Below are positions 1-64,000 of a DNA stretch of 64,000 nucleotides, one piece after another. The translations under genes and the position numbers were made by a program. Location: the NCBI GenBank assembly GCA_038228545.1, contig JBBRPE010000004.1:161-64160 (forward strand). The letters run 5' to 3'. Numbering within the stretch: the stretch's first letter is position 1; each line of letters opens with the position of its first letter. The notes beneath the pieces were generated by a model, which was given only the letters and a program-made list of their open reading frames with translations, did no database searches and was not told where the DNA came from. This DNA is from Minisyncoccia bacterium. Lineage in GTDB: Bacteria > Patescibacteriota > Minisyncoccia > Phycocordibacterales > Phycocordibacteraceae.

Positions 1-382
1 TCCTCCGAGGTACTGCAGGATTAACCTGCTCGATTGAAGATAAGAAACGCATCCTTATCGTACCGGTCAGGTCGATAGGAAGCACGAATTAAATGTGCCT
101 GTCCCCTTTTTCCCCTTTTCGGGCGCAAGAGAGTAACTTACAACTCCCAAGCCCGCGAGCTTTTCTTGCTCATAAATATAGTCGCGCACCCACTTTATTT
201 TCTCGTCGGAGGTCATAGTAATCGTAATGTATATGCTCCCTAAATCTACGCTTTTTGAGACGTTTTTCAAAGCTACGGCTGATTTCGGTAGCCCTGTTGA
301 CAAGTAGAAGTTGCTGCTGAAATGTCGTATCATAAAGGCGTTGGGCTTTTTACTATTGGGTCAAAATAACATTACAATTGCT

Positions 383-1810
383 ATGCGTATTCTCATAAGT
401 GCTGTTACAGCGTTATCGCTTTTTGTATCAGGTTTTGCTTTCATCCCAGCCCTTGCGTCTGCACAAACAGCAGACGATTATGGCACAGGTCAAGCAGCTA
501 CAGCAGCTTGTCCTCAACTTTCTCAAACGATGGTGCGCGGTGCGAGAGACAGCGGCACTAACCCGCAAGGACAGGTAACGCAGCTGCAAAGCTTTCTTGC
601 CGACTACTATAATATTGACCCTCAAGAAATCGCGACGGGTTATTTTGGTCGCATTACGCAGGGGTATGTTATCCAGTTCCAAAAAGAGCAAGGACTGCCG
701 TCTTTTGGTATTGCAGGTCAACTCACGCGTGCAGCTATAGCAAAAGTTTGCTCCCAAACTCCTACGACTACGCAGACAAATACCCAAAACACGACACAGA
801 CCAATACTTCAAACACAAATACCACAGCCCCGAAAACTCCTACCAAACCAACGACGGTCTCAGCAGTTGGCGCAACCACAATCGCACTTACTTATCCGCA
901 AGCAGGAAGCGTACTTGCAAACAACAGTGCTAAAAGCAACAACCAGATTGCGACAATTCAATGGAATGAGCAGGGTGGAAATTACCCAATATCACTCTGG
1001 CTACAAAATTCAAATGGCCAAATTGTAAAAGCTATTGCTACCAATATCGCAGACACAGGCAGTTACGTATGGGCGAGTGACCTGTCGCTTCCGACTGGCA
1101 CTTACCAAATCAGAATTGACGTGCTATATCCGTCGGGTGCAAGCGGTCAGGACAGTGCATATAGTGGATATTTCACGCTTCAAAACCAATCACCTTCAAT
1201 TACAGTCACGTATCCTGCTGGCGGTGAACAACTCCAATACAATACTGGTAAAGATGTTGATTTTAGAGTGAACTGGGCAACATCTAATTACTCAAATACT
1301 GTCAACGTTTACCTCGTATCGTCTTCAGGTTCGCAGTGTCTTATCGGTTCCACATCTTCAAGTAATGGCACGTTCCCAATAACTATTGGCGCGAACTTCC
1401 AATGTGCGAATGGTCAGCCAGTGCCTACCTCAGGGCAATACAAAGTGGAAGTTTCAGGTGACGACGGTATCGGCGACGGAAAGGAGGTCGGTAGTTTGAG
1501 CGGCAGCTTTAAGCTTTCTCCCGCGCAATCAACACAGCCGTCCGCTACCATCACAAGTTCTCTCCAAGCCAGCACTCAAGGTAAAAGTGCTGGGCTGGTG
1601 ACCGTTTCTGGTACTGCATCAAACGTCAATCAAGTTATGGTGAGTATCAAGGGACAAACACCCGCATACGCTACCGTTACATACGGCGCGTGGTCAGGAA
1701 CGATTACAAGCGTTTACCCGAACACTTACACGGTTCAGGTAATTGACAACGATGCTGGTGCCAACAACGGTACTGTGCTTGCATCAGGTACGTTGACGGT
1801 CACGCAGTAA
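383..1810 (+). CDS. Secreted protein: signal peptide, PG_binding_1-like peptidoglycan-binding domain, T/N-rich linker, repeated Ig-like beta domains
   Basis: Track ORF 311..1810. The internal Met MRILISAVTALSLFVSGFAFIPALASA reads as a signal peptide. The segment GYFGRITQGYVIQFQKEQGLPSFGIAGQLTRAAIAKV matches the peptidoglycan-binding (PG_binding_1) pattern. A TQTNTQNT low-complexity linker follows, then repeated beta-rich modules. Confidence 0.5.
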   Translation: MRILISAVTALSLFVSGFAFIPALASAQTADDYGTGQAATAACPQLSQTMVRGARDSGTNPQGQVTQLQSFLADYYNIDPQEIATGYFGRITQGYVIQFQKEQGLPSFGIAGQLTRAAIAKVCSQTPTTTQTNTQNTTQTNTSNTNTTAPKTPTKPTTVSAVGATTIALTYPQAGSVLANNSAKSNNQIATIQWNEQGGNYPISLWLQNSNGQIVKAIATNIADTGSYVWASDLSLPTGTYQIRIDVLYPSGASGQDSAYSGYFTLQNQSPSITVTYPAGGEQLQYNTGKDVDFRVNWATSNYSNTVNVYLVSSSGSQCLIGSTSSSNGTFPITIGANFQCANGQPVPTSGQYKVEVSGDDGIGDGKEVGSLSGSFKLSPAQSTQPSATITSSLQASTQGKSAGLVTVSGTASNVNQVMVSIKGQTPAYATVTYGAWSGTITSVYPNTYTVQVIDNDAGANNGTVLASGTLTVTQ

Positions 1811-1828
1811 ATAGCATAGAAAATAAAC

Positions 1829-1858
1829 AAAACACCGCTCGTAACAGGGCGGTGTTTT
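1829..1858 (+). terminator. Rho-independent terminator
   Basis: Hairpin aacaccgc...gcggtgtt followed by TTTTG, directly after the stop at 1810. Confidence 0.6.
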
Positions 1859-2259
1859 GCTATGGTTTAGGCAGTAGCCATCAGGTCTGATATAAAGATT
1901 TGGTAGGCAAAGTTTGACTTTCCACCCAAAAGAGCAGTTCCAACATCGTCCAAGACCCCCAGCAAATGAAAAACCCCGAAAGGGGTCTTTTCATTTGTTG
2001 CGGGAAGCAGACTTGGGAAGTCTGCGGCTAGGACTCGAAGATGTTGCGAGCATAATCAGGGAGCGAAGCGACCCAGATTATCCGCAACGTATACTGCTCC
2101 GTAGGGAGAGAGTCCTAGTCTCGCAGCTTGTTCACAAATTTCACTGGCTGGATGGTATTAGAACCACTCATCATTGTAAAATTGTTATAGTTTAGTTATT
2201 CATACATAATTTGGTGTTTCTTAAGTAAGACGGTTCTATACAAAACGGACAACAATACT

Positions 2260-3027
2260 ATGAAATTAATAGGAAAAACAATCTTGATTACAGGAGGGGC
2301 ATCGGGCATTGGGCTCGAGGCGGCTAAACAGTTTTTGTCCCATGGTCTGAAAGTTATTATTACAGGCCGAGAACAAGAAAAGCTGAATGAAATAAAAAAG
2401 TTATACCCAGGTTTAATCACTATTAAAAGTGACCTAACGAGTGCTGAAGATGCGAAGTCACTTTTGAACCAAGTTAAAGAGTGTGGCGGGATTGATATTT
2501 TGTACAATAACGCAGGCGTCATGAGTCGACCTGCAAACTTAGGAATTACAAATGACAGTCATTTTGCAAATGCAACAAACGAAATAAACACAAACTATCT
2601 GGGAGTGATTCGCCTCAACAATCTTTTTATCGACATGCTGAATTCCAGAGAAGAAGCTGCGATCATTAATACCACTTCGATATTGAGCTACGTGCCGTTC
2701 ATCCTTGCGCCCACATATGCAGCGTCGAAAGTAGCCTTGCGCTTCTATACGGAATCGCTTAGGAGTCATTTGCTAATTATTGGTAGCAAGATCAAAATAT
2801 TTGAATTATTGCCGCCAGTAGTAGCTACTCGCATGGCCGACAATCTCGACACACAAACGATTACCCCGACAAGATTAGTTCAAGCACTGATTGGTGGACT
2901 TACAAAAGACCGGTACACAATACGAGTTGGTAATACAAAATTGGTGTATTTATTGAGTCGACTTTCACCAAAATTAGTATTCAACATTCTTAATTCCAAG
3001 AAGAATGCTCGTTTATTGCAAAAATAA
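2260..3027 (+). CDS. Short-chain dehydrogenase/reductase (SDR) family oxidoreductase
   Basis: N-terminal TGGASGIGLEAAKQF Rossmann motif and YAASK catalytic Tyr-x3-Lys motif. Lies in a low-GC (~40%) island. Confidence 0.8.
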   Translation: MKLIGKTILITGGASGIGLEAAKQFLSHGLKVIITGREQEKLNEIKKLYPGLITIKSDLTSAEDAKSLLNQVKECGGIDILYNNAGVMSRPANLGITNDSHFANATNEINTNYLGVIRLNNLFIDMLNSREEAAIINTTSILSYVPFILAPTYAASKVALRFYTESLRSHLLIIGSKIKIFELLPPVVATRMADNLDTQTITPTRLVQALIGGLTKDRYTIRVGNTKLVYLLSRLSPKLVFNILNSKKNARLLQK

Positions 3028-3511
3028 TCTTTGTCTTATGCTTGGCACTAGTAAACCGATGCTCTTGCAAAGCTCATGTGCATGCGGAACTTGTGGCGTC
3101 GAAGCGACAGTGATTCCAGTAGATCGATTTGTTTGTCACTGCTTGTTTTGCCAAACGTTTACAGGTATGCCGTTTTCGGATGTTACCATCTTTCGTGCTA
3201 AGGATGTTGCTATAAAAAATCCCGATAATCTTTCGTTTAAGAAATATCGGTGGCTTCCCCCACGACTTAATCGGGGACACTGCAGCACTTGCGGAAAACC
3301 GGTTGTTGAGTTGAGTGGCTCAGGATTATTTGCGCTTGTCTTTATCCCAAGTAATAGTTTTTCAAAACAAGAACTGCTACCAGTAATTCAACGGCACACT
3401 TTCTATCATCGACGCATACGAGATGCAGACGACCATTTGCCCAAACACAGCAGTTTTTTGAGTAGTCAACTAGTGCTTATAAAGATGTCTATTCATACCT
3501 TGTTACGTTAG
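3005..3511 (+). CDS. GFA/CENP-V family protein (glutathione-dependent formaldehyde-activating enzyme-like, Zn-binding)
   Basis: CACGTCG...CHCLFCQ...G..F and HCSTCGKPV cysteine motifs match the GFA domain pattern. The true start is probably an internal Met (3038 or 3059). Confidence 0.55.
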   Translation: MLVYCKNNLCLMLGTSKPMLLQSSCACGTCGVEATVIPVDRFVCHCLFCQTFTGMPFSDVTIFRAKDVAIKNPDNLSFKKYRWLPPRLNRGHCSTCGKPVVELSGSGLFALVFIPSNSFSKQELLPVIQRHTFYHRRIRDADDHLPKHSSFLSSQLVLIKMSIHTLLR

Positions 3512-3628
3512 AGCCCATTTGGACAGGAATGGTCAGATCCACTGGCTGGATTCGAGGCTAGATACTGCCTAAAAAAGTTCCCACGTCGTACCAAATTCCG
3601 GCCACAAAAGCTGACGTATGCTGGGCAC

Positions 3629-3978
3629 ATGCTCAAACAGAATCTGTATGCGACTCCCTTCGCAAGGGTCTATCCGTACTACATTGCGAAGGCTGAGAAA
3701 AAAGCCGAACAAAAGCAGAAGTCGATAAGATAATTCGTTGGTTAACGGGGTATACCTCGAAGGGACTGGAAACACAACTGAAGAAACAAACAGACTTTGA
3801 GACTTTTTATACCAAGGCTCCCAAAATGAATCCTTCGCGAGTGTTAATTACTGGTGTGATTTGCGGTATTCGCGTCGAAGAAATTAAAGACCCGCTTATG
3901 CAGGAAATTCGTTATTTCGATAAATTAATAGATGAATTGGCAAAGGGGAAAGAAATGTCCAAGATTTTGAGAACGTAA
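3629..3978 (+). pseudogene. DUF2200-like small protein gene split by a frameshift at an A6 homopolymer (3698-3703)
   Basis: Frame 1 (3629..3733) reads [34 protein letters not shown]. Frame 2 continues ...[90 protein letters not shown] and ends at 3978. Adding one A to the gagAAAAAAgcc run fuses them into a single ~111-aa protein. The DUF2200 assignment is from memory of the family. Confidence 0.5.
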
Positions 3979-4039
3979 TTCTCCGGTTCGGTTAACACGT
4001 TCGTGCCTACTGTATTTACAGTGATTCTAAGTTCTGAAT

Positions 4040-4342
4040 CTAGTACGATTGCAAGCTCACAAACGTAAGTGTGATTAGTGTTACTGCACCGAATATACCG
4101 AGAGATTTTAGAAAATACGACAGCGCTTCAGCCTTCTTATTTTCTATCAGTTTGAGTACTGGTTGATAGAAAAAGAGAAACGCCATAATCGCTGCTGAAA
4201 ACACCACGAGTGAAATCAATCCCATACTGTCAAGCAGTGTGTCCGGAGTGTCGTGACGAAGTGAACCAATAAAGTGTATAAACAGTGCCACGGCACCAAT
4301 ATAGGCTGCAGCCGTGAATGCACTTAGAAACGGATTCTTCAT
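4040..4342 (-). CDS. Small integral membrane protein (3 predicted TM helices), function unknown
   Basis: 100-aa ORF with hydrophobic segments AAYIGAVALFIHFIG, LISLVVFSAAIMAFLFF and LGIFGAVTLITLTFV. Confidence 0.45.
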   Translation of the reverse strand: MKNPFLSAFTAAAYIGAVALFIHFIGSLRHDTPDTLLDSMGLISLVVFSAAIMAFLFFYQPVLKLIENKKAEALSYFLKSLGIFGAVTLITLTFVSLQSY

Positions 4343-4479
4343 ATAGTGACTATAACCCCATAGAAGCCCCTCTAGTTACTGGTGGAAGAACTGCAACGGT
4401 AATCGCAGCAGCACCGTGCTTGGAAAAGATATATACTAGGGAGGTAAAAGAGTGTTTCTATAAATAACCGTTTCAATAT

Positions 4480-4812
4480 ATGAAGAAATTTATGGTGCTG
4501 TATATGATGCCGGCCGCAGTAATGGCTGAGATGATGAAAAACAGTACTCCAGAAATGAGAGAGAAGGGAATGAAGGAATGGAAGGATTGGATGGAAACCC
4601 ACAAAGCTGACCTCGCTGAATTTGGCGGCTCGTTTGGGAAAAATATGCGTGTCACCAAAGAAGGCGGAACCATGCAGTCAAATGACCTTGGCGGCTATTC
4701 TGTTATTCAAGCTGAATCGCAGGAAGCAGTAGCCAACATTTTGGCAGACAATCCGAGTTTTTCCGACATGCCCGGTTCTTACATTGAGGTCATGGAAATC
4801 ATGACGATGTAA
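4480..4812 (+). CDS. Hypothetical small cytoplasmic protein
   Basis: 110-aa ORF with protein-like composition. A terminator hairpin lies downstream at 4844..4868 (acccct...aggggt + GTTTT). Confidence 0.4.
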   Translation: MKKFMVLYMMPAAVMAEMMKNSTPEMREKGMKEWKDWMETHKADLAEFGGSFGKNMRVTKEGGTMQSNDLGGYSVIQAESQEAVANILADNPSFSDMPGSYIEVMEIMTM

Positions 4813-4843
4813 AGCAGGGTGTGCGGGACGTAGTAAGTAAAAT

Positions 4844-4868
4844 ACCCCTTCGCTAAAGGGGTGTTTTA
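4844..4868 (+). terminator. Rho-independent terminator
   Basis: acccct tcgctaa aggggt followed by GTTTT. Confidence 0.5.
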
Positions 4869-4972
4869 CTTTCAGGGTTGTGGCGTCGTACCACAGGTAG
4901 TCGCTTCTTTCTCCGTGGTAGCGGTGTATGGCACCTCATGAATCCTACAGACAATTTTGTTATACTGCGGGC

Positions 4973-5458
4973 ATGCAAAAAATCACACCCTTTCTCTGGT
5001 TCGATAGTGAGGCTGAAGAGGCAGCGCAATTCTATGTAACTATCTTTCCAAACGCAAAACTCGGTGACGTCGTGCGATTCCCGGGTGGTGGGGAAGAAGT
5101 GACGGGTAAACCTACTGGGTCGGTAATGACAGCAGAATTCGAAATTGACGGACAAAAATTCGTAGGTCTAAATGGTGGCCCACACTTTAAATTCTCTGAA
5201 GCTGTTTCGTTCCTTATCGGATGTAAGGACCAGGAAGAAATAGATTACTACTGGGAGAAGCTCGCCGAAGGAGGGACTGAAAGTCAGTGTGGCTGGCTCA
5301 AAGATAAATTCGGACTCTCCTGGCAGGTAGCGCCGACAAACATGGCAGAGTTTATGAAAGGCTCTACACCGGAGGGCTCAAAAGCTGCAATGCAGGCAAT
5401 GCTGAAGATGAAAAAAATAGTCATCGCCGACCTCGAAGCTGCACGTGATTCGGTGTAA
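4973..5458 (+). CDS. VOC superfamily protein, PhnB-like (3-demethylubiquinone-9 3-methyltransferase domain)
   Basis: MQKITPFLWFDSEAEEAAQFY...FEIDGQKFVGLNGGPHFKFSEAVSFLIGCKDQEEIDYYWEKL is typical of PhnB/glyoxalase-like DUF (PF06983). The start is taken at an internal Met of track ORF 4928..5458. Confidence 0.7.
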   Translation: MQKITPFLWFDSEAEEAAQFYVTIFPNAKLGDVVRFPGGGEEVTGKPTGSVMTAEFEIDGQKFVGLNGGPHFKFSEAVSFLIGCKDQEEIDYYWEKLAEGGTESQCGWLKDKFGLSWQVAPTNMAEFMKGSTPEGSKAAMQAMLKMKKIVIADLEAARDSV

Positions 5459-5460
5459 GA

Positions 5461-6084
5461 ATGAAAAAGCCTCAGGTAAAGCGAGCGGAGCTTGCGCATC
5501 AGTCTTTGGTGCCAGGGCCGGAAGTGTATGCAACTGACTCACTACTGGTGGGTCTTGCATTTGCAGACACAAAAATCGGAGTGCTCACATTTGATGAGTC
5601 CGTCATTGAGAGTAGCGCATTCACTAGTATGAAAGCAGCAGAGCTATCCTTCAGTGACTGCATTGTTGAGAAATGCGATTTCACGGGAGCAGAGCTTAAT
5701 TCAGCACAGATGAATCGTGTGCATATAAAAGGCTCTCGTATGCAAGGAACCAGTCTCCCGGAAGCCTTGATAACGGATACTCGTATAGAGGTATCGAAGC
5801 TGAACGATGCCAACTTCCGGTTCTCAAAGTTGAAAGGAGTTTCCTTTGAGAGGTGCGAGATGGAAGGTGTGGACTTTATGGGTTGCACGCTCGAAGACGT
5901 TGCGTTTCTCAACTGTAATCTAAAAGGAGCACAGTTCTTGAAAGTAAAAATGAATGACGTGCGCCTTACAACTTCCGAGATAGAAGATATCAAGATAGAT
6001 AAGGACAGCATCGCCAAAGTTACGGTCTCAAGTGCTCAGGCGCTCTATCTCTCGGGTGTACTCGGCCTTACGATAGAAGATTAA
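5461..6084 (+). CDS. Pentapeptide-repeat protein (Qnr/MfpA-like)
   Basis: Tandem A(D/N)LxG-type pentapeptides: AELSFSDCIVEKCDFTGAELNSAQMNRVHIKGSRMQGTSL...ANFRFSKLKGVSFERCEMEGVDFMGCTLEDVAFLNCNLKGAQF. ~207 aa, as for Qnr-family proteins. Confidence 0.7.
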   Translation: MKKPQVKRAELAHQSLVPGPEVYATDSLLVGLAFADTKIGVLTFDESVIESSAFTSMKAAELSFSDCIVEKCDFTGAELNSAQMNRVHIKGSRMQGTSLPEALITDTRIEVSKLNDANFRFSKLKGVSFERCEMEGVDFMGCTLEDVAFLNCNLKGAQFLKVKMNDVRLTTSEIEDIKIDKDSIAKVTVSSAQALYLSGVLGLTIED

Positions 6085-6114
6085 GAACTCGTTAGGGCCT
6101 GGTAGACTAAGAGT

Positions 6115-6828
6115 ATGACTCGCGTACCCACCCACAAAGAGCTCCATACCGGCTCAATGAACAATCGCCTGAATTGGCTTCGGGCATCGGTGCTCGGTGT
6201 GAATGACGGCATCATCTCGCTTGCGGCGCTTGTGGTGGGTGTTGCTGGTGCTTCAGCTACCTCAGGAACTATCCTCGTTACAGGCATCGCTGGGCTCATC
6301 GCCGGGTCACTTTCCATGATGGTAGGCGAGTACGTCTCCGTATCCAGCCAACGCGATACTGAGCGCGTACTCCTTGAAAAGGAACGTCATGAACTCAAGC
6401 ATGAGGCAGAAAGCGAACTCGCTGAGCTGACGGATATATATGAGCGAAAAGGACTTACACCCGCGACCGCGAAGCAGGTCGCGCTTGAACTTACTGCACA
6501 TGACGCATTTACCGCGCATGTGGAAGCAGAGCTCGGTATTGATCCCAATAACTTAACCAATCCATGGCAGGCAGGTATCGCGTCAGCCATTGCGTACTCA
6601 GTCGGTGCACTCATTCCACTACTTACTATCGTACTTTCCCCGATAGGGACGCGCGTTACGGCTACGTTTGCGGCTGTGCTCGTGGCACTTATCATCACTG
6701 GTATCGTCAGTGCGAAGGTTACTGGAGCACGCGTGCTTCCCGTCACTGTGCGCGTCGTGCTTGGCGGCATATTCGCAATGGTGGTTACCTTCGGTATTGG
6801 TAAGCTCTTCAACGTATCAGTTCATTAG
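6115..6828 (+). CDS. VIT1/CCC1 family iron/manganese transporter
   Basis: NWLRASVLGVNDGIISLAALVVGVAGA signature of the VIT family (PF01988), an internal charged loop, and C-terminal TM helices. Confidence 0.75.
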   Translation: MTRVPTHKELHTGSMNNRLNWLRASVLGVNDGIISLAALVVGVAGASATSGTILVTGIAGLIAGSLSMMVGEYVSVSSQRDTERVLLEKERHELKHEAESELAELTDIYERKGLTPATAKQVALELTAHDAFTAHVEAELGIDPNNLTNPWQAGIASAIAYSVGALIPLLTIVLSPIGTRVTATFAAVLVALIITGIVSAKVTGARVLPVTVRVVLGGIFAMVVTFGIGKLFNVSVH

Positions 6829-6871
6829 TCGGAACCTGGCACAGGATGCCTAACCTGGTACACTCCACACC

Positions 6872-7756
6872 ATGTACGACGTACTGCTTTTCTATTCATA
6901 CGTAACGGTCGAAGACCCACAAGCCCTTATGGAGTGGGTGCGTACGACAGCACAGAAGCTCGACCTTACTGGTCGAGTGCTTATTGCTGAAGAAGGAATC
7001 AACGGAACACTTGAGGGTCTTCCCGAAAATACGGCACTATTTGCCGAGGCTATCACTAGCGACGCTCGCTTTGCAGATATGTCGATAAAGCACAGTGCCG
7101 GAACGGGAGATGCGTTTAAGAAACTCTCTATAAAGGTACGTGATGAAATAGTGGGTACGCAGTTTCCAAAGGACGTAGACCCACGAACAAAGACCGGAAC
7201 ACGCCTTACTCCTGAAGAGCTCCGTAGTTGGTATGAAACCGGTCGCGATTTCGAAATTATCGATATGCGTAATGACTACGAATTCCGTTCCGGGCACTTT
7301 AAGAATTCAATAAATCCGGGACTTGAGGCGTCGAGAGATTTACCGAGCGCACTCCCTAAACTCGAAGGACTTAAAGACAAGACCGTACTTACCGTCTGCA
7401 CCGGAGGCGTGCGGTGTGAAAAGATGTCGGCCTATCTGCTCTCTCAGGGTTTCAAAGATGTCTATCAACTTGAGAATGGCATGCATGGCTACATGGAAAA
7501 ATATCCGGGACAGGATTTCGAGGGGACTCTCTACACGTTCGACGAGCGACTCACGATGGATTTCGGCGGGAATCGAGAAATAGTTGGGAAGTGCCATCTT
7601 TGTGAGTCGGCAACTGAGACCTATGTAAACTGCGGCAATAATTTCTGTCACCTGCATTTTCTCGTTTGTGAGGATTGCATCGGGGAATCAGTGACCTACT
7701 GCAGTAGCGAGTGTCGTGTACGTATAGAGGAAGCCGAACAACAGCTCCATGGCTAA
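6872..7756 (+). CDS. trhO: tRNA uridine(34) hydroxylase TrhO (rhodanese-domain protein, UPF0176/YceA family)
   Basis: N-terminal MYDVLLFYSYVTVEDPQALMEWVRTTAQKLDLTGRVLIAEEGINGTLEG is characteristic of YceA/TrhO. Rhodanese module with active-site Cys (CTGGVRCEK) and a C-terminal Cys-rich tail. Confidence 0.75.
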   Translation: MYDVLLFYSYVTVEDPQALMEWVRTTAQKLDLTGRVLIAEEGINGTLEGLPENTALFAEAITSDARFADMSIKHSAGTGDAFKKLSIKVRDEIVGTQFPKDVDPRTKTGTRLTPEELRSWYETGRDFEIIDMRNDYEFRSGHFKNSINPGLEASRDLPSALPKLEGLKDKTVLTVCTGGVRCEKMSAYLLSQGFKDVYQLENGMHGYMEKYPGQDFEGTLYTFDERLTMDFGGNREIVGKCHLCESATETYVNCGNNFCHLHFLVCEDCIGESVTYCSSECRVRIEEAEQQLHG

Positions 7757-8996
7757 GCAAAAAGTACTCCACGACGTCATCATCGTGGGTGGGGGAGCGG
7801 CGGGCATGATGGCTGCGGGAGTAGCTGCAGCAAGGGGTAAGCGCGTTCTTCTGCTTGAAAAGAACGCCAAGCTTGGCGAGAAACTTTCCATATCGGGTGG
7901 TAAACGCTGCAATATCCTCAACGCCGAACGTGACCAGAAGAAACTGCTTGCGAACTACGGAAGCTCGGAGCAATTTCTGTACTCGGCTTTTTCGAAGTTC
8001 GGCATGCAGGACTCGTTTAATTTCTTTGAAGAGCGAGGACTTCCGCTCAAAGTAGAAGCACGTAACAGAGCCTTTCCAAAAAGCGAGCACGCCCGGGATG
8101 TGGTTGATACGCTTCGTGCCTATCTCGTAGAAGGCAAGGTACAGATAAAGTTGAATGCGCAGGTCACAAAAATTAAACATAAGAATGGAACTATAGAGTG
8201 TGTCGAGGTCGCCGGTGAGCCTTTCTATGCTGACTCCTACGTGTTTGCTACTGGTGGACTCTCTCGACCTTCAACAGGTTCGACCGGAGACGGATTCAAC
8301 TGGCTTACCGAGCTCGGCCACACTGTAGCAACACCTACTCCCGCAATCGTCCCGCTCAACGTAAAAGAAAAATGGGTAAAAGACGCAGCAGGCATAGCCC
8401 TACCAAACGTAAAAGTAGCCTTTGCAGTAGACGGGGTTCGCTCTTTCTCTAAGACCGGTCCACTACTTTTCACGCATACCGGTATCTCTGGACCGGTCGT
8501 ACTTAATTCCTCGGCGAAGGTAGCAGACCTCTTTCAAGAAGGGGAAGTAACCGTACATATTGATATGTTTCCTGACCGCGACCTCGGCTCGCTTGATGAA
8601 CAGCTAACCGATTTGTTCGCACGTAACAAAAATAAAGACGTAAAGAATGTACTAAAAGAGTTCGTACCGGCCGGTATGCCGAGTGTACTGCTCTCTCGTA
8701 TACCTGAGATGCCAGCAGAAGCAAAAGTGAACGGAGTAACCAAAGAAATCCGTCGTACACTCCTCGAGCTTTCGAAGAATTTTACTCTCACCGTTACCGG
8801 ACTTGCCGGCTTCGAGAAGGCCGTGGTGGCTGACGGCGGAGTTCCACTTACCGAGATTGATATGCGCACGATGCATTCGAATACAATCGACAATTTGTTC
8901 GTTATTGGCGATTTACTCCACATCAATCGTCCGTCCGGTGGCTTCTCACTGCAGCTTTGCTGGACGCTCGGTTATACGGCAGGAATGAATGCTTAG
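7749..8996 (+). CDS. HI0933-like (BaiN/aminoacetone oxidase family) NAD(P)/FAD-dependent flavoprotein
   Basis: VIIVGGGAAGMMAAGVAAARGKRVLLLEKNAKLGEKLSISGGKRCNILN is the canonical HI0933 family N-terminus. Overlaps the trhO stop by 8 nt. Confidence 0.8.
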   Translation: MAKQKVLHDVIIVGGGAAGMMAAGVAAARGKRVLLLEKNAKLGEKLSISGGKRCNILNAERDQKKLLANYGSSEQFLYSAFSKFGMQDSFNFFEERGLPLKVEARNRAFPKSEHARDVVDTLRAYLVEGKVQIKLNAQVTKIKHKNGTIECVEVAGEPFYADSYVFATGGLSRPSTGSTGDGFNWLTELGHTVATPTPAIVPLNVKEKWVKDAAGIALPNVKVAFAVDGVRSFSKTGPLLFTHTGISGPVVLNSSAKVADLFQEGEVTVHIDMFPDRDLGSLDEQLTDLFARNKNKDVKNVLKEFVPAGMPSVLLSRIPEMPAEAKVNGVTKEIRRTLLELSKNFTLTVTGLAGFEKAVVADGGVPLTEIDMRTMHSNTIDNLFVIGDLLHINRPSGGFSLQLCWTLGYTAGMNA

Positions 8997-9549
8997 AATC
9001 TATACTAGGAATATGCCTGAACAACAGAACCCGACAGTACAAGGCCATCACCTTTTTATAGAACCTCCAGCAGAATGCTTTTCCAATCTGGAAAAACTAA
9101 TAGTAAATCTTGCAGAACAAGAAGGAGGACCGGTTTTTACTCCGCACATAACTCTCTTGGCGGGGATTGTCGAACCGTCCGTAGAAGTTTTGAGAGCAAA
9201 GGCAGAAAAAATAGCTTTAGCAACACACCCTTTTCAAATTACATTCGACTCGCTTGGCGTCGAAGACGCGCCGTTTCGAGCGCTGTACGTACGCGTCAAC
9301 CCGAGTAGGGAACTCTCTGAAATGCATAGAGTAGCACTTGATACTTTTGCTGTTACTGAAGTTTCAGAATATATGCCGCACCTGAGTTTGTTATACGGAA
9401 ACTACGCTCGCGCTCATAAAGAGAAGCTCCTTGGAGATTTTGCTTACCTGTCAGACATGCATTTTCCCGTCACGGCAATTTCGCTGTACGAAACAATGGG
9501 ACCTACCTCGACGTGGAAGAAAATTGATGAATATCTACTCGCTTCTTGA
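8989..9549 (+). CDS. 2H phosphoesterase superfamily protein (LigT/2'-5' RNA ligase-like)
   Basis: Two H-x-T/S-x motifs (HITLL and HLSLLYG) spaced as in LigT/cyclic phosphodiesterases. The start may be the internal Met at 9013. Confidence 0.6.
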   Translation: MLRIYTRNMPEQQNPTVQGHHLFIEPPAECFSNLEKLIVNLAEQEGGPVFTPHITLLAGIVEPSVEVLRAKAEKIALATHPFQITFDSLGVEDAPFRALYVRVNPSRELSEMHRVALDTFAVTEVSEYMPHLSLLYGNYARAHKEKLLGDFAYLSDMHFPVTAISLYETMGPTSTWKKIDEYLLAS

Positions 9550-9593
9550 GTCTGCTGGGATAAAAGCGCGGAATGCGGTAGGGTAGGAGAAAC

Positions 9594-11084
9594 GTGGCAG
9601 ATAAAAAAGACAAGGACACGAGCGGTGCGCCGCCTCGCGAGTCAGTCGTGCGGTTCGAAGAGACTTCCTTCGAATACGGTCACAATCACCCCATCCTCAA
9701 CGAGGTGGATTTTTCTTTGCGTAAGGGCATGAAGGTCACGCTCATGGGCCAGAACGGCGCGGGCAAATCAACTATATTCAAACTCATTTCGGGTGAATAT
9801 ACGCCCGAGCGTGGCAAGATTCAGATACCGCGCGGTACCACCATCGCCATGGCGCACCAGGTCATACCACCTGCACTTAAAGAAAAGACAATACGTGAAT
9901 TTTTTGAAGCAAGCTTTACGGAGAAGGTCTACGACATCGACCCGAAGATAGATGCAGTGCTTGAGGTGGTGAATCTCCATGCTCCAAAGGAGCGCATCAT
10001 TAAATCTTTCTCGGGCGGTCAACAGGCACGTCTTTTGCTTGCAAGCGCAATCATTCAGGATCCTGACCTGCTCTTGCTCGACGAGCCGACGAACAATCTC
10101 GATACCGCTGGCATCGAGCATCTTACGGAGTTTCTTAAGAACTACGAGAAGACGTGTCTTGTTATTTCGCATGATGCAGAGTTCCTCAACTCGTTTAGTG
10201 ACGGCGTCCTCTACCTCGATGTACATACGCGCAAGGTCGAGCAGTACTTCGGTAACTACAATGACTTGCTCAAGGAAATAAGTGCTCGCATTGAACGTGA
10301 GAATCGCAAGAATGCGCAGATTGAGAAGAAAATTCAGGACAATAAGGACAAGGCAAACTTCTTTGCGCAGAAGGGAGGTAAGATGCGTCTCGTTGCAAAG
10401 AAGATGCGTGAGGAAATCGAGGAGATGGAAGAGAACAAAGCCGATGTCCGTAAAGAAGATAAGACTATTCGTCCCTTCGTAATACCAAGTCAGCCGGAAA
10501 TTATCGGCGAGCTTCTCACGGTTACATCGTTTACAACTATGGACCCGAAGACGCACAAGCCAAAGTTACAGAAGGCAAGTGTCGTACTTAAAAAGCGCAA
10601 TCATCTATTACTAAGGGGCCCCAACGGTATCGGTAAGACGACTCTTCTTGAATCGCTCGCAAACGGCACTGCGGAAGGTGCACAGATATCAAAAGGTGTT
10701 CGTGTCGGCTACTACCGACAGGACTTCTCCACACTTAACTTTGAGCATACGGTGTATGAAGCACTTGCTGCTGTTATGGAAAAAGTGGACGAGGAACGAC
10801 TCCGTGCGGTCGCGGCTGGCTTCCTGCTTACGGGCGAGCAAATAAAAAAGAAGATAGGTGTGCTATCGGAAGGACAGAAGGGTCTTGTTGCGTTCGCGCG
10901 GCTCGTCCTTGAACGCCCTGGCCTCCTTATTCTTGATGAGCCGACCAACCACATAAACTTCCGCCATCTTCCCGTTATTGCGAAAGCACTTGATGAATAT
11001 GAAGGAGCGATGATACTTGTTTCCCACGTACCTGAATTCGTAGAAAAAATCCGTATCGACGAAATCCTTGACTTGGGGAAGTAA
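9594..11084 (+). CDS. ABC-F family ATPase (tandem ABC domains, no TMD; translation/ribosome-associated type)
   Basis: Two Walker A motifs (GQNGAGKST, GPNGIGKTT) and two signature motifs (FSGGQQARLLLA, LSEGQKGLVAFA). A charged inter-domain linker is typical of ABC-F. Confidence 0.85.
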   Translation: MADKKDKDTSGAPPRESVVRFEETSFEYGHNHPILNEVDFSLRKGMKVTLMGQNGAGKSTIFKLISGEYTPERGKIQIPRGTTIAMAHQVIPPALKEKTIREFFEASFTEKVYDIDPKIDAVLEVVNLHAPKERIIKSFSGGQQARLLLASAIIQDPDLLLLDEPTNNLDTAGIEHLTEFLKNYEKTCLVISHDAEFLNSFSDGVLYLDVHTRKVEQYFGNYNDLLKEISARIERENRKNAQIEKKIQDNKDKANFFAQKGGKMRLVAKKMREEIEEMEENKADVRKEDKTIRPFVIPSQPEIIGELLTVTSFTTMDPKTHKPKLQKASVVLKKRNHLLLRGPNGIGKTTLLESLANGTAEGAQISKGVRVGYYRQDFSTLNFEHTVYEALAAVMEKVDEERLRAVAAGFLLTGEQIKKKIGVLSEGQKGLVAFARLVLERPGLLILDEPTNHINFRHLPVIAKALDEYEGAMILVSHVPEFVEKIRIDEILDLGK

Positions 11085-11162
11085 TTCTCACCTAGGCCCC
11101 TGAAACAACGACGCCTCGGTGACGAGGTATACTTGTAAGACACTAATTACCTGTAACTTTTT

Positions 11163-11939
11163 ATGAACAAAACGACAAAGGTTCTAGCGGTAGCTGCAGC
11201 AATTGCATTCTGTGCGACCTACGGCGTTGCGTATGCAGCTGACTTGGGACCTGAACAGGGAGTAGTAGGACATCCGGGTCCGTCCCGGATGGGTGGGCAC
11301 GGTTCTGGTACGAGCGAACATGGGGACCGTCCTTTTTCCGGTATGTCGGGACACGGGTCCGGAGAGGGCTCCACCACTGGTATGATGCACGGACCTGGTG
11401 ACCATAGCTCTACAACCTGGCAGAGGGGTATGGGCTCCACTACTTGGAACGGTGGTGATGGTGGAAAGCACGGCTCTACTACTCCTATGACGCGTCCGGG
11501 CATCCATGGTATTCCTGGAACGGTAAGTGTACTTGGTACGAATCAATTCACCCTCACGTTCCCAGGTAAGGACAGTACAACAAATACCTTTACGATAACG
11601 ATAGCTGACTCAACGAAGTTCATGCACGGCTCAACCACAGGATCGTTCAGCGATCTTACGGTGGGGACCAAGGTACTTGTGCAAGGAAAGATAAACACCG
11701 CCACAAAGACGATTGCCGCGGAACGCGTCCTTTTCGGTATGGGTGATGGTGGTTCTATGGGTACGCACGATGGCGGGCATGAAGGCTCAACATCGGATCA
11801 AAACGGTTCGCACAACGGTTTCCTGAACAAGCTCAAGAACATGTTTGGCGGATCACATGGTGACTCCCAGACTTCAGGTGGTGCAGCTGCAGCAGAAGGA
11901 AATGATTTCCTAGGCTCACTCTTTGGCTGGATGCACTAA
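11163..11939 (+). CDS. Secreted Gly/His/Ser/Thr-rich protein of unknown function (possible metal-binding)
   Basis: Signal peptide MNKTTKVLAVAAAIAFCATYGVAYA. Repeated HGSG/GSTT/MHGPGDH segments. Terminator downstream. Confidence 0.5.
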   Translation: MNKTTKVLAVAAAIAFCATYGVAYAADLGPEQGVVGHPGPSRMGGHGSGTSEHGDRPFSGMSGHGSGEGSTTGMMHGPGDHSSTTWQRGMGSTTWNGGDGGKHGSTTPMTRPGIHGIPGTVSVLGTNQFTLTFPGKDSTTNTFTITIADSTKFMHGSTTGSFSDLTVGTKVLVQGKINTATKTIAAERVLFGMGDGGSMGTHDGGHEGSTSDQNGSHNGFLNKLKNMFGGSHGDSQTSGGAAAAEGNDFLGSLFGWMH

Positions 11940-11956
11940 ATGTTCGTATATAGAAA

Positions 11957-11985
11957 GGCCCCGTATCCACGGGGCCTTTCTATAT
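11957..11985 (+). terminator. Rho-independent terminator
   Basis: ggccccgt atcc acggggcc followed by TTTCTATATTT. Confidence 0.6.
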
Positions 11986-12036
11986 TTCAAAAACGTACTG
12001 ATTGCCTGCGTCCTCGTGCAGTGGTAGAACAGATAT

Positions 12037-13500
12037 ATGGAGGTTAAGAACAAATTCCCCATTTTAGGGGGCATTATGCTCGCTATGCTGCTTGCAGCGA
12101 TGGATCAAACCATCGTGGCGACGGCGATGCCACAGATAGTACAGCAGCTGCATGGCCTCGAGCACCTCTCGTGGGTCTTCACTGCGTATATGCTCGCTTC
12201 GACCGTGACCGTACCTATATATGGCAAGTTGTCCGATATTTTCGGCCGCCGTACCCTCTATATCGTTGCTATCGTGATATTCCTTATCGGCTCGATTCTG
12301 TCGGGTGCCGCTACCTCCATGCTGCAGCTCATCCTTTTTCGTGGCATTCAGGGTATTGGGGGTGGTGCCATTATGGTGCTCTCGATAGCACTTATCGCTG
12401 ACATTTTCCCGCCGTCCGAGCGTGGTAAGTGGCAGGGCCTTATCGGTGCAGCGTTCGGTGTTGCGGCCATTGCCGGTCCGTTACTGGGCGGATGGATTAC
12501 AGACAACGTCTCATGGCGCTGGGTCTTTTACGTCAACATTCCGCTCGCAATCCTCGCTATCGTGGTACTCATGGCGACACTTCCAAAGATAGCCAAGAAA
12601 GCAGAGCGCCCGAAGATTGATTATCTGGGAGCGCTTCTTATCGCGACTACACTCGTGCCGTTTCTGCTCGCTATGGTATGGGGAGGTAGTACGTACGCAT
12701 GGACGAGTAGTGAAGTTCTTTCGTTGTTCGGTATTTCGTTCATCTCTCTATTTTTCTTCGTCTGGCGCGAAGAAAGTATCCCGGAGCCGATTCTTTCACT
12801 TCGACTTTTCCAGTCGAGGATATTTACCGTATCAGTGCTTGCGACCTTCCTCTCAGCAATGGGCATGTTCGGAGCCATTCTCTATATCCCGCTTTTTTCT
12901 CAAACCATTCTTCACACAAGCGCTACCGTCTCAGGCCTTGCACTCACGCCGATGATGCTCGCGCTCGTCGTTTCTTCTGCTGGTTCTGGCCAGATAGTAT
13001 CGCGCACTGGTACATATAAATGGCTCGTTGTCGCTGGTCTCGCGCTTGTAGCTATTGCCGTTTTCTCCTTCTCGACCGTTGGGCCTGCCACTACCACGTG
13101 GGGGCTCGCACTGCGCATGGTAGTGCTGGGCTTTGGTCTTGGTCCTACGATGTCGACGTTCGTGCTGGTTGTGCAGAGTGCATTCGATCCACGTCGCACG
13201 GGAGAAGTCACCGCTGCCGTACAAATGTTCCGCACGGTCGGTGGTACGGTGGGTACCGCTGTACTTGGTGGTGTGATGAATGCGGAACGTGCACGACAGC
13301 TTACAACCGGCGCATCGGAAACTATCGCTTTCAGCAGGGCTGTAGATCATGTATTTCTTATCGCTACCGTATTTATGGTTGTTGCATTTCTCATCGTACT
13401 TTTCTTACCGCAGATTGCGCTTCGCAAATCCAATCGCCCAGTACTTGAGGAGATAGGCATCGAACTCGAGGAGGAACTTTCTCAGGGCGAGCCGGGGTAG
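12037..13500 (+). CDS. MFS transporter, DHA2 (EmrB/QacA-like, 14-TMS) family
   Basis: Multiple TM helices. The MFS motif region GKLSDIFGRR and the 487-aa length are typical of DHA2 drug:H+ antiporters. Confidence 0.8.
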   Translation: MEVKNKFPILGGIMLAMLLAAMDQTIVATAMPQIVQQLHGLEHLSWVFTAYMLASTVTVPIYGKLSDIFGRRTLYIVAIVIFLIGSILSGAATSMLQLILFRGIQGIGGGAIMVLSIALIADIFPPSERGKWQGLIGAAFGVAAIAGPLLGGWITDNVSWRWVFYVNIPLAILAIVVLMATLPKIAKKAERPKIDYLGALLIATTLVPFLLAMVWGGSTYAWTSSEVLSLFGISFISLFFFVWREESIPEPILSLRLFQSRIFTVSVLATFLSAMGMFGAILYIPLFSQTILHTSATVSGLALTPMMLALVVSSAGSGQIVSRTGTYKWLVVAGLALVAIAVFSFSTVGPATTTWGLALRMVVLGFGLGPTMSTFVLVVQSAFDPRRTGEVTAAVQMFRTVGGTVGTAVLGGVMNAERARQLTTGASETIAFSRAVDHVFLIATVFMVVAFLIVLFLPQIALRKSNRPVLEEIGIELEEELSQGEPG

Positions 13501-13544
13501 TTTATTCTTCTGATACCATAGAGCTATACCATTAGCTCTCGGAT

Positions 13545-14138
13545 ATGAATACGAACGTTATCATTGGAATTGTAGTTGCGGCGATTATCGTTATTGGAGG
13601 AGGTGTTTGGTACACAACCAGTCACCAGACACCGACAGTAACCGCAACTCAGACTGCGGAAACCGGCACACAGCCAACAGCAAATCCCTCAGGTTCGGGT
13701 TCTATAAATGATCTCGCGCTTATGGCGGGCTCGCTTCAGTGTGACGTTACTTCCACTGATACGACGTCGGCATTTACCGGCAAAGTCTATACGTCGGGCG
13801 GACAGATGCGTGTCGACTCGGTCGTGAATTCCTCGGGCAAAACAATCAACTCACATATGATTCGCGGAGGTGGTTTCTTCTACACCTGGAGCGATCTTAT
13901 GCCGCAAGGAATAAAAATTCCTGAAAGTATGGCTACTGCACAGTCAGGAAATGCTCCTGCACCCGCTTCTTCTCGTGGCAGTGTAAACAGTACGGCAAAA
14001 GTCAGCTACACCTGTCTTCCTTGGATTGCCGATACGAGCGTCTTTACGCCGCCAGCAAACATTACATTCATGACGATTCCAACCTCGGCAACTACTATGC
14101 CGCACGGCGTGCCAACTCCGACACACGCTACGTACTAA
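13545..14138 (+). CDS. Membrane-anchored hypothetical protein with T/S-rich linker
   Basis: N-terminal TM helix VIIGIVVAAIIVIGGGVWY then a low-complexity TPTVTATQTAETGTQPT region. No recognisable domain. Confidence 0.4.
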   Translation: MNTNVIIGIVVAAIIVIGGGVWYTTSHQTPTVTATQTAETGTQPTANPSGSGSINDLALMAGSLQCDVTSTDTTSAFTGKVYTSGGQMRVDSVVNSSGKTINSHMIRGGGFFYTWSDLMPQGIKIPESMATAQSGNAPAPASSRGSVNSTAKVSYTCLPWIADTSVFTPPANITFMTIPTSATTMPHGVPTPTHATY

Positions 14139-14395
14139 TGCGTCCGTACGTCGTCTATCTACTGCGCTGCGCTGATGGAACGTTCTACACCGGAATTACG
14201 ACCGATATAACGCGGCGTGTTCGGGAGCACAACCAGGGCACACGCGGAGCGAAGTACACAAAAGCCAGACGGCCGGTAGAGCTCGTCTATCAGGAACAAT
14301 CTTCTTCCAGAAGCGACGCGCAAAAGCGAGAATACGCCGTGCGTACGCTACCTCGTACAGAAAAACAGAAGCTCGCGCGGGTAAAGTCTCCTTGA
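14138..14395 (+). CDS. GIY-YIG nuclease family protein (UPF0213/YhbQ-like)
   Basis: MRPYVVYLLRCADGTFYTGITTDITRRVREHNQG aligns with the E. coli YhbQ N-terminus ([30 protein letters not shown]). The ATG overlaps the upstream stop (TAATG). Confidence 0.75.
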   Translation: MRPYVVYLLRCADGTFYTGITTDITRRVREHNQGTRGAKYTKARRPVELVYQEQSSSRSDAQKREYAVRTLPRTEKQKLARVKSP

Positions 14396-14430
14396 CCTAG
14401 GGTCGGTACCCCCGTATCGTAGGGAACGGC

Positions 14431-14643
14431 ATGAGAGAAGTCATACATACCACAGTCTATAATCTGCGTACAAACGTAGGAAGCACACAGGAAGAGCTTG
14501 CGACAGCTCTGGGTGTCTCACGCCAGACTGTTATAGCCATTGAAAAAGGGAATTACACGCCTTCGATTCTCCTTGCGCTTAAAATTGCACAGTATTTTAA
14601 AAAGCCCGTTGAACATATATTCACCATTGCCCATGAAAAATAA
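14431..14643 (+). CDS. XRE-family helix-turn-helix transcriptional regulator
   Basis: [38 protein letters not shown] is a classic HTH_3 (Cro/C1-type) motif. 70 aa. Confidence 0.85.
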
Positions 14644-14992
14644 TCTCATCGAGATAGGCGTGCTTCTCGTACTTATCGTGCTCGGCATTGTCATTCTGAA
14701 TCCACTCCATCTCTGGATGCCTGACATGATGCATGTAACGGTTCTCGCGGGCTTGCTGGTATTCTTTGCTGCGCTTGCGGCGTTTGTAGTTCAGGAAAAA
14801 GACGGCGACGAACGTGAGAATATGTTGCGTATGCTTGCAGGACGCATCGGCTACCTGGCAGGAGCTGCAGTGCTTGTTGCTGCTATCGCTATCCAAGGTT
14901 TCCATGGAGGCACCGACCCATGGCTTGTGCTTGCACTTCTTGCCATGCTTATCGCTAAGCTTGGTGTTCACCTCTATATCTCGAACCGGTAG
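14633..14992 (+). CDS. Small membrane protein partnered with the XRE regulator (DUF2178-like arrangement)
   Basis: Start ATG overlaps the regulator stop. Three or four hydrophobic helices ([55 protein letters not shown]). Confidence 0.55.
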
Positions 14993-14997
14993 CTGTG

Positions 14998-15029
14998 GAT
15001 AAGATGTAAAGTGCTCTTTACATCTTATC
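14998..15029. promoter_or_regulatory. Perfect 14-bp inverted repeat (gataagatgtaaag tgct ctttacatcttatc)
   Basis: Seen directly. It lies between the membrane-protein stop (14992) and the next start (15052) and is not followed by a U-tract. Confidence 0.4.
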
Positions 15030-15051
15030 GGTCCGCCCGTATCATGAAGGA

Positions 15052-16839
15052 ATGTTCCTACTCATACTTTCGTTCGTTGCTGGTGTTCTTACGGTTCTTG
15101 CTCCTTGCACATTGCCGCTACTCCCGGTGATTGTGGGGGAGGCTGCCGGAGGAACGAGTCGTCATCGTGCACTTGTTGTTATAGGCTCGCTCGGTGTTTC
15201 GCTTTTTGCGTTCACTTTTCTGCTTAAAGTATCAACTGTTTTCATACATGTTCCGCCGTCCGTCTGGGCATGGATATCAGGAGGACTCATCACCATCTTC
15301 GGACTCATTACGCTCTTCCCTGAAATATGGGAACGCTTTTCGTTTGCGAACTCCCTTAATAAGGCGTCCAATCGTGCCATGGGAAAGGGCTACCTTAAGA
15401 AAAGTCTTGCGGGTGACATTCTTATAGGCGCTGCTCTGGGTCCCGTCTTCTCCAGTTGTAGCCCGACGTACTTCATAATTCTCGCTACTATTCTCCCGAC
15501 GAATCTCACACTCGGTGTCGTGTACCTCACGGTATACGTCCTCGGGCTCTGTCTCGCGCTCTTCCTCATAGCACTTCTGGGACAGCGCATCATTGGAAAG
15601 CTTGACGGCATTTCTGATCCTCACGGCTGGTTCAAGCGTTCGCTTGGTGTGCTCTTTATACTCGTCGGTCTCGCAGTCTTCTTTGGGGTGGATAAGTCCA
15701 TTGAAAGCGGTATTGCCGCACATGCAGGTGCATTCGATGTCACAAAAGTGGAACAGAAGCTCTTGCTAGACCATCAAAATTCGACGGAAGCAGCAACGGC
15801 GTCCTCAACCTCAGCGAATTCACAGACAGTACCGGGCACTACCGTGACGCCTTCCGGAACGTTGATTACCCAAGCCGAGAAGATGCTCCGTTACAAGAAG
15901 GAGCCTGAACTTGCTGGTATCGACGCGTACCTTAATACGGGCGGACAAAAGATATCGCTCGCGCAGTACAAGGGCAAGAACGTGGTCCTTGTAGACTTCT
16001 GGACGTATAGCTGTATCAACTGTCAGCGTACACTTCCATATCTCACAAAGTGGTACGGAAAGTACAAGGATCAGGGGCTTGTCATAATCGGCGTACATAC
16101 ACCTGAATTTGCGTTTGAACACCTACAGACGAACGTTCAGGATGCACTCACACGCTTCGGTATCGAATACCCAGTCGTCCTTGATAACGAGTATTCGACC
16201 TGGAATGCATTCGGTAATCAGTTCTGGCCACGTGAATATCTTATCGATATCGACGGCTATATCGTGCATGACCATGCCGGAGAAGGTGAGTACGATGTGA
16301 CAGAGAAAGCGATTCAGACAGCGCTTGCAGAACGGGCAACGCGCCTCGGCACTGGCGCGCAGGTTCCAGGCGGTACGGTATCGGTTGCTCCGGCAGACCT
16401 TACCGGCATAGGAAGCCCTGAAACATACTTCGGCTCCGCACGAAATCAATTCTTTGCGAATGGCGCTCCGTTTACTGCTGGTGCTCAGACGCCAACACTT
16501 CCACAAGCCTTCAGTCTGAATAAACTCTATCTTGGTGGGGCATGGAATTTCTCAGACCAATACGCGACGGCGGGTGCGGGAAGCGAAGTGGTGTACCACT
16601 ATCGTTCAAAGGACGTCTATCTGGTAGCGAGCTCAGACAGCTCGGCAGACGTTGAAGTAACTCAAGATGGGAATGCACTCGGAAGCGTTGCGGGGGCTGA
16701 TGTGTCAGTTACGAGTGTCGTTACTATCGGTACAAGCAGGCTCTACAAAATAGTATCGAATCCGTCTTCAGGCGACCATGTGCTTCATTTCAAAGTGAAG
16801 AGCGGAACGGTTCACTTCTTTACCTTTACCTTTGGGTAA
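15052..16839 (+). CDS. CcdA/DsbD-like transmembrane electron transporter fused to a TlpA/ResA-like thioredoxin domain, with an extra C-terminal domain
   Basis: N-terminal multi-TM domain carrying the paired Cys of CcdA (APCTLPLLP). Thioredoxin fold with WTYSCINCQRTLPYL (CxxC). ~200-aa C-terminal extension of unknown function. Confidence 0.7.
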   Translation: MFLLILSFVAGVLTVLAPCTLPLLPVIVGEAAGGTSRHRALVVIGSLGVSLFAFTFLLKVSTVFIHVPPSVWAWISGGLITIFGLITLFPEIWERFSFANSLNKASNRAMGKGYLKKSLAGDILIGAALGPVFSSCSPTYFIILATILPTNLTLGVVYLTVYVLGLCLALFLIALLGQRIIGKLDGISDPHGWFKRSLGVLFILVGLAVFFGVDKSIESGIAAHAGAFDVTKVEQKLLLDHQNSTEAATASSTSANSQTVPGTTVTPSGTLITQAEKMLRYKKEPELAGIDAYLNTGGQKISLAQYKGKNVVLVDFWTYSCINCQRTLPYLTKWYGKYKDQGLVIIGVHTPEFAFEHLQTNVQDALTRFGIEYPVVLDNEYSTWNAFGNQFWPREYLIDIDGYIVHDHAGEGEYDVTEKAIQTALAERATRLGTGAQVPGGTVSVAPADLTGIGSPETYFGSARNQFFANGAPFTAGAQTPTLPQAFSLNKLYLGGAWNFSDQYATAGAGSEVVYHYRSKDVYLVASSDSSADVEVTQDGNALGSVAGADVSVTSVVTIGTSRLYKIVSNPSSGDHVLHFKVKSGTVHFFTFTFG

Positions 16840-16863
16840 ACCTTCGTGTGCTAGCATTTCAGT

Positions 16864-17481
16864 ATGGAAACAAAGCCTCTGAACGTCCTCATACTCAATG
16901 CATCGCTTAAACACGGATCTGAACCATCCGCCACTGAAGAAGTGGCCGAAATGGTTGTCTCCAAAATGAGGGAACTTGATGCGGTTCAGAGTGTATCCGT
17001 GCGTTTGTCAGATATGAATATTCCGGTCGGACTGGGTTACAAAGAGAGCGAAGACGACGAGTGGCCGAGTATCGTCGATAAGATTATCGTTGCGGATATC
17101 GTACTGTTTGCGACTCCCATATGGTGGGGTGGGCGCTCGAGTCTTATGCAGCGGGTGATTGAGCGTATGGACGCGTTTGACGAGGGCACTGTTCCTGAAG
17201 GTCGTGCCGCGCTTCTGAATAAAGTGGCGGGGATAGTCATCACTGGCAGTGAAGACGGTGCGCAGGCCGTACTGGCCGGGCTCATGGAAGCGCTTTCGTT
17301 TTTCAACTTTACGCTTCCGCCTCAGTGTTGCACCTACTGGGTAGGAGAAGTCGGTATGGATCCAAAGACGGATTCAGAGCGTCGCCGCAAGAATCCTGCG
17401 GTAGAACATATGGCGACGGCAACTGCTAAAGGACTTGTCCACTACGCTCGTCTCATTTCGATTAATCCTCTGTCAAAATAG
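16864..17481 (+). CDS. Flavodoxin-like fold NAD(P)H-dependent FMN reductase/quinone oxidoreductase family protein
   Basis: LNVLILNASLKHGS...IVLFATPIWWGGRSSLMQRVIERMD is typical of the NADPH-dependent FMN reductase/flavodoxin_2 family. Confidence 0.7.
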   Translation: METKPLNVLILNASLKHGSEPSATEEVAEMVVSKMRELDAVQSVSVRLSDMNIPVGLGYKESEDDEWPSIVDKIIVADIVLFATPIWWGGRSSLMQRVIERMDAFDEGTVPEGRAALLNKVAGIVITGSEDGAQAVLAGLMEALSFFNFTLPPQCCTYWVGEVGMDPKTDSERRRKNPAVEHMATATAKGLVHYARLISINPLSK

Positions 17482-17485
17482 AGGG

Positions 17486-18706
17486 ATGGACATATTTACA
17501 CAGCTCGTGGGCTTTCTTACCGGCCTCGGTCTCATTATCGTAAGTATTTTTGGTGGCCAAACGAATATAGCTTCAACTGCATCCTCTCTCGTTGACACAC
17601 CAAGCGAAGTGGCTACCGTAGCGACCGCGACAGTCAATACGTCAAACACCGTCTCAAAAGGCTATAGCCAAGCAGAATTGCTTGCAATGGCAGGGGACAA
17701 ATACGCAAACGGAAGTGTACCGCTTGGCGACTACAAATATGTGACATCGGCAGCAAAGAAGGGATACGTCTATCTCTGTAATGTGCACAAAGACAATCCA
17801 GGCTCAATGGTGAATGGCCCGTGGATTACCGGCAGTACATGGAACTTCAAGAAAAAAGTAACTGTCGATGGTGCTATCACCTGGAAGCAAGCGACATTCT
17901 CGAATGTGATTTCCGGCGCGTATCGCGTCATGACTGGTAACGACTTGCCGGTTGGTCAGACGACCGGCGTGTTTCCGGTAGCAAGTTCGGATGACGCGCA
18001 CGCATACGATCCGAATCCGAATACCATTAAGGTACAGACGCAGAAGAACACCTTGCCTGCGACACCAGTCTATTCCGCGACACCCTACTGTATGGGCGGG
18101 GAAGTCGGCGTGATGAAAAACGGTGTCGCGCTCTTCAATGGATTTGATGCAGGGCTTCGCGATGCCGCAGCTCACGAGGTCCAGGATTCTAACGACGGTC
18201 ACCCACAAGGCTCAGGAGAGTATCATTACCATAGTCTTCCTGCTTTCTTGTATAACGCCACGGTCTTTACGGTTATCGGTTTTGCCTATGATGGCTTTCC
18301 GATAACCGGGCCTGTCGTCACTGATGGCAAATATCTCACCACGGACAATCTGGATGAATGTCACGGACTTACCAGTACGGTTACGCTCGATGGTAAGCAG
18401 GTAACAACCTATCACTACGTAATGACGTACGACTTCCCATACTCAGCGAGCTGCTTCCGCGGCAAGTCTTCCTTTGTGAGCTCGCCTAATGGCGCTCCGC
18501 AATCGGGTGGTGCTGGGGCCACATCTGCTTCGTCAGCTGGACCGTCGTCGGGCGGTACTCCGCCACAAGAAGCCATAACCGCCTGTACCAGCAAAGCGAC
18601 AAACGCGTCCTGTTCCTTTACCGGAGGCCAGGGTGAGACAGTCTCAGGTACCTGCAAGACCCCACCTGGGAGCTCATCTTCTGCGTGCGTTCCCACAAAT
18701 AGATAA
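17486..18706 (+). CDS. YHYH domain-containing secreted/membrane-anchored protein
   Basis: GEYHYHSLPAFL signature of the YHYH family, N-terminal TM anchor, and a G/S/P-rich Cys-containing C-terminal tail. Confidence 0.65.
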   Translation: MDIFTQLVGFLTGLGLIIVSIFGGQTNIASTASSLVDTPSEVATVATATVNTSNTVSKGYSQAELLAMAGDKYANGSVPLGDYKYVTSAAKKGYVYLCNVHKDNPGSMVNGPWITGSTWNFKKKVTVDGAITWKQATFSNVISGAYRVMTGNDLPVGQTTGVFPVASSDDAHAYDPNPNTIKVQTQKNTLPATPVYSATPYCMGGEVGVMKNGVALFNGFDAGLRDAAAHEVQDSNDGHPQGSGEYHYHSLPAFLYNATVFTVIGFAYDGFPITGPVVTDGKYLTTDNLDECHGLTSTVTLDGKQVTTYHYVMTYDFPYSASCFRGKSSFVSSPNGAPQSGGAGATSASSAGPSSGGTPPQEAITACTSKATNASCSFTGGQGETVSGTCKTPPGSSSSACVPTNR

Positions 18707-18809
18707 CAATCGAATTGTACGTAGTAGCCGTCGACAGATCACTTTTGTTTAAAGTGTTGCCCTACACAAAGGCCCCACGGATTTCTCCGCGGGGCTGCTT
18801 CTCTCTCCA

Positions 18810-19550
18810 TCAAATGACCTTTCCGTCGGCGAATCGTCCGGTTCGCCGTGCCGCCTCGCTCCAAAGTGCACGGCGTATTGCGAACTGAGTGTGTTTGTTA
18901 TCGGAGAAATGCGGAGTTTGAATACTCCTGAACATGGCACCGATTGCCAGGGTCACGTCGTGATCTTTGAAGTTGTTCTCCCTGATTATTATCTTGTTTT
19001 TCCAGTTCGCGGCGAGTCCGGCAAGTGTTTTTGCATCACGATTCCGGTGTACTCCTTTGCTTAACAGAGTTGGAATATGCGTAGCAATCTTTACTATAAC
19101 GAACTCGTTTTCCACGACCATTCTTGAGATGTAGTCTTCAGGAGTTTCATTCGTCGGTTGTGCCACTGGCCTCATCGACACGTTTCGTCGTGGTTCTTCT
19201 CGACGTATGACTGGCGGCCGATGCTCTGGGGCATGCACTGCCGAAGTAACGGCTGCCGGCCGTGCGGCCGATTTTGGCCGCACGGCGTCTACACCGCTCT
19301 TGGTGTGAAAGTCGCAAAGACCAGTTTTCGGGTTTACCCGCCCCTGCTCGTGCTCGGAAGCATCCTGCCTAAAGCAGGGAATGCATCGTCGCGACGGAGA
19401 GGGACAGCTGGTGCAGAGCGTCTTGTTTGTGACAGTCCCGGACGCGCTCACACAAGCATCGTGCGTGACTGCGCGCATATAGACGCCGCAGGCCTCATAG
19501 CCGCCGCCTGCCTGTGGTGAAAGCACGGCACTCCTTGTTGAAATAGGCAT
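18810..19550 (-). CDS. Hypothetical protein co-oriented downstream of dinB: GC-rich N-terminal Cys-rich (Zn-ribbon-like CxxC-x6-CxxC) region, linker, ~120-aa C-terminal domain
   Basis: Track ORF 18810..19712. The start is taken at ATG 19550, preceded by GGAG. N-terminus CTSCPSPSRRCIPC. The C-terminal half (18810..19175, MRPVAQPTNETPEDYISRMVVENEFVIVKIATHIPTLL...) has normal composition. The 19176-19623 block is ~65% GC and full of hairpins, so part of it may be non-coding. Confidence 0.35.
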   Translation of the reverse strand: MPISTRSAVLSPQAGGGYEACGVYMRAVTHDACVSASGTVTNKTLCTSCPSPSRRCIPCFRQDASEHEQGRVNPKTGLCDFHTKSGVDAVRPKSAARPAAVTSAVHAPEHRPPVIRREEPRRNVSMRPVAQPTNETPEDYISRMVVENEFVIVKIATHIPTLLSKGVHRNRDAKTLAGLAANWKNKIIIRENNFKDHDVTLAIGAMFRSIQTPHFSDNKHTQFAIRRALWSEAARRTGRFADGKVI

Positions 19551-19623
19551 GGAATAACTCCGTGATGTGCCCGGACAGGATCGTCCAGGGGGAGTATGCA
19601 CTTGTTTTTCGTACCTGCAAATC

Positions 19624-20952
19624 TCAGTCAACATCGCCCAAGTAGGGAAGAGGGAATATCTTCTTGCGATCTTCCGCTTGAAAAAGTGCGTCACGTCTCT
19701 TTTGTGAACCACTGCCGATACTGTGTCCTCGTGAGGCTATAACACCTGCTCGCGTAGCCTTCATAGAGGAACCAAGGTAGATGCTCCCTTGACCATATCT
19801 ATCCGTAAGTTCGTCTACTTTCTCAAAGAGACGCACCACTCCAGCAGCCTTCTTCGGATTGGTAAATAAATCCGGTTGGGATTCTTTTGATTCGTGCAGT
19901 CCAGTGAGCGTTACTCCTGTTGCTCGATAGCGAGTACCTTTTTGAAATACGTTTTGAAAATTCGGCTCGAGCGCCGCGAGAAGCTCGTGCGGCGCATTCG
20001 TAGCTTGTACGAGCTTAATCTCACATCCTTTGTAGCGGAATTCACTTGATTTAAGAAAGAACGATACGCCTTTAGCCACTAATCCGTGGTGTCGTGCCTT
20101 TACACACGCCGCTTCTATATTTTTTGAAAGTTGAGAATAGAGAAAATCAGCTTCGCTTGTGGAAGGAGAAAAGGTACGAGTCTTTTGGATTGAGTGATAA
20201 CTGTCTTTGGCTACCGTTGCAAGGTCATACACCGAAATACCGTTTAACTCCTGCCACGTTTCGATACCCGGCTTCGTTAGAAGAGTGCGTACCCATATTT
20301 CGTCTTTCTTCGCAAAATCGAGAGCAGTTTTAATTCCATGTTTGTTTAAAAGCTCCGCGGTATTGGGCCCAATGCCCCAAATATTTCCTATTTTCGTATT
20401 CTCAAGGTACCGGTCTTTCTCCATAAGACGTATGGGTGTAAAACCATCCGGTTTGGCATATTTCGAACCAACCTTCGCAAGTACTTTCGTGCACGCGAGT
20501 CCAACTGAGAAGGTAATATCAAGCTCACGCCGCAAATCATCTTTAATCTTTCGGGCGATTTCCTCATAGTTCATGTGGTGTACTCGTCGCATGCCGGTAA
20601 TGTCTCCAAAGCACTCATCGATACCGTACTCCTCTACCTCCGGAGTGTAACGCCGCATGATTTCATTCATGCGAATGGAATAGAGTGTGTAGAGCTCGTA
20701 GTCCGACGACACGATAATTGCTTCCGGACAAATCTTTTTTACATCAGCCAGACGTATGCCACGCGTAATTCCGCGAGCCTTTGCTTCGTAGGTGGCGGCA
20801 GAAACAATACCGCGCTCGGCACCGGTCACCACGGGCTTCCCACGTAGTGCTGGGTTGCGCGCCACTTCGCATGCGGCGAAGAAGGAATCGCCGTCTACAT
20901 GGATAATCGCACGCGGGTAGTGGTACGCCTTACCCCACCCAACCTCATTCAT
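19624..20952 (-). CDS. dinB: Y-family DNA polymerase IV (DinB)
   Basis: IIHVDGDSFFAACE (catalytic Asp pair) and IDECFGDITG (catalytic Glu) are retained, with little-finger and C-terminal regions. Immediately downstream of lexA on the same strand. Confidence 0.85.
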   Translation of the reverse strand: MNEVGWGKAYHYPRAIIHVDGDSFFAACEVARNPALRGKPVVTGAERGIVSAATYEAKARGITRGIRLADVKKICPEAIIVSSDYELYTLYSIRMNEIMRRYTPEVEEYGIDECFGDITGMRRVHHMNYEEIARKIKDDLRRELDITFSVGLACTKVLAKVGSKYAKPDGFTPIRLMEKDRYLENTKIGNIWGIGPNTAELLNKHGIKTALDFAKKDEIWVRTLLTKPGIETWQELNGISVYDLATVAKDSYHSIQKTRTFSPSTSEADFLYSQLSKNIEAACVKARHHGLVAKGVSFFLKSSEFRYKGCEIKLVQATNAPHELLAALEPNFQNVFQKGTRYRATGVTLTGLHESKESQPDLFTNPKKAAGVVRLFEKVDELTDRYGQGSIYLGSSMKATRAGVIASRGHSIGSGSQKRRDALFQAEDRKKIFPLPYLGDVD

Positions 20953-21147
20953 ATGAATCGCGAAACTGTCGCGTGGCTTCGTCGTACATCCGGTTCATGA
21001 TTCCTATGAGGAGGCTGTGCTTACCGAACTGCTATGTGCTGACTCTGCAGAAAGCGGTGCCCTGTCTTGCGGCGTGTCTCGAATATCGCACGGTCCTGCC
21101 ATGCTCCTACTGACACCATGGACCTCACTAGTTCTTTGGTACTCATA

Positions 21148-21711
21148 TTAGTATTTGCGTACGACGCCGGTAACGACGGCCTCGATAGTTAAATTGCCCT
21201 TCGGATAAATCGGCTTGTACGCACTATTCGCAGGCTCGAGGAAATAGTGCTCCCCTGACTTCCGGAGGTATTTCATCGTGTATTCGCCCTCAATCGAGGC
21301 AATGACTATCTGCCCGACCTTTGCCGTACGACGCTCGACGATGACGAGATCACCCGGGCATATGCCGGCGTCTATCATGCTTTCCCCCTTCACTTTGAGA
21401 ACATAACTCGATTCCTTGTTGGGTGTCAGATATTCGTCAAAGTCCATGACATCGAGCAGCTCTTCCTCAGCAGAGGAGGGGAAGCCAGCTTCCACAAGGC
21501 CGAGTAGTGGAATACCCGCGAGCGTGCGCCCTGGTGAAAGCCGACCTTCGCGATCTTTGGCAAGTACGCCTTCCTCGACTAATTTATTAATAAGCTTATA
21601 GACCGAGTTCTTCGAGGCAAGACCTGTTGCCTCCATGATTTCCTTATAGCCGGGCATGCGCTTGTGGCGCTCCCAGAATCCAATGACTTTTCGTTTATAA
21701 GTGTCGTACAC
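21148..21711 (-). CDS. lexA: LexA repressor (SOS response transcriptional repressor, S24 peptidase)
   Basis: N-terminal winged-helix region (MPGYKEIMEATGLASKNSVYKLINKLVEEGVL). C-terminal S24 domain with Ser in VKGESMIDAGI and Lys in VVTGVVRKY. Confidence 0.9.
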   Translation of the reverse strand: MYDTYKRKVIGFWERHKRMPGYKEIMEATGLASKNSVYKLINKLVEEGVLAKDREGRLSPGRTLAGIPLLGLVEAGFPSSAEEELLDVMDFDEYLTPNKESSYVLKVKGESMIDAGICPGDLVIVERRTAKVGQIVIASIEGEYTMKYLRKSGEHYFLEPANSAYKPIYPKGNLTIEAVVTGVVRKY

Positions 21712-21725
21712 GGTCTTTCCAGTAT

Positions 21726-21745
21726 AGGTGAACTGTGGTTCACCT
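21726..21745. promoter_or_regulatory. LexA operator (SOS box), Cheo-box type: AGGTGAAC-TGTG-GTTCACCT
   Basis: A GAAC-N4-GTTC core inside a 20-bp perfect palindrome, 15-34 bp upstream of the lexA ATG, in the divergent intergenic region shared with the DUF1059 gene. Confidence 0.7.
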
Positions 21746-21805
21746 GCAAGTTGTGGATAGCTGACAGTGGTACAATCTGGCTATACCAACTTCGAATTCT
21801 TATCT

Positions 21806-22021
21806 ATGAAGACCATGACTTGTGCTCAAATGGGCGGCATGTGCGATACCGCGGTTAGTGCTGAAACCAAGGACGAAATGATGGCTAAGGGTATGGAGCA
21901 TCTCGACGCAGCTCATCCGGAAATGGCGGCAACTGTTAAATCTATGGCTCATGACGACCCTATGATGGTCGCGTGGGTAGAGAAATTCAACGCAGACTGG
22001 GAGGCTGCTCCTGAGGTCTAG
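21806..22021 (+). CDS. DUF1059 family small protein
   Basis: MKTMTCAQMGGMCDTAVSAETKDEMMAKGMEHL... matches the MKxxxCxxxGxxCD start pattern of DUF1059. Start at an internal Met of track ORF 21767..22021. Confidence 0.6.
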   Translation: MKTMTCAQMGGMCDTAVSAETKDEMMAKGMEHLDAAHPEMAATVKSMAHDDPMMVAWVEKFNADWEAAPEV

Positions 22022-22067
22022 TACAAACGACTACAGAATGACAAAAGCGCTCACTCGAGCGCTTTTG

Positions 22068-22661
22068 TCATTCGCGACCCTTCTTGTTTCTAAAAATAAA
22101 ATAGAAGAATAGATAGCTAAGGATGACGACAGCCACTAACATGCCAAGCGCGAACGAGGCAATACGCGCATCTGCCTCCCATGCCGCACCGATGTAGTAT
22201 CCGACAGAAAGATATACCGCACAGCAGAGTAGGTTTCCGAGCGTATCAAAAATGAGGTACGTTACTCGTGACGTTTGCGAGAGGCCAACTATTGCGTTCG
22301 CTGGTGTTCCGGCAAAGCCGACAAGGCGTGAAAGAAATATAGTCGCTTCCGGATAGCGGCCGACATATCCTTCAAGACGGCTTGCAAGTGAACTATTTTT
22401 TACGTAGCGTCGGTATCCTTGATGCTTTCCGAGGCGACGAGAAATAGAGAACACAATGTAATCGCCGATGACGCTGGCGAGTGTCGAGACGACGAGAAGA
22501 TACCAGAAATTAAAATATCCCTGGTGCACGAGTGCACCCATCGCGATGAGAAGTATGCCAACCGGTAGAAAAGTTGAAAGTTCACTCGCAACAACTATGG
22601 CAAATAGCGCGATGTACCCGTACTGCAGTATGTAGAGAAGTTCGACGTGGGAGAAGCCCAT
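22068..22661 (-). CDS. DedA/VTT (SNARE-associated) family membrane protein
   Basis: GYIALFAIVVASELSTFLPVGILLIAMGALV...SVIGDYIVFSISRRLG is typical of the DedA family. Confidence 0.75.
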   Translation of the reverse strand: MGFSHVELLYILQYGYIALFAIVVASELSTFLPVGILLIAMGALVHQGYFNFWYLLVVSTLASVIGDYIVFSISRRLGKHQGYRRYVKNSSLASRLEGYVGRYPEATIFLSRLVGFAGTPANAIVGLSQTSRVTYLIFDTLGNLLCCAVYLSVGYYIGAAWEADARIASFALGMLVAVVILSYLFFYFIFRNKKGRE

Positions 22662-22694
22662 GTCGACGAGTATACCCTAGAGCACTCTGGAGAA

Positions 22695-25600
22695 TTAATG
22701 AGATGTGGCGTCCTCTCCCGCAAAGCGAGCGAGCACATCTTTACCTGGCCAACGGTAGTAGAGCATAGGTATAAGTACGAGCGTAAGAAGAAGCGAGAAA
22801 GCGAGACCAGCCATGATGGCGAAGGCGAGTGGAGCCCAGAATGCACTCGCAAGGGTGAGGGGAATCATACCTACGACGGTTACGACGGTGGTGAGTAGGA
22901 TTGGACGAAGACGAGTCGAAGCAGCTTCGACGACCACCTCTTCAAGATTCATTTCCGGATGCTCGTTATGGATGCGAGCGATAGAGTCCATGAGAATAAT
23001 GGCGTGGTTGATGATGACGCCGGCAAGTGCAATGACTCCCAACATCGAAGTAAGAGAAAGCGGTTGACCTACGAGCGAGAGACCTGCGAACACCCCGATA
23101 AGCGAGAGCGGAATGATAAGAAGCAGATAAAGGGAGTGGCGGAAGGAGTTGAATTCAAGAACGAGAATAGTAAGCATCAGCGCTGCACCAGCAACAAGTG
23201 CAAGAAATAGTTCGGTAAATGATTTCGTAACGTCTGCTGATGCGCCGCCGAGATCCATCGTTACTCCGGTGCCTATCATGTCGGGAGTGAATTTCTTCTG
23301 GAATGTCTTCGTGACCTCAATAGCGTTTGCCTTCGCACTGACATCAGCAGTGACGGTCGTAATGCGGTTGCCTGCCTGGTGGTTAATCGCAGATTGTGCT
23401 GGCTCATACGTGATGTTTGCAATCGTTGAAAGAGGAACGGGACCTTTAGCGCCCGGCACGGTAAGTGCTCGCACTGAATCAATAGTTGTGTGTGTCGTCT
23501 CCGACGGGTCTTTGTAGTTTGGATTCAAATCAAGTTTCGTGCGTACTTCGATGTCGTCCTTACCGGTGCGTATGGAGGTAGCTTTTGCACTATAGAGTGC
23601 GGTACGAAGCGTGTCGGCGACGACCGCAGGCGAAACACCGAGCTCAGTCGCTTTTGCACTATCGAGCGCTACAACGAACTCTGCCGAGGAAGTCTTCGTG
23701 CTTGAGTTTATGTTCACTACACCGGGAATGTCGGCGAGTATATGTGCTGCGTTGTCTGCGGTAGTCGCAAGCGCGCCCAGGTCCTGGCCCGAGAACGTAA
23801 TGGTGACTGGAGAAGAGGAAGGTGGTCCGCCCTGCGGCTCGCCGACCGTAATGGTGGCTGAGCTTATACCCGCGAGCTGCTTACGGAGTTCGGTTACAAA
23901 CTGCGCACTTGTTTCTCGGTGTCCCTTCGGAAGATTCACCGTAATGTTGCCGACACTCGAACCAGAAGAAGGTCCGGTAAGGCCGCCCCCTGCAAATGAG
24001 CTTCCAGCACCAGACTCGCTTACAAAGGAAGCAACGTGTTTATTGGCGTAGAGTACTTCTTCAGCCTCACGCACCGAGAGGTCGGTTACGGTGAGTTCCG
24101 TGCCCTGGGGTTTTTCTATCTGAACGTAGACATAATCCGAATCAGCACCGGGGAAGAATATTGATTTGAGAATGCCGGTCGCAGGAAGTGCGAGCGCAAG
24201 TATGAAAAGCACACCCATGGCGATAAGGAATCGGTTCTGATTCTGCTTGTTGTTGAGTAACTTATGCAAGAAGCCTCGGTACCAGGTCTTTGCCATCTGG
24301 TTGTACTTTTCCTGACGACGTTCTATTTCAGAGTGCGTCGGCTTTACAAAGAAGACAGCGAGGAGCGGCACAAAGCCGAGTGCAACAAAGATGCTCGCGA
24401 GGAGTACAAAGATGACGGTGAATGGTATAGATGCGAGAAACTTTCCAACAATGCCGGACAGGAAAAAGAGCGGTATGAATACCACGATAGTGGTGAACGT
24501 GCCGGCGATAAGCGGCCATGCGTATTCTCGGATAGCGGCGACCGCAGCGTCGTGCTTATTTCCAGATTTAAGTAAGCGTGTGTGGAATGCTTCCACCACC
24601 ACGATGCCGGAATCGACCAGGATTCCGATTGCAAGGATGAGCGAGAAAAGAGATACGTTGTTGAGTGTGTTTCCGGAAGCCTGCAAACCAATGAACGCGA
24701 CGAGGAATGAAAGTGGAATGGATGCCGCCGCCACAAGTGACTCGCGCCAGCCGAGTGTGAGAAGCAGTACGAGCATAACGAGCGCAACGGTCTCGAGACC
24801 TGCGCGCGTAAGCTCGGTGAGGCTCTTGTTTACTTCCTCGGCACCATTGAATGAAATAACAGTCTCAGTGCCGGCAAGAATGCCACCCTTCTTAAGTTCA
24901 TCAAGCTTCTTCTCGACCGCATGACCGGTATCCACAATGTTTCCACCGCGCGATTTGTAGATAGTGAGTGTGAGCGACGGGTTCGCTGGTTTTCCGGCAA
25001 GAGAAACGCGGGAGTAGGTGGTCGCGTCCTCAAGACCGTCCACAACGTCAGCGACGTCGCGTACATGAAGCGCTGTGCCTCCCGGTCCTGGGATAGCAAC
25101 ACCCGCTACTTGGTCCGTTGTGGTTACACCCGACTCGAATCGCACTGCGTAATTTACTCCGTCAACCGTGATAGCTCCGGCGGGGGAAGCAATACCTGCG
25201 GCGCGGATAGCGTTTGTAACGTCTGAAAGAGAGAGATTGTACTGCCGTAAACGTTCCTGTTTTACGATGACTTGCACTTGGCGAGCGCGCACACCAGAAA
25301 TACCCACCTTCGACACACCGGCGATACGCTTTACTTCGTCCGAAACGGATTCACCGAGTGCAGTCAATTCCTGAGGAGCGAGATTTCCAGAAACGGAAAC
25401 GATGAGAATAGGCTGGTCGGCGAAGTTAACATCTGACACAGTCGGTGCGAGTGCTTCGGTGGGAAGGTTCGGGCGAACTTTGTCGACGGCGTCCTTGAGA
25501 AGCTGAATGGACTTATCGATATTTGCTGATGCATCAAACTCTACAGAAACTTGTGATATACCGTCGCCTGATGTGGAAGTGACCTTGGAAACATGTTCAA

Positions 25601-25823
25601 CACCAAGCACGCCGCTTTCGATTTTATCGGTAACGAGCCGCTCAGTGTCCGCAGCAGAAGCTCCGGGAAGAGCGGTTACGATAACGCCGAGTGGAATGGC
25701 TATATCCGGCGTAGCCTCCTTTGGTATGCCCGCAACCGAGTAGAGACCGGCGGCAAGAAGTGCCACCATAAGAAAGACGGTGAAGTGATGCTTTTTGAGG
25801 AAAAAGCTCCAGAATTTTGTCAT
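22695..25823 (-). CDS. RND superfamily efflux transporter permease (AcrB/HAE1-like)
   Basis: 1042 aa with 12 TMS and large periplasmic loops; conserved RND topology. Immediately downstream of the adaptor gene. Confidence 0.9.
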   Translation of the reverse strand: MTKFWSFFLKKHHFTVFLMVALLAAGLYSVAGIPKEATPDIAIPLGVIVTALPGASAADTERLVTDKIESGVLGVEHVSKVTSTSGDGISQVSVEFDASANIDKSIQLLKDAVDKVRPNLPTEALAPTVSDVNFADQPILIVSVSGNLAPQELTALGESVSDEVKRIAGVSKVGISGVRARQVQVIVKQERLRQYNLSLSDVTNAIRAAGIASPAGAITVDGVNYAVRFESGVTTTDQVAGVAIPGPGGTALHVRDVADVVDGLEDATTYSRVSLAGKPANPSLTLTIYKSRGGNIVDTGHAVEKKLDELKKGGILAGTETVISFNGAEEVNKSLTELTRAGLETVALVMLVLLLTLGWRESLVAAASIPLSFLVAFIGLQASGNTLNNVSLFSLILAIGILVDSGIVVVEAFHTRLLKSGNKHDAAVAAIREYAWPLIAGTFTTIVVFIPLFFLSGIVGKFLASIPFTVIFVLLASIFVALGFVPLLAVFFVKPTHSEIERRQEKYNQMAKTWYRGFLHKLLNNKQNQNRFLIAMGVLFILALALPATGILKSIFFPGADSDYVYVQIEKPQGTELTVTDLSVREAEEVLYANKHVASFVSESGAGSSFAGGGLTGPSSGSSVGNITVNLPKGHRETSAQFVTELRKQLAGISSATITVGEPQGGPPSSSPVTITFSGQDLGALATTADNAAHILADIPGVVNINSSTKTSSAEFVVALDSAKATELGVSPAVVADTLRTALYSAKATSIRTGKDDIEVRTKLDLNPNYKDPSETTHTTIDSVRALTVPGAKGPVPLSTIANITYEPAQSAINHQAGNRITTVTADVSAKANAIEVTKTFQKKFTPDMIGTGVTMDLGGASADVTKSFTELFLALVAGAALMLTILVLEFNSFRHSLYLLLIIPLSLIGVFAGLSLVGQPLSLTSMLGVIALAGVIINHAIILMDSIARIHNEHPEMNLEEVVVEAASTRLRPILLTTVVTVVGMIPLTLASAFWAPLAFAIMAGLAFSLLLTLVLIPMLYYRWPGKDVLARFAGEDATSH

Positions 25824-25844
25824 AAGGATGCGGGCAGGGTTACG

Positions 25845-27395
25845 CTACTGCGTTACCGTAGTTGCTACGTTTACCTTCTGTCCCTCAGAAAGTCCGCGTG
25901 CATCGGTGACGATACGAAGATCTGTCGGAAGGGAAGAGGTTATTTCAATCCGGTCGCCACGTACATTGCCGATATCGACCGAATGTGCGACAAGCTTCCC
26001 GTCTTCGCCGACGGAAAATACGACGCGCGCCGACGGGGTGAGCTTGAGCGTCGTGAGTGGAAGAAGAAGCGGACCAGTCGAGGTTGCAGATGAAACAACG
26101 GGAGCGCCCGGAAGGGCGATACGTACCGACTGACCGTTTACGAGATCACTCGTGCCCGTAAGTGCTACGTGTACTTCAATTTGTTTCGTCACCGGGTCAA
26201 GAGCTGGAGCAATCGAAGTAACGGTTGCTGGATACTTGTCTTCAATCATCACTTTGGTTCCGACGGTAAGAAGCGCGCGCGTGTCTTCCGATACGTAGGC
26301 GACAATCTCGAGTGCGCCGTTCTGCGCTACGGTAGCAACGTGGGTGAAAGCAGTTACATAGTCGCCTACGTGAATAGAAAGAAAGTTGACGGTGCCGCCG
26401 ATGGGAGCACGGACGAGCGTTTTCTCAAACTGGGCCTGTGCTGCTCGAAGTGACCCAAGTGCAATCTTCACACTTGCATCTGCCCCCGCTGTTGCTTGCG
26501 TGCCCTGGCTTTGGTTTACCTGCTTTGCTGCGGTAATGCCTGCTTGGAGCGAAGCAAGACTTGCGCGCGCTGTCGCGAGCGAAGCGAGCTGTGTGGCGTT
26601 TGCGTCCGAACCCGGCTTTGTAGCTGTGGCAGCAATGTCGGTAACGAGTGCGCTCGCTTGGCGGACGTCGGCGTCCGCTTCGCTTAAGAGTGTCGGTGCA
26701 TCAACAGAAGATGCCGAAGCGAGATGTGCGCGCCAGGTATTCATTGCATACGTGAGCGCTTGGCGCTTCAGTGGGAAGTAGCTGAAATCATAGGGCGAGG
26801 GAGAAATGAGGAACTGCGGTCCTTGTGGTCCCGGATTTCCATAAAATGCGTCGACATTGGTCTTCAAAATAGAATCGAGCGAATTATACGCAGCGGTGTA
26901 GGTATTGAGAGCGCTGGTAGCGATGTCGGTTGGGGACGCACTGGAGCGCGCAGCAATAGCCGCGTCGTACGAACCTTCTGCCTGAAGGACTGCGGCGCGT
27001 TGGCTCGCGTTATCAAGCTCCGCAATTACAAAACCTACCGGTACGCTTGAGCCAACATGTGTATGAATACCGGTCACGGTTCCGCCTGACTGTGCGAGTA
27101 GGTCTGCCTCAGTTATGGAGCGTACCGAGCCGATAACACCGACGGAAGATGTATTGCCGGACAGATCTGAAACGGGAGCAAGTGTGACGGTTGGAACGCT
27201 GTTGTCAGTCGTTGCGGCAGAGCCCAAATTAGAAAGGAATGAGACTACTGCAAAGAGCGCGACGACGACGACGACAGCGATAAGTGCCTGGAGCCAGAGC
27301 GCAAGTGCGCGAAAACGCTTCCACGTACGGCGAAGGAATGTTTTCACCGGTGCGAGCCGGTTTGTGAGAGAACGGAGAGAGAAGATGCGTGCCAT
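25845..27395 (-). CDS. RND efflux periplasmic adaptor (membrane fusion protein, HlyD family) with extended coiled-coil
   Basis: N-terminal TM anchor, long alpha-helical hairpin region (ASLQAGITAAKQVNQSQG...), and beta-barrel/lipoyl-like segments (GTVTGIHTHVGSSV, GTVNFLSIHVGDYV). Confidence 0.8.
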   Translation of the reverse strand: MARIFSLRSLTNRLAPVKTFLRRTWKRFRALALWLQALIAVVVVVALFAVVSFLSNLGSAATTDNSVPTVTLAPVSDLSGNTSSVGVIGSVRSITEADLLAQSGGTVTGIHTHVGSSVPVGFVIAELDNASQRAAVLQAEGSYDAAIAARSSASPTDIATSALNTYTAAYNSLDSILKTNVDAFYGNPGPQGPQFLISPSPYDFSYFPLKRQALTYAMNTWRAHLASASSVDAPTLLSEADADVRQASALVTDIAATATKPGSDANATQLASLATARASLASLQAGITAAKQVNQSQGTQATAGADASVKIALGSLRAAQAQFEKTLVRAPIGGTVNFLSIHVGDYVTAFTHVATVAQNGALEIVAYVSEDTRALLTVGTKVMIEDKYPATVTSIAPALDPVTKQIEVHVALTGTSDLVNGQSVRIALPGAPVVSSATSTGPLLLPLTTLKLTPSARVVFSVGEDGKLVAHSVDIGNVRGDRIEITSSLPTDLRIVTDARGLSEGQKVNVATTVTQ

Positions 27396-27615
27396 AGGGT
27401 ATATAAGGTATGGGCAGAATATACCTTAAAGTGCGTAATTAGTCAATTTCTAGGCCGTATATCGTCTTCCTGGATACTTCATGTATGTACTGGCATACTC
27501 GTTTCAGAACGAAAACGCTGGACGTCAAGCCAAAAGCGAGTAGTGTGAGCACTAGCGAACGGAAATGTCGTCCGGCCAGCCCAGGTCATATATAAGGTAG
27601 TAAAGAAAATTATCC

Positions 27616-28641
27616 ATGATTCATACATTCATAGCTCACCGCATCGTTGCAACAGTTGCGATGCCAATCGTCGCCGCAGGCGGCTGGGCAGGCTACAACG
27701 CCTACCAGAACCCAAACCAATATCAGCAGAACCAGTATCCGCAGTACCAGAGTACGAACGGACAGCTTTCCTCATACGCTGTAGACGCTCCAAGCCAACT
27801 TTCCATCGGACAGTCGGGCACGTGGACGGTACGTGTTGTAGGAAACACTTACAACGGTGGCCAGCTCCACTACTCGGTGCAGTGGGGAGACGAGAACATG
27901 GGTGGTACTACCTATGCTGCAAATAGTTATTATTCTGCGCAGACCGTTAACTCGTCCGGCTCATTCACGCACGTCTACAACGTTGCGGGTACGTTCCGTC
28001 CGATTTTTACGGTAACGGATGACTATGGACATGCTACTCAGGCAAGTGCCTCTACTCTTGTTACCGGAAACGGAGCTTATGGAAATGGTGGTAACGGCGG
28101 CACTACTGGCTACTGCCCACAAGGCTACTACTTCCAGAATGGCTACTGCTATGCCAACAACTCGAACGGCGGCTACAACGGAACTACCGGAAACAACTCA
28201 GCGTACTGCAATAGTAACGCTGGATGGTATGACCGAAACTGTGGCCACACGAACGGAGGCAACACGGGCGGCTACACCGGTGGCTACACGAGCGGCACGG
28301 GGAATTATCCTTCCGGCTGCACGACGTTTTACGACCGCGACTGCTACGTAAATAACCAGTACGTCGGACCAAGCTTCGGCGGTTCCGGAACTACTTACAA
28401 CGGTCCTGGCGATACGTGCTACTACCTCAATGGTCAGTGGCAGGGTAACTGCTCAAATACGAGCGGAACTAACGGTAGTTACAATTCCGGCTACAACCGT
28501 GGTTACAACGGAGGAAACTATAATTCGGGTTACAACTCCAGTCCTAATGGACAGAACACACTCGGCGGACCAAATGGCGTAGATTACAGTTGTTACTACG
28601 ACCGTGCGTGCCTCGCGCAATCGCAGGGACGCGGTTTCTAA
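27616..28641 (+). CDS. Secreted protein with PKD-like domain and G/N/Y/T/C-rich low-complexity tail
   Basis: N-terminal hydrophobic anchor. HYSVQWGDENMGG...GSFTHVYNVAGTFRPIFTVTDDYGHA fits the PKD consensus (WxFGDG...HxY...GxYxVxLxVxD). Terminator downstream. Confidence 0.55.
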   Translation: MIHTFIAHRIVATVAMPIVAAGGWAGYNAYQNPNQYQQNQYPQYQSTNGQLSSYAVDAPSQLSIGQSGTWTVRVVGNTYNGGQLHYSVQWGDENMGGTTYAANSYYSAQTVNSSGSFTHVYNVAGTFRPIFTVTDDYGHATQASASTLVTGNGAYGNGGNGGTTGYCPQGYYFQNGYCYANNSNGGYNGTTGNNSAYCNSNAGWYDRNCGHTNGGNTGGYTGGYTSGTGNYPSGCTTFYDRDCYVNNQYVGPSFGGSGTTYNGPGDTCYYLNGQWQGNCSNTSGTNGSYNSGYNRGYNGGNYNSGYNSSPNGQNTLGGPNGVDYSCYYDRACLAQSQGRGF

Positions 28642-28656
28642 CCGATCCACAAATAG

Positions 28657-28690
28657 AAAAGCGCTCGCACCGCGAGCGCTTTTCTATTTC
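28657..28690 (+). terminator. Rho-independent terminator
   Basis: aaaagcgctcgc accg cgagcgctttt followed by CTATTTCC. Confidence 0.7.
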
Positions 28691-28748
28691 CAGGCTCTCT
28701 GCACGGTATCCACTCGAGTATTCGGCTTCGGGCGTGTAGCATGGAGAG

Positions 28749-30428
28749 ATGAGACAGACGGAAGCCCTCGATATTCTTAAAACTGGCGCGAACGTATTTC
28801 TAACGGGTGAGCCCGGTAGCGGAAAGACGCATACGTTGAACGCTTATGTTTCGTGGCTACGTAGTCACGGTATTGAACCATCAATCACTGCATCAACGGG
28901 TATCGCATCTACGCATGTCGGCGGCATGACCATTCATTCGTGGAGTGGCATCGGCATACTCGAGCGGCTTGCCGCTGAAGACCTCGACCGTATTGCAAGC
29001 AAAGAACATGTTGCCAAACGTATACAGAAAGCGAAGGTACTCATTATTGACGAAGTCTCCATGCTTTCGGCAGGAGCCCTTACGATGATTGACGCCGTTC
29101 TTCGCGAAGTACGTCGAGACACCCGCGCATTTGGTGGAGTACAAATAGTTTTTTGTGGAGATTTCTTCCAACTCCCGCCAATAACACGTGGCGGTACACC
29201 CGCTGAATTCGCGTTTTCATCCGCTGCGTGGCGCGCTGCGACCCCGCTCGTGTGTTATCTAACCGAGCAGCATCGTCAGGAAGATGACAAGTACCTCTCG
29301 CTTCTCGGAGCTATACGCGACGGTTCGTTCGATCACACGCACGCGTCGACCATTCTCTCGCGCGAGAGTGACGGCATGGAGCTCGATAACGACACACCAC
29401 GACTTTTCACACATAACGCAGATGTGGATCGTATAAATGCGGACTACCTCGCCAAGCTTCCTGGTACGGCACACACCTTTAAGATGCAGGACACCGGCGC
29501 GCCCGTACTTATTGAAGCGTTAAAGCGTGGCTGTCTGTCGCCTGCAGTACTAACGCTCAAAGAAGGTGCGGTAGTTATGTGTACGAAAAATAATCCTGCG
29601 GGCCAGTATGTGAATGGCACACTCGGCAAAGTCATCGGCTTTGTGCGGGGCTCGGGTGAGCCGATTATCGAAACGCACGACGGACGTGAACTCACCATTA
29701 TGAGTGCTGACTGGGCAGTGGAAGAAAATGGAAAGATTCGCGCGAAGGTGTCACAGCTCCCGCTACGTCTTGCGTGGGCTATCACGGTGCATAAGAGCCA
29801 GGGTATGAGCATGGACGCCGCGGCAATCGATCTTTCACGCACGTTTGAATACGGTCAAGGGTATGTAGCGCTCTCACGCGTCCGTTCGCTCGAAGGACTT
29901 ACGCTCCTTGGCTGGAGCGAACAGGCCGCTATGGTGCATCCGGAGGTGTCTCGCATGGACGAGCGACTCCGCGAAGAATCTGCCGCGGCAGAAGAAGCAT
30001 TCGATACGCTTCGCAACGACGGTGATCTTGATTTGATGCATTTGAATTTCATACGTGCGAGTGGAGGTGCACTCGTTGCTGCAGAAGCGGGGGAGCGTCC
30101 TCAGAAGCGCACTACCTACGACGAAACGCTCGCACTCATTGATGAAGGTATGCCTCTTATTGATATAGCGAAGGAGCGCAAGCTCACTATCGGTACGATT
30201 GCGGATCACGCCGAGAAACTCATTAAGACGGGTCGCCTTGAGCCAGGCGTCTTGCTCTCGCTTATACCAGCGCGCCTGATTGCGGCACTTCCCGATATTC
30301 ACGAAGTGTTCGAGACCGTTGGTACGGAGAAGTTAGCTCCTGCCTACGGCAAATTCCATGCAAAATATACCTATGACGAACTTAAACTCGCAAAAATACT
30401 CTTCATAAAGGAGGCTGGGGTAAAATAA
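28749..30428 (+). CDS. PIF1/RecD-like (AAA_30) SF1B DNA helicase
   Basis: Walker A GEPGSGKTH, VLIIDEVSM (Walker B), the FCGDFFQLPPI Pif1 signature, and C-terminal AITVHKSQGMS / GQGYVALSR motifs. Confidence 0.8.
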   Translation: MRQTEALDILKTGANVFLTGEPGSGKTHTLNAYVSWLRSHGIEPSITASTGIASTHVGGMTIHSWSGIGILERLAAEDLDRIASKEHVAKRIQKAKVLIIDEVSMLSAGALTMIDAVLREVRRDTRAFGGVQIVFCGDFFQLPPITRGGTPAEFAFSSAAWRAATPLVCYLTEQHRQEDDKYLSLLGAIRDGSFDHTHASTILSRESDGMELDNDTPRLFTHNADVDRINADYLAKLPGTAHTFKMQDTGAPVLIEALKRGCLSPAVLTLKEGAVVMCTKNNPAGQYVNGTLGKVIGFVRGSGEPIIETHDGRELTIMSADWAVEENGKIRAKVSQLPLRLAWAITVHKSQGMSMDAAAIDLSRTFEYGQGYVALSRVRSLEGLTLLGWSEQAAMVHPEVSRMDERLREESAAAEEAFDTLRNDGDLDLMHLNFIRASGGALVAAEAGERPQKRTTYDETLALIDEGMPLIDIAKERKLTIGTIADHAEKLIKTGRLEPGVLLSLIPARLIAALPDIHEVFETVGTEKLAPAYGKFHAKYTYDELKLAKILFIKEAGVK

Positions 30429-30432
30429 GTGC

Positions 30433-31437
30433 ATGAGCGACCGTAGTGAATCAGGTTCAGGTTTTGGACGTGCCGTAGTCATAGTACTCACGTCGCTTAG
30501 CCTTTTTGTAATCGTTGCTGCGCTTCTCTATGCGCAGGCATTCGGTCCAATGGGACAGGACCCTTCGAAGCAGCAGTTTCTGGTGACGCCGGGCGAGACA
30601 CTGAATCAAGTTGCCGAGGACCTCACGAAGCAAGGGTACATCCGTGGCTCATGGATATTGCAAGTTGCGTATCTACGTGCGAACGAAGGTAAGGGAATAC
30701 GTCCGGGTGGGTACGAAATAAGTAAATCCATGGACGCGTGGAGTATTGCCACGGCGCTCGTTGAACCGCCATACTTTGCCTGGATAACGATTCCCGTCGG
30801 TCTTCGCAAGGAACAAATCGGCGATATGCTTGCTGACGCACTCGGGTGGACGGACCAACAGAAAAAAGAATGGAACACGGTCGATACGAACACCGGCCCC
30901 AACTACATAGAGGGTGTGTATTATCCCGATACCTATCTCGTGCCGACTGACCAGCCACCGGCTATTATCGCTCAGCGTCTGCGTGACCGCTTCAAGGAAG
31001 CGTTCGCACCGTATGCTGACGAAGCGCTCAGGAAGAATGTACCGTGGCCGAAAGTGCTTACCATTGCTTCGATAATCGAACGCGAAGCAGGGAGCGTTTC
31101 TGATATGGGAATCATCTCGGGAATTATTCAGAAACGTCTTGCTGTCGGTATGCCGCTTGCTATGGACGCAACGCTTCAATATATGACCGGTCGCGAAGGT
31201 GCATGGTGGCCGCGTCCGAAGGCAGTAAGCAACTATCCCGACGATCCCTTTAATACATACACCCGCAAAGGACTCCCGCCGCACGCAATAGACAATCCGG
31301 GACCGGCGGCAATAGAGGCGGCACTTAATCCAGTTGCAACGAACTGCCTCTTTTACGTGCATGACGCGCACGGCACCATGCACTGCTCGCCGACGTATGC
31401 GGGGCAATTGGCTAATATAAATAAGTATCTGCGTTGA
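30433..31437 (+). CDS. mltG: Endolytic murein transglycosylase MltG (YceG family)
   Basis: N-terminal TM anchor and YceG-like domain with ASIIEREAG and GLPPHAIDNPG motifs. Confidence 0.8.
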   Translation: MSDRSESGSGFGRAVVIVLTSLSLFVIVAALLYAQAFGPMGQDPSKQQFLVTPGETLNQVAEDLTKQGYIRGSWILQVAYLRANEGKGIRPGGYEISKSMDAWSIATALVEPPYFAWITIPVGLRKEQIGDMLADALGWTDQQKKEWNTVDTNTGPNYIEGVYYPDTYLVPTDQPPAIIAQRLRDRFKEAFAPYADEALRKNVPWPKVLTIASIIEREAGSVSDMGIISGIIQKRLAVGMPLAMDATLQYMTGREGAWWPRPKAVSNYPDDPFNTYTRKGLPPHAIDNPGPAAIEAALNPVATNCLFYVHDAHGTMHCSPTYAGQLANINKYLR

Positions 31438-31495
31438 CGTACCTGCTAAATAAGGGTACTTTAGGACCAACGGCCAGTCGGCCACTTTTTATTTC

Positions 31496-33280
31496 ATGGA
31501 AATTCGAAACATAGCGATTATCGCGCACGTGGACCACGGCAAGACTACGCTTACTGACGCACTTATGCGCCAGACGGGTGCCGTGGCTGATGGTGTTTCC
31601 ATGGATAGCAATTCTCTCGAGCAGGAGCGCGGTATCACTATTTACTCAAAGAACACCTCTATTGAGTACAAGGGCACGAAGATTAACATCGTCGACACCC
31701 CGGGGCACGCGGACTTCGGCTCGGAAGTGGAGCGTGTGCTTCGTTCTATCGACTCCGTGCTTCTCGTCGTCGATGCTCAGGAAGGCCCAATGCCACAGAC
31801 ACGCTTTGTGCTTAAGAAGTCACTTGAGCTCGGCATCAAGCCAATCGTCGTTTTGAATAAAATTGATAAGCCTGCCGCTAATCCTGCACAGGCAGAGGAG
31901 CAGGTACTTGAGCTCTTCCTTGAACTCGGTGCAAACGACGCACAGTCTGATTTCCGTACGGTATACGCCATCGGCCGCGAAGGTGTTGCGATGAAGAATC
32001 TCGAAGACCCGCGTGTAGACCTTACTCCGCTTCTCGATACTATCCTCGAGCTCGTACCGGCAGCAACTACTCCAGAGTCGCTCACAAAGCCCGCAAAAGC
32101 CCAGGCATTCAATCTTGCCTACGATAACTTCCTTGGCCGTCTTGCTATCTGTCGCGTGTACGAAGGTGTTATCAAGGCAGGAGAGACGCTGACGATAAAG
32201 AAGCCAGACGGTACAGCACGTACCGGAAAGATAACGAAGATTTTTACCTTCAAGGGTATCGAGCGCGTTGATGTTCCGCAGGCTGAAGCAGGAGACATTT
32301 GTATCATTGCTGGACTTCCTGATATTTACATCGGAGAAACCATTACTGCAGACGCAAACACTGAACCGCTCACCGCTATTTCAATTGATGAGCCGACTAT
32401 CACCGTGAACTTCCTTGTGAACAATTCTCCTTTTGCTGGTAAAGAAGGTAAGTACGTGACTAGTCGCCAGCTCCGCGAGTATCTCGAGAAGGAACTCGAA
32501 GTAAACGTCGGCCTTAAGGTGGACTTTGTCTCTCCAGACGCTTTTAAAGTGTCAGGACGTGGTGAGCTCCATATCGCTATTCTCCTTGAGAACATGCGTC
32601 GCGCCGGTTACGAAATGCAGGTATCTCAGCCGCAGGTCATCATTCGCGAGGAAAACGGCGTGAAGATGGAACCATTCGAAGAAGTCATTATTGATACGCC
32701 AAGCGAATTCCAGGGCTCTATTATTGAGCGCCTCGGTACGCGCGCATTCGTCATGCAGAATTTGGTACAGCATGAGAATCAGGTACGTCTCACGTTCGAG
32801 GGTCCTACTCGCGGTCTCCTTGGCTATCGCAACCAGTTTGTCGTAGATACGAAGGGCGAAGGTATCCTTTCTTCACGCGTCGTTGGCTTCAAGCCGTTCG
32901 CAGGTGAAATCAAGAAGCGCCAAGTTGGCTCGATGATTTCCATGGCGTCCGGCAAGGCACTTGGCTACGCTCTCTGGAGCATGCAGGAACGTGGTGTCCT
33001 CTACATCATTCCGGCTGTGGAAGTCTATGAGGGCATGGTGGTGGGGAATACCTCCAAGGGCGAGGAAATGATGGTGAACCCGACAAAGGGTAAGAACCAG
33101 AGCAATGTCCGTTCGTCCGGTATGGATGAAGCTATCAACCTCGTTCCTGCGTTTACCCTCACTATCGAGCGTGGTCTTGAAGTTATGGCAGAGGACGAGT
33201 ATCTCGAAATTACTCCATCATCTGTGCGTTTGCGTAAGCAGTTTCTCTCGGAAACAGACCGTTCCAAGGCACGTCGTTAG
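31496..33280 (+). CDS. typA: Translational GTPase TypA/BipA
   Basis: [27 protein letters not shown]1 motif, [13 protein letters not shown]; EF-G-like domains; 594 aa. Confidence 0.92.
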
Positions 33281-33338
33281 TTGACGTTTTTAGATTTGAG
33301 TGGTACTTTCCATTTGAACGTACAAACAGGAGAGAAAC

Positions 33339-33710
33339 GTGGCGTATCCAGACGTACTACGAAGCGTTGCCCAGCAATTGGGCATCAAGAACGACCCTGA
33401 GACCGGCTTCGACGAAAGCCAGCTCACAGTGAGTGAGCTCGTCTTTTACGACGCAGAAGGCACGGAAGTGCGTCGCGTGACGGCGACGCCGAAGAACAAA
33501 GGCGGTCGACTGTTTTTTCAGAAGATCGGCGAGGACCGTGATGTTCCGGACGGCAAGGACTTCTTGGTCGACTGTGATGACGAGCTTCGGGCAGATGCCG
33601 CCATGATCTTCGAGGACTACTGGAAGCCGGAAATCGATCCCGGTCCCCGGGCAATTCTCGACGCCATCCGCGATGTCACCGGCACGGTGCAGGTCATCAC
33701 CAAAAAATAG
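33339..33710 (+). CDS. Hypothetical protein, GC-rich (~59%) ORFan with GTG start
   Basis: AGGAG 8 nt upstream of GTG. Acidic 123-aa protein with no recognisable domain. Composition stands out from neighbours; a GC hairpin lies downstream at 33734..33755. Confidence 0.5.
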   Translation: MAYPDVLRSVAQQLGIKNDPETGFDESQLTVSELVFYDAEGTEVRRVTATPKNKGGRLFFQKIGEDRDVPDGKDFLVDCDDELRADAAMIFEDYWKPEIDPGPRAILDAIRDVTGTVQVITKK

Positions 33711-33822
33711 GCTCTCGGGCCTATTTGGAGAGAGGCGCGGCGGAAACGCCGCGCCTTCATCATTTCTTTACACGGAAAAGTGTAGAACTAGTGAGTTCAC
33801 TTACTCAGTAACTCGCATCGTC

Positions 33823-33975
33823 ATGCTTATCACTATTGCCGTTATCCTACTCATTCTTTGGGGTCTCGGACTGGTCACTGCCTACACTATCGGAGGATTC
33901 ATACATTTGCTGCTTATCGTGGCTATAATCCTCGTTCTCATTCGCCTTATTCAGGGTAGGAATCCAATTGCGTAA
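33823..33975 (+). CDS. lmo0937-family small membrane protein
   Basis: MLITIAVILLILWGLGLVTAYTIGGFIHLLLIVAIILVLIRLIQGRNPIA fits the ~50-aa lmo0937 family pattern (LWxLG...GGxIHLLL). Confidence 0.6.
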   Translation: MLITIAVILLILWGLGLVTAYTIGGFIHLLLIVAIILVLIRLIQGRNPIA

Positions 33976-34139
33976 TCCACAGGTGCCGGGATGTGTTCTG
34001 TAATACTCTTATCTTCCGGAGTGAAATAAATCCGCAACGGTAGGCGTAGTAGTAAAAGGGAACGGAGATATTCGTTGCCGGCAGTGTGCAGCATAGGTCT
34101 CAGCGAGCGGGACCCATGCTGCACACTGCTTTGTGCGTA

Positions 34140-34168
34140 CTTGCGCCAGAGGTGCACGTGTGCTATAG
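34140..34168 (+). promoter_or_regulatory. Sigma70-like promoter for the DEAD-box helicase gene (-35 TTGCGC, 17-nt spacer, extended -10 TGcTATAGT)
   Basis: Seen in sequence. It predicts a structured 5' UTR of about 130-150 nt. Confidence 0.5.
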
Positions 34169-34299
34169 TCAGTACACAACTGAGCTCTAGTTTTCCGTCT
34201 TGAGGTTTCGCTTAGAAACGGCTCGAGACCAAGCAGACACTTCTGCTTCGCAAAATCTCGAGAACCGTTGCATTAATTCGATCTGACTCACGCATATGC

Positions 34300-35769
34300 G
34301 TGATGTCGGACAAGACAACAACTATATACATGGCACCATTCAACAATAAGGGAGGTGGCCGTCCATCTGGCGGTCGTTCCCGAGGCCCAAGCGGTTCACG
34401 CGGGGGTTCCTCAAACGCATTCGAAGCCGGCGTTAAATTCGCTGAGTCACTCGGAAGCGCACCATCACTTAATTACGTACCTCGTCGCGAAGCGCCACGT
34501 GGTCGTCCACACCGCTCAAGCGGTGGACGCATCAGTCCTCCTCGTGGAGGCTTTTCAGGCGGCTCACCTCGTGGAGGTAGCGGAAGCTACGGCGGTTCAC
34601 GCAGTGGCGGCTCTTCTCGCTCTTCCGGAGGAGGTGGCAAGCGCAACATGCAGGAAATGGCCGTCAACCTTTCCCAGCTCGTGAACAAGGCAGTTGCTGT
34701 ACAGGACGAAGAGGTATACGTACCTCAGAACTCCTTTGCCAGCCTTGCTATTGATGAACGCCTCAAGGCGAACATCCTTGGAAAGGGATACATCAATCCG
34801 ACTCCTATTCAGGACCAGTCGATTCTTCATGTGCTTAACGGCGAAGACATCGTTGGACTTGCAAACACCGGTACCGGAAAGACTGCAGCCTTCCTCATTC
34901 CACTTATCGATAAAGTACTCAAGTTCCGTGCACTCGGAAAGAACGAGCGTGTACTCATCATGGTACCGACCCGTGAGCTTGCACTTCAAATCGAAGCTGA
35001 ATTCTTCGGCTTTGCAAAGGGACTGAATCTTAATTCAGTCACTATTGTCGGCGGTGCAAACATCGTTCCGCAGATTCGCGTGCTTCGTCGCAACCCTGCT
35101 TTCGTCATCGGTACACCGGGACGTTTGAAGGACCTCATGGACCGCAAGGAGCTCGTGCTTACGGACTTTGCTACCGTCGTACTCGACGAGGCAGACCGCA
35201 TGCTCGACATGGGATTCATCAATGATATGAAGCTCATCATGTCCTTCATGCGTAAGGAGCGCCACACGCTCTTCTTCTCCGCTACGATGGACCGCGAAAT
35301 CGAGAAGCTTATCGGGGACTTCCTCAACAAGCCAGCTCGCGTTTCGGTCAAGACTCGTGATACTGCGGCGACTATCGACCAAGACGTTGTTCGTGTTACG
35401 CGCGACAACAAGTTCGATACACTCGTTGATCTGCTTAGTCAGCCGGGCATGGACAAGGTACTCGTCTTCGGACGCACCAAGCACGGCGTTGAGCGCATCA
35501 CGACCGACCTTAATCGTCGTGGCATCAAGGCTGACTCCATTCATGGAGACAAGACCCATGGCAAGCGCCAGAAGGCACTTCTGCTCTTCAAGCAGGCTCA
35601 TGTTCAGGTGCTTGTAGCGACTGACGTTGCTGCTCGCGGCCTCGATATCACAGGCGTCTCGCACGTCATCAACTATGACCTCCCGGCGACGTACGAGGAT
35701 TACACGCACCGTATTGGTCGTACTGGACGTGCAGGTGCTACTGGTAAGGCTCTTACGTTTATCTCGTAA
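34300..35769 (+). CDS. DEAD-box ATP-dependent RNA helicase with ~110-aa Arg/Gly/Ser-rich N-terminal extension
   Basis: Q-motif region, GTGKTA (motif I), VLDEADRMLDMGF (DEAD), SAT, HRIGRTGRAG (motif VI). The N-terminus is an RGG/SGG low-complexity repeat region. The start may be GTG 34300, ATG 34303 or ATG 34330. Confidence 0.85.
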   Translation: MMSDKTTTIYMAPFNNKGGGRPSGGRSRGPSGSRGGSSNAFEAGVKFAESLGSAPSLNYVPRREAPRGRPHRSSGGRISPPRGGFSGGSPRGGSGSYGGSRSGGSSRSSGGGGKRNMQEMAVNLSQLVNKAVAVQDEEVYVPQNSFASLAIDERLKANILGKGYINPTPIQDQSILHVLNGEDIVGLANTGTGKTAAFLIPLIDKVLKFRALGKNERVLIMVPTRELALQIEAEFFGFAKGLNLNSVTIVGGANIVPQIRVLRRNPAFVIGTPGRLKDLMDRKELVLTDFATVVLDEADRMLDMGFINDMKLIMSFMRKERHTLFFSATMDREIEKLIGDFLNKPARVSVKTRDTAATIDQDVVRVTRDNKFDTLVDLLSQPGMDKVLVFGRTKHGVERITTDLNRRGIKADSIHGDKTHGKRQKALLLFKQAHVQVLVATDVAARGLDITGVSHVINYDLPATYEDYTHRIGRTGRAGATGKALTFIS

Positions 35770-35855
35770 GCCATCTGCCGAGCAAAAACCCTTCATGCAT
35801 AGCATGAAGGGTTTTTTGCTATACTTATAGGGAAGTTATTCGCTAGCTGCTCCTC

Positions 35856-36611
35856 ATGGAATTCATCGGAATCATCATACTTATTGTCGTCGTGCTTCTT
35901 TCACTATCACTTCGTGTAGTGAAAGAATATGACCGTGGCGTCATCTTCTTCCTCGGAAAGTGCACGGGCGTGCGCGGTCCGGGTCTCATCATCCTTGTTC
36001 CGATATTTGAGATGATGACCAAGGTTACACTCCGCACCATTACGATGAATATACCTTCGCAGAAAATTATAACGAAGGACAACGTCTCTATCGATATCGC
36101 TGCCGTTGCGTACTATCACATTGTTGACCCGCAGAAGTCGGTGGTTGCCATCGAGAATGTGCATGACGCAGTCAATCAGATAAGCCAGACAACCGTGCGT
36201 AACGTCGTGGGTCAGTTCATGCTCGACCAGCTGCTGTCACAGACGTCCGACATCAATGCACAGATACAGGGCGTTATCGATACGCACACCGAGCCGTGGG
36301 GCGCGCAGGTTACTGCTGTTGAAATCAAGGACATCACCCTCCCGGACAACATGCAGCGCGCCATGGCGAAAGAGGCAGAAGCGGAGCGCGAGCGTCGCGC
36401 AAAAATCGTCGCGGCAGAGGGTGAATTCCAGGCAGCCGTAAAGCTTGGAGAAGCAGCAGATATCATCTCGCAACACCCGGTCGCTCTCCAGCTCCGTACG
36501 TTGCAGACTATGGCGGAAATAAGCGTTGAAAAGAATTCAACCATTATTTTCCCGGCTCAATTCATGACCACCGTCCAGGAGGCCATGAAAATGATTAAGG
36601 GAGACGCGTAG
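35856..36611 (+). CDS. SPFH/band-7 (stomatin/prohibitin-like) domain protein
   Basis: N-terminal TM helix, band-7 core ([15 protein letters not shown]...[18 protein letters not shown]), and a C-terminal coiled-coil with [17 protein letters not shown]. Confidence 0.8.
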
Positions 36612-36694
36612 ATAACCTGGGTGTTTAGACTATCTGGCCCCACCGCCCCCTTGGGGGTATGCTTACTGGATTGAAAAATAAGGGCACCTAATCA

Positions 36695-37408
36695 TTGACT
36701 ATGGAAACTGACAAGAGCACGTTCATGGAGAAGTACCTCACACCGATTGCGGTTGTGCTTGGTGCAGCTATCATCGCTGGCGCATTTGTCTTCGGACACG
36801 GCGCAGCTACAACTGCTAAGCCGACGGCGCAGCAGCAGGCGGTAAAAGTCGACATCAAAGATGTGAAGACCGACGGCGATCCATTTATTGGAAACGCAAA
36901 CGCACCAGTGACAATGGCATTCTGGTTCGACTACCAGTGCCCATTCTGTAAGCAGTTTGAAGAAACGGTAACTCCTGAGCTCTTCACTAAGTACGTGCAG
37001 ACCGGCAAGCTTAAGATTATTCTTAAGGACTTCCAGTTCCTCGGTAAGGATTCCACAACGGACGCTGAGTTCGCACGCGCAATGTGGGAGGCATATCCTG
37101 ACAAGTACTATGATTGGTACAAAGCCATGTTTGTCGCTCAGGACCAGGAAGGGGATCAGGGCTTCGGAAATCTCGCTTCGGTACAGGCACTCACTGCAAA
37201 GATTCCAGGTGTAGATGTTGCGAAGGTTACGGCTCTTATGACTAAGAACAAGGCACAGTACGATGCCGCTATCGGCGCTGACCGTGACGAGGCCCAAAAG
37301 TTTGGTATCAACGGCACACCAAGTCTCATCGTTGGGACGAGCATGTTGTCGGGTGCTCAGCCGGTTGCTTCTGTTGAAGCTCTCATTGACTCTCAACTCA
37401 AGAAATAG
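36695..37408 (+). CDS. DsbA-family thiol:disulfide oxidoreductase, membrane-anchored
   Basis: N-terminal TM anchor and FWFDYQCPFCKQF CxxC active site in a thioredoxin fold. Confidence 0.8.
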   Translation: MTMETDKSTFMEKYLTPIAVVLGAAIIAGAFVFGHGAATTAKPTAQQQAVKVDIKDVKTDGDPFIGNANAPVTMAFWFDYQCPFCKQFEETVTPELFTKYVQTGKLKIILKDFQFLGKDSTTDAEFARAMWEAYPDKYYDWYKAMFVAQDQEGDQGFGNLASVQALTAKIPGVDVAKVTALMTKNKAQYDAAIGADRDEAQKFGINGTPSLIVGTSMLSGAQPVASVEALIDSQLKK

Positions 37409-37525
37409 AGGCTCGCTTGAGGAATTGTTCGAAAGGTACACTGTATTTTTCTGCTGAAAAATCAGTTCACTCTCGCGCCGTCGCGCTCCGAGAGCCCTTT
37501 CTCACAACACCTCTGCGTTCGCTTT

Positions 37526-37555
37526 CGAAAAACGACCCTTATGGGTCGTTTTTCG
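37526..37555 (+). terminator. Rho-independent terminator
   Basis: cgaaaaacgaccc ttat gggtcgtttttcg, GC stem with a U-run. Confidence 0.6.
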
Positions 37556-37648
37556 ATTATGAACCTTCGGCTCTGCGCAAAACTACTCTGTCTTCGGAAT
37601 AGCGAATCTACTGCCTCTACTCGTTCCGCTGTCTGAAGGAAATTCGAA

Positions 37649-38488
37649 TTGCGTGCTTATGTACTCGTTTCATACGGGCGCTATACTAACGTCATGATTA
37701 CACTCGCTGTTGCTGCTATCGGGCTGTTCGTCTATATGTCGTTCGCGTTTGCTCTTGCTGTGTATATGAAAGACAATGGGGTCGCTGACATCGCCTACGG
37801 ATGTGCGTTCATCCTGCTTTCCTGGGTGACGTACACGGGAGAATCACATCCGCTTGCTGGGCTTATTGCAACAATACTCGCGACGGTGTGGGGACTTCGC
37901 CTTGCAACACGCATCTACTTTAAGAATCGGTACAAGCCGGAAGACTTTCGGTACAAGAAGTGGCGTGAAGAATGGGGAAAATCGTTTCTGGTACGCAGCT
38001 ACTTCCAAGTGTTTATGCTCCAGGGCATCATTATTTTCATCATTGCGCTGCCAGTGATGCTTCTAAACGTGTACACACTGCCAGTGGCGCTTACGTGGGT
38101 GTCGCTTCTCGGCGTTCTTGTGTGGCTCAAAGGTTTTTTCTTCGAAGCGGTTGGCGACTATCAGCTCGATCGTTTTCTTAAGGACTCAGCCAACAAAGGA
38201 CATATTATGCAAAAAGGTCTATGGCACTTCACGCGCCACCCGAATTATTTTGGAGAGTCACTCATGTGGTGGGGAATCGGCCTTCTTGCGTACGGCGAGC
38301 TCGCGCTTGTATGGGGGTACACGGTGGCGCTTGTCGCATTCGTGAGTCCCGTACTCATTACGTTCCTCCTGCTCAGGGTTTCCGGTGTGCCGCTTCTAGA
38401 AGAGCATTTCAGTGGCCCCGAATGGGAAGCATATAAAGCACGTACCAGCGTATTCATACCGTGGTTCCCAAAGCGGAAGCAAGCCTGA
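37649..38488 (+). CDS. DUF1295 family membrane protein (steroid 5-alpha-reductase/ICMT-like methyltransferase fold)
   Basis: GLWHFTRHPNYFGESLMWWG motif and multi-TM architecture. Confidence 0.7.
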   Translation: MRAYVLVSYGRYTNVMITLAVAAIGLFVYMSFAFALAVYMKDNGVADIAYGCAFILLSWVTYTGESHPLAGLIATILATVWGLRLATRIYFKNRYKPEDFRYKKWREEWGKSFLVRSYFQVFMLQGIIIFIIALPVMLLNVYTLPVALTWVSLLGVLVWLKGFFFEAVGDYQLDRFLKDSANKGHIMQKGLWHFTRHPNYFGESLMWWGIGLLAYGELALVWGYTVALVAFVSPVLITFLLLRVSGVPLLEEHFSGPEWEAYKARTSVFIPWFPKRKQA

Positions 38489-38502
38489 TACACTTTAGAC
38501 AT

Positions 38503-39000
38503 ATGGAAAACGGATACAGCTCGTGGAAGTCATCGCTCAGCTGGAGCGATGGGATTCCACATTATTACGGCGATTACGTGCGTACATTCTTTATCGCGAT
38601 GGCCATTCTTTCGTTCGTGGCGATACCGCTCGTGGGGGACCTGCTACCGCTTGGAATTATTCCAGAAGTGAGCGCGGCACTTCTCTTAGTACTGCTCGCA
38701 GCACTCACCAGTGCGCGTAATTTGCCTGTTATGCTTATTAACGCGACTGTTTCCGGAGTTTCCGTAGTGCTACTTGAGTCATTTGCCATACTGCTCCAGC
38801 ACTCGCAGTCAACACAGCTATTTCTTGCACGTGAGGCCGGCGTACTTCTTATGCTCGGCGCGCTCTATTTCAGCGTAAAGACCGTTCGAGCCATGATGGC
38901 AGGAAAAATAGGGCATGCTGATAGCTCACTTGAATTCGACGAAGTCGAAAACGTGATGGTCTCCGACGAACACACTGACATTATCGACATGGTCGAATAA
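38503..39000 (+). CDS. Hypothetical membrane protein (3-4 TM helices)
   Basis: Hydrophobic segments FFIAMAILSFVAIPLVGDLLPLGII, SAALLLVLLAALTSA, VSGVSVVLLESFAILL. No domain recognised. Confidence 0.4.
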   Translation: MENGYSSWKSSLSWSDGIPHYYGDYVRTFFIAMAILSFVAIPLVGDLLPLGIIPEVSAALLLVLLAALTSARNLPVMLINATVSGVSVVLLESFAILLQHSQSTQLFLAREAGVLLMLGALYFSVKTVRAMMAGKIGHADSSLEFDEVENVMVSDEHTDIIDMVE

Positions 39001-39509
39001 TGACTCGCGTCGTTCACAGCCACGACCTGCTTCAAGAGGAATATTCCTATACGTGCACGGAGCCGGTGGGTAAGAATTTTGCGCAGGACTTTAAACCGGA
39101 GCTATCACCGAAAGAAATGCTCGAGCTAGGCGTCTTTGGTGGTGAGTATTTTGAAGGAGAAATAGATGAGTATCCCAAAGAGTGGTTTGTTCGTGCAAAG
39201 ATTTCAACACGTGGGAAACGTGACGCGACACTGAACTATTTTGGCGTGAATGCATCGCAATCGCGCGAGGAGTGGGAGCGTAAAGGGTGGATGCATCCAG
39301 ACGACCCGCGTGGGTGGTTCCAGTGGTACTGCCGGTATTACCTGGGCAGACGCAATCTCGTTGAAGACGCGCGCCAAATAGACCGATGGAAAAAAATTGT
39401 TCGACACTTGGCGCAAATCAAATACAACTGCAGGCCGGACGGTATGACCTGTAGGCCACGCCAGAAACAAGCAGTGCTTCATTGGGCGTACAACTCAACA
39501 AAGTTATAA
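39000..39509 (+). CDS. Hypothetical soluble protein, Trp/Tyr-rich conserved-looking core (GWFQWYCRYYLGRR)
   Basis: 169-aa ORF with globular composition. Not assignable from memory. Confidence 0.45.
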   Translation: MTRVVHSHDLLQEEYSYTCTEPVGKNFAQDFKPELSPKEMLELGVFGGEYFEGEIDEYPKEWFVRAKISTRGKRDATLNYFGVNASQSREEWERKGWMHPDDPRGWFQWYCRYYLGRRNLVEDARQIDRWKKIVRHLAQIKYNCRPDGMTCRPRQKQAVLHWAYNSTKL

Positions 39510-39516
39510 TCTACCC

Positions 39517-39954
39517 ATGCAAATCAAAGAACTCGGACATGTCGTGCTGTATGTGACGAACCTTGAACGCTCGGCAGACTTCTATAAGAAAACGCTCGGT
39601 TTCAATGAAATAACGCGTGGGCAGGGTATGGCCATGTTTTCTTCCGGGCGTACGCATCATGAGCTCCTGCTCATTGAGATAGGCGGGCAGACGAAAGAAA
39701 AACGCATGCCTGAACCCGGTCTCTACCATATTGGCTTTAAGATAGGTGATTCTACAGAGGACTTGCGGAAAGCACGAACGGAACTTGATGTGGCGGGCGT
39801 ACAGATTGTCGGTATGGCAGATCATGGTGTGACGCATTCACTCTATATTCTCGACCCGGATGGTAATGAGCTCGAACTCTACGCAGATGTGGACGACCAT
39901 TGGAAAGAAGACCCAATGGCAGTAGTGCGTCCGACACGCCCACTCTCTTTGTAA
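39517..39954 (+). CDS. VOC/glyoxalase I family protein
   Basis: MQIKELGHVVLYVTNLERSADFYKKTLGF...YHIGFKIGD...HSLYILDPDGNELELY is a paired beta-alpha-beta-beta-beta VOC module. Confidence 0.75.
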   Translation: MQIKELGHVVLYVTNLERSADFYKKTLGFNEITRGQGMAMFSSGRTHHELLLIEIGGQTKEKRMPEPGLYHIGFKIGDSTEDLRKARTELDVAGVQIVGMADHGVTHSLYILDPDGNELELYADVDDHWKEDPMAVVRPTRPLSL

Positions 39955-39958
39955 TTCC

Positions 39959-40615
39959 ATGCAACGCTACGCATTCGGTCTGTCATTGGTTTTCGGAGCT
40001 GCTTTTCTAGCTGTCGTTGCATTCATGCAATTCGACCCGGATGATTTCGTCATGGTAGATGCTCTTGCTAAAGTATTTGTCACTCCACTCCAGACATTCG
40101 GCTGGGTGCAGTTTTTCATCGTTATAACGACGCTCGGAAGCACGGTGGGTGTTCTCGCTATTGCAGCGCTGACCATTTTTCTTATTCGTAGAGAATACAA
40201 TGTGGTCCTCCGTCTCGTGATAGCTCTGGCAGGCTCGAGCGCAATGGCACAAGTCGTGAAGTCATTCATCGGACGCATACGTCCAGATGCTCTACCGTGG
40301 ATTGGAAGTCTTCACTCCTTCTCATTTCCGAGCGGACACTCCACAAGCGCCGCGGCGCTGTTTGGCTTCATTGCGGTCATCTGTGCGAGCCGTCTTCCGA
40401 AACCCTATGAGCGCATACTCGCAGTCGGGTTGTGTGGACTTCTCATTCTTGGCATTGGGGCAAGTCGCATTGTGCTGGCTGCCCATTATTTTTCGGACGT
40501 TATAGCGGGCTTTCTACTCGGAGCTTTGTGGGTGGCACTAGCGTTCTCGCTTCCACTTGGGCGCTGGAATGTATTCAAACTACTAACAACCAGTACGGGA
40601 AAGTCGGGCGTGTAG
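39959..40615 (+). CDS. PAP2 (type 2 phosphatidic acid phosphatase) family membrane phosphatase
   Basis: KxxxxxxRP (KSFIGRIRPD), PSGH (SFPSGHSTSAAA) and SRxxxxxHxxxD (SRIVLAAHYFSDV) motifs. Confidence 0.85.
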   Translation: MQRYAFGLSLVFGAAFLAVVAFMQFDPDDFVMVDALAKVFVTPLQTFGWVQFFIVITTLGSTVGVLAIAALTIFLIRREYNVVLRLVIALAGSSAMAQVVKSFIGRIRPDALPWIGSLHSFSFPSGHSTSAAALFGFIAVICASRLPKPYERILAVGLCGLLILGIGASRIVLAAHYFSDVIAGFLLGALWVALAFSLPLGRWNVFKLLTTSTGKSGV

Positions 40616-40629
40616 GGTAGACTACCTAC

Positions 40630-41064
40630 ATGAATCTAAAATCTATCAACTGGGATCATGTGACTCGTTACTCGCAACTCATTGCGATAGTACTTTTTGT
40701 TGGTGTGTTCGTTCTCGGGTTTTATTTGGGTAAAGCGTATGAGTACAAGGCCTTTACGAACGCACTGAATGGGCATACGATGCCCGCCGCTACGCTTCCG
40801 ACCAAGCCGCAGGCTGACGTTACATACACGTGTGATGCCGACAAATATGTGCGTGCGGTCTATCGGCCGAGTGAAGTAAATCTATTTCTGTCTGACGGCC
40901 GTACCCTCTCGGTACCGCAGACTGTTTCCGGTTCTGGTGCTCGCTATGCAAATAAGGACGAGACATTCGTATTCTGGAACAAGGGTACAACGGCATTCAT
41001 TACCGAAGGGAAGGAGGGAGCGATCACTTTTGGCAATTGCGCTCAGAAGCCAATTCCCGAGTAA
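40630..41064 (+). CDS. MliC family protein (membrane-bound lysozyme inhibitor of C-type lysozyme fold)
   Basis: N-terminal anchor, paired Cys (YTCDADKYV ... FGNCAQ) and SGSGARYAN motif typical of MliC. Confidence 0.65.
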   Translation: MNLKSINWDHVTRYSQLIAIVLFVGVFVLGFYLGKAYEYKAFTNALNGHTMPAATLPTKPQADVTYTCDADKYVRAVYRPSEVNLFLSDGRTLSVPQTVSGSGARYANKDETFVFWNKGTTAFITEGKEGAITFGNCAQKPIPE

Positions 41065-41156
41065 CTACCTTTTGTATATAGTTCTCCCTGTCATCTCATA
41101 CGGCGTGCATGGCGACCGAACGATGGCACTAAACCTGTAAATGCTAGAATTCAGGT

Positions 41157-41969
41157 ATGAAGCGCCACCGCATCAACTACTATTCGCACCGGGGTCGGCG
41201 TGCACATCCGTCGTCGGTCATCTTTCACCTTGGCACGCTCATCCTGCCGATAGGACTTGTATTTCTTGCCGGATTCGCTGCATTCGGTTTTGTCATTGCT
41301 CCTGCAGACATCGCGGCGGACGCTACGCGTCTTGCGGGTGCGCTCGGCCTCTCACTCCTCCGTCTCTTTGGCGCGTATGTACTGGCGCTTATCATCGGTA
41401 TACCACTCGGACTTCTCGCAGAATCAAATAAGCATGTGGAGTCCGCACTGCTTCCGGTGTTCGATGTACTTGAATCCATGCCGGTACTCGCGTTCTTTCC
41501 GGTTATTATTCTTTTCTTTCTCCGTTCCGGGTGGCTTGAGGGAGCTGCGCTATTCATTATCTTTTTCTCGATGGTGTGGAATATTGCATTCAGTACTGTC
41601 GGCGGTTTAAAAGTTATTCCGCAAGATGTGAAAGCGATAGGGAAGGTGTTTGGTTTCACTCCGCTGGGTAGACTCTTTAAAATTACCCTTCCTGCACTCT
41701 TTCCACCACTGGTGACTGGCTCAATTCTGTCGCTTGCCGACGGTTGGAATGTGCTTATTGTGGCGGAAGCGCTGCATGCGTACGCTCCAGTAAATTCGGG
41801 TACGGGAGATCTCTTCGGCATTGGCAGCATTCTCGTGAATGCCTCAACGACCGGGAATACTACTGAGCTCCTGACTGCCATGGGACTGCTGGTGGTCGTT
41901 ATTGCTGTAATTAATTTGTTTGTGTGGCAGCCTCTTCTCGCGAAAGCGGAGCAGTTCAAATTCGAATGA
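41157..41969 (+). CDS. ABC transporter permease (SsuC/TauC-type binding-protein-dependent family)
   Basis: Six TM helices and an EAA-like loop. Immediately followed by its ATPase. Confidence 0.75.
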   Translation: MKRHRINYYSHRGRRAHPSSVIFHLGTLILPIGLVFLAGFAAFGFVIAPADIAADATRLAGALGLSLLRLFGAYVLALIIGIPLGLLAESNKHVESALLPVFDVLESMPVLAFFPVIILFFLRSGWLEGAALFIIFFSMVWNIAFSTVGGLKVIPQDVKAIGKVFGFTPLGRLFKITLPALFPPLVTGSILSLADGWNVLIVAEALHAYAPVNSGTGDLFGIGSILVNASTTGNTTELLTAMGLLVVVIAVINLFVWQPLLAKAEQFKFE

Positions 41970-41970
41970 T

Positions 41971-42693
41971 ATGACTCCTGAAAAACCGATTCTTGAATTC
42001 AACAATGTGAAGTTCTCCTACGAACCGAATCTACCGGAAGTAATTCACAATCTCACGTTCTCTCTTCCTGCCGGCTCGATTACGGTTATTGTCGGTGCTT
42101 CCGGCTCGGGTAAATCCACGGTCCTTCGCCTTGCCATCGGACTTGATACTGCCACGTCCGGTACCGTAACACGCACCGCTCGTACCCGAATGATTTTCCA
42201 GTCAGGAGCGCTTCTGCCGTGGGCGACCGCAGTCGAAAATGTCTGTGTCGGTTTTACGGGCGAGCATATTGCTGAACCAGAACAGAAGAAGCGCGCGCTC
42301 GCTGCACTCAAGGAGCTTGGCATCGATCATCTCGCAAACGCATATCCTCGAGCGCTTTCCGGTGGTCAGCGCCAGCGCGTCGGTATTGCACGCGCACTTG
42401 TATCGGAGCCTGAACTCCTGCTTCTTGATGAGCCGTTCTCAGCACTTGATGTACAAACTGCCGATACGCTATCGCAGGAGCTGCTCAATATACATGCAAA
42501 ACGCACTAAGACGATGTTCATGGTTTCGCACAGCATTGAGGATGCTGTCGTACTTGCTGATACTATTCTGGTCTTCCGAGACGGCGTGATAGCTCACACG
42601 GTGGAGGTAGAGCTTCCGCGGCCACGTAAACGCGACGATGTTCACGTGCTCGCTCTGGTAACTAAAATCAAAGCACTTTTACCTGGTGAGTAG
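41971..42693 (+). CDS. ABC transporter ATP-binding protein (SsuB/TauB-like)
   Basis: Walker A GASGSGKST, signature LSGGQRQRVGIARAL, Walker B LLLLDEPFSALD. ATG is 2 nt after the permease stop. Confidence 0.85.
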   Translation: MTPEKPILEFNNVKFSYEPNLPEVIHNLTFSLPAGSITVIVGASGSGKSTVLRLAIGLDTATSGTVTRTARTRMIFQSGALLPWATAVENVCVGFTGEHIAEPEQKKRALAALKELGIDHLANAYPRALSGGQRQRVGIARALVSEPELLLLDEPFSALDVQTADTLSQELLNIHAKRTKTMFMVSHSIEDAVVLADTILVFRDGVIAHTVEVELPRPRKRDDVHVLALVTKIKALLPGE

Positions 42694-42799
42694 GATACAT
42701 TTCGCTATCCACACGCGGTACAGACTCTGATTTTCCCACTTCATACGGGGCTATACTAAGGGGGTACGGTCCTTGGACCCTTAATCATTATGTACATCT

Positions 42800-43249
42800 A
42801 TGGCTAAAAAGCTTGCGATTGTGTTCGGTATCGTCTTTGTTCTCGTCGGCATTCTAGGATTCATTCCGAATCCAGTCGTTGGCGCGGGAGCAATCTTCGA
42901 CACGAACCACATTCATGACCTCGTGCACTTCGTGTTCGGCCTCATCCTTCTTGCGGTTGCCTTCATGGCGCCTCGCATGTCGGCTCTCTGGCTCAAGATT
43001 CTCGGTGTTGTGTACCTCTTGATTGCCGTCCTTGGCTTCCTCTTGGTACCGAATGGCGGTGACCTTCTCGGTCTCGTCACCACCAACATGGCTGACCATC
43101 TTCTCCATGTTGTGCTTGGTATTGTGCTGCTCGTTGCGGGCTTTGTCTGCAAGGATAAGATGCCGATGGCGGCAGCTATGCCTGCAGCAGCTCCGGCTCC
43201 GGCACCTAGCATGCCTCCCTCGACCCCTCCTTCGGGCGGAACGATGTAA
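42800..43249 (+). CDS. DUF4383-like small membrane protein with Ala/Pro-rich C-terminal tail
   Basis: MAKKLAIVFGIVFVLVGILGFIPNPVVGAG... and four TM helices. C-terminal AAMPAAAPAPAPSMPPSTPPSGG. Confidence 0.55.
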   Translation: MAKKLAIVFGIVFVLVGILGFIPNPVVGAGAIFDTNHIHDLVHFVFGLILLAVAFMAPRMSALWLKILGVVYLLIAVLGFLLVPNGGDLLGLVTTNMADHLLHVVLGIVLLVAGFVCKDKMPMAAAMPAAAPAPAPSMPPSTPPSGGTM

Positions 43250-43259
43250 GCGGACACAA

Positions 43260-43307
43260 CAGTGCAAAGCACAACAGCCTCTCTGGAGGCTGTTGTGCTT
43301 TGCACTG
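43260..43307. repeat. Perfect 22-bp-stem hairpin (cagtgcaaagcacaacagcctc tctg gaggctgttgtgctttgcactg), no U-tract
   Basis: Seen directly. Lies 11 nt after the DUF4383 gene stop. Confidence 0.6.
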
Positions 43308-43750
43308 AAACAACAAACCACCAGAGCCGGGTAATGGCGTTGGTGGTTGGGTGGGTAGGGAAAATCATGGACCGATTTGTCGGGCTTGCGGAAGAGGGAA
43401 GGGTGGTTCAGCGGGTCGATGAAGCGCGGCTGTCTGGGCAGCGTAACTTGAAGCGACTTGGGCTGATACTTCGGCTCCTTTCAAGAACGAGACGGTCGTA
43501 GATATTCCTTGTGATAGAACAGTAGGCGCGAGTAATTTGAGAACGATAATCAGTACCCCGATTCCTATGGCGTTTGAAAGTGTCATAGACGAGCGGTTAT
43601 GTGGTAAGTCATTACAAAGGTAATGACGAGACAGCAAATGCGTCTCCAGATGTTCGTTTCAAGGTCCCAGCGCCCTCTACTGTTTCTAACTACGGCGTGT
43701 GTACGTAGGTTGCAGAACGGACCCGGGCTTGTAGCCCGAGCCCGTTTCTC

Positions 43751-43870
43751 CTACATGTGGTGGAATACCCCGTGAAGAAGTGCGTAAACACCTCCCCATA
43801 GCACAGTGCCGACGATTGCAAGGAATACCAGCACGCGTCGTATGGACCACTTCTTCTGGGACTGTTGCAT
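43751..43870 (-). CDS. Candidate 39-aa single-TM small protein (MQQSQKKWSIRRVLVFLAIVGTVLWGGVYALLHGVFHHM)
   Basis: Not in the track (under 60 aa). GGAGGA lies 8 nt upstream of the ATG, the core is hydrophobic, and a GC hairpin sits downstream (gggctcgggctacaagcccgggtcc). Confidence 0.35.
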   Translation of the reverse strand: MQQSQKKWSIRRVLVFLAIVGTVLWGGVYALLHGVFHHM

Positions 43871-43931
43871 GTACGTATCCTCCTACTCGCTGATAGGGAT
43901 ACTACACGTGCAGGAGAATTGAGGCAACGCT

Positions 43932-44480
43932 TTAGTTCGTGGGATGCTCGGCGAGCAAATCAGCAAAGTCCTTCTGCACATGCTGAAGCTTCGGTGCGAT
44001 TATTACCTGGCAGTAGCCCTGACTCTTGTTATTCGCGTAGTAATTCTTGTGGTAGTCCTCGGCTGGGTAGAAGGTAGCGCCTTCCTCTACTGAGGTTACG
44101 ATAGGATCGCCGCCTGTTGCAGAGGCGTCGAGCTCAGCTATGAATGCCTTCGCTTCGGCACTCTGCTCAGGCGTGGTTGGAAAAATAGCAGAGCGGTATT
44201 GGGTACCGACATCGTTTCCTTGGCGGTTCAGTGTCGTTGCATCGTGTGAGCCGAAGAATACCGTCATAAGCTGACGATAGGTTATCTGCGACGGGTCATA
44301 CTCAACGCGAATAACCTCTGCGTGACCGGTAGTTCCGTCGCACACCTGGCTATAGGTTGGATTAATCACCGTGCCACCTGCGTAGCCGGGCGCAACACTC
44401 AAGACACCCTTTAACATGGTAAATACGGCTTCTGTGCACCAGAAGCAGCCACCTCCAAACATCGCGATTTGTGTAGACAT
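43932..44480 (-). CDS. msrA: Peptide methionine-S-sulfoxide reductase MsrA
   Basis: FGGGCFWCTEAVF active-site motif; 182 aa. Confidence 0.9.
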   Translation of the reverse strand: MSTQIAMFGGGCFWCTEAVFTMLKGVLSVAPGYAGGTVINPTYSQVCDGTTGHAEVIRVEYDPSQITYRQLMTVFFGSHDATTLNRQGNDVGTQYRSAIFPTTPEQSAEAKAFIAELDASATGGDPIVTSVEEGATFYPAEDYHKNYYANNKSQGYCQVIIAPKLQHVQKDFADLLAEHPTN

Positions 44481-44535
44481 AGGAAAAATTGATTACTGAT
44501 TTATACTACTCCCATATTGTTAAGTTGTACCCTAC

Positions 44536-45054
44536 ATGAAAACCACTCTCTACTCCGTTACGGTTCCCATTTTCAAGAAGCATCTGAATGCACTTTCGCT
44601 TCTTCTGGATAAGGCAGAAGTATTTACAGCTGGTGACGAAGAGAAGCTTACACACCTCCTCACCGATAGGTTGTATGAGGACATGTTTCCCTTTGGGAAG
44701 CAGGTAGAAATCGCTTGTGATAACGCTAAGGGCTGCACTGCGCGTCTTTCAGGCAAGGAAGCTCCTTCGTTCGCAGACGGCGACTATGCATACGCTACCC
44801 TCAAAGAGCGCGTCAAGAATACTATCGCGTTTCTTGAAACAGTATCCGAAGTGGATTTTGCAAACGCTGAAGACATTGATGTGGTGCTCAAATACTTCCC
44901 GGATATGCCAATGAAAGGTTTCGGCTATGCACTGGAGTACGCGCTCCCAAACTTCTACTTTCACCTCACGACCGCGTACGGAATTCTCCGTAAGAACGGT
45001 GTGCCGATAGGAAAGACCGACTTCATCACGTCGTTACCGGTCGAAAACGACTAA
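44536..45054 (+). CDS. DUF1993 family protein
   Basis: LYSVTVPIFKKHLNALSLLLDKAE...MFPFGKQVEIACDNAKGCTARLSG matches DUF1993 consensus features as remembered. Confidence 0.6.
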   Translation: MKTTLYSVTVPIFKKHLNALSLLLDKAEVFTAGDEEKLTHLLTDRLYEDMFPFGKQVEIACDNAKGCTARLSGKEAPSFADGDYAYATLKERVKNTIAFLETVSEVDFANAEDIDVVLKYFPDMPMKGFGYALEYALPNFYFHLTTAYGILRKNGVPIGKTDFITSLPVEND

Positions 45055-45283
45055 CCGTTTTCCTCGTTTTCAAGATCTCGTGCCCGACGAGCGGTCTCTT
45101 CTGCTTCGCGTTCCTGGTCTGCGGCAACTCGCAATTCCTCTGCTTCTCTGGCGGAGCGGTCTTCGACGTCACGAGCTTCGTTCTCCAAATCTTCTGGTGC
45201 CATAGATGAAAAGTTATTGGTAGCCGCACATGCGGTACTGCTGAGTACACCACAGTAATACTGAAGGAATGATGAGGCTCGGA

Positions 45284-45697
45284 TTACTTTTTTGTTCCAG
45301 ACTCGTCTTCGAACGCTAGACACACAGAGTTAATGCAGTAGCGCTTGCCACCCTTGTCCTCAGGTCCGTCGTCGAATACATGTCCGAGGTGACTGTTGCA
45401 GTGTTTACAGAACACCTCGGTGCGGTGCATGCCGTGCGCACTGTCGTCGCGCGTACCTACGTTCTCAGCTACTGCCGGGTCGGTGAATGACGGCCAACCG
45501 CTCTTCGAATCAAACTTCTGCTCACTGGTAAAGAGAACGTTATTACATACTTTGCATCGATAGACGCCTGGCTCGTGGTTGTCCACGTACTTTCCCTTAA
45601 ATGGCGCCTCGGTGCCGCCATTGCGGAGCACGTCGTACTCTTCAGGTGTTAACATCTTTTGCATCTCTTCTTCAGTTGGCATTGGTTTCTGTTCCAT
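45284..45697 (-). CDS. msrB: Peptide methionine-R-sulfoxide reductase MsrB (SelR), Zn-binding
   Basis: Two CxxC pairs (CKVCNNVLF, CKHCNSHLGHVFDDGP) and catalytic Cys region GWPSF. Start chosen at an internal Met. Confidence 0.85.
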   Translation of the reverse strand: MEQKPMPTEEEMQKMLTPEEYDVLRNGGTEAPFKGKYVDNHEPGVYRCKVCNNVLFTSEQKFDSKSGWPSFTDPAVAENVGTRDDSAHGMHRTEVFCKHCNSHLGHVFDDGPEDKGGKRYCINSVCLAFEDESGTKK

Positions 45698-45759
45698 ATG
45701 TAAAGTATACCATACATCAACAGTACCGTACGAATTTCTCACGTGGTAGGATTTGCAGA

Positions 45760-46233
45760 ATGAAACGACCGACGCTTGTGTCGCTACTTATAGCACTCGC
45801 TCTCCTGGGCCTTGCAGATGCATGGTATCTCGCCGATAGCGCCATGACCGGAGCACAGCTTACCTGCAATATAGCTGGTCTCGATGGCTGTAACATCGTT
45901 GCTCAGAGCCCGTACTCGCATGTATTTGGTATACCGCTTGGCGTGTACGGCGTTGTGTTCTACACGCTTTTCCTTGTGGTCTCCGTCTTCACCTTTTGGA
46001 GGCCGCTTCGCATCGTCGACGTGGCCATCGGTCTCCTTGCTAGCGTCGGGTTTGCTGCGTCAATCTACTTTGTGTACATCCAGGTCTTTCTTATTAAGGC
46101 GTTGTGTATCTACTGTCTTGGATCTGCCGCCATTTCGTTACTGATTTGGCTGTCAGTGGGATGGCTTATATACGGCCTTAAATCACAAATCGAGGCGCCC
46201 GTTCTGACTATGGTTCCTTCATCTTCCTCATAA
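45760..46233 (+). CDS. Vitamin K epoxide reductase (VKOR) family protein
   Basis: Loop Cys pair (LTCNIAGLDGCNIV) and TM CxxC (ALCIYCLGSA) in a 4-5 TM protein. Divergent from msrB. Confidence 0.7.
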   Translation: MKRPTLVSLLIALALLGLADAWYLADSAMTGAQLTCNIAGLDGCNIVAQSPYSHVFGIPLGVYGVVFYTLFLVVSVFTFWRPLRIVDVAIGLLASVGFAASIYFVYIQVFLIKALCIYCLGSAAISLLIWLSVGWLIYGLKSQIEAPVLTMVPSSSS

Positions 46234-46259
46234 GCCCCTGCGTGCTAGTATTGGCCCAT

Positions 46260-47414
46260 ATGAAATGGCACACGGCCTTTATTGGCTTTCTTCTCCTAGC
46301 GCCGTTTGCAGCTTCAGCTTCTACGCTTCAGACAGCCCGTACTATCGTGCTTTCGGACGCGTCTACGACTAATGCGTACCTTGCTGGCACTGATATTACC
46401 GTTGTTGCTCCGCTTGCGGGTGATTTGCTTGCAGCAGGTGGCACGGTCACGTCGAATGCACCGGTGGCAGGAGACGCCATGCTCGCGGGTGGCACCGTCG
46501 ATATCGAGAAGTCTGTTGCAGGCGATGCACGCCTTATCGGTGGACAAGTGACGGTGAACGCTTCGGTCGCAGGTGACCTCATGATAGTGGGCGCTACGGT
46601 CACCGCTTCATCAAGTGCGCGTGATACCCGTATTGCAGGAGCGACCGTAAACCTAACTGGTTCGAATGGTCCGGTTATTATTTATGGCTCAGACGTGACG
46701 CTCTCCGGTGATTTTAAGGGCGACGTCACTGTCGAGGCCTCCAATTCAATTACGATTACGGACGGCACGCATATTCATGGTGCACTTAATTACAATGCAC
46801 CCCAGCAGATAACGCCCGCATCGACTGCCGTCATCGATGGGGGAGCAAGCTATATCGGTACGTCGTCGTTCCTACCGACCAAGAAAGAAGCACATACGTT
46901 TGCAATAGCGGGTGCAACAATTCTCTTTATAGTGCATCTGCTTGCTGTGCTGGTGCTTGCAGGACTGCTTGGCGGGCTGTTCCCTGTCTTCACCGAGCGC
47001 GTTGCGGAGCGCACGCTTGCAGACCGTTCGCCGGGCCGGTTCGTACTGCTCGCACTTCTCGGATTCGGTATTTTGGTCGCAGCTCCCGTGCTCATATTCA
47101 TATTGCTCGTTTCATTTGTCGGTATTGCAGTCGCTTTGGCTCTTGCCGCCCTCTACGCACTCTTCTTTATCCTTGCCTACATCTACGGTGGCGTCCTTGC
47201 GGGAGCTGCACTTGCTCGTACGCTCTTTAAGCGCTACGTCATTACGTGGAAGGAAGCCGTACTTGGCATGCTTGTTTTCTACCTCATAGGAATTATTCCT
47301 GTCGTAGGAGTATTTGTGAAATTTGTACTTATGATGACTGCCGGAGGAGCCATAGCTGCCCTAGCATTCAACTTCGCATTCCGTCGCGAGGAGCCTGAGC
47401 TCCCATTCGAATAA
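46260..47414 (+). CDS. Bactofilin-like beta-helical repeat protein fused to a C-terminal multi-TM domain
   Basis: Signal/anchor, then about 8 tandem ~20-aa repeats (APLAGDLLAAGGTVTSN, APVAGDAMLAGGTVDIE, KSVAGDARLIGGQVTVN, ASVAGDLMIVGATVTAS...) typical of bactofilin/polymer-forming cytoskeletal domains. Then 4 hydrophobic helices. Confidence 0.5.
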   Translation: MKWHTAFIGFLLLAPFAASASTLQTARTIVLSDASTTNAYLAGTDITVVAPLAGDLLAAGGTVTSNAPVAGDAMLAGGTVDIEKSVAGDARLIGGQVTVNASVAGDLMIVGATVTASSSARDTRIAGATVNLTGSNGPVIIYGSDVTLSGDFKGDVTVEASNSITITDGTHIHGALNYNAPQQITPASTAVIDGGASYIGTSSFLPTKKEAHTFAIAGATILFIVHLLAVLVLAGLLGGLFPVFTERVAERTLADRSPGRFVLLALLGFGILVAAPVLIFILLVSFVGIAVALALAALYALFFILAYIYGGVLAGAALARTLFKRYVITWKEAVLGMLVFYLIGIIPVVGVFVKFVLMMTAGGAIAALAFNFAFRREEPELPFE

Positions 47415-47415
47415 T

Positions 47416-47886
47416 ATGGGCCTTCCTAAAGAAGGTGAGAGCGCTCCGGACTTCACTCTTGTCGATCAGGATTGTGCGTCACACACACTTTCGAAGCTGC
47501 ACGGAAAATGGGTGCTCATATATTTTTACCCAAAGGACGCTACTCCGGGTTGCACCGCTCAGGCATGTGCTATTCGTGACGCGGATGAAGACTTTAGCTC
47601 ACTCGGAGCAGTCGTACTTGGTATTTCCGTTGACTCGGTGAAGTCGCATAAGAAATTCGTTGAGAAATACGGTCTTACGTTTCCACTGCTTGCTGACGAA
47701 GATAAGAAAGTCGTGAAGGCATACGGTGTGTGGGGACTCAAGAAATTCATGGGTCGTGAGTATGAAGGTATCAGGCGTACTTCGTTCCTTATTGCGCCAG
47801 ACGGGAACATCGCAAAAGTCTATGAGAATGTAAAGGCAGCAACGCATGCGGACATGGTGCTCGCAGACCTCCGGACTCTCAAGTAA
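47416..47886 (+). CDS. bcp: Peroxiredoxin Bcp (thiol peroxidase, 1-Cys/atypical 2-Cys Prx)
   Basis: FYPKDATPGCTAQAC active site; 156 aa. Confidence 0.9.
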   Translation: MGLPKEGESAPDFTLVDQDCASHTLSKLHGKWVLIYFYPKDATPGCTAQACAIRDADEDFSSLGAVVLGISVDSVKSHKKFVEKYGLTFPLLADEDKKVVKAYGVWGLKKFMGREYEGIRRTSFLIAPDGNIAKVYENVKAATHADMVLADLRTLK

Positions 47887-47889
47887 GTC

Positions 47890-48573
47890 ATGAGTCAGCT
47901 GCCCATGCTCGATTCAAAGTTTGACGAGCGGAAGCTGCGTCTTCAGAAAATTGTTGCCTACCTTAAGAAGGAATATCCGGTACCGAAAACGGAATTATAT
48001 TACAAGGAACCCTTCCAGCTACTTGCGAGCGTGATACTTTCCGCACAGTCTACCGACAAGCGCGTGAACATGGTTGCCCAAAGTCTTTGGGAAAAATACA
48101 ACACAATTGACGATTTGGCGGATGCGAGTGTCGCAACCTTCGCACATGAAATTTCCTCGATAACGTTCTACCAAAACAAGGCGAAGCACATCATAGCGAG
48201 CATGAATATGCTACGCAGTGAATTCGGCGGGGAAGTGCCGAAGACGGTAAGCGAGCTTATACGTTTGCCGGGCGTTGCCTATAAGACCGCAAACGTCGTC
48301 CTCGGCGAGCTGTATGAAATATGGGAAGGCATCCCAACAGATACGCATGTGCGTCGATTCGCTATTCGGTTTGACCTCGTGGATAGTACGGATTTGACCA
48401 AGATTTCAAAGGAGCTCGAAGCTCTGGTACCCAAGAAAGATTGGCGGTATGTAAATAACGGACTCGTTCTCTACGGCCGCTACGTATGTAATGCGATTCC
48501 GCACGACTGTCTCGCGCATCCACTTACTAAAATATGGCCGGAAGCGGCTATGCGCTGGCCAAAGTCCAAATAG
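47890..48573 (+). CDS. HhH-GPD superfamily DNA glycosylase, endonuclease III-like but lacking the full 4Fe-4S Cys cluster
   Basis: LPGVAYKTANVVLGEL (HhH with catalytic Lys) and IPTDTHVRRF (catalytic Asp). The C-terminus has only CNAIPHDC (2 Cys) instead of C-x6-C-x2-C-x5-C. Confidence 0.7.
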   Translation: MSQLPMLDSKFDERKLRLQKIVAYLKKEYPVPKTELYYKEPFQLLASVILSAQSTDKRVNMVAQSLWEKYNTIDDLADASVATFAHEISSITFYQNKAKHIIASMNMLRSEFGGEVPKTVSELIRLPGVAYKTANVVLGELYEIWEGIPTDTHVRRFAIRFDLVDSTDLTKISKELEALVPKKDWRYVNNGLVLYGRYVCNAIPHDCLAHPLTKIWPEAAMRWPKSK

Positions 48574-48587
48574 CATATACTTGAGCC

Positions 48588-49223
48588 ATGGATAAAACTC
48601 GCGTATTAGCTCTCTCCGATGGCGTCTTCGCCATCGTTATGACACTCCTCATTTTCGACATAAAGATTCCGGCCTTTACGGACATGGTCACGGATGTACA
48701 GCTCTGGAATGCACTCGGCATCCTCTGGCCGCATTTCCTCGTTTTCGCTGGTACGTTCGCTGTGCTCTCGGTCATGTGGCTCAATCACCACTTTCTTTTT
48801 GATACTTTCGCAAAGGAGGTAGATCGTCCTCTGAATCTACTGAATCTGCTCTATCTCATGTTCATTGCGTTCGTCCCATTCTCAGCGTCCTTTATGGGAG
48901 AGTTCCATGCCCATCAGCCAGCGGTAGTACTCTACGGGCTGAATCTGCTGGCGGTTGCGTTCGTCTCTACCTTTATGACGGCCTATATAAAAAAGACGCA
49001 GGGTGTCGAGCATCTTTCCGACCGCCTCCTCAATCAATCTCGCTTCCGCTACACGCTTAACATTCTCTGCTACCTACTGGCACTTGCGGTGTCGTTCCTG
49101 AACGAATATGCAGCCCTCTTCTTCTACATTTTCCCGGTCTTCTTCAATATAATCCCCGGTACCCTCGACTTCACAGAGAAATTGTTCCGTTTTGACCTGG
49201 GCGAACGCGAGGCAGGAAAGTAA
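48588..49223 (+). CDS. TMEM175/DUF1211 family putative potassium channel
   Basis: RVLALSDGVFAIVMTLLIFDIKIP is the DUF1211 signature (RxxxFSDGVFAIAxTLL). Two such 3-TM repeats. Confidence 0.75.
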   Translation: MDKTRVLALSDGVFAIVMTLLIFDIKIPAFTDMVTDVQLWNALGILWPHFLVFAGTFAVLSVMWLNHHFLFDTFAKEVDRPLNLLNLLYLMFIAFVPFSASFMGEFHAHQPAVVLYGLNLLAVAFVSTFMTAYIKKTQGVEHLSDRLLNQSRFRYTLNILCYLLALAVSFLNEYAALFFYIFPVFFNIIPGTLDFTEKLFRFDLGEREAGK

Positions 49224-49541
49224 TCCACAAGTGGACTTGACCCTTCGTAGGGGAGGCGTACACTCATAGATAGGGAGTCAGAACATTGCGGGAATGGTTT
49301 GGGTTTTCCTGAAGGAAAACGATGTGCACGTTTGTACAAAATCAATTTTGAGCTTCGGCCCAAAAAAGATTCGTCTAGAACTTCTAGACATACAAACCAC
49401 CATCAGTGACCAACGTCACACACCTTCTTCAAAAACCAAAAACACCCCTCAACCCCCTCTCACTCCAATCTGTTCATCCGCCCTCGAACGCTTCCCCGGA
49501 AGCGTTCTGTTAATTATGGGGGAGAGGAGTACCATACGGGC

Positions 49542-50258
49542 ATGGAAAGGAAACTCCCACTCCGAGCATTAGGAAAGCGTCCAGTAGCCGTCTTCGACAT
49601 AGACGGCACGCTTTTCCGCTCCTCACTTTTGATTGAGCTTGTTGAGGAACTGGTTCGTCGTGAGATATTCCCCGAAGCTGCTCGCACTACGTATAAAGAC
49701 GCGCATGCCGCGTGGCAGAACAGGAAGGGGGAATATGGTCCTTTTATACAAAAGGTTGTGCTTGCATTCGGCAAATACGCTAAAGGCGTACCCTATGGTG
49801 AGGTTGCAGATGTAGCCGGAGAAATCATCGAGGCCAAGAAAGACATTGTCTATAACTACACTCGCGACTTGCTCGATGAGCTTAAGAAGTCGGGTCACTA
49901 TCTGCTCGCTATCTCGCACTCTCCTAAGTTCATTGTCGACGGCTTTGCGTACGAGCTCGGGTTTGATAAGTCATACGGTACCTTCTATGACACCGGAGCG
50001 AGTAATCGCTTCACGGGTGAAGTTCTCGATGAGCATTTGATTATGAATAAGTCAGCAGTGCTGAAGCGTGCGATGGATAAAGAAAAACTGACGGACATAG
50101 GCTCCTACGGAGTGGGGGACACAGAGAGCGACATCAGTATGCTCGCAATGGTAGAAAATCCGATAGCCTTTAATCCGAACAGGCTTCTGTATCGCCACGC
50201 CAAGAAGAACGACTGGAAAATTGTCGTAGAACGTAAGGACGTTATTTACGAAATTTAA
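49542..50258 (+). CDS. HAD-IB subfamily hydrolase (phosphoserine phosphatase-like)
   Basis: VAVFDIDGTLF (motif I), SHSPKF, and GVGDTESDISM (motif IV). Confidence 0.75.
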   Translation: MERKLPLRALGKRPVAVFDIDGTLFRSSLLIELVEELVRREIFPEAARTTYKDAHAAWQNRKGEYGPFIQKVVLAFGKYAKGVPYGEVADVAGEIIEAKKDIVYNYTRDLLDELKKSGHYLLAISHSPKFIVDGFAYELGFDKSYGTFYDTGASNRFTGEVLDEHLIMNKSAVLKRAMDKEKLTDIGSYGVGDTESDISMLAMVENPIAFNPNRLLYRHAKKNDWKIVVERKDVIYEI

Positions 50259-50281
50259 GTCTCAGTGTTAATGTCAAAAGC

Positions 50282-50644
50282 ATGATAAATACTCAAACCA
50301 GACTCTCCCAGAAGAACTTCTTTATCGGATGGTTTTGGATATTTGCCTTCTCCGTCCTTTACGTAGTAATCGATAAGCTGGTCTCGATTAGTGGGATCGT
50401 TGGGATTGTGTTTGACGGCATGTATATATTAGTGGGGATAGTGGCTGTCGCGTTTGGTCTGTGGCTAGTTGTATATAGGCTCCATGATCTTGGAAAGAGT
50501 GGCTGGTTTGCGCTTATATATCTAATTCCCTGCATAGACTTTCTTTTTCTTCTGTACCTCTTTTTTAAGAAGGGTGATGAAACCAGTAATAGATACGGAG
50601 AACCAAATACAGTGTCTCTTTTCAAGACCTTCTTGAAGTCTTAA
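50282..50644 (+). CDS. DUF805 family membrane protein
   Basis: YRLHDLGKSGWFALIYLIPCIDFLFLLYLFFKKGDETSNRYGEPN matches the DUF805 C-terminal consensus. Confidence 0.75.
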   Translation: MINTQTRLSQKNFFIGWFWIFAFSVLYVVIDKLVSISGIVGIVFDGMYILVGIVAVAFGLWLVVYRLHDLGKSGWFALIYLIPCIDFLFLLYLFFKKGDETSNRYGEPNTVSLFKTFLKS

Positions 50645-50676
50645 TCTAACTCACGACATTTTGATATACTCCTCTC

Positions 50677-50934
50677 ATGACAAAACGACTCTACCGAAGC
50701 AAGGACAATAAGGTACTCGCCGGCGTATGTGGCGGAATAGGGGAGTACTTCGATGTAGATCCGGTGCTTATCCGCCTTCTGTACCTCGTGGCGACGGTCT
50801 TTACCGGTCTCGTACCTGGCGCGCTGTGCTACATCATCGCTATTGCCGTGGTGCCCGAAGCTCCACACATCACTCCCTCGAAATCAGCGGAGCCAATGCC
50901 CACACCCGAGTCGCATGACACCGGCTCAGTTTAG
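50677..50934 (+). CDS. PspC-domain protein
   Basis: LYRSKDNKVLAGVCGGIGEYFDVDPVLIRLLYLVATVFTG is the canonical PspC N-terminal domain. Confidence 0.8.
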   Translation: MTKRLYRSKDNKVLAGVCGGIGEYFDVDPVLIRLLYLVATVFTGLVPGALCYIIAIAVVPEAPHITPSKSAEPMPTPESHDTGSV

Positions 50935-51718
50935 GAGTCTCGTACTCAACTATCATACGAAGCAGGGACGGCACGCACTTCCGTGGCGTGAGACAACTGA
51001 CCCGTACAAGATTCTTGTTTCTGAAGTCATGCTTCAGCAGACGCAGGTGGAGCGGGTGATTCCGTACTATCGCGACTGGATGAAGAAGTACCCGACGGTG
51101 AAGAAACTCGCGAGCGCTTCGCTCGCGGATGTACTTAAAAGTTGGCAGGGACTTGGGTACAACAGGCGTGGGAAAGCTCTATGGGAGGCAGCGAAGAAGG
51201 TGGTTGAACTTGGAGAATTTCCAACGAGTGCCGAGGAACTTGAAAAACTACCTGGAGTGGGCCCGTACACCGCGCGCGCCGTGATGGCATTCGCATACAA
51301 CACCGATGTTATTTTCATAGAGACCAATATACGCACGGCAGTGACACACCACTTCTTTCCGAAGAAAAAGAAAGTAGACGACAAAGAATTGCTCGCGATT
51401 CTTGAGAAAGCCTATTCGAAAGGAAAGGCTCGTGTATGGTACGCAGCACTCATGGACTATGGCTCGTTCCTCAAACGCTCCGGAGTAAAACTAAACGCAC
51501 GGGCGAAAGGCTATACGAAACAATCCACCTTTGCCGGCTCAAGCAGGCAAGCGCGTGGAGCAATTCTAAAGGCACTTGTAGACGGACCACTTCCGCTCAT
51601 GCGTCTGGTGCTACTACTCGGCGACGACCGGAAAATACAGGTAGCGACGCAAGTGAACCGGCTCTACAACGAAGGAATGATAGAACGGAAAGGGAAGAAC
51701 TATATCCTACCTACGTGA
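50915..51718 (+). CDS. HhH-GPD family DNA glycosylase, MutY-like N-terminal domain, lacking Fe-S cysteines and the canonical MutY catalytic Asp
   Basis: LPWRETTDPYKILVSEVMLQQTQVERVIPYY...WQGLGYNRRGKAL...LPGVGPYTARAVM aligns with MutY. There are no Cys residues and no NUDIX-like C-terminal domain. Start at ATG 50915, overlapping the PspC gene end. Confidence 0.65.
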   Translation: MTPAQFRSLVLNYHTKQGRHALPWRETTDPYKILVSEVMLQQTQVERVIPYYRDWMKKYPTVKKLASASLADVLKSWQGLGYNRRGKALWEAAKKVVELGEFPTSAEELEKLPGVGPYTARAVMAFAYNTDVIFIETNIRTAVTHHFFPKKKKVDDKELLAILEKAYSKGKARVWYAALMDYGSFLKRSGVKLNARAKGYTKQSTFAGSSRQARGAILKALVDGPLPLMRLVLLLGDDRKIQVATQVNRLYNEGMIERKGKNYILPT

Positions 51719-51722
51719 GGCA

Positions 51723-51776
51723 AAGCACACTATCCTCTCTTTGTGACGGTCGTCACAAAGAGAGGATAGTGTGCTT
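51723..51776. repeat. Perfect 25-bp-stem hairpin between convergent genes (aagcacactatcctctctttgtgac ggtc gtcacaaagagaggatagtgtgctt)
   Basis: Seen directly. No U-tract on either strand. Lies between the mutY-like stop (51718) and the MFS stop (51809). Confidence 0.6.
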
Positions 51777-51808
51777 ATGCGGTTTGGATTAGTTGCAGAA
51801 GCTATGTT

Positions 51809-52966
51809 CTATTTAATATCGCGAATGCGAAGTGTGGCCATCACTCCTACAATGCCGATGATAATACTCGTAACGACAAAGAGTGTGGCGTAACCGGCGA
51901 CAGAAAGCAGGACACTGCCGATAAGGGGTGCAAGAAGAGCGGCAATGGGACGTGTTATACGGAATATACTGACGCTTGCCGCGTCAGCACTTGAGACACG
52001 CCTAAAGAAATGACCCTCGGTCATGGCTTCAACGAGCGCTGCACCCGAACGATTTACGACGAGAATGAGTACGATGAAAATAATCATTGTGTCGGCAGTA
52101 ACGAAAGCGAGCGCGGCGAAACCAAGCGCCATCAGAATGAAGCCGACTGCCATAATTTCTTTATCACCCCATTTCTTATCAGCGAGCCAGCCAGCAGGAT
52201 ATTCAAGAAGAACGAACGGCAGAAGCATGATGGCAAACATCCATCCGAGCGTGGACCACGGTATACGTAGGACAGTATGCAGATACAGCGAAATGTAGAG
52301 GGGTGCGAGGTGATAGAAGAACTGAAGTGTGCCGTGCGCAATAGTAACTGCACGCAAGTCTTTGTCCTTCGATAGGCACTGCGCAACCTCCACGATGTTT
52401 ACGAGATTCGGCGGTGTGACATGCGGAAGGCGATGGCGTGTCGAAGCGATTATAAGGAAAGGGATAAGTGAAGAAGCGGCGACCGCAAAAACGCGCCAGT
52501 ACGCCTCACTTGAATCAAGTACAAGCCCGACTATGAGCGGAGCAATGACGAGCACCATATTTCCTACGGTGAGGAAGAGTGTGCGAATGCGTCCGGTGGT
52601 GCCTTCTTGGGAGATGCTCGCCTCAAGGAGCAAATCAAGCTGAAACTCAAGTAGTGGTGTGGTGGCGAGTGCGATTGCAACAAGTAAGATAGCGGGAAGC
52701 GGTGCTGGGCTCATTGCAAGCCAGCCGAGAGCGAGAAGTTCAATGAATCCAAAAAAGAGCGCGAGCCGACGAGGTCGAAAATGTCGCACGAGTGCTGGAA
52801 GGAACGGAAACACCGAGAGCGTCATAACAGCACCAAGCGATACCACCATACCGGTAGCAGAGTCCGACATAAACGTCGCCAGATACGGCGTGATGATATA
52901 GATAATGAGAAAGAAATGCGCGGAAGCAAAGAAGTTGCTGAGCGTAAGGAGTGAGCGCGGCTTCAT
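51809..52966 (-). CDS. MFS transporter (12 TMS)
   Basis: 385-aa polytopic membrane protein with MFS-like loop motif and characteristic helix pattern. Confidence 0.7.
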   Translation of the reverse strand: MKPRSLLTLSNFFASAHFFLIIYIITPYLATFMSDSATGMVVSLGAVMTLSVFPFLPALVRHFRPRRLALFFGFIELLALGWLAMSPAPLPAILLVAIALATTPLLEFQLDLLLEASISQEGTTGRIRTLFLTVGNMVLVIAPLIVGLVLDSSEAYWRVFAVAASSLIPFLIIASTRHRLPHVTPPNLVNIVEVAQCLSKDKDLRAVTIAHGTLQFFYHLAPLYISLYLHTVLRIPWSTLGWMFAIMLLPFVLLEYPAGWLADKKWGDKEIMAVGFILMALGFAALAFVTADTMIIFIVLILVVNRSGAALVEAMTEGHFFRRVSSADAASVSIFRITRPIAALLAPLIGSVLLSVAGYATLFVVTSIIIGIVGVMATLRIRDIK

Positions 52967-53135
52967 TTGAAATCATTTTAGCACTACACAGGAGATTCGC
53001 CGTGGAAGACGCAGAATAATTTTCTACTGAAAATTTTCTTTCTACTCGGCTCGTCAGCCTGCGCAGGGTCTTCCGCAACGAATCACCAGCTCCGTCTTCG
53101 GAAGAATACATTCCATGCACGTCACTCGCTCCAAA

Positions 53136-53174
53136 CCACGCAACCCGCCGCACGAAGTGCGGCGGGTTGCGTGG
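53136..53174 (-). terminator. Intrinsic terminator of the RNase J gene (18-bp GC stem ccacgcaacccgccgcac gaa gtgcggcgggttgcgtgg)
   Basis: On the minus strand the stem is followed by UUUGG. Confidence 0.55.
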
Positions 53175-53239
53175 TGCGATACGGCGGATGAGACGCAGAG
53201 GCTCCGTAACGAAGCAGATGAAGTGCGTGTGCGACTCGA

Positions 53240-55192
53240 CTAAACGCCTATCAATACAGGAATAACCATAGGTGCCTTATTGGTGCGACTGAAGAGGTAG
53301 CCCGCCATAGTATCGGAGAGGGTGTTTTTTACGTAGTCGAGATCAACAGGGTTCATTCCTTGAGTTGAATCTTCCACAGTCTTCTTGATGAGAAGGCGCG
53401 CCTGATTGAGCAGGTCCTGGCTCTCACGCAGATAGATGAATCCGCGGGAAATGATGTCCGGAGACTTACGAAGCTTTCCGGTCTTCAGGTTTACCGTCGC
53501 GATGATAACGAACATGCCGTCCTTCGCAAGCATTTGACGATCGCGAATAACTACTTCCTGAAGGTCACCGATAGAGAAACCGTCCACAACGAGCGGTGCG
53601 GAAGGCACCTTCTCCTTGTGAATCATCATGGTCTCGCCGTCGATGATGTCGATAACGGTGCCGTTATCTGCAACGACAACGGAGTCCTTATCGCGTCCGG
53701 CTTGTATAGCAGCCTTTGCGTGGCTCTTGGTCATCGAATGGTAACCGTAAGCTGGCATGAAGAATTTCGCGCCGACTTTCTGGTTAATCCAAATGAGCTC
53801 ACCGGTATTTCCGTGACCGGTCGAGTGCACGTCGGAAGTGCGGTAGTGAATGAGTGTTACGTCATTGCGGTAGAGGTTGTCTTTCAACTTCTGCACGCTA
53901 ATTTCGTTTCCCGGAATGACAGACGACGAAAGCACTACCGTATCGCGATCGTTCAGGATGATGTTTTTGTGCTGTTTGGTAGCGATGCGCATGAGTGCGG
54001 CGAACTCTTCGCCCTGCGCGCCGGTCGCGAGTACAACAATCTTGTCGGGAGGATAGTCGCCGATTTCCTGTGCTGGAATAAGCGTTTCCTTTTTAAGATT
54101 CAAGAGGCCGGTCTTCTGCGCGATTTCGAGGTTTGTCTTAATCGAACGTCCCTCCGTAACAATCTTTTTTCCATACTTCTCTGCAATCTCGATGATATGA
54201 ATCATGCGATCAAACTGTGACGCGAACGTACCGATGATGAGACGGCCCGGCACGGTCTTGATGATTTCCTCAAGGGTCTCGTGCACCTTACGCTCAGGCA
54301 CGGAGAAACCATCACGCTCAGCGTTGGTTGAATCGGCAATGAAGAACAGGTTCTTCTCGGCACCAAGTGCGCCCCACTTTTTCTGTTCTTCGTCGGTTGG
54401 AATGCCGTTGTTGTGATCGAGCTTAAGGTCACCGGTAGCGATAACCCAGCCGTACGGCGTTTCGACTGCGATACCCATGGAGTCCGGAATCGAGTGAGTT
54501 ACCGGGAAGAACTTCACGCGAGTGGAGCCGATGGTAACGGTCGAGCCAGGCTCAACGGTAATCAAGTTCGGCTTTGGCATGTCTGGATATTCCTCCTGGC
54601 GCTTTGCAATCATGATGGCAGACAAATTCTGCGTGTAGATAGGTGGATTGCCGAAACGATTCATAAGGAACGGAATACCGCCGATATGGTCGAGGTGACC
54701 GTGGGTGATGAACACTGCACGAACACGGTCCATATTCTTTTCGAGGTACTTCGTATTTGGAAGAAGGTAATCAACGCCAGGATTACCGTCCTCGCTGGTG
54801 AACTGGAAGCCCACGTCGAAGATAAAGATGTCGCCGTTGGCTTCTACGGTGAACATGTTACGTCCGACTTCTTCCACGCCGCCGAGTGGCACGATGCGAA
54901 CGACGTTCGGTGCCGGTGCTTCAGGGAAATAGTCTGCGCTTTTCTTTACGGGTGCGCCGCCTTGGGATGGTCCCATGGGACGGCGGAGTGTGCGGCGAAT
55001 GGAGCGCGCTGCCTTGCCTGGGCGCGCTGCACCTCCTGCGCTCGGGCCTGTGTGAGGGCCACGCGCTGGTCCGCGGAACGGTGGGCGTGCGCCTTCTGAA
55101 GATGATCCTTCTCGGCGAGCGCCTTCGCGCGATGCGCTTCCTTCTGGTCGGTCTCCGCGCGGTGCGGGAGCCGGAGCTGGTGCTGAACTCAT
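53240..55192 (-). CDS. rnj: Ribonuclease J (metallo-beta-lactamase/beta-CASP family) with ~100-aa Arg/Gly/Pro/Ala-rich N-terminal extension
   Basis: HGHLDHIGGIPFL (HxHxDH), beta-CASP motifs and C-terminal domain. N-terminus MSSAPAPAPAPRGDRPEGSASREGARREG...GPARGPHTGPSAGGAARPGKAARS is low-complexity. Confidence 0.88.
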   Translation of the reverse strand: MSSAPAPAPAPRGDRPEGSASREGARREGSSSEGARPPFRGPARGPHTGPSAGGAARPGKAARSIRRTLRRPMGPSQGGAPVKKSADYFPEAPAPNVVRIVPLGGVEEVGRNMFTVEANGDIFIFDVGFQFTSEDGNPGVDYLLPNTKYLEKNMDRVRAVFITHGHLDHIGGIPFLMNRFGNPPIYTQNLSAIMIAKRQEEYPDMPKPNLITVEPGSTVTIGSTRVKFFPVTHSIPDSMGIAVETPYGWVIATGDLKLDHNNGIPTDEEQKKWGALGAEKNLFFIADSTNAERDGFSVPERKVHETLEEIIKTVPGRLIIGTFASQFDRMIHIIEIAEKYGKKIVTEGRSIKTNLEIAQKTGLLNLKKETLIPAQEIGDYPPDKIVVLATGAQGEEFAALMRIATKQHKNIILNDRDTVVLSSSVIPGNEISVQKLKDNLYRNDVTLIHYRTSDVHSTGHGNTGELIWINQKVGAKFFMPAYGYHSMTKSHAKAAIQAGRDKDSVVVADNGTVIDIIDGETMMIHKEKVPSAPLVVDGFSIGDLQEVVIRDRQMLAKDGMFVIIATVNLKTGKLRKSPDIISRGFIYLRESQDLLNQARLLIKKTVEDSTQGMNPVDLDYVKNTLSDTMAGYLFSRTNKAPMVIPVLIGV

Positions 55193-55291
55193 AGTTGGTA
55201 TTGGTTAATTAGTGATAACGATAAAGCCTAGTAGAGTCACTAGTTTTCGAACGCAAGTGCAGGGATACTTCCGTGCGAAAACTAAGTACTC

Positions 55292-57019
55292 TTACTGAAC
55301 AGAACCTTTGACGAGAAACGGCCAGATCCATTCGGTGCGCATGTGCCAGGTGGCCACGGTAGCAAAACGGTCTGCTGGTGAGGTGATTTGCGGGAGCACG
55401 ACACCTTTCAAACTCTTCGGTACGGCATAGACGAAATCCGGAGCGTGTGTGAATGCAGCGGGGTAATCGGCCGCGATACTGTCACTTATCTTCTGCAATT
55501 CTGACTGACGGACAGCTGGGTCGCCCTCCTGACGAGCTTTCTCAAGAAGTCCGTCCACGGTCTTGTCGCTGTAGAGGGCGATGTTCAGGCCGGGGTCGTT
55601 CTTCTGCGAAGAATCCCAGAAAGGGAAAAGATCCTGATTACTGCCAAGTACCATGCCGAAGTAGAGAGCATCGAACTTACGCGGACGAATGACGTTCGAT
55701 ACGAGCGAACCCGGATCGTAATACTCGAGTGATGTCGGTACACCGAGTTTTTGCCAGTCGGCCTGTACGGCGCCCGCAAGAACTTTGAGCTCCGGAACAT
55801 TCGACGTCGTAATAGTTACGGAATCGAGCGACAGCTTGAGCTTTGAGTTAGTCCAGACGTTGGTAGTTGAACCATAGGTCCATCCGGCATCCGTGAGAAT
55901 CTTCTTGGCGTTCGCTATGCGGTCGCCGGTCGGAAGAACAGGTTCTGTAATGCCACTACCTGGTGGTACGGGCCCTGCAAGCGACGTGGCGTAGCCACCA
56001 AGAAGTGTGTTCGTGATGTGGTCTCGGTCTATTGCGATGGAAAGAGCTTTGCGAACAGCGAGCTGGCCAAAGGCCTTGTTGTTCGTCTGATTGAAGAAGA
56101 CGCCGAAGATGCGGGAGTACGGAGCCGTAAGAGCCCCGGGTTCAGCTACTCCGTACGCGCTCTTCACAGAACCATTCTTGAACGCAGCTGTGAGGTCAGC
56201 TGTCGACCCGTAAAACTTGAAGCGGATTGCATCGAGATAGGGGCGACCGAGTGCGTAGGAATCATTTGCAGAAAGACTGTATCCCGTGATGAGTCCGTTT
56301 GCGTCGCGCACGATGCTGGTTGCTTTGAATGGTCCGTTGCCAACGGGCATCTCTATGCGTTTATCGAATGGAAACTGCTCGCTCTTGATGTTCTTCCATA
56401 GATGCGCCGGAAGAATGCCGAGTGTAGTGTCTTCGAGAAACGGCGCGTACGCCTTTGGGAGTGTGAAGCGCACAGTGTGCGCATCCACTGCCTCAACACG
56501 GATGTTTGCCCAGTTGGCGAGCTCAGGTGACTTGAGTGCCGGGTCTTGTGCCTTCTGTACGGTAAACACGACATCGTCGGGCGTAATAGGGGAGCCGTCC
56601 GTAAACTTGAGCCCCTGACGCAAAACAAATGTGTACACTTTGCCGTCGGGCGAAATGGTATAGCTCTGCGCAAGGACAGGGGTGAGACCGTGGGCGCTCT
56701 CTCCCATAAGCCCAGCGTACGTGAGCGCTACCAAGTCGCGGTCTGCGTCCGTGAACGCAAGAAGCGGATTCACAAAACGCGGATTACCAACGATTCCTTC
56801 GGTAAGATTTCCTCCGGTAGCCGGCACCTCGACGAGCACGGTGCGCTCGAGTGCAATCAGCCCGATAAGGCACGTGAACGAAAAAACCAGTGCGAGCACA
56901 GTCGCTAGTGCTTTGTCGCTTGGAGGCAGACTAGCAAAGAAGCGGGAAAGCGATTCAATACCACCTATGCGCCGAGGGCGCGAAAGTGTATCTGCCACGC
57001 CGGTAAACCGACTAGCCAT
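55292..57019 (-). CDS. ABC transporter substrate-binding protein, family 5 (peptide/nickel type), membrane-anchored
   Basis: N-terminal TM anchor (ALATVLALVFSFTCLIGLIAL) then SBP_bac_5-like fold (~540 aa). Start chosen at an internal Met to avoid overlap with secG (track gives 57061). Confidence 0.75.
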   Translation of the reverse strand: MASRFTGVADTLSRPRRIGGIESLSRFFASLPPSDKALATVLALVFSFTCLIGLIALERTVLVEVPATGGNLTEGIVGNPRFVNPLLAFTDADRDLVALTYAGLMGESAHGLTPVLAQSYTISPDGKVYTFVLRQGLKFTDGSPITPDDVVFTVQKAQDPALKSPELANWANIRVEAVDAHTVRFTLPKAYAPFLEDTTLGILPAHLWKNIKSEQFPFDKRIEMPVGNGPFKATSIVRDANGLITGYSLSANDSYALGRPYLDAIRFKFYGSTADLTAAFKNGSVKSAYGVAEPGALTAPYSRIFGVFFNQTNNKAFGQLAVRKALSIAIDRDHITNTLLGGYATSLAGPVPPGSGITEPVLPTGDRIANAKKILTDAGWTYGSTTNVWTNSKLKLSLDSVTITTSNVPELKVLAGAVQADWQKLGVPTSLEYYDPGSLVSNVIRPRKFDALYFGMVLGSNQDLFPFWDSSQKNDPGLNIALYSDKTVDGLLEKARQEGDPAVRQSELQKISDSIAADYPAAFTHAPDFVYAVPKSLKGVVLPQITSPADRFATVATWHMRTEWIWPFLVKGSVQ

Positions 57020-57026
57020 GAATGAA

Positions 57027-57257
57027 TCAGAGGAGGAACCCGAGGAATGCTGCCACGACAAACAAGATCGCCACTATGATTGTTGCGTTGAATAGAAACT
57101 TCTCCGCGCCACGGCGCTTGTAAAAAGTCGATGCGAAATTGTCGCCTCCAAAGGCTCCTCCGAGGTTGGCGCCGCGCTGTTGAAGCACGATGCCGAGGAT
57201 AAGGAGAAGGGAGAGGGCTGCTTCCGCGTATGGCAGTGTGGCCTTGAGTAACTCCAT
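57027..57257 (-). CDS. secG: Preprotein translocase subunit SecG
   Basis: MELLKATLPYAEAALSLLLILGIVLQQRGANLGGAFGGDNFASTFYKRRGAEKFLFNATIIVAILFVVAAFLGFLL matches SecG (two TM helices, GGAFGG loop). Confidence 0.85.
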   Translation of the reverse strand: MELLKATLPYAEAALSLLLILGIVLQQRGANLGGAFGGDNFASTFYKRRGAEKFLFNATIIVAILFVVAAFLGFLL

Positions 57258-57468
57258 CTGTACCCAGAAGCGTAGCATGACCGTTCGGGGCGGTCAATTT
57301 GGAGGCACGGGTCGCTCCGCCAGCGTCTACGCGCCCTCACTCTCGCTGGCGCAAATTTGCTCGCAGCCGCCTTACGGCTCGCAAATTACCATGCTGCGCC
57401 AGCTCCGAGAGTCCTCCATATTGTCCACCCCTCACTTAAGGGAAAATAGAGCTGGGGACAACGCAAAA

Positions 57469-57490
57469 CCCTCCGACAGATGTCGGAGGG
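57469..57490 (-). terminator. Rho-independent terminator for the minus-strand membrane-protein gene
   Basis: ccctccgac agat gtcggaggg. On the minus strand it is followed by GTTTTGCGTTG. Confidence 0.6.
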
Positions 57491-57513
57491 GGTGAAGTGC
57501 AGATGTGCGAGCT

Positions 57514-57867
57514 TTAGCTCGCGGTTCGGTTGGCCTTCAGGCTGGCCATGTAGGTCTGGCGTTCCCGCCAGATGTGCATGGCGATGATCCAGGCGCAGAC
57601 GACCAGATAGCCCGCGGTGGCGTCCGAGCTCATCTTCTCGTTGAAGTTCGAGTAGATGGCTTGGAAGATGCCATAAAGGCCGGTGCCGAGCAGGAAGCTC
57701 GCCAGGACATTCATCTCGTGTCTGATTGCCTTGACGTTGCCGGGCAGAGTGGACGTATCCGCATTGCGAATGGTCCGGTAGATGAAGTAGCCGACAAGGC
57801 CAAGGCCGATGACCGAACAGGCGATGAGCCCGAAGGCCGAACTGAAGAAGCTTTCAAAGTACAGCAT
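57514..57867 (-). CDS. Hypothetical membrane protein (4 TM helices)
   Basis: 117-aa ORF with hydrophobic segments. Divergent from groES; terminator downstream. Confidence 0.5.
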   Translation of the reverse strand: MLYFESFFSSAFGLIACSVIGLGLVGYFIYRTIRNADTSTLPGNVKAIRHEMNVLASFLLGTGLYGIFQAIYSNFNEKMSSDATAGYLVVCAWIIAMHIWRERQTYMASLKANRTAS

Positions 57868-58057
57868 GGCTTGATTTCCCCTCTGAGCCAGTTTCGAACA
57901 TACATATACAATACACCTTTTTCATCTAAAAGTCAAGTAGCGCCCAGGAAGAGCCTTCTTTATACTGTGGATAACCGGCGCGGCTGGTGCCGCGCCGAAT
58001 CAGGGCGTCTTTTCACTACGTGCTCAATTAATAACCGTTAAGCGAATTATTTTTACC

Positions 58058-60024
<1,967 letters not shown>

Positions 60025-60046
60025 CATCTCAGGAAATATGACAAAC

Positions 60047-60078
60047 AACCGCCGCGACCCGTGAGGGGCGCGGCGGTT
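60047..60078. terminator. Bidirectional intrinsic terminator after groEL (aaccgccgcgacccgtgaggggcgcggcggtt + CGTTTTG)
   Basis: GC-rich stem with a U-run on the plus strand. A convergent small gene ends at 60088. Confidence 0.65.
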
Positions 60079-60087
60079 CGTTTTGAC

Positions 60088-60261
60088 TCAGCCAAAGTGG
60101 CGATTCCTTGGCTGCAGAGGCCCAAACAGGTACTCGTAGAAGGTGAGGCCTTCACCGAGCATCCAGAAGAAGCCGAAGACCACCAGGATGAGACCCCCAA
60201 GAGCGAGCAGGAAGGCATTTCCTACGATCTCCTCGGCCGTCTCTTTGATTTTGCGAATCAT
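60088..60261 (-). CDS. Small membrane protein (57 aa, 1-2 TM)
   Basis: MIRKIKETAEEIVGNAFLLALGGLILVVFGFFWMLGEGLTFYEYLFGPLQPRNRHFG, taken from an internal Met of track ORF 60088..60327. Confidence 0.4.
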   Translation of the reverse strand: MIRKIKETAEEIVGNAFLLALGGLILVVFGFFWMLGEGLTFYEYLFGPLQPRNRHFG

Positions 60262-60380
60262 AGCTCCATCTCCGTGCAGGTTGACCAGTTCAACCTGCAC
60301 CTTAACGCGCACGTCATACTTTCGCAATACTTGTGGACACTTGGCAACAGGAGCTATACTAGATACATAACCAAACCACT

Positions 60381-60941
60381 ATGACTATTCTTTATATTCT
60401 TCTTGCTGTAGTCGTTGTTGTCGCACTCTTCGTGATGGGTGCATTCAATGGCTTTGTATCTAAAGTTAATCGCACCAAAGAAGCGTGGGCTGACATTGAT
60501 GTGCAGTTGAAGCGTCGCTACGATCTCATCCCTAATCTCGTTGAGACGGTGAAGGGCTATGCCGCACACGAGACGTCGGTATTCGAGAACGTCACAAAGG
60601 CACGTGCGGCTGCTATGGGAGCGACTACCCCGGCGGACAAAGCAACGACCGAGAACGCACTCTCCGGTACGCTTAAGACGCTCTTCGCTGTTTCTGAAGC
60701 GTACCCAGACTTGAAGGCAAACCAGAATTTCCTTCAACTCCAGCAGGAACTTGGAGACACAGAAGACAAGATTCAGGCAGCTCGTCGCTTCTACAACAGT
60801 AATGTTCAGGACCTCAACACTTCAGTACAGTCTTTCCCGGGCAATATCATCGCTGGCATGTTCAACTTCAAGGCTATGGACCTGTTCCAGCTTGGAGATG
60901 CTGACGCAGCAGCACGTGAACCGGTCGCAGTAAAGTTTTAA
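60381..60941 (+). CDS. LemA family protein
   Basis: N-terminal TM helix and the LemA core (WADIDVQLKRRYDLIPNLVETVKGYAAHETSVFENVTKARA...NQNFLQLQQELGDTEDKIQAARRFYN). Confidence 0.85.
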   Translation: MTILYILLAVVVVVALFVMGAFNGFVSKVNRTKEAWADIDVQLKRRYDLIPNLVETVKGYAAHETSVFENVTKARAAAMGATTPADKATTENALSGTLKTLFAVSEAYPDLKANQNFLQLQQELGDTEDKIQAARRFYNSNVQDLNTSVQSFPGNIIAGMFNFKAMDLFQLGDADAAAREPVAVKF

Positions 60942-60943
60942 CC

Positions 60944-61261
60944 ATGCTGAAGGAAGCTCAAAAAGAGCTTGATGATTGGGCACAGACACTCGAAGAGCCC
61001 TACTGGCCTGCGCTCTCGCAGATGGCAGCACTTACTGAAGAGACCGGCGAAGTCGCGCGTCTTCTGAATCACATATACGGAAGCAAACCGAAGAAGGTAG
61101 AAGAAGCGCACCAAGAGCTTGGTGGCGAGCTTATCGATGTCATCTTTGCCGCGATGTGCCTTGCTAATCGCCATGGCATAGATCTTGATACAGAGTTCAA
61201 GGCGAAGATGGATAAATGTTACGGGCGCGATAAAGATCGCTTCGCAAAGAAAGCAGAATAA
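60944..61261 (+). CDS. MazG-like nucleotide pyrophosphohydrolase (small all-alpha NTP-PPase)
   Basis: ALTEETGEVARLLNHIYGSK...EELGGELIDVIFAAMCLANRHGIDLD fits the EExGE...E..D metal-binding pattern of the MazG/HisE fold. Confidence 0.65.
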   Translation: MLKEAQKELDDWAQTLEEPYWPALSQMAALTEETGEVARLLNHIYGSKPKKVEEAHQELGGELIDVIFAAMCLANRHGIDLDTEFKAKMDKCYGRDKDRFAKKAE

Positions 61262-61263
61262 GT

Positions 61264-62157
61264 ATGAATCTCTACCAGGAACGTTCAAGTAATATCTGGC
61301 GCACTGTCTTGCTTATGGTGGGCTTCTTGGCTGTGGTTATTTCTCTCGGGTATGCAGTCTCGTGGTACTACAATTCGCCAAGTATTTTGTATGTCGCCGT
61401 AGCGTTTGCGGTGTTAATGAATTTCTACAGCTACTGGTTTAGCGATAGTCAGGTGCTCTCTATGACCAACGCACGCCCAGCACTTCGTGAGGAGTTCTTC
61501 GACTTCTACACAGTCGCGGAAAACATGGCCATAACGGCAGGTCTCCCTATGCCGAAGCTCTATGTCATAGAAGACCCGGCACCAAATGCGTTTGCCACCG
61601 GACGCGACGAGAAACACGCGGTTGTGTGCGCAACGACCGGACTCCTTTCTATGATGACGCGCGTGGAGCTTGAGGGTGTTATTGCGCACGAGATGTCTCA
61701 CATTAAGAATCGCGACATTCTTCTTATGATGGTGGCAGTTGTGCTTGCAGGATTTACGGCTATTATCGCTGACATATTTCTACGCATGTCATTTTGGGGT
61801 GGAGGACGCAGTAATCGCGACAACGGCGGGGGAGGACTTCTCATGATTCTCGCCATCGTCGGCATCATCCTCGCACCTATTGCTGCTCAGCTTATCGAAC
61901 TTGCTATATCACGTCGTCGTGAATACTTAGCGGACACTTCCGGCGCACTTCTAACGCGCTACCCCGAAGGTCTCGCCTCAGCTCTCGCGAAGCTCGGAAA
62001 TTATCAGGCACCCATGCAGCGCGTCTCGCACGCCACCGCACATCTCTTTATAAGCGACCCCTTCGGACCAGCTAAGACCGATTTCATAGATAAACTTTTT
62101 TCTACGCATCCACCGATTGCAGACCGTATTAAGGCCCTTATGGGTACGGCGAAATAA
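61264..62157 (+). CDS. htpX: Zinc metalloprotease HtpX (M48 family)
   Basis: HEMSHIKNRD (HExxH), four TM helices, and a C-terminal third metal ligand region. Confidence 0.88.
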   Translation: MNLYQERSSNIWRTVLLMVGFLAVVISLGYAVSWYYNSPSILYVAVAFAVLMNFYSYWFSDSQVLSMTNARPALREEFFDFYTVAENMAITAGLPMPKLYVIEDPAPNAFATGRDEKHAVVCATTGLLSMMTRVELEGVIAHEMSHIKNRDILLMMVAVVLAGFTAIIADIFLRMSFWGGGRSNRDNGGGGLLMILAIVGIILAPIAAQLIELAISRRREYLADTSGALLTRYPEGLASALAKLGNYQAPMQRVSHATAHLFISDPFGPAKTDFIDKLFSTHPPIADRIKALMGTAK

Positions 62158-63785
62158 CGTTCTGTGCTATAACAAACGAGCACGGAGGCGTCGCATAGCG
62201 GTCTAGTGCGCACGCTTGGAAAGCGTGTGTGGGGCAACTCACCGAGAGTTCGAATCTCTCCGCCTCCGCAGATAGAAACTTCGAGTTCGGACAGAGCCGC
62301 GCCGCAAAGCGGCGTGGCAGAATGGGCGGGCAGAAAATGCCGCCGCGAAGCGGCGAATTGGCTCGGCGTGGGGAATACGAAATGCGGGGATTTGTCACGA
62401 ACCGAAGGGTTCGTTCCGATTTTTTGCACGGATGATTTGATTTGGTACAAATCATCCGATTGGGACAAAAAATCGGCTTGTTTCATATCTAAAATCCACT
62501 CCCGCAGGGGTTCGACCCAAGCATTTCTCCCGCGTTCAAAATCTTTCTTCTTCTCCCGCAAAGCGACGAGGGAGCGCATGAGTGCGTCCTTGCGCTTCAA
62601 GTACATCTCTTTCGGCACATCACCGTCTAAATACGCCGACACCAGTTTTTCCATGCGCTCCTCGCTTGCTTTGATACTGTCGGAAAGATTTTGAACCTCG
62701 CTTTGCGACGTTCCAACCTCCTCGCGCTCCCATTCCTTCACTTTATTAAGCATCCAATCGGTGTAGCGATTGCAAAGCGAGATTGTTTGAAGCCGTGCCT
62801 TTATTTTGTCGGCAAGGTCGGCCTCGCGGACATACGGTTGCGAGCAGCGGCCGCGCTTCTTGGAACACCGATAGTAGCGATACTTCGTACCCCAGCGATT
62901 AGTAGCCCACTGCGCGGAAATCATGCCACCGCACTCGCCACAGCGGAATAGCCCGACAAGCGGAAAATCATGCTTCACCTTGCGCGTGCGCGGCCGCTCC
63001 TTGCCCGCCACGACCTTCTGCACGGCTTCAAACAATGCGGGAGTTAGAATCGGCTCAAAGTTTCCATCAAACCATTCCTGACCGTGCTTCACGAATCCGA
63101 TATACACGCGATGCGTCAAAAGCCGTTTGATGGAAACTTTGGCAAGTGGCGTTCCGTTTGAAGTCACCACGTTCAAGTCCGCCAAAAATTGCGACAACGA
63201 AACGAGAGTATGCGACCCTTTGGCGTATTCTTCGTACGCGAGGCGCACGATACGCGCGTTCGTCGGATGCGGTTCAATATTGCGAATGCGCGGGTTGTTT
63301 TGATAGCCAAAGGGTGCGCGATTGAGCCACTCGCCCCGACGCAATTTTTGGCGGACGCCGCGCTTGATATTTTCGGACAGATTGTCGCTGTAATATTTAG
63401 ATTGCCCGAACGCCACTTGCAACATAAATAGTCCCTGCGGGGTCGGTTCAAACCAAAATGTCGGGAAGCGCAAAGACACCACCTTACGCGTGTCTACGGC
63501 GTATATGATGCGCCCGCCGTCAATGCTGTTGCGAGCCAATCTATCGGGATGCCACGCCAATATGCCCACGCCGTCCATTGATTCAATGCGGGCCATCATT
63601 TCGCCGTACACCTCGCGCCCCGGTGTCTTTGCGCTTTTCGACTCTTGAAATTCCTCAAGAATTTCAAGATTTTCTTTACGCGCGATCTCCCGCAACTCAA
63701 ACAGCTGCGCCTCGATGGACATGACTTGCCGGTCATCGTCCTCAGTGCTCTTACGCGCGTATAGAAAATATTTTGGCTTGTTCAT
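62004..63785 (-). CDS. Large serine recombinase (resolvase-like catalytic domain + recombinase domain + Zn-ribbon + coiled-coil); 3' end uncertain
   Basis: N-terminus MNKPKYFLYARKSTEDDDRQVMSIEAQ (catalytic Ser in YARKST), ...GILAWHPDRLARN, recombinase domain, CGECGGMISAQW...YYRCSKKRGRC zinc ribbon, coiled-coil. Start at ATG 63785 (the track ORF runs to 63884 through the right repeat). No in-frame stop occurs until 62004. The frame therefore runs through the left repeat, antisense tRNA-Ser and antisense htpX, so the last ~130 codons are probably not genuine. Confidence 0.75.
   Translation of the reverse strand: MNKPKYFLYARKSTEDDDRQVMSIEAQLFELREIARKENLEILEEFQESKSAKTPGREVYGEMMARIESMDGVGILAWHPDRLARNSIDGGRIIYAVDTRKVVSLRFPTFWFEPTPQGLFMLQVAFGQSKYYSDNLSENIKRGVRQKLRRGEWLNRAPFGYQNNPRIRNIEPHPTNARIVRLAYEEYAKGSHTLVSLSQFLADLNVVTSNGTPLAKVSIKRLLTHRVYIGFVKHGQEWFDGNFEPILTPALFEAVQKVVAGKERPRTRKVKHDFPLVGLFRCGECGGMISAQWATNRWGTKYRYYRCSKKRGRCSQPYVREADLADKIKARLQTISLCNRYTDWMLNKVKEWEREEVGTSQSEVQNLSDSIKASEERMEKLVSAYLDGDVPKEMYLKRKDALMRSLVALREKKKDFERGRNAWVEPLREWILDMKQADFLSQSDDLYQIKSSVQKIGTNPSVRDKSPHFVFPTPSQFAASRRHFLPAHSATPLCGAALSELEVSICGGGEIRTLGELPHTRFPSVRTRPLCDASVLVCYSTERYFAVPIRALIRSAIGGCVEKSLSMKSVLAGPKGSLIKRCAVACETRCMGA
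62184..62268 (+). tRNA. tRNA-Ser (anticodon GGA)
   Basis: Acceptor stem GGAGGCG/CGCCTCC, anticodon stem CACGC/GCGTG with loop TTGGAAA, long variable arm (TGGGGCAACTCACC), T-arm GAGAG-TTCGAAT-CTCTC, discriminator G. CCA is not encoded. Folded by eye. Confidence 0.8.
62266..62395. repeat. Left copy of a 130-bp GC-rich inverted repeat, starting in the last 3 nt of tRNA-Ser
   Basis: Reverse-complement identical (129/130) to 63811..63940. Contains internal hairpins gccgc aaa gcggc and cgccgc gaa gcggcg. Confidence 0.85.
62398..62429 (+). terminator. Putative intrinsic terminator just inside the left repeat boundary (cgaacc gaag ggttcg + TTCCGATTTTTT)
   Basis: Seen in sequence; a T6 run follows the stem. 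Confidence 0.45.
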
Positions 63786-63810
63786 ATTAGTTTTTGGATT
63801 GAAACAAGAG

Positions 63811-63940
63811 ACAAATCCCCGCATTTCGGATTCCCCACGCCGAGCCAATTCGCCGCTTCGCGGCGGCATTTTCTGCCCGCCCATTCTGCCACGCCGCTTT
63901 GCGGCGCGGCTCTGTCCGAACTCGAAGTTTCTATCTGCGG
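63811..63940. repeat. Right copy of the 130-bp inverted repeat, immediately upstream of the serine recombinase start
   Basis: Reverse complement of 62266..62395 with one mismatch (A/C). Its inner edge is 26 bp from the recombinase ATG. Confidence 0.85.
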
Positions 63941-64000
63941 TGACATATTAGCCTTTGCTCGAACTCACTTCGCACGCGCCACGTGCGTGGTGGCTTGAGA

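Follow-up and report, generated by a model that had tools for sequence, protein, structure and literature searches.

A lexA–dinB SOS pair followed by a gene for a putative Cys7His–HTH regulator in a Patescibacteria genome

Introduction

The closest described systems are the LexA-autoregulated SOS operons of lexA and a Y-family polymerase gene with a Gram-positive-type GAAC-N4-GTTC (Cheo) box. The locus presented here shares with them an S24 LexA with an Ala-Gly cleavage site, a palindromic operator overlapping the core promoter, and a translesion polymerase gene directly 3', and nothing essential is different. The local details are an 8+4+8 operator, a polymerase with a C-terminal extension of ~80 aa after its QPDLF motif, and a GTG-start lexA mRNA that would be leaderless or nearly so, since the start codon lies 9 nt past the predicted -10 element. 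An SOS network has reportedly been described for the Patescibacteria.

The imuA-imuB-dnaE2 and umuDC cassettes are likewise LexA-controlled multi-gene units of translesion synthesis (TLS), and in umuDC, as here, an S24 protein is encoded 5' of a Y-family polymerase. However, the S24 protein of our locus is a full LexA with an HTH, the polymerase scores higher as Pol IV than as UmuC, and the third gene, ORF3, has no features of ImuA, ImuB or DnaE2.

The third gene can be compared with one-component regulators of the LuxR/GerE (NarL/FixJ) type, with which its product would share a four-helix HTH at the C-terminus, a regulatory domain at the N-terminus and a flexible linker; in contrast to these regulators, its N-terminal domain is of no known type, neither receiver nor autoinducer-binding, and the putative HTH of its family is divergent. 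Small Cys-rich metal modules are likewise coupled to transcription control in WhiB-like [4Fe-4S] proteins, in N-Ada (Zn(Cys)4 + HTH) and in FNR.

Results

The lexA–dinB pair and its operator

The analysis covered a 64-kb stretch of DNA from a Patescibacteria (CPR) genome (64,000 nt; hereafter the window). The preliminary description of this DNA had reported lexA, a catalytically intact Y-family polymerase and a downstream ORF, co-oriented with short or overlapping junctions. The co-orientation was confirmed (Table 1). The junctions are neither short nor overlapping, with gaps of 195 nt between lexA and dinB and 73 nt between dinB and the ATG of ORF3 at 19550; ORF3 would overlap dinB only if translation began at a GTG at 19712, which is unsupported.

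Table 1. Features of the lexA–dinB–ORF3 locus (window coordinates).
Feature	Coordinates	Strand	Description
Predicted lexA promoter	21721..21749	-	-35 TTGCAG 21744-21749; -10 TATACT 21721-21726
LexA operator	21726..21745	.	AGGTGAAC-N4-GTTCACCT; perfect 8+4+8 palindrome with GAAC-N4-GTTC core (sequence reading)
lexA	21148..21711	-	187 aa; winged-HTH N-terminus, Ala-Gly cleavage site (VEAGFP), S24 Ser/Lys peptidase domain
lexA–dinB spacer	20953..21147	-	195 nt
Y-family DNA polymerase (DinB/Pol IV-like)	19624..20952	-	442 aa; IMS, IMS_C, IMS_HHH
ORF3 promoter-like element	19593..19620	-	-35 TTGCAG 19615-19620; 16-nt spacer; -10 CATACT 19593-19598
ORF3	18810..19550	-	246 aa; Cys7His N-domain, Pro/Arg/Ala-rich linker, C-terminal LuxR/GerE-type HTH (family level)
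ORF3 N-domain	19275..19508	-	about residues 15-92; invariant C21, C33, C46, C49, C56, C59, C79, H82
ORF3 C-terminal HTH region	18843..19040	-	about residues 171-236; RDAKTLAGLAANW / KNKIIIRENNF / DVTLAIGAMFRSIQ and a fourth helix
Intrinsic-terminator-like hairpin	18772..18795	-	10-bp stem, 8 G-C pairs, then CTTTGTGT

The identities of the first two products were upheld. The LexA protein matched Pfam Peptidase_S24 at 3e-25 and scored 116.6 bits against the TIGR00498 lexA equivalog (cut-off 110.95). The VEAGFP, GESM and MKYLRK motifs were present, and the S24 domain, the Ser/Lys dyad, the Ala-Gly site and the N-terminal HTH of a LexA repressor were all found, the HTH through a weak Pfam match (LexA_DNA_bind, E 0.061). 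The polymerase matched IMS (9e-44), IMS_C (2e-14) and IMS_HHH (1.5e-5), and thus has the IMS core and little-finger domain of the Y family; the catalytic acidic residues (Asp/Asp-Glu) were read as retained in the motifs HVDGDSFF and GIDECF. The best NCBIfam models were those for Pol IV, at 222 bits compared with 165 bits for UmuC; as the Pol IV models score under their curated cut-offs, the subfamily assignment is approximate. There were 3968 homologues of the polymerase at E ≤ 1e-80. The lexA–dinB pair was also found in loci L001, L004-L007 and L010/L011, and the LexA proteins of relatives are 84-88% identical and adjoin dinB.

The 20-bp palindrome AGGTGAACTGTGGTTCACCT, previously put forward as the sole strong operator, contains the one exact copy of GAAC-N4-GTTC in the window. 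Taken by itself, the 12-nt core is no more frequent than chance predicts (1 found vs 1.28 expected in 64 kb). The 16-nt pattern GTGAAC-N4-GTTCAC had one exact match in the window, the next best sites being intragenic with at least two mismatches; the second-best site (14609-14624, two mismatches), located within an XRE-HTH gene at its 3' end, was dismissed as chance. TGAAC-N4-GTTCA occurs exactly once per locus, just 5' of lexA, in six related Parcubacteria/Kaiserbacteria loci (L001, L004, L005, L007, L010 and L011). The operator position is thus kept in the orthologous promoters, and the lexA–dinB genes are a conserved, co-oriented SOS pair of a known kind, with the LexA box inside the promoter.

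In the putative lexA promoter, the -35 and -10 elements are 17 nt apart, and the box takes up this spacer. The promoter layout in L010 is alike (TTGACT-18-TATACT, found by a promoter scanner), as it is in L004, L007 and L001. The scanner flagged neither of the two candidate promoters in the window (lexA and ORF3), because each -35 element matches TTGACA at just 3/6 positions. No promoter-like or terminator-like site was found by scanning the minus strand of the lexA–dinB spacer, which is poorly conserved, varies in length (3 to 151 nt in relatives) and has no conserved element. An Rfam search of the region identified no RNA family.

ORF3 and its protein family

The ATG start of ORF3 is supported by a Shine–Dalgarno sequence (GGAG, 19558-19561) and by alignment with the MP... 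starts of the orthologues. The deposited annotation (P0001, 238 aa) begins at a GTG at 19526 and is probably eight codons too short.

A word-index search of 5.8 billion proteins with ORF3 returned only the query, and the same search with the family profile returned the query and two members. Only a full HMMER scan, covering 1.84 billion representatives, brought the family to light: 35 proteins including the query were found at E ≤ 1e-3, seven of them at ≤ 1e-10. The family comprises ~34 clusters at 50% identity. Just one member bears an organism name, and its annotation reads Parcubacteria hypothetical protein. A metagenome scan with a degenerate DNA pattern of the Cys/His ligands gave 14 loci, comprising four new true members, two repeats (L019 = L014, L021 = L013) and eight chance Cys-rich frames. 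A 215-aa protein encoded 3' of dinB in L006 was rejected as a homologue (BLASTP negative). No curated model of the family was present in Pfam, NCBIfam or PHROGs, and a literature search retrieved no description of it. Neither ORF3 nor the family matched ImuA, inactive ImuB or DnaE2 domains in Pfam or NCBIfam, in agreement with the earlier statement that the gene is of no known SOS-cassette type, and no nuclease or polymerase-accessory domain was detected.

The N-terminal Cys7His domain

The Cys-rich N-terminus noted earlier (CxxC-x6-CxxC) corresponds to C46, C49, C56 and C59 of the 246-aa product. In an alignment of 25 sequences, these four residues and the other four putative ligands were invariant, and R54, G77 and G86 were nearly so. 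AF2 pLDDT values were 82-94 across the domain core. The domain had no match in Pfam, NCBIfam or PHROGs, and no Foldseek match at E<1 was obtained in PDB or BFVD with either the full-length or the N-domain model. It is an undescribed domain of ~75 aa. One family member carries an XRE HTH in place of the LuxR-type HTH, and in six matches the domain is fused to ParB_N and/or HTH_ParB, once in two copies; the ParB-fusion contigs are too short to give gene context. With LuxR-HTH, XRE-HTH and ParB partners, the domain is a module of DNA-binding proteins. Judged by their conservation, the eight ligands may bind metal, and their number would be enough for two Zn sites or for an Fe-S centre and one Zn.

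The CxxCP motif of ORF3 resembles the CxxCPxxxxC of Wbl proteins. However, ORF3 has a spacing of X6 in place of X5 and lacks the G[VI]WGG turn. A WhiB-like identity was rejected, with an hhalign probability of 0.4% against WhiB1 and no Foldseek match. Ada offers a further parallel as a Zn-thiolate sensor with an HTH beside repair genes. ORF3 has eight ligands, not four as in these Cys-rich metal-cofactored transcription factors, Foldseek matched none of their structures, and the likeness to WhiB, Ada and FNR is one of functional analogy only.

The putative C-terminal HTH

The C-terminal domain of ~120 aa had been described as unrecognised. In profile comparisons, the family matched the HTH domains of VraR (3e-6), GerE (3e-5) and NarL (9e-5), as well as that of DesR. 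Pfam gave weak matches to GerE in 4/27 members and to Sigma70_r4_2 in 3/27; the best GerE E-value was 5.7e-4, and every member, ORF3 included, fell under the GerE gathering score. No significant Pfam HTH match was obtained with ORF3 alone; its C-terminus matched the profile built from the other members. The predicted second helix of the ORF3 HTH (KNKIIIRENNF) is atypical and of low confidence in the AF2 model. Profile E-values of 1e-4 to 1e-6 thus point to a LuxR/GerE-type HTH at the family level. The HMM part of the search that had been proposed for this protein was productive, yielding both the family and its HTH matches; the structural part gave no Foldseek match. The surroundings of the family genes contained no conserved inverted-repeat operator.

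Predicted transcription signals of ORF3

No LexA box is present in the promoter-like element of ORF3, which begins 3 nt past the stop codon of dinB. Seven family loci were examined, and in six of them (the window, L010, L014, L013, L012 and L015) the pattern TTGNNN-N16-CATA(A/C)T lies 66-79 nt 5' of the start codon. Its TTG and CATA-T columns were invariant in the six-locus alignment; L008, the seventh, had a looser match further upstream. The copy in L010 was picked up independently by the scanner. The pattern is present whether or not dinB is nearby. These data suggest that ORF3 has a conserved promoter of its own, and the earlier placement of the gene under the LexA box alone is not supported. 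No LexA box was found near the own promoter of any family member, so any SOS control would depend on read-through.

The terminator-like hairpin, 15 nt past the ORF3 stop codon, is the sole minus-strand terminator candidate in 18500-22100, and an equivalent 12-bp hairpin lies 3' of the orthologue P0122 in L010. No terminator was found between dinB and ORF3 in the window or L010. A conserved hairpin in the ORF3 5'UTR was considered and rejected (RNAalifold predicted 0 pairs).

Genomic context

Association of ORF3 homologues with dinB, on which the earlier reading depended, was seen elsewhere in L010/L011 (lexA-dinB-nei-P0122) and L014 (dinB-nei-P0125). In the window, L010 and L014, the family gene is always co-oriented and directly 3' of dinB or nei. 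The three cases are positional orthologues in syntenic genomes, representing about one evolutionary event. Four loci have the DinB proteins most similar to that of the window (72-79% identity); in these, ORF3 is absent from this position and its place is taken by unrelated opposite-strand genes. This accords in part with the replacement in close relatives that had been named as counter-evidence. For most of the family, neither lexA nor dinB is nearby. Since the four closest relatives are without the gene at this site and at least eight other loci have it elsewhere, a stable ORF3–dinB link is not supported.

Between dinB and the GIY-YIG/MFS genes, gene content is variable and redox genes are abundant, and redox/stress genes adjoin ORF3 (DsbD-AhpC/thioredoxin, FMN reductase, pirin, YHYH). 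Among the other members, recO adjoins the gene in L025 and L027, recJ lies within 3-6 kb in L008 and L031, and two distant members have SOD genes 4-7 kb away. The family neighbours are chromosomal housekeeping genes. A phage or mobile-element regulator was considered and rejected; an IMG/VR motif scan gave two chance matches, there was no BFVD fold match, and the PHROG matches came from one member only, consistent with its being the XRE-HTH carrier.

Discussion

We favour, with moderate confidence, a two-layer arrangement in which a standard SOS lexA–dinB pair is followed by a regulator gene that has its own promoter and receives an SOS boost by read-through. LexA would bind the GGTGAAC-N4-GTTCACC palindrome; as this occupies the -35/-10 spacer, binding should block RNA polymerase. 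On DNA damage, RecA-stimulated self-cleavage of LexA at Ala-Gly would de-repress lexA and the Y-family polymerase gene. ORF3 would be transcribed from its LexA-box-free promoter abutting the dinB stop codon and probably also by read-through from the de-repressed lexA promoter, given that no terminator precedes the gene and a strong one follows it. The two sources together would provide basal expression plus an SOS boost. The product is predicted to be a one-component regulator in which a Pro/Arg-rich linker joins the Cys7His domain to an HTH; through the latter it would bind DNA, probably as a dimer.

The Cys7His + HTH architecture and the N-domain fusions to XRE-HTH and ParB proteins argue for a regulator reading, and ORF3 is probably a metal-binding, DNA-binding regulator rather than a repair factor. 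The preliminary description had suggested an accessory factor of TLS or an SOS-induced nuclease or inhibitor, whose target would be DinB, the clamp or damaged DNA and not transcription. We consider this improbable. Zn-binding modules do occur in many DNA-repair proteins, the gene is co-oriented and 3' of dinB in three genomes, and ParB_N, to which the N-domain is fused in six relatives, is a domain with nucleotide-binding or nuclease-like activities. However, the domain searches revealed nothing of a nuclease, ImuA/ImuB or polymerase-accessory kind, the C-terminal half appears homologous to LuxR-type HTH domains, ORF3 has a putative promoter of its own, and it is dispensable beside dinB in the closest relatives, with most family loci having no dinB nearby. 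Less probable still is that ORF3 is non-functional, a chance ORF or decaying remnant in a variable intergenic region. The lone self-match in the word-index search, the want of a Pfam match and the unusually high GC of the linker (0.59-0.61 at 19150-19600) would fit a remnant; however, the full HMMER scan recovers a family, all 8/8 invariant ligands are intact, the C-terminal domain fits the family profile end to end, and the Shine–Dalgarno sequence, start codon, promoter and terminator are in place and aligned with those of the orthologues. The HMMER family, the ligands and the profile match effectively refute a non-functional ORF3; on this comparative evidence, it is a real gene.

Harder to set aside, though in our judgement still rather unlikely, is that ORF3 is an independent regulator with no functional SOS tie, lying beside dinB through lineage-specific gene order and expressed essentially from its own promoter. 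It may then serve the adjacent redox/stress genes, for instance by sensing redox state through thiols or an Fe-S centre. Redox regulators typically pair a Cys-rich sensor domain with an HTH, and the redox-rich variable block, the SOD genes near two distant members, the promoter conserved with or without dinB, the position of most members far from lexA/dinB, and the absence of the gene 3' of dinB in the closest relatives all suit this account. On the other side stand the invariable co-orientation directly 3' of dinB/nei in the window, L010 and L014, the lack of an intervening terminator in the window and L010, and the members beside recO or near recJ. No shared operator motif tying ORF3 to redox genes was found, and the eight invariant ligands fit structural Zn sites equally well.

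The lexA–dinB part of the locus is nothing new, since Patescibacteria have already been reported to carry standard SOS modules of this type. What is of value is ORF3, which represents a small family without a curated model and carries an N-domain without a sequence-family or Foldseek match. A bolder extension of the two-layer arrangement, which we regard as unlikely, is that the Cys7His–HTH family is a CPR-specific sensor-regulator with a new metal-binding fold, placed behind the LexA operon so that damage raises its level, and controlling a second, LexA-independent tier. If this were true, the second-tier targets would be damage/oxidative-stress genes (nei, recO or the AhpC/thioredoxin/FMN-reductase block, for example), and the family would be a functional counterpart of Ada or PafBC in bacteria whose transcription factors are very few. 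The occurrence of the N-domain in ParB-like proteins would then point to a broader class of metal-dependent DNA-binding modules, as yet undescribed. The ORF3 finding is a modest advance and not a new principle. CPR bacteria have very few recognisable regulators, and a putative lineage-specific, metal-dependent transcription factor encoded behind an SOS operon would therefore be a concrete lead on their stress regulation.

The lexA–dinB module and its operator

A Peptidase_S24 domain was identified in the window LexA by domain search (3e-25), and the protein passed the curated LexA equivalog cut-off (116.6 bits vs. 110.95); its sequence shows an Ala-Gly site (VEAGFP) and the Ser/Lys motifs. Chance alone would give 1.28 copies of the 12-nt GAAC-N4-GTTC core in the window and one is present, in the LexA box upstream of the gene, so the core by itself is not significant. 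The 16-nt version has one exact match in the window, with the next best carrying at least two mismatches. The best of these imperfect 16-mers (14609-14624, two mismatches) falls within the 3'-terminal part of an XRE-HTH gene and looks like chance. Among the related loci used for comparison (L numbers), every one whose sequence extends upstream of lexA contains exactly one TGAAC-N4-GTTCA, always within the -35/-10 spacer and with the start codon 6-7 nt past the -10. The 17-nt spacer of the predicted window promoter is the LexA box itself, and lexA begins 9 nt after TATACT, using GTG at the protein position (MYD(T/S)YKRK) for which the relatives use ATG. With 6-9 nt between the putative -10 hexamer and the start codon, lexA in this clade appears to have a leaderless or almost leaderless mRNA. 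A DUF1059 gene (21767-22021, plus strand) is divergent from lexA; its likely ATG lies some 60 nt away from the LexA box, so that the operator might act on a promoter in that direction as well. Neither L010 nor L007 shares this neighbour.

Coordinates of the main features of the lexA–dinB–ORF3 region and of the corresponding lexA start regions
Feature	Position	Strand	Description
lexA promoter (predicted)	TTGCAG 21749-21744; TATACT 21726-21721	-	17-nt spacer
LexA-box palindrome	21726-21745		AGGTGAAC-TGTG-GTTCACCT, upstream of lexA
lexA	21148-21711	-	187 aa
dinB (Y-family polymerase)	19624-20952	-	442 aa; stop TGA 19626-19624
ORF3 promoter-like element	19620-19593	-	TTGCAG-N16-CATACT, 3 nt past the dinB stop
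ORF3, candidate start GTG	19712 (end 18810)	-	300 aa
ORF3, candidate start ATG	19550 (end 18810)	-	246 aa
Terminator candidate	18795-18772	-	10-bp hairpin just past ORF3
-10/lexA start region, window	21709-21726		
-10/lexA start region, L004	131-147		
-10/lexA start region, L007	4268-4286		
-10/lexA start region, L010	5184-5198		
-10/lexA start region, L001	5343-5358		

The polymerase has IMS, IMS_C and IMS_HHH domains with the acidic catalytic motifs kept, and scored best against the Pol IV models (below their cut-offs), with UmuC scoring lower. Its C-terminus (window 19624-19900) carries a QPDLF motif, which resembles the beta-clamp-binding consensus QL[SD]LF, followed by an extension of ~80 aa ending LPYLGDVD; this extension is kept in relatives (LPLLGEV in L001, IPVLGHKI in L002).

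The lexA–dinB pair is conserved in L001, L004/L005, L006, L007 and L010/L011, with identities to the window proteins of 65-88% for LexA and 53-79% for DinB. The relatives matched by the DinB query carry the names Parcubacteria, Paceibacterota, Kaiserbacteria and Patescibacteria group, which places the window in a Patescibacteria/CPR bacterium. The preliminary description had the gene junctions as short or overlapping; the spacers actually measure 195 nt (lexA–dinB, 20953-21147) and 73 nt (dinB–ORF3). No promoter, terminator or Rfam match was found in the window lexA–dinB spacer, and the equivalent spacer (3 nt in L010, 70 nt in L001, 133-151 nt in L004-L007) is little conserved in sequence. 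The pair forms a conserved module, predicted to be LexA-autoregulated, with an apparently leaderless mRNA, and is of an already known kind. Sanchez-Osuna et al. reportedly analysed the SOS network of Patescibacteria in 2017.

ORF3 encodes a member of a small protein family

A word-index protein search with ORF3, the third ORF, gave no match beyond the query itself. A full-database HMMER scan (1.84 billion representatives) returned 35 proteins, the query among them, at E<=1e-3, and seven of the 35 reached <=1e-10; one match, P0145, a lysin with Ig-like repeats, was spurious. The ATG at 19550 is preceded 7 nt upstream by GGAG, the start codons align across loci, and the orthologues P0122 (L010/L011) and P0124 (L013) likewise begin MP. 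This ATG is the likely start, and the gene model as deposited, P0001 (238 aa, GTG at 19526; 18810-19526), is probably eight codons short. That ORF3 is not a gene at all is essentially excluded.

Alignments of the N-terminal domain (approximately residues 15-92, numbered from the ATG at 19550) showed eight invariant putative metal ligands, C21, C33, C46, C49, C56, C59, C79 and H82, and nearly invariant R54, G77 and G86. The domain was modelled confidently by AF2 as a beta-hairpin with four short helices (block pLDDT of 86-97 when the full-length protein was modelled, and of 82-94 when the domain was modelled alone, with a pTM of 0.60). No family was found for it in Pfam, NCBIfam or PHROG, no sequence relative in PDB, and no match at E<1 when the model was compared with PDB and BFVD using Foldseek. 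A WhiB-like relationship was tested and came out negative. One family member has an XRE-type HTH in place of the usual C-terminal HTH, and in six matches of 376-633 aa (P0135, P0141, P0142, P0144, P0150 and P0155; loci L032 and L033) the domain is fused to ParB_N and/or HTH_ParB, with two tandem copies in P0135. The P0150 and P0142 contigs are too short to tell a chromosomal from a plasmid or phage setting. The domain thus recurs as an N-terminal accessory in proteins that bind DNA.

In the C-terminal region, the family profile matched LuxR/GerE-type HTH domains (VraR 3.3e-6, GerE 3.2e-5, NarL 9e-5), and a few members gave weak Pfam GerE or Sigma70_r4_2 matches. The ORF3 sequence alone had no HTH match in Pfam; its C-terminal half scored 35 bits against a profile of the other members only, in an alignment spanning the three HTH helices without insertion. 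The insertion seen there by MAFFT alignment was an artefact. The second HTH helix of ORF3 is atypical. The ORF3 family is probably one of HTH regulators with an undescribed Cys7His domain.

Genomic neighbourhood and transcription signals

Synteny with the window extends to either side of the genes in L010/L011, which belongs to a Parcubacteria MAG and has the order ACR_tran, VTT/DedA, lexA, dinB, [nei] and ORF3 homologue; beyond the homologue, a redox/efflux block (FMN reductase, DsbD-AhpC/thioredoxin, MFS) lies on the opposite strand. L013 has the family gene next to an XRE-HTH gene pair, L012 between peptidase genes, L015/L016 next to the ribosomal protein L9 gene, L008 and L031 near MBL-fold hydrolase or PGK, and L028 near DUF2914 and AOX genes. 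No family members were found in the viral contigs scanned.

Several further features of these loci were observed. In L008 and L031 the family gene has recJ, RNase H and Fe/Mn superoxide dismutase (sod) genes at a distance of 3-7 kb, and P0137 and a relative are convergent with and directly adjoin recO (L025 361-1990, L027 1661-3049). A pair made up of a small XRE-HTH gene (~70 aa) and, after it, a gene of ~119 aa is found repeatedly in this syntenic region: in the window (~14440-14992, plus strand), where its XRE-HTH gene holds the imperfect 16-mer noted above, in L007 (8153-8711) and in L013 (200-764), where the pair is divergent from the P0124 gene. A YHYH-domain protein of 423 aa, one stretch of which is rich in Ser, Gly and Pro and whose C-terminal tail contains Cys, is encoded convergently with ORF3 (17435-18706, plus strand); the syntenic L006 also has a YHYH gene.

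A TTGNNN-N16-CATA(A/C)T element was present 66-79 nt before the start codon in six of the seven family loci compared (window, L010, L014, L013, L012 and L015), with a looser match further upstream in L008. The TTG and CATA-T columns are invariant within otherwise divergent upstream sequence, and a chance match was estimated at roughly 1.5e-3 of loci. In 4 kb of L010, a generic scanner identified exactly two plus-strand promoter-like sites, namely the LexA-box promoter and the ORF3-type element. In none of the family members does a LexA box lie beside the gene's own promoter. Between 18500 and 22100 the minus strand has a single terminator candidate, the hairpin past ORF3, and L010 has an equivalent terminator-like hairpin past P0122. 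ORF3 thus has a predicted promoter of its own and also lies where it may receive read-through from the LexA-controlled promoter.

Possible roles of ORF3

The preliminary description had proposed that ORF3 may be an accessory factor of translesion synthesis or an SOS-induced nuclease or inhibitor, to be judged by the association of its homologues with dinB and by its retention in close relatives. Family genes do lie downstream of dinB-nei in L010/L011 (lexA-dinB-nei(H2TH)-P0122) and L014 (dinB(3' part)-nei-P0125); the other members are found elsewhere. As the dinB-linked members are positional orthologues, they represent roughly one evolutionary event. Retention was partial: the loci with the most similar DinB (L004/L005 79%, L006 74%, L007 72%) have unrelated opposite-strand genes after dinB. 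The 215-aa protein encoded there in L006 is no homologue of ORF3. The proposal is poorly supported and improbable.

The main rival reading is that ORF3 is unconnected with the SOS response and acts on the adjacent redox genes or on targets elsewhere. We consider this rival possible, though distinctly the less probable. The best-supported reading, which we hold with somewhat better than even confidence, is that ORF3, placed 3'-terminally in the lexA–dinB unit, encodes a one-component regulator that binds metal and DNA, whose basal level would come from its own promoter, with SOS-dependent read-through as a possible addition.

Follow-up and report, generated by a model that had tools for sequence, protein, structure and literature searches.

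The GC-rich block at positions 19176–19623 of the window (the whole stretch of 64,000 nucleotides that was analysed) is best understood as coding DNA for the conserved, Cys-rich and probably metal-binding N-terminal domain of a putative DNA-binding protein, here called X, encoded behind lexA and dinB by a Parcubacteria-like genome of the candidate phyla radiation, a reading to which we assign a probability of about 0.85. Its larger part, 19176–19550, is coding and corresponds to the first 125 codons of the minus-strand gene X; the rest (19551–19623) is intergenic and contains the ribosome-binding site of X, a short 5′ UTR and a promoter-like element. The preliminary description had located the block between dinB and a downstream open reading frame (ORF), which has to be corrected since most of the block is that ORF itself, and had held coding and non-coding explanations to be equally compatible with the sequence, a balance that no longer applies, coding being supported and the non-coding readings not. 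The features on which the discussion relies are the following.

18772–18795, minus strand: terminator-like hairpin after the stop codon of X, with a 10-bp stem including 8 GC pairs, then CTTTGTGT
18810–19550, minus strand: gene X, uncharacterised, 246 amino acids (coordinates include the stop codon), defined by its ORF and its homologues
18813–19148, minus strand: C-terminal helical domain of X (residues 135–246), probably a divergent LuxR/GerE-like helix–turn–helix (HTH) with a 16-residue insertion
19149–19274, minus strand: Pro/Arg/Ala-rich linker of X (residues 93–134), predicted to be disordered, its sequence not conserved
19259–19286, no strand assigned: hairpin within the coding sequence (codons A-V-R-P-K-S-A-A-R-P), its 11-bp stem perfect and its loop 6 nt long
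19275–19502, minus strand: Cys7His domain of X (residues 17–92), defined by alignments, codon-periodic conservation and an AlphaFold model
19558–19561, minus strand: Shine–Dalgarno GGAG, 7 nt before ATG 19550, with CACGGAG conserved in loci L002 and L006
19593–19620, minus strand: promoter-like element of X, TTGCAG (19620–19615), 16 nt, CATACT (19598–19593)
19624–20952, minus strand: dinB (Y-family DNA polymerase IV), directly upstream of X; Pfam IMS 9e-44, IMS_C and IMS_HHH
21148–21711, minus strand: lexA; TIGR00498 116.6 bits (cut-off 110.95), Peptidase_S24 3e-25
21727–21744, no strand assigned: SOS box GGTGAAC-CACA-GTTCACC in the lexA promoter, between the -35 and -10 hexamers

The coding sequence of X shows the marks of purifying selection, namely period-3 conservation, synonymous variation and significant protein homologues. 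When 1.8 billion proteins were scanned in full with HMMER, 34 sequences including X itself were retrieved at E <1e-3, i.e. 33 other homologues, the closest at 43% identity (E 2e-19). All matches lie within residues 1–218 of X and cover, every time, the Cys-rich domain encoded by the block. Codon-periodic conservation across homologues, which had been named beforehand as a test of coding, is present: nucleotide identity between the window and locus L002 (Parcubacteria RYN_398) amounts to 0.78/0.74/0.41 at codon positions 1/2/3, and the same comparison gives pN 0.25 and pS 0.71 for X. Synonymous codons are exchanged across homologues even at the most constrained residues, the invariant Cys being encoded by TGC and TGT, the conserved Arg by CGN and AGA, and the conserved Gly by all four codons. 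The minus-strand frame was rightly described as open, and extends from 18810 to 19712; the GGAG (19561–19558) located 7 nt upstream of ATG 19550 was also read correctly, and this start is further backed by a Met-Pro beginning conserved, together with CACGGAG, in L002 and L006. The database gene call (P0001, 238 amino acids) begins at GTG 19526. The antisense ORF on the plus strand (19158–19520) has no Pfam match, and the frame that is conserved is that of the minus strand.

X has no match in Pfam, NCBIfam, PHROGs or PADLOC, and word-index protein searches were uninformative because of the index: the single sequence retrieved only X itself, the N-domain profile nothing and the full alignment two proteins, so that the exhaustive HMMER scan alone succeeded. 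Loci were also searched for with a degenerate DNA pattern (C-x2-C-x4-R-x-C-x2-C-x17-G-x-C-x2-H-x3-G), yielding 3 true loci out of 11 matches in genomes (all Parcubacteria), 6 out of 14 in metagenomes and none out of 2 in viral contigs, the remaining matches being GC-rich, out-of-frame false positives. The homologues that carry names all belong to Parcubacteria/Patescibacteria.

The architecture of X comprises the Cys7His N-domain, the Pro/Arg/Ala-rich linker and a helical, HTH-like C-domain. The N-domain (~80 residues) and its ligands are conserved: alignments show C21, C33, C46, C49, C56, C59, C79 and H82 to be invariant among full-length members, with R54, G77 and G86 near-invariant. These eight candidate ligands span about 62 residues and are arranged in three invariant knuckles (C46xxC49, C56xxC59 and C79xxH82) plus two further single Cys, enough for two metal sites. 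They most likely bind metal, with two Zn2+ as the likeliest content, or the domain may alternatively hold an Fe–S cluster. AlphaFold models the N-domain with confidence (pLDDT 90.8, pTM 0.74), as a mainly helical fold with four helices and two short strands. Of the Zn-ribbon N-terminus proposed in the preliminary description for the downstream protein, the Cys-rich character is thus supported and the ribbon fold is not. The domain has no relative in Pfam, NCBIfam or the PDB, the Pfam zinc-finger families and the solved zinc ribbons included, and Foldseek, run with its model against PDB and BFVD, gave no match at E ≤10. The best hit of the sequence-profile search against the PDB, RBM22, is insignificant (E 1.7) and was taken as chance.

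In the full-length AlphaFold model, the confident N-domain is followed by a disordered linker (pLDDT 50–56 over residues 100–130), across which the alignment is gapped and variable, and by the helical C-domain. The C-domain profile of the X family matches GerE (1fse) at 1.5e-8, and LiaR, NarL, VpsT and VraR at 1e-8 to 1e-6. The C-domain encoded in the window matches this family profile weakly (hhalign probability 58%, E 1e-4) and has no Pfam match, GerE included; LuxR-type matches found by Foldseek with the full-length model of X are weak and insignificant (E about 1–7). Among homologues, the C-terminal domains correspond to ParB_N plus HTH_ParB, GerE, HTH_3 or Sigma70_r4_2; the Cys7His domain is thus fused to LuxR/GerE-type HTH, XRE HTH or ParB, and the partner domains are swapped from one homologue to another. 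Since the Cys7His domain is joined to a probable HTH, X would be a metal-dependent DNA-binding regulator. Binding of DNA by X itself is suggested by this architecture, and X is most likely a metal-dependent transcription factor, small in size, in which the metal would play either a structural or a sensing role.

The genomic environment suggests a possible link of X with the SOS response. The dinB gene also matches NCBIfam DNA polymerase IV models, with E as low as 2e-65 and none reaching its curated cut-off, and the lexA promoter, with -35 TTGCAG (21749–21744) and -10 TATACT (21726–21721), contains in its SOS box the sole perfect GAAC-N4-GTTC of the 64-kb window, a layout also seen in L002, the one relative with a lexA region to compare. 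The neighbourhood of X is conserved with relatives: L002 contains lexA (85% identical), dinB (59%), an H2TH gene and X (33%), and L006 contains dinB (64%), an H2TH gene and X. The order is therefore lexA-dinB-(nei)-X in the former and dinB-(nei)-X in the latter, the nei-like gene that sits between dinB and X in relatives being missing in the window. X is less conserved than LexA (33% versus 85% identity), and its family is small and fast-evolving.

How X would be expressed can be proposed from the signals around it. Its promoter-like element falls below threshold in a generic sigma-70 scan; the layout TTGnnn-16 nt-CATA(C/A)T is found 38–51 nt before the ATG in six loci with differing upstream genes. 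On the minus strand, the interval from lexA to X yielded no terminator-like site, and X lies directly 3′ of lexA-dinB, so that read-through from the lexA promoter is possible. Two modes of transcription may accordingly coexist for X, one starting at its own promoter and the other, after DNA damage, reading through from the lexA promoter that LexA represses; in the latter case X may be co-transcribed with lexA-dinB. No SOS box was found upstream of X or of stand-alone homologues. A constant link between X and SOS was considered and discarded, the contexts of its homologues being different in L004, L005, L007, L037, L038 and L040. With an own promoter-like element devoid of an SOS box, and with unrelated contexts elsewhere, SOS control of X is possible and not required.

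X can be compared with several known systems. It resembles the LuxR/GerE (NarL/FixJ-type) regulators, e.g. GerE (1fse) and the NarL C-domain (1je8), in being small, with an N-terminal ‘input’ and a putative C-terminal HTH; the resemblance extends to the GerE match of the family profile and to those homologues that match Pfam GerE or Sigma70_r4_2. However, the N-terminal input of X is neither a receiver nor an autoinducer-binding or other catalogued domain, a further conserved helix comes after the HTH in the family, and the putative HTH of the window protein is divergent, with its 16-residue insertion and without a Pfam match. With zinc ribbons and small Cys-rich zinc modules, X shares CxxC knuckles and eight potential ligands, but differs by its mainly helical predicted fold with two short strands and the lack of Foldseek matches noted above. 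WhiB-like [4Fe-4S] proteins and zinc-containing anti-sigma (ZAS) domains are small and couple a conserved Cys cluster to a transcription function, and X could in principle act by analogy as a redox or metal sensor. Yet X has no sequence relationship to them: the Cys domain has no Pfam match in the 34 family members, its Cys spacing differs, it has 7 Cys and 1 His instead of 4 Cys or HxxxCxxC, and the DNA-binding partner in the X family is a LuxR-type HTH, an XRE HTH or ParB. SOS (LexA-controlled) regulation in Patescibacteria has reportedly been treated by Sanchez-Osuna, Barbe and Erill (Environ Microbiol 2017). The window conforms to lexA-dinB SOS units with a Gram-positive-type GAAC-N4-GTTC operator, since the lexA promoters of the window and of L002 carry GGTGAAC-N4-GTTCACC and dinB follows lexA; it departs from them in that the uncharacterised X ends the unit, with a nei-like H2TH gene added in relatives, and in that X has its own promoter-like element lacking an SOS box.

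The block had been called hairpin-dense. Its perfect 11-bp stem (GCCGTGCGGCC/GGCCGCACGGC) exists, as do the small palindromes cctgc-ctaaa-gcagg (19364–19378) and cgtcgcgacg (19387–19396), but a dense set does not, since the structure resides mostly in one hairpin. The 11-bp stem exceeds chance expectation for this block under Markov-1 nulls. That this hairpin, within a coding block, is a selected mRNA element at the boundary between domain and linker is an improbable reading, less so than the other alternatives. In its favour, the hairpin is stable (-25.3 kcal/mol), is located precisely where the conserved domain ends and goes unaccounted for by the protein, none of 3000 synonymous resamplings reaching a stem of 10 or 11 bp; against it, the hairpin is specific to this lineage, being absent in 10/10 homologous genes examined, and the region was chosen for its hairpin, which introduces a selection bias. 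Furthermore, the listed ORFs of the window contain four hairpins with stems of 11 bp or more where 0.17 would be expected per 64 kb, so that the block is not alone in this excess, which points to a genome-wide mutational tendency. Such an element might act as a ribosome pause aiding metal loading and folding, or as a site that governs how the mRNA is processed or how stable it is. Under the preferred reading, that of a protein-coding block, the hairpin and a residual excess of folding stability (z about -1.9, see below) are not accounted for by the protein sequence.

By composition alone, the block is atypical for a gene of this genome: its codon-usage log-odds are negative in six of six frames (-0.22 in the frame of X versus 0.0 to 0.5 for other genes) and its GC content is flat over codon positions (0.62/0.61/0.58). 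The GC content of 19176–19623 is 59.2%, at the 99th percentile of a window with a mean of 50.9% (sd 3.5%, 448-nt windows). The richness in GC pointed out earlier is thus genuine, the figure of ~65% given for it is not, even the richest 200-nt sub-window of the block having 62%; higher values occur elsewhere in the window, e.g. 62.7% at 54741. The rise is due to the amino acid composition of the encoded protein, with Arg (10.4% versus 4.4%), Pro (9.6% versus 4.4%) and Cys (5.6% versus 0.6%) enriched: from the amino acid sequence and the codon usage of the window, 58.8% GC is expected and 60.5% observed, with corresponding values of 63% and 61% for the linker. The Cys/Arg/Pro/Ser-rich appearance of all frames has the same origin. 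These results bear on the proposal that inserted or foreign DNA, such as a piece of a mobile element or phage, left the block behind as a remnant, which would explain the compositional jump, a local rise in GC of about 9 points, and could be reconciled with the orphan-like behaviour of X in the word-index search and with the lack, in the window, of the nei-like gene that relatives have between dinB and X. It is nevertheless very improbable, since the GC excess is predicted by the amino acid sequence and, in most homologues, the Cys7His domain exceeds its surroundings in GC. In addition, the block is not flanked by notable direct or inverted repeats, viral contigs gave no true match, the domain belongs to no PHROG or PADLOC family, and the synteny and the promoter and ribosome-binding site conserved with Parcubacteria relatives indicate vertical inheritance.

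Folding of the block is more stable than that of dinucleotide shuffles (minimum free energy, MFE, z-scores of -3.2 and -2.3 for the minus and plus strands) and than that of synonymous-codon resamplings (z -2.8, falling to about -1.9 once three synonymous changes have abolished the hairpin). The covariance scan that had been called for was run with Rfam at permissive thresholds on both strands of 18000–21000, and gave no match at E ≤10; at gathering thresholds, tRNA-Ser alone was found in the whole window, and RNAalifold on 11 homologous sequences gave 0 consensus pairs. The weakest of all readings, a structured non-coding RNA (SOS-regulated sRNA or cis-regulatory element, the LexA-regulated RNA suggested at the outset included) with the ORF as an accident of high GC, can appeal to these MFE values, to the hairpin (P = 0.002 against Markov-1 nulls), to the negative codon-usage scores and to the 120-amino-acid antisense ORF that is open too, but is effectively refuted by the protein homologues, by the period-3, protein-level conservation with synonymous swaps at invariant Cys, Arg and Gly, and by the Rfam result, the zero consensus pairing and a hairpin missing from all homologues examined.

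The block thus combines high GC, a hairpin, an ‘orphan’ ORF and unfavourable codon statistics and is nonetheless ordinary coding sequence, as revealed by exhaustive profile search alone. X defines an uncatalogued family of Cys-rich domains, as far as seen confined to Parcubacteria/Patescibacteria, with a confident predicted fold that lacks solved relatives, fused to several DNA-binding domains and embedded, in one sub-clade, in a lexA-dinB unit. Regulators pairing a metal-binding domain with an HTH are common, so that X is no surprise in kind. A further-reaching proposal, which we regard as rather doubtful, is that Cys7His represents an undescribed, Patescibacteria-restricted metal- or redox-sensing fold on a varied DNA-binding chassis, and X a second, damage- or oxidant-responsive regulator integrated into the lexA-dinB SOS unit; the fold would then be binuclear Zn or Fe–S, and the chassis (LuxR HTH, XRE HTH, ParB) would have been attached repeatedly. 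If true, such a regulator would constitute a new layer of DNA-damage signalling in the reduced-genome bacteria of the candidate phyla radiation. Recognisable regulators are very few in these bacteria, and a lineage-specific, metal-dependent regulator linked to DNA damage would therefore be worth biochemical study.

The GC-rich block at 19176-19623 is ordinary coding sequence, its larger part belonging to a minus-strand gene, here called X, that follows lexA and dinB and whose product carries a Cys7His N-terminal domain, a linker and a C-terminal domain. The elements of this neighbourhood are as follows.

21744-21727, minus strand: SOS box GGTGAAC-CACA-GTTCACC, between TTGCAG and TATACT
21148-21711, minus strand: lexA (TIGR00498 above cut-off)
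19624-20952, minus strand: dinB
18810-19550, minus strand: X
18795-18772, minus strand: terminator-like hairpin after X

As the preliminary description stated, the block is open throughout in a minus-strand frame; that frame extends from 18810 to 19712. The 300-aa ORF found no match in Pfam or NCBIfam, and among 5.8 billion proteins a word-indexed search retrieved the X protein and no other. When 1.84 billion cluster representatives were searched exhaustively with HMMER, the 246-aa product of 18810-19550 matched 34 proteins at E<1e-3, X included (top homologue E 2e-19, 43% identity), every homologue aligning inside residues 1-218 and covering the Cys-rich domain, the part encoded by the block. 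Homologue DNA was recovered in 10 cases and an ungapped core of 46 codons aligned, over which the window matches its closest relative with nucleotide identities of 0.78, 0.74 and 0.41 at codon positions 1, 2 and 3, and pN is 0.25 versus a pS of 0.71; this is the codon-periodic conservation across homologues that had been proposed as the mark of coding. Invariant Cys residues are encoded by both TGC and TGT, conserved Arg by CGN and AGA, and conserved Gly by all four codons. Coding status and domain conservation are demonstrated. A remnant of inserted DNA is rejected. So is a structured RNA, given the codon-periodic conservation, the lack of any Rfam match at E<=10 on both strands of 18000-21000, and the zero consensus pairs returned by RNAalifold for 11 homologous sequences, the window's included.

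What had drawn attention to the block was its composition and folding. The raised GC content stands, at 59.2% versus a window mean of 50.9% (sd 3.5%, 448-nt windows; 99th percentile), while the earlier figure of about 65% was too high, the richest 200-nt sub-window reaching 62%; at least one other place, at 54741, is richer than the block (62.7%). A codon-usage log-odds model trained on 28 long ORFs from the window gives the block a negative score in each of the six frames (-0.22 for the ORF frame versus 0.0 to 0.5 for other genes), and GC per codon position is flat, 0.62/0.61/0.58 versus 0.58/0.44/0.54 in the training genes. The GC content is explained by the amino-acid sequence of X: with window-average synonymous codon usage the expected GC is 58.8% versus 60.5% observed, Arg (10.4% versus 4.4%), Pro (9.6% versus 4.4%), Cys (5.6% versus 0.6%), Ser and His being over-represented and Leu, Ile, Lys, Phe and Asn under-represented. 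In most homologues too, the Cys-rich domain is GC-richer than its own locus.

Against dinucleotide shuffles, the folding energy of the block has z-scores of -3.2 (minus strand) and -2.3 (plus strand). Part of this excess is due to an 11-bp inverted repeat without mismatches at 19259-19286, which is real: the MFE is -156.5 with the hairpin and -148.3 after three synonymous changes, with a null of -132.4 +/- 8.5. The stem encodes A-V-R-P and A-A-R-P at the domain-linker boundary and is not accounted for by the protein sequence, none of 3000 synonymous resamplings reaching even 10 bp (Markov-1 nulls give P = 0.002). None of the 10 homologous genes has it, and listed ORFs across the window contain four perfect hairpins with stems of 11 bp or more versus 0.17 expected per 64 kb; the hairpin is therefore treated as lineage-specific. 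It is no evidence for an RNA gene, and its origin is possibly mutational, the counts suggesting that palindromes are over-represented in coding DNA genome-wide. Further perfect 11-bp hairpins inside listed ORFs lie at 35896-35927, 62429-62458 and 63643-63669; the ORF at 62004-63884 shares sequence with tRNA-Ser (62184-62269) and is possibly not a true gene. Two smaller palindromes, also present as described, fall on the best-conserved codons (P-S-R-R-C and P-C-F-R-Q), and nothing points to a separate function for either. Between genes, perfect hairpins with very long stems of 17-25 bp, far beyond chance (11948-11985, 22036-22073, 28651-28689, 43260-43307, 51723-51776 and 53135-53175), probably represent bidirectional intrinsic terminators characteristic of this genome.

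The database gene call P0001 (238 aa) begins at GTG 19526. ATG 19550, which gives 246 aa and does have GGAG 7 nt upstream, is the better supported start, the GGAG spacing, a Met-Pro start and an upstream CACGGAG being common to X and its relatives. The gene call of one homologue, P0006 (199 aa, L037 about 4860-5000), is truncated, and the first two conserved Cys of the domain are recovered if translation begins at an in-frame ATG further upstream, which has GGAGG. AlphaFold, run on full-length X with a 34-sequence alignment, delimits three regions.

Residues 11-100: N-domain, confident (pLDDT 85-97)
About residues 100-135: linker, disordered
Residues 137-239: C-domain, helical (pLDDT 52-84)

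In the N-domain, C46, C49, C56, C59, C79 and H82 are invariant in the alignment, C21 and C33 are invariant among full-length N-domains, and R54, G77 and G86 are near-invariant. Modelled alone it reaches pLDDT 90.8 and pTM 0.74; Foldseek found no match to the model in PDB or BFVD at E<=10, and a PDB sequence search nothing significant. Recognized C-terminal domains among the 34 family members are all DNA-binding ones: ParB_N + HTH_ParB (five), GerE (two), HTH_3 (one) and Sigma70_r4_2 (one). A profile of the non-ParB C-domains matches GerE (1.5e-8), LiaR, NarL, VpsT and VraR, and the C-domain of X matches this profile moderately (hhalign probability 58%, E 1e-4, 16-residue insertion). One ParB fusion, P0015 (633 aa, Patescibacteria), has tandem Cys-rich domains (residues about 30-110 and 220-289) before ParB_N/HTH_ParB.

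The SOS box of the lexA promoter holds the only perfect GAAC-N4-GTTC in the 64-kb window. In this promoter (21721-21749: -35 TTGCAG, SOS box, -10 TATACT) the GTG start of lexA at 21711 comes only about 10 nt past the -10, so the mRNA would be nearly leaderless; the arrangement is the same at 3160-3200 of L002, a locus of Parcubacteria group bacterium RYN_398. The lexA-dinB spacer (20953-21147) measures 195 nt versus 2 nt in L002, and neither an SOS box nor a terminator was detected there. No terminator-like site was found on the minus strand between dinB and X, where the 73-nt spacer carries TTGCAG-16 nt-CATACT at 19620-19593. Since X homologues at six loci with different upstream genes have TTGnnn-N16-CATA(C/A)T 38-51 nt ahead of their ATG, X probably has its own promoter.

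L002 shares with the window the SOS-box promoter of lexA, and encodes lexA, dinB and X (85%, 59% and 33% identical, respectively) together with a nei-like H2TH gene; locus L006 has dinB (64%), the H2TH gene and X. The nei-like glycosylase gene (Fpg/Nei family) lies between dinB and X in both (L002 5149-5919, L006 682-1482) and is missing from the window, where X directly follows dinB (19551-19623). A second perfect GAAC-N4-GTTC in L002 (1980-1991) precedes a 310-aa gene (2163-3095) that lies just before lexA, has no Pfam domain and may be a further Parcubacteria SOS gene. Other X homologues stand in unrelated contexts (by an S41 peptidase and L9, by GlnA, alone, or convergent with recO), none with an SOS box. 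In two Parcubacteria genomes (L010 4848-6647, L013 75-1345) a DUF11 protein gene flanks the homologue, which is convergent with recO; this gives the family another DNA-repair neighbourhood, perhaps by coincidence. A degenerate-motif scan gave true matches in three Parcubacteria MAGs only among 185,579 species genomes, six in metagenome contigs and zero in viral contigs. Those cluster members that bear names all come from Parcubacteria/Patescibacteria and are annotated either as 'hypothetical protein' or as 'ParB N-terminal domain-containing protein'. These results point to a Parcubacteria-group genome as the source of the window.

X is best read as a small regulator that binds DNA; that it binds metal and DNA and is induced in the SOS response is inferred. 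Its Cys7His domain would bind metal, two Zn2+ coordinated by three knuckles and two single Cys being the simplest case and an Fe-S cluster a possible alternative, and would either stabilize or gate the C-terminal LuxR-like HTH. Expression would come from its own promoter; in this lineage, transcripts running on from the LexA-controlled lexA-dinB unit would likely increase it further. What is left is of modest interest, namely a domain family that is uncatalogued, seen to date only in Patescibacteria and without structural relatives in PDB or BFVD, that in this lineage sits in an SOS neighbourhood.

Follow-up and report, generated by a model that had tools for sequence, protein, structure and literature searches.

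Serine integrases are leading tools for the insertion of large DNA. The enzymes of phiC31, Bxb1 and A118/LI as well as SprA of SPbeta combine a resolvase catalytic domain, a recombinase domain and a zinc ribbon with a long coiled coil, and the same architecture is found in the large serine recombinase (LSR) described here. Prophages and islands that depend on serine integrases are delimited by hybrid junctions with a short common core, as is the present element. In contrast to these prophages, however, its att arms are present as inverted duplicates and an intact attP is kept inside the element after integration. Furthermore, this attP lies within the recombinase frame, the repeats extend over 110-370 nt instead of about 50 bp, and the element targets the very 3' end of tRNA or tmRNA genes. 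The change of a gene that spans attP has been described for other integrating elements. The cluster G mycobacteriophages exhibit integration-dependent immunity, in which integration truncates the repressor and not the integrase. For the SSV-type archaeal integrase, integration alters the product of the gene that spans attP (PMC8371274). The present LSR is comparable in that it loses a conserved C-terminal helix. Nevertheless, both SSV1 and cluster G phages use tyrosine recombinases, SSV splits its gene mid-way, and neither retains an inverted spare of the part that is lost. Since serine and tyrosine recombinases are different classes, the likeness to SSV1 represents a functional analogy and not family membership.

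Long inverted repeats that carry recombination sites are known from the yeast 2-micron circle, in which Flp acts on FRT sites located in 599-bp inverted repeats. The free form that we infer for the present element would likewise be a small circle with two long, target-bearing inverted repeats, between which two unique segments lie, the recombinase gene being located on one of them; yet here the recombinase belongs to the serine class, replication genes were not found and the element is mostly encountered in the integrated state. The CTXphi prophage, which has two inverted attP copies that fold into a single-stranded substrate for XerCD, also contains one intact inverted att copy near one end in a fixed orientation. 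It differs from the present element, whose serine recombinase is element-encoded, whose copies are a 1.4-kb gene apart instead of about 90 nt and which lacks single-stranded phage genes. In Hin/Gin systems, such as Salmonella hin, the recombinase gene is placed within inverted repeats and its orientation would set which promoter reads it. These enzymes are small invertases acting on 26-34-bp sites with an enhancer, whereas the repeat ends of the present element are att junctions and a single orientation is observed. Finally, the res site between the divergent tnpA and tnpR genes of Tn3/gamma-delta resembles the present site between the divergent recombinase and HTH genes, and it can be conjectured by analogy that the internal attP might also act as an operator, although res serves cointegrate resolution. 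To our knowledge, very few mobile elements of Patescibacteria have been characterised. A literature search found no description of a layout with a spare inverted attP and an LSR 3' end that is lost on integration, and the statement of an earlier note on this DNA that the arrangement is not a standard described architecture therefore stands.

Inverted repeat, recombinase gene and tRNA target

The window, i.e. the whole 64,000-nt stretch of DNA that was analysed, contains close to its right end two inverted repeat arms of 131 nt each, arm B at 62266-62396 and arm A at 63810-63940, which are separated by a spacer of 1413 nt and differ by a single mismatch (62377(A)/63829). Within the window, a core of 51 nt from the arm is found at two places only, namely in both arms, with a chance expectation of 0. 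The GC content of the arm reaches 61.8%, whereas the LSR body has 52.1% and the window as a whole 50.9%, and two local hairpins fold within the arm with a z of about -2.2. Arm B overlaps the last 3-4 nt of a plus-strand tRNA-Ser(GGA) gene, which is delimited by ARAGORN at 62184-62269 and by Rfam at 62184-62268 (tRNA, 55.6 bits). This gene represents the putative integration target and the B half of attL, while the core or crossover region CCGC[AG] at 62266-62271 is common to the tRNA 3' end and the element. The Rfam search at a permissive threshold returned this tRNA as the sole match between 61000 and 64000, and a promoter scan detected no sigma-70-like or promoter-like site.

The LSR gene is located on the minus strand between the arms. 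In the integrated state it extends from the ATG at 63785 to a fortuitous stop at 62004-62006 (62004-63785), with a conserved body at 62397-63785. The domains Resolvase (PF00239, E = 1.7e-21, residues 7-153), Recombinase (PF07508) and Zn_ribbon_recom (PF13408) were detected, and a YARKST motif with S13 is almost invariant among 35 homologues. The nearest solved structure is the SPbeta integrase (E = 1e-16), and the coiled-coil insertion corresponds to long helices at residues 353-454 in the predicted model of a homologue (P0009). This domain architecture assigns the predicted protein to the large serine recombinases (serine integrases). Exact-sequence look-ups with the window LSR (two start choices), HtpX, P0001 and P0124 matched no record. 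The earlier note had described a near-perfect, GC-rich inverted repeat of 130 nt with one mismatch and two internal hairpins, anchored on the 3' end of tRNA-Ser(GGA) with an overlap of 3 nt, and a large serine recombinase between its arms. All of this was borne out apart from the small adjustments in repeat length and overlap. Its start codon for the LSR is likewise retained, but the distance between the ATG and the right arm was measured as 24 nt instead of 26.

Directly adjacent to arm B, a hairpin followed by a T-run occupies positions 62397-62424 of the plus strand (stem at 62397-62414 plus TCCGATTTTT), where the note had also placed a terminator. This element is antisense to the LSR codons KIGTNPSVR and is, judged from its sequence, terminator-like for transcripts that arrive from the tRNA. 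The GGAACGAACC motif is preserved throughout the family, synonymous positions included, while stems of the 62397-62414 type are found in only part of it. Within the arms, a palindrome (GCCGCGCCGC-AAA-GCGGCGTGGC) is located at 62296-62318 with a mirror copy at 63888-63910, and its position is conserved while its sequence is variable. The application of RNAalifold to MAFFT-aligned arms yielded no consensus structure. As the alignment misplaces the variable palindrome, a hairpin scan by position was used instead: the best hairpin begins 29-45 nt from the core in most loci, with stem sequences that vary from locus to locus and a mean stem length of 8.2 bp, compared to 5.2 bp in shuffles.

Attachment sites, cargo and related loci in Patescibacteria

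In other Patescibacteria genomes, the same layout flanks members of the LSR family in about 65 of 68 complete loci, with arms of 107-160 nt and 90-100% identity. Arm B of these relatives lies directly against the 3' end of a tRNA gene (Ser, Glu, Ala, Arg, Lys, Gly, Pro or Ile) or of a tmRNA gene (L036, L059 and L075); homologues are present beside tRNA-Ser, a point that the note had raised as a check, and beside other tRNA genes and tmRNA genes as well. The LSR is convergent with the tRNA or tmRNA gene in all integrated loci and co-directional in none of about 65. The closest relative, L001, lies in the middle of a 193-kb contig, adjoins tRNA-Ser(GCT) and contains a repeat of 135 nt whose arms are likewise 1413 nt apart. 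It is identical to the window from the window end via arm A into the LSR, with divergence only inside the tRNA, and no P-arm partner was found within 9.9 kb. Another locus, L019, shows the same architecture in a closed 0.99-Mb chromosome. Arm identity amounts to 97.3% within a locus and 62.9% between loci, values by which the two arms of a locus are seen to evolve in concert.

The junctions of 19 related loci allow the ends of the element to be defined. A core of 4-12 nt is common to three of them, arm.core.tRNA, arm.core.P and host.core.P. A second pair of inverted repeats, the P arms of 150-370 nt, encloses an HTH gene together with variable cargo in relatives and terminates at attR, and whole elements measure 3-11 kb. 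The small HTH gene (HTH_3 / XRE-type) is conserved beside the internal attP and divergent from the LSR; it is the only such gene found, and no separate directionality factor was identified. The cargo consists of single accessory genes, including restriction-modification genes, pilins, surface proteins and a cd1-type cytochrome, so that these elements may represent a major path by which the reduced genomes of Patescibacteria acquire genes. No replication, partition or rolling-circle Rep genes were detected among the cargo proteins by a Pfam scan and precomputed Pfam hits. An empty tRNA-Ser site is provided by syntenic relatives without an LSR (L121-L123, gene order GroES-GroEL-LemA-HtpX-tRNA-Ser(GGA)), whose homology to the window stops at ...CCTCCGC, position 62269.

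Positions 63941-64000 of the window belong to the P arm (TGACATATTAGCC..., corresponding to IR2-R of relatives) and cover its initial 60 nt, with the motif GCTCGAAC at 63957-63964, which is conserved beyond arm A across loci of the LSR family. No second copy of the P arm is present anywhere in the window, which ends inside this repeat, 60 nt past arm A, on a source contig of 64,214 nt. Contigs end about k-1 nt into the P arm. The second repeat pair breaks short-read assemblies and hence accounts for the point at which the window stops; the same layout explains a recurrent contig break in metagenome-assembled genomes of Patescibacteria. As attR and cargo of this copy are absent from the window, its completeness is deduced from relatives.

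These observations indicate that the window probably contains the tRNA-proximal end of a small LSR-driven integrative cassette of a type that is common in Patescibacteria. The repeat marks the tRNA-side end of a mobile cassette that carries a second, inverted copy of its own attachment site. Starting from the tRNA, the element would be composed of attL, the convergent LSR, the intact inverted attP, the HTH gene with variable cargo, and attR. Here, attL would consist of the tRNA 3' end, the core and the 131-nt P' arm, the internal attP of P' arm, core and P arm, and attR of P arm, core and host DNA, with cargo and attR beyond the contig end. The observed repeat would then be the P' arm, which occurs in attL (arm B, minus strand) and again in the internal attP (arm A, minus strand). 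Among the three readings offered by the earlier note, an integrative element at tRNA-Ser comes closest: the empty site in syntenic relatives agrees with it, while the term remnant does not fit the intact tRNA-proximal end. The note did not recognise the arms as att-site arms, nor did it report the coding capacity of the left arm, the second repeat pair or an LSR frame that is open to 62004.

The excised form would be a circle with two identical inverted attPs. Contigs in which both inverted attPs are intact and host flanks are lacking (L117/L118, L103, L083 and others) fit such a circle, whose closure is deduced from the positions of contig ends. Examples of circle-type contigs are ERZ27316799 k141_305327 and ERZ27315558 k141_125627. 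In the case of L117 and L118, 4.0-kb contigs without host flanks, the ends fall within one repeat copy and the cargo is found in opposite orientations. This inversion was considered as proof of a flip-flop and rejected, since the identical P-arm repeat stretch exceeds k = 141 in short-read graphs and the orientation may be an arbitrary choice of the assembler.

The recombinase reading frame across the attachment site

The LSR frame is not closed at arm B and stays open across the arm and the antisense tRNA as far as 62004. Accordingly, the minus strand of arm B also codes for part of the C-terminal region of the LSR, about 44 residues in length (DKSPHFVFP...EVSICG). Within arm B, this frame is stop-free in 55 of 56 loci, compared to 37 and 20 of the 56 for the other two frames. 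In the reconstructed arm.core.P junction, the LSR stop is positioned 37-61 nt beyond the core in nearly all loci, and the last approximately 19 codons, a conserved helix (...ILxFARTxF) and the stop, are located on the P side of attP. This C-terminal motif is in frame in all 44 of 44 loci, with codon-position entropies of 1.04, 0.88 and 1.38 (the third position being most variable), and the distance between conserved motifs is quantised at 158, 167 and 176 nt. The LSR tail is predicted with confidence to form a C-terminal helix (pLDDT 85-90). Frame conservation of this kind shows that attP sits within the 3' end of the LSR frame.

The window's sole intact copy of the C-terminal motif, including the regular stop codon of the family, is an orphan inverted LSR 3' end on the plus strand at 63807-63998 (RDKSPHFGF...EVSICGDILAFARTHFARATCVVA, followed by the stop). 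Intact junctions of LSR 3' end, arm, core and P were found in L013 and in 19 metagenome contigs; the junction pattern matched 34 metagenome sequences, 15 of them without LSR. When the reconstructed 82-aa tail was used as a protein query, three fragments only were retrieved, owing to the search word index, and tails were instead inspected directly in 120 homologues. The FART tail is present in 13 of 120 homologue clusters, every one of them on contigs below 5 kb.

Since the last approximately 19 codons lie on the P side, integration via this attP copy swaps them for antisense-tRNA sequence. Integration through the attP at the LSR 3' end would thereby disarm or alter the recombinase and set the LSR against tRNA transcription, while the internal attP would retain the promoter region and a spare LSR 3' end. 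Recombination between the two arms would flip the LSR segment and also keep the arms identical. Such a flip would place a restored full-length LSR, which ends in ...ILAFARTHF..., behind the tRNA promoter and prepare the element for excision, and the inversion would in this way re-arm the enzyme. For serine integrases, recombination of attL with attP or of attP with attP is not known (PMC3783163; PMC11722253), so that the flip would need homologous recombination and the switch is speculative. An engineered fusion of SPbeta Int and its RDF, in which a C-terminally tethered helix determines directionality, offers an analogy. It is a rather doubtful proposal that the C-terminal helix encoded across attP provides state-dependent control of the integrase, with its loss locking the element and a flip to the spare 3' end triggering excision. 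If true, one serine recombinase and a DNA flip would form a self-contained integration/excision toggle with no separate directionality factor. In more general terms, an attP within the integrase frame together with a retained spare inverted attP would offer a route to couple the form of the enzyme with the state of integration, outside the standard model.

Alternative explanations and occurrence of the family

Several other explanations for the layout can be considered. Flank-free contigs in which both attPs are intact were assembled from many samples and thereby suggest an abundant form and not a rare excision product. This observation, the concerted evolution of the arms and the opposite cargo orientations of L117 and L118 would agree with a plasmid-like circle, whose two inverted attPs serve flip-flop isomerisation and copy-number amplification of the free form, as in the yeast 2-micron plasmid, while tRNA integration is a side route. 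Such a lifestyle is nonetheless unlikely, because none of the examined cargo contains replication or partition genes, attP x attP recombination is unproductive for the studied serine integrases, integrated copies on long contigs are the majority, and the L117/L118 difference may stem from assembly. Frequent recombination between the arms would equally explain their concerted evolution if the recombinase inverted its own 1.4-kb segment as phase variation at a non-mobile locus, a dedicated Hin/shufflon-like switch. The enclosure of the gene by long near-perfect inverted repeats is in line with this, and inversion would give the gene another promoter context as well as another 3' end. The arm ends are, however, att-type junctions of a mobile element for which an empty site exists, close relatives of the element occupy different tRNAs in different genomes, and the protein is an integrase-type LSR and not a small invertase with a C-terminal HTH. 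Together with the single orientation of about 65 integrated loci, these points leave little probability for a dedicated switch. As regards the invertible cassette proposed in the earlier note, the flipped orientation occurs in none of about 65 integrated loci; in a modified form, with an inversion that would rebuild the full-length gene, the idea may nevertheless hold. The invariant orientation and the near-perfect arms, which far exceed the 50-bp site of serine integrases, would also be accounted for if the inverted copies paired into a duplex of about 340 bp and this folded single-stranded attP were the real substrate, as in CTXphi. The integrated layout (attL, short segment, intact inverted att, rest, attR) is formally that of the CTXphi prophage, and folding would require perfectly matching arms. 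Serine recombinases, on the other hand, cleave both strands of both partners and would leave hairpin-capped chromosome ends when acting on a folded stem. As rolling-circle Rep or filamentous-phage genes were not found either and the family is almost absent from viral contigs, a folded substrate is ranked as very improbable.

Two further explanations concern the boundaries of the repeat. With the recombinase alone between 131-bp terminal inverted repeats and one end adjoining a tRNA, the locus could be read as an IS-like transposon of minimal size (about 1.7 kb). The identity between the window and L001 runs 60 nt past arm A even though the tRNA side differs, in all loci arm A is succeeded by a conserved motif of the P arm, and the host junction is located beyond the cargo at host.core.P and not at the outer repeat ends; an IS-like transposon is thus hardly credible. 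The note had also considered an assembly artefact, and the position of the window end 60 nt past the right arm, on a source contig merely 214 nt longer, could point to an inverted duplication created by the assembler at a contig end. This claim is refuted by the mid-contig copy in L001, the closed chromosome of L019 and about 65 independent loci with differing arms. The structure is recovered with many assemblers and from many samples, its arms are locus-specific and co-vary, and the second repeat pair accounts for the contig end, so that a chimera has practically no likelihood. The preferred reading is hence an integrative cassette that enters at the 3' end of tRNA or tmRNA genes.

Among viral contigs, the junction pattern had no match and the LSR family a single relative with 37% identity. 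A phage origin is consequently unlikely. The LSR family is confined to Patescibacteria, where more than 593 loci were counted among species-representative genomes and thousands of homologues occur in metagenomes, and it supplies dozens of ready attP/attB pairs that are directed at tRNA 3' ends.

The recombinase cassette in the window and its relatives

The large serine recombinase (LSR) gene is read from the minus strand (ATG 63785), encodes Resolvase, Recombinase and Zn_ribbon_recom domains and lies between two inverted 131-nt arms that are separated by 1413 nt and differ only at 62377/63829. The left arm, arm B (62266-62396), starts within the last 3-4 nt of tRNA-Ser(GGA) (62184-62269). The right arm, arm A (63810-63940), adjoins the LSR start as the earlier note had described, at a spacing of 24 nt instead of 26 nt. 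The inverted repeat flanking the LSR at the tRNA-Ser 3' end is confirmed, as are its GC richness (61.8% in the arm vs. 50.9% in the window), two local hairpins within the arm and a hairpin with a T-run after the left arm. Within the window, a 51-nt stretch taken from the arm is confined to the two arms (0 occurrences expected by chance). The LSR frame has no stop ahead of arm B and stays open through arm B and the antisense tRNA to 62004.

Homologues of the LSR number in the thousands (55-96% identity), all belong to Patescibacteria, and their alignments continue across the arm to 'GGIRT'-type tails that represent antisense tRNA T-arms. The closest homologue, L001, is located mid-contig on a 193-kb contig and presents an inverted repeat of 135 nt whose arms are exactly 1413 nt apart. 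Identity with L001 runs from the last base of the window across arm A and half of the LSR, and the two diverge only inside the tRNA, which in L001 is tRNA-Ser(GCT), unlike that of the window; proximity of homologues to tRNA-Ser, which the earlier note had proposed to examine, was found, and others adjoin further tRNAs or tmRNA. From >593 matches, 80 loci were retrieved from species-representative genomes, and architecture was counted over the 68 with a complete LSR gene. In ~65 of these, arms of 107-160 nt that are 90-100% identical stand on either side of the LSR, arm B shares a few nucleotides with the 3' end of a tRNA (Ser, Glu, Ala, Arg, Lys, Gly, Pro or Ile) or tmRNA gene, and the LSR is without exception convergent with this target gene. 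Integrations at the 3' end of tmRNA (ssrA) in place of tRNA are found at L036:11526-11917, L059:1754-2141 and L075:1893-2294. One locus, L019, lies in a closed 0.99-Mb chromosome (CP060229.1) with 98% identical arms at tRNA-Glu, while L018 of the same genome has decayed arms (76%) at tRNA-Arg, which suggests that arm identity is not maintained after an element goes inactive. An assembly artefact creating an inverted duplication, considered in the earlier note, is refuted by this recurrence mid-contig, in a closed chromosome and at ~65 of 68 loci.

The target at L056:1832-1905 is assigned anticodon TTA (a stop-codon reader) by ARAGORN; its sequence is close to the tRNA-Lys(TTT) of L027, and the assignment is probably a miscall. 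L009 (800-8400 and 14311-14398) contains a complex array of several inverted-repeat pairs and perfect direct repeats of 127-129 nt, in which arm B adjoins only a ~20-nt tRNA fragment and an intact tRNA-Ser(GCT) follows 6 kb further on; this array looks like a tandem accretion of elements.

Attachment sites and the 3' end of the recombinase gene

Beyond arm A, every locus carries a conserved motif (...ATTAnCCTTTGC[GT]CGAAC...). In loci with enough DNA, this P-arm region forms one copy of a second inverted repeat (150-370 nt, ~99-100% identity), which overlaps arm A by 4-12 nt and whose partner copy lies 1.1-9 kb further on. Alignment of three junctions from 19 loci yields an attL (arm – core – tRNA), an intact inverted internal attP (arm – core – P arm) and an attR (unrelated host DNA – core – P arm), the core being the short sequence common to these junctions. 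The element is therefore ordered attL, LSR, inverted attP, cargo, attR, with a total size of 3.1-11 kb, and the repeat of the window is the P' arm of both attL and the internal attP. Syntenic relatives of the window genome share GroES-GroEL-LemA-HtpX-tRNA-Ser(GGA) (HtpX 86% identical) without the LSR, and their homology to the window ends at ...CCTCCGC (62269); their tRNA-Ser(GGA) locus is the empty site. This LSR family thus inserts cassettes at tRNA/tmRNA 3' ends via a short core, and the integrated element retains an intact inverted attP. The earlier reading of an integrative-element remnant at the tRNA-Ser 3' end holds for the targeting, as the empty site confirms; the cassette itself keeps an intact inverted attP.

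About half of the retrieved loci reach the contig end 45-170 nt past arm A, at distances that follow k-1 of the assembler (~49 nt at k = 55, ~122 nt at k = 127 and ~137 nt at k = 141), as expected for a contig entering a repeat whose start lies a few nucleotides inside arm A; the P arm fits this description. Since the source contig measures 64,214 nt and the window contains no second P-arm copy, the cargo and attR of the window element are unassembled on the source contig.

Upon integration, other sequence takes the place of the LSR C-terminal helix. Of 56 loci, 55 have a stop-free LSR frame in arm B, compared with only 37 and 20 for the remaining two frames. With arm B and the P arm joined as they are in an intact attP, the stop of the LSR frame comes 37-61 nt past the core in almost every locus, compared with 1 to 263 nt in the integrated state. 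Residues added by the P arm form a conserved motif (...CG[DE]I[IL]xFART[HYF]F...) that is in frame in 44/44 loci and whose codons vary mostly at the third position, with entropies for GCN, ACN and TTY codons of 0 at the first, 0-0.42 at the second and 1.1-1.3 at the third position. Between GGAACGAACC in the LSR and GCKCGAAC in the P arm, the spacing is 158, 167 or 176 nt in all loci but one, where it is 152 nt. In a structure model computed for a full-length homologue (mean pLDDT 79.5), the region of the added residues lies in a confident C-terminal helix (514-540, pLDDT 85-90) that follows a low-confidence linker. In the window, the LSR reads ...EVSICGGGEIRTLG... into the tRNA, and the intact ending ...EVSICGDILAFARTHFARATCVVA* is present solely as an inverted orphan (63807-63998).

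The arms evolve in concert: within the tRNA-Ser subgroup, they are 97.3% identical within one locus vs. 62.9% between loci, and although 111 of the 148 columns of the alignment differ from locus to locus, paired arms agree in 97.6% of those cells. Each arm contains a palindrome, which in most loci starts 29-45 nt from the core, differs in sequence between loci and retains pairing (mean stem 8.2 bp vs. 5.2 bp in shuffles); a protein operator or an RNA/DNA hairpin is possible. The element GGAACGAACC, at 62404-62413 and at the same place in ~50 loci, encodes G-T-N-P in the LSR, is invariant including synonymous positions among homologues of 55-100% identity and is similar to the CGAAC found both in the P-arm motif and in the antisense tRNA T-arm; a function as a DNA-level site, ~150 nt away from the core, is possible. 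Two of three empty-site relatives (L122:2034-2716, L123:1756-2438) carry ~680 nt of extra DNA after tRNA-Ser(GGA), including the antisense T-arm-like GAGATTCGAACCCCGA; this extra DNA may be a remnant of a different insertion. In L053 (3817-3904) and L057 (3759-3844), a tRNA-Ser(CGA) lies ~400-600 nt past attR, in opposite orientations though the loci are closely related.

Putative free forms and the doubled attP

A pattern specific for the junction of LSR 3' end, arm, core and P arm was found in a single genome locus (L013) out of 81 and in 34 metagenome contigs, of which 19 carry an LSR. Among the best 120 homologue clusters, a full FART tail is present in 13, without exception on contigs <5 kb; tRNA-tailed versions occur on contigs up to 270 kb. 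Two 4.0-kb MEGAHIT contigs (L117, L118) share an identical LSR along with HTH, AAA and adh_short genes, are devoid of tRNA or host flank and end on both sides inside one copy of a ~370-nt repeat, a sequence arrangement that fits a circle of ~4.08 kb with two inverted attPs. Their LSR-arm-P adjacency is supported by reads because the arm, at 134 nt, falls short of k = 141; their opposite cargo orientation may lack such support because the identical P-arm stretch exceeds k. The P-arm copies of L117 (1885-1900 vs. 3895-3910) differ only in poly-G length (G9 vs. G6), which may reflect a slippage-prone tract or assembly noise. In a diverged-arm lineage (L013, L084, L093, L099 and L091, mutually 88-92% identical), the LSR lies between two full attPs; the doubly flanked state is therefore real. 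Here, as seen in L013:1-5400, the inverted attPs (227 nt, 96%) are slightly diverged, the LSR tail is full-length, and a 3.2-kb ABC-transporter cassette, which has 99-nt inverted repeats of its own, interrupts the P arm; chromosome-like genes (RadC, SpoU, ECF sigma, HlyD) come next.

We propose that the excised form would be a circle carrying two identical inverted attPs, for which integration via the copy at the LSR 3' end would be the sole stable outcome. Such integration would alter the enzyme and oppose the LSR to tRNA transcription, for which the hairpin at 62397-62424 would serve as the end point. If the two arms recombined with each other, they would become homogenised and the LSR segment would be inverted; the complete gene would then be restored with the help of the spare 3' end and would follow the tRNA promoter, co-oriented with HTH and cargo. 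The invertible cassette suggested in the earlier note agrees with the inverted arms around the LSR, but the flipped state was never seen among the ~65 integrated loci surveyed, and studied serine integrases perform no attP x attP or attP x attL recombination (PMC3783163; PMC11722253); for these reasons, a flip switch appears rather unlikely. As reasons for the doubled attP, plasmid-like amplification of the 2-micron kind and a folded single-stranded attP as in CTXphi are weaker explanations, and both the 2-micron plasmid and CTXphi are only partially analogous to the LSR cassette, as are SSV1-type integrases (PMC8371274), cluster G mycobacteriophages and hin.

Relation to known elements and cargo

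By its domains and its nearest structure, the SPbeta integrase, the element is of the serine-integrase type. It differs from described elements of this type in that attP is duplicated in inverted orientation, lies within the integrase frame and is linked to repeats of 110-370 nt. A full-text literature search of partial coverage retrieved no description of this LSR family or layout, in line with the earlier remark on a non-standard architecture; earlier mention elsewhere is possible. Viral contigs contain virtually no member of the family, and no replication, virion or conjugation genes were seen in the cargo examined. The sole recurrent cargo gene is a small XRE-type HTH that adjoins the internal attP and is divergent from the LSR. 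Variable cargo includes an aromatic amino-acid lyase, a beta-helix/PKD protein, a cd1-type cytochrome, a pilin, GrpB, a methylase with HNH/GmrSD nuclease and a short-chain dehydrogenase. In most elements, cargo is co-directional with the tRNA, leaving the LSR as the sole opposite-facing gene. L001 (7500-9700) and the circle-type L116 (1944-4379) carry HTH, DNA methylase and HNH/GmrSD nuclease genes beside attP; given these two, the unseen cargo of the window element may be a restriction-modification-like module.
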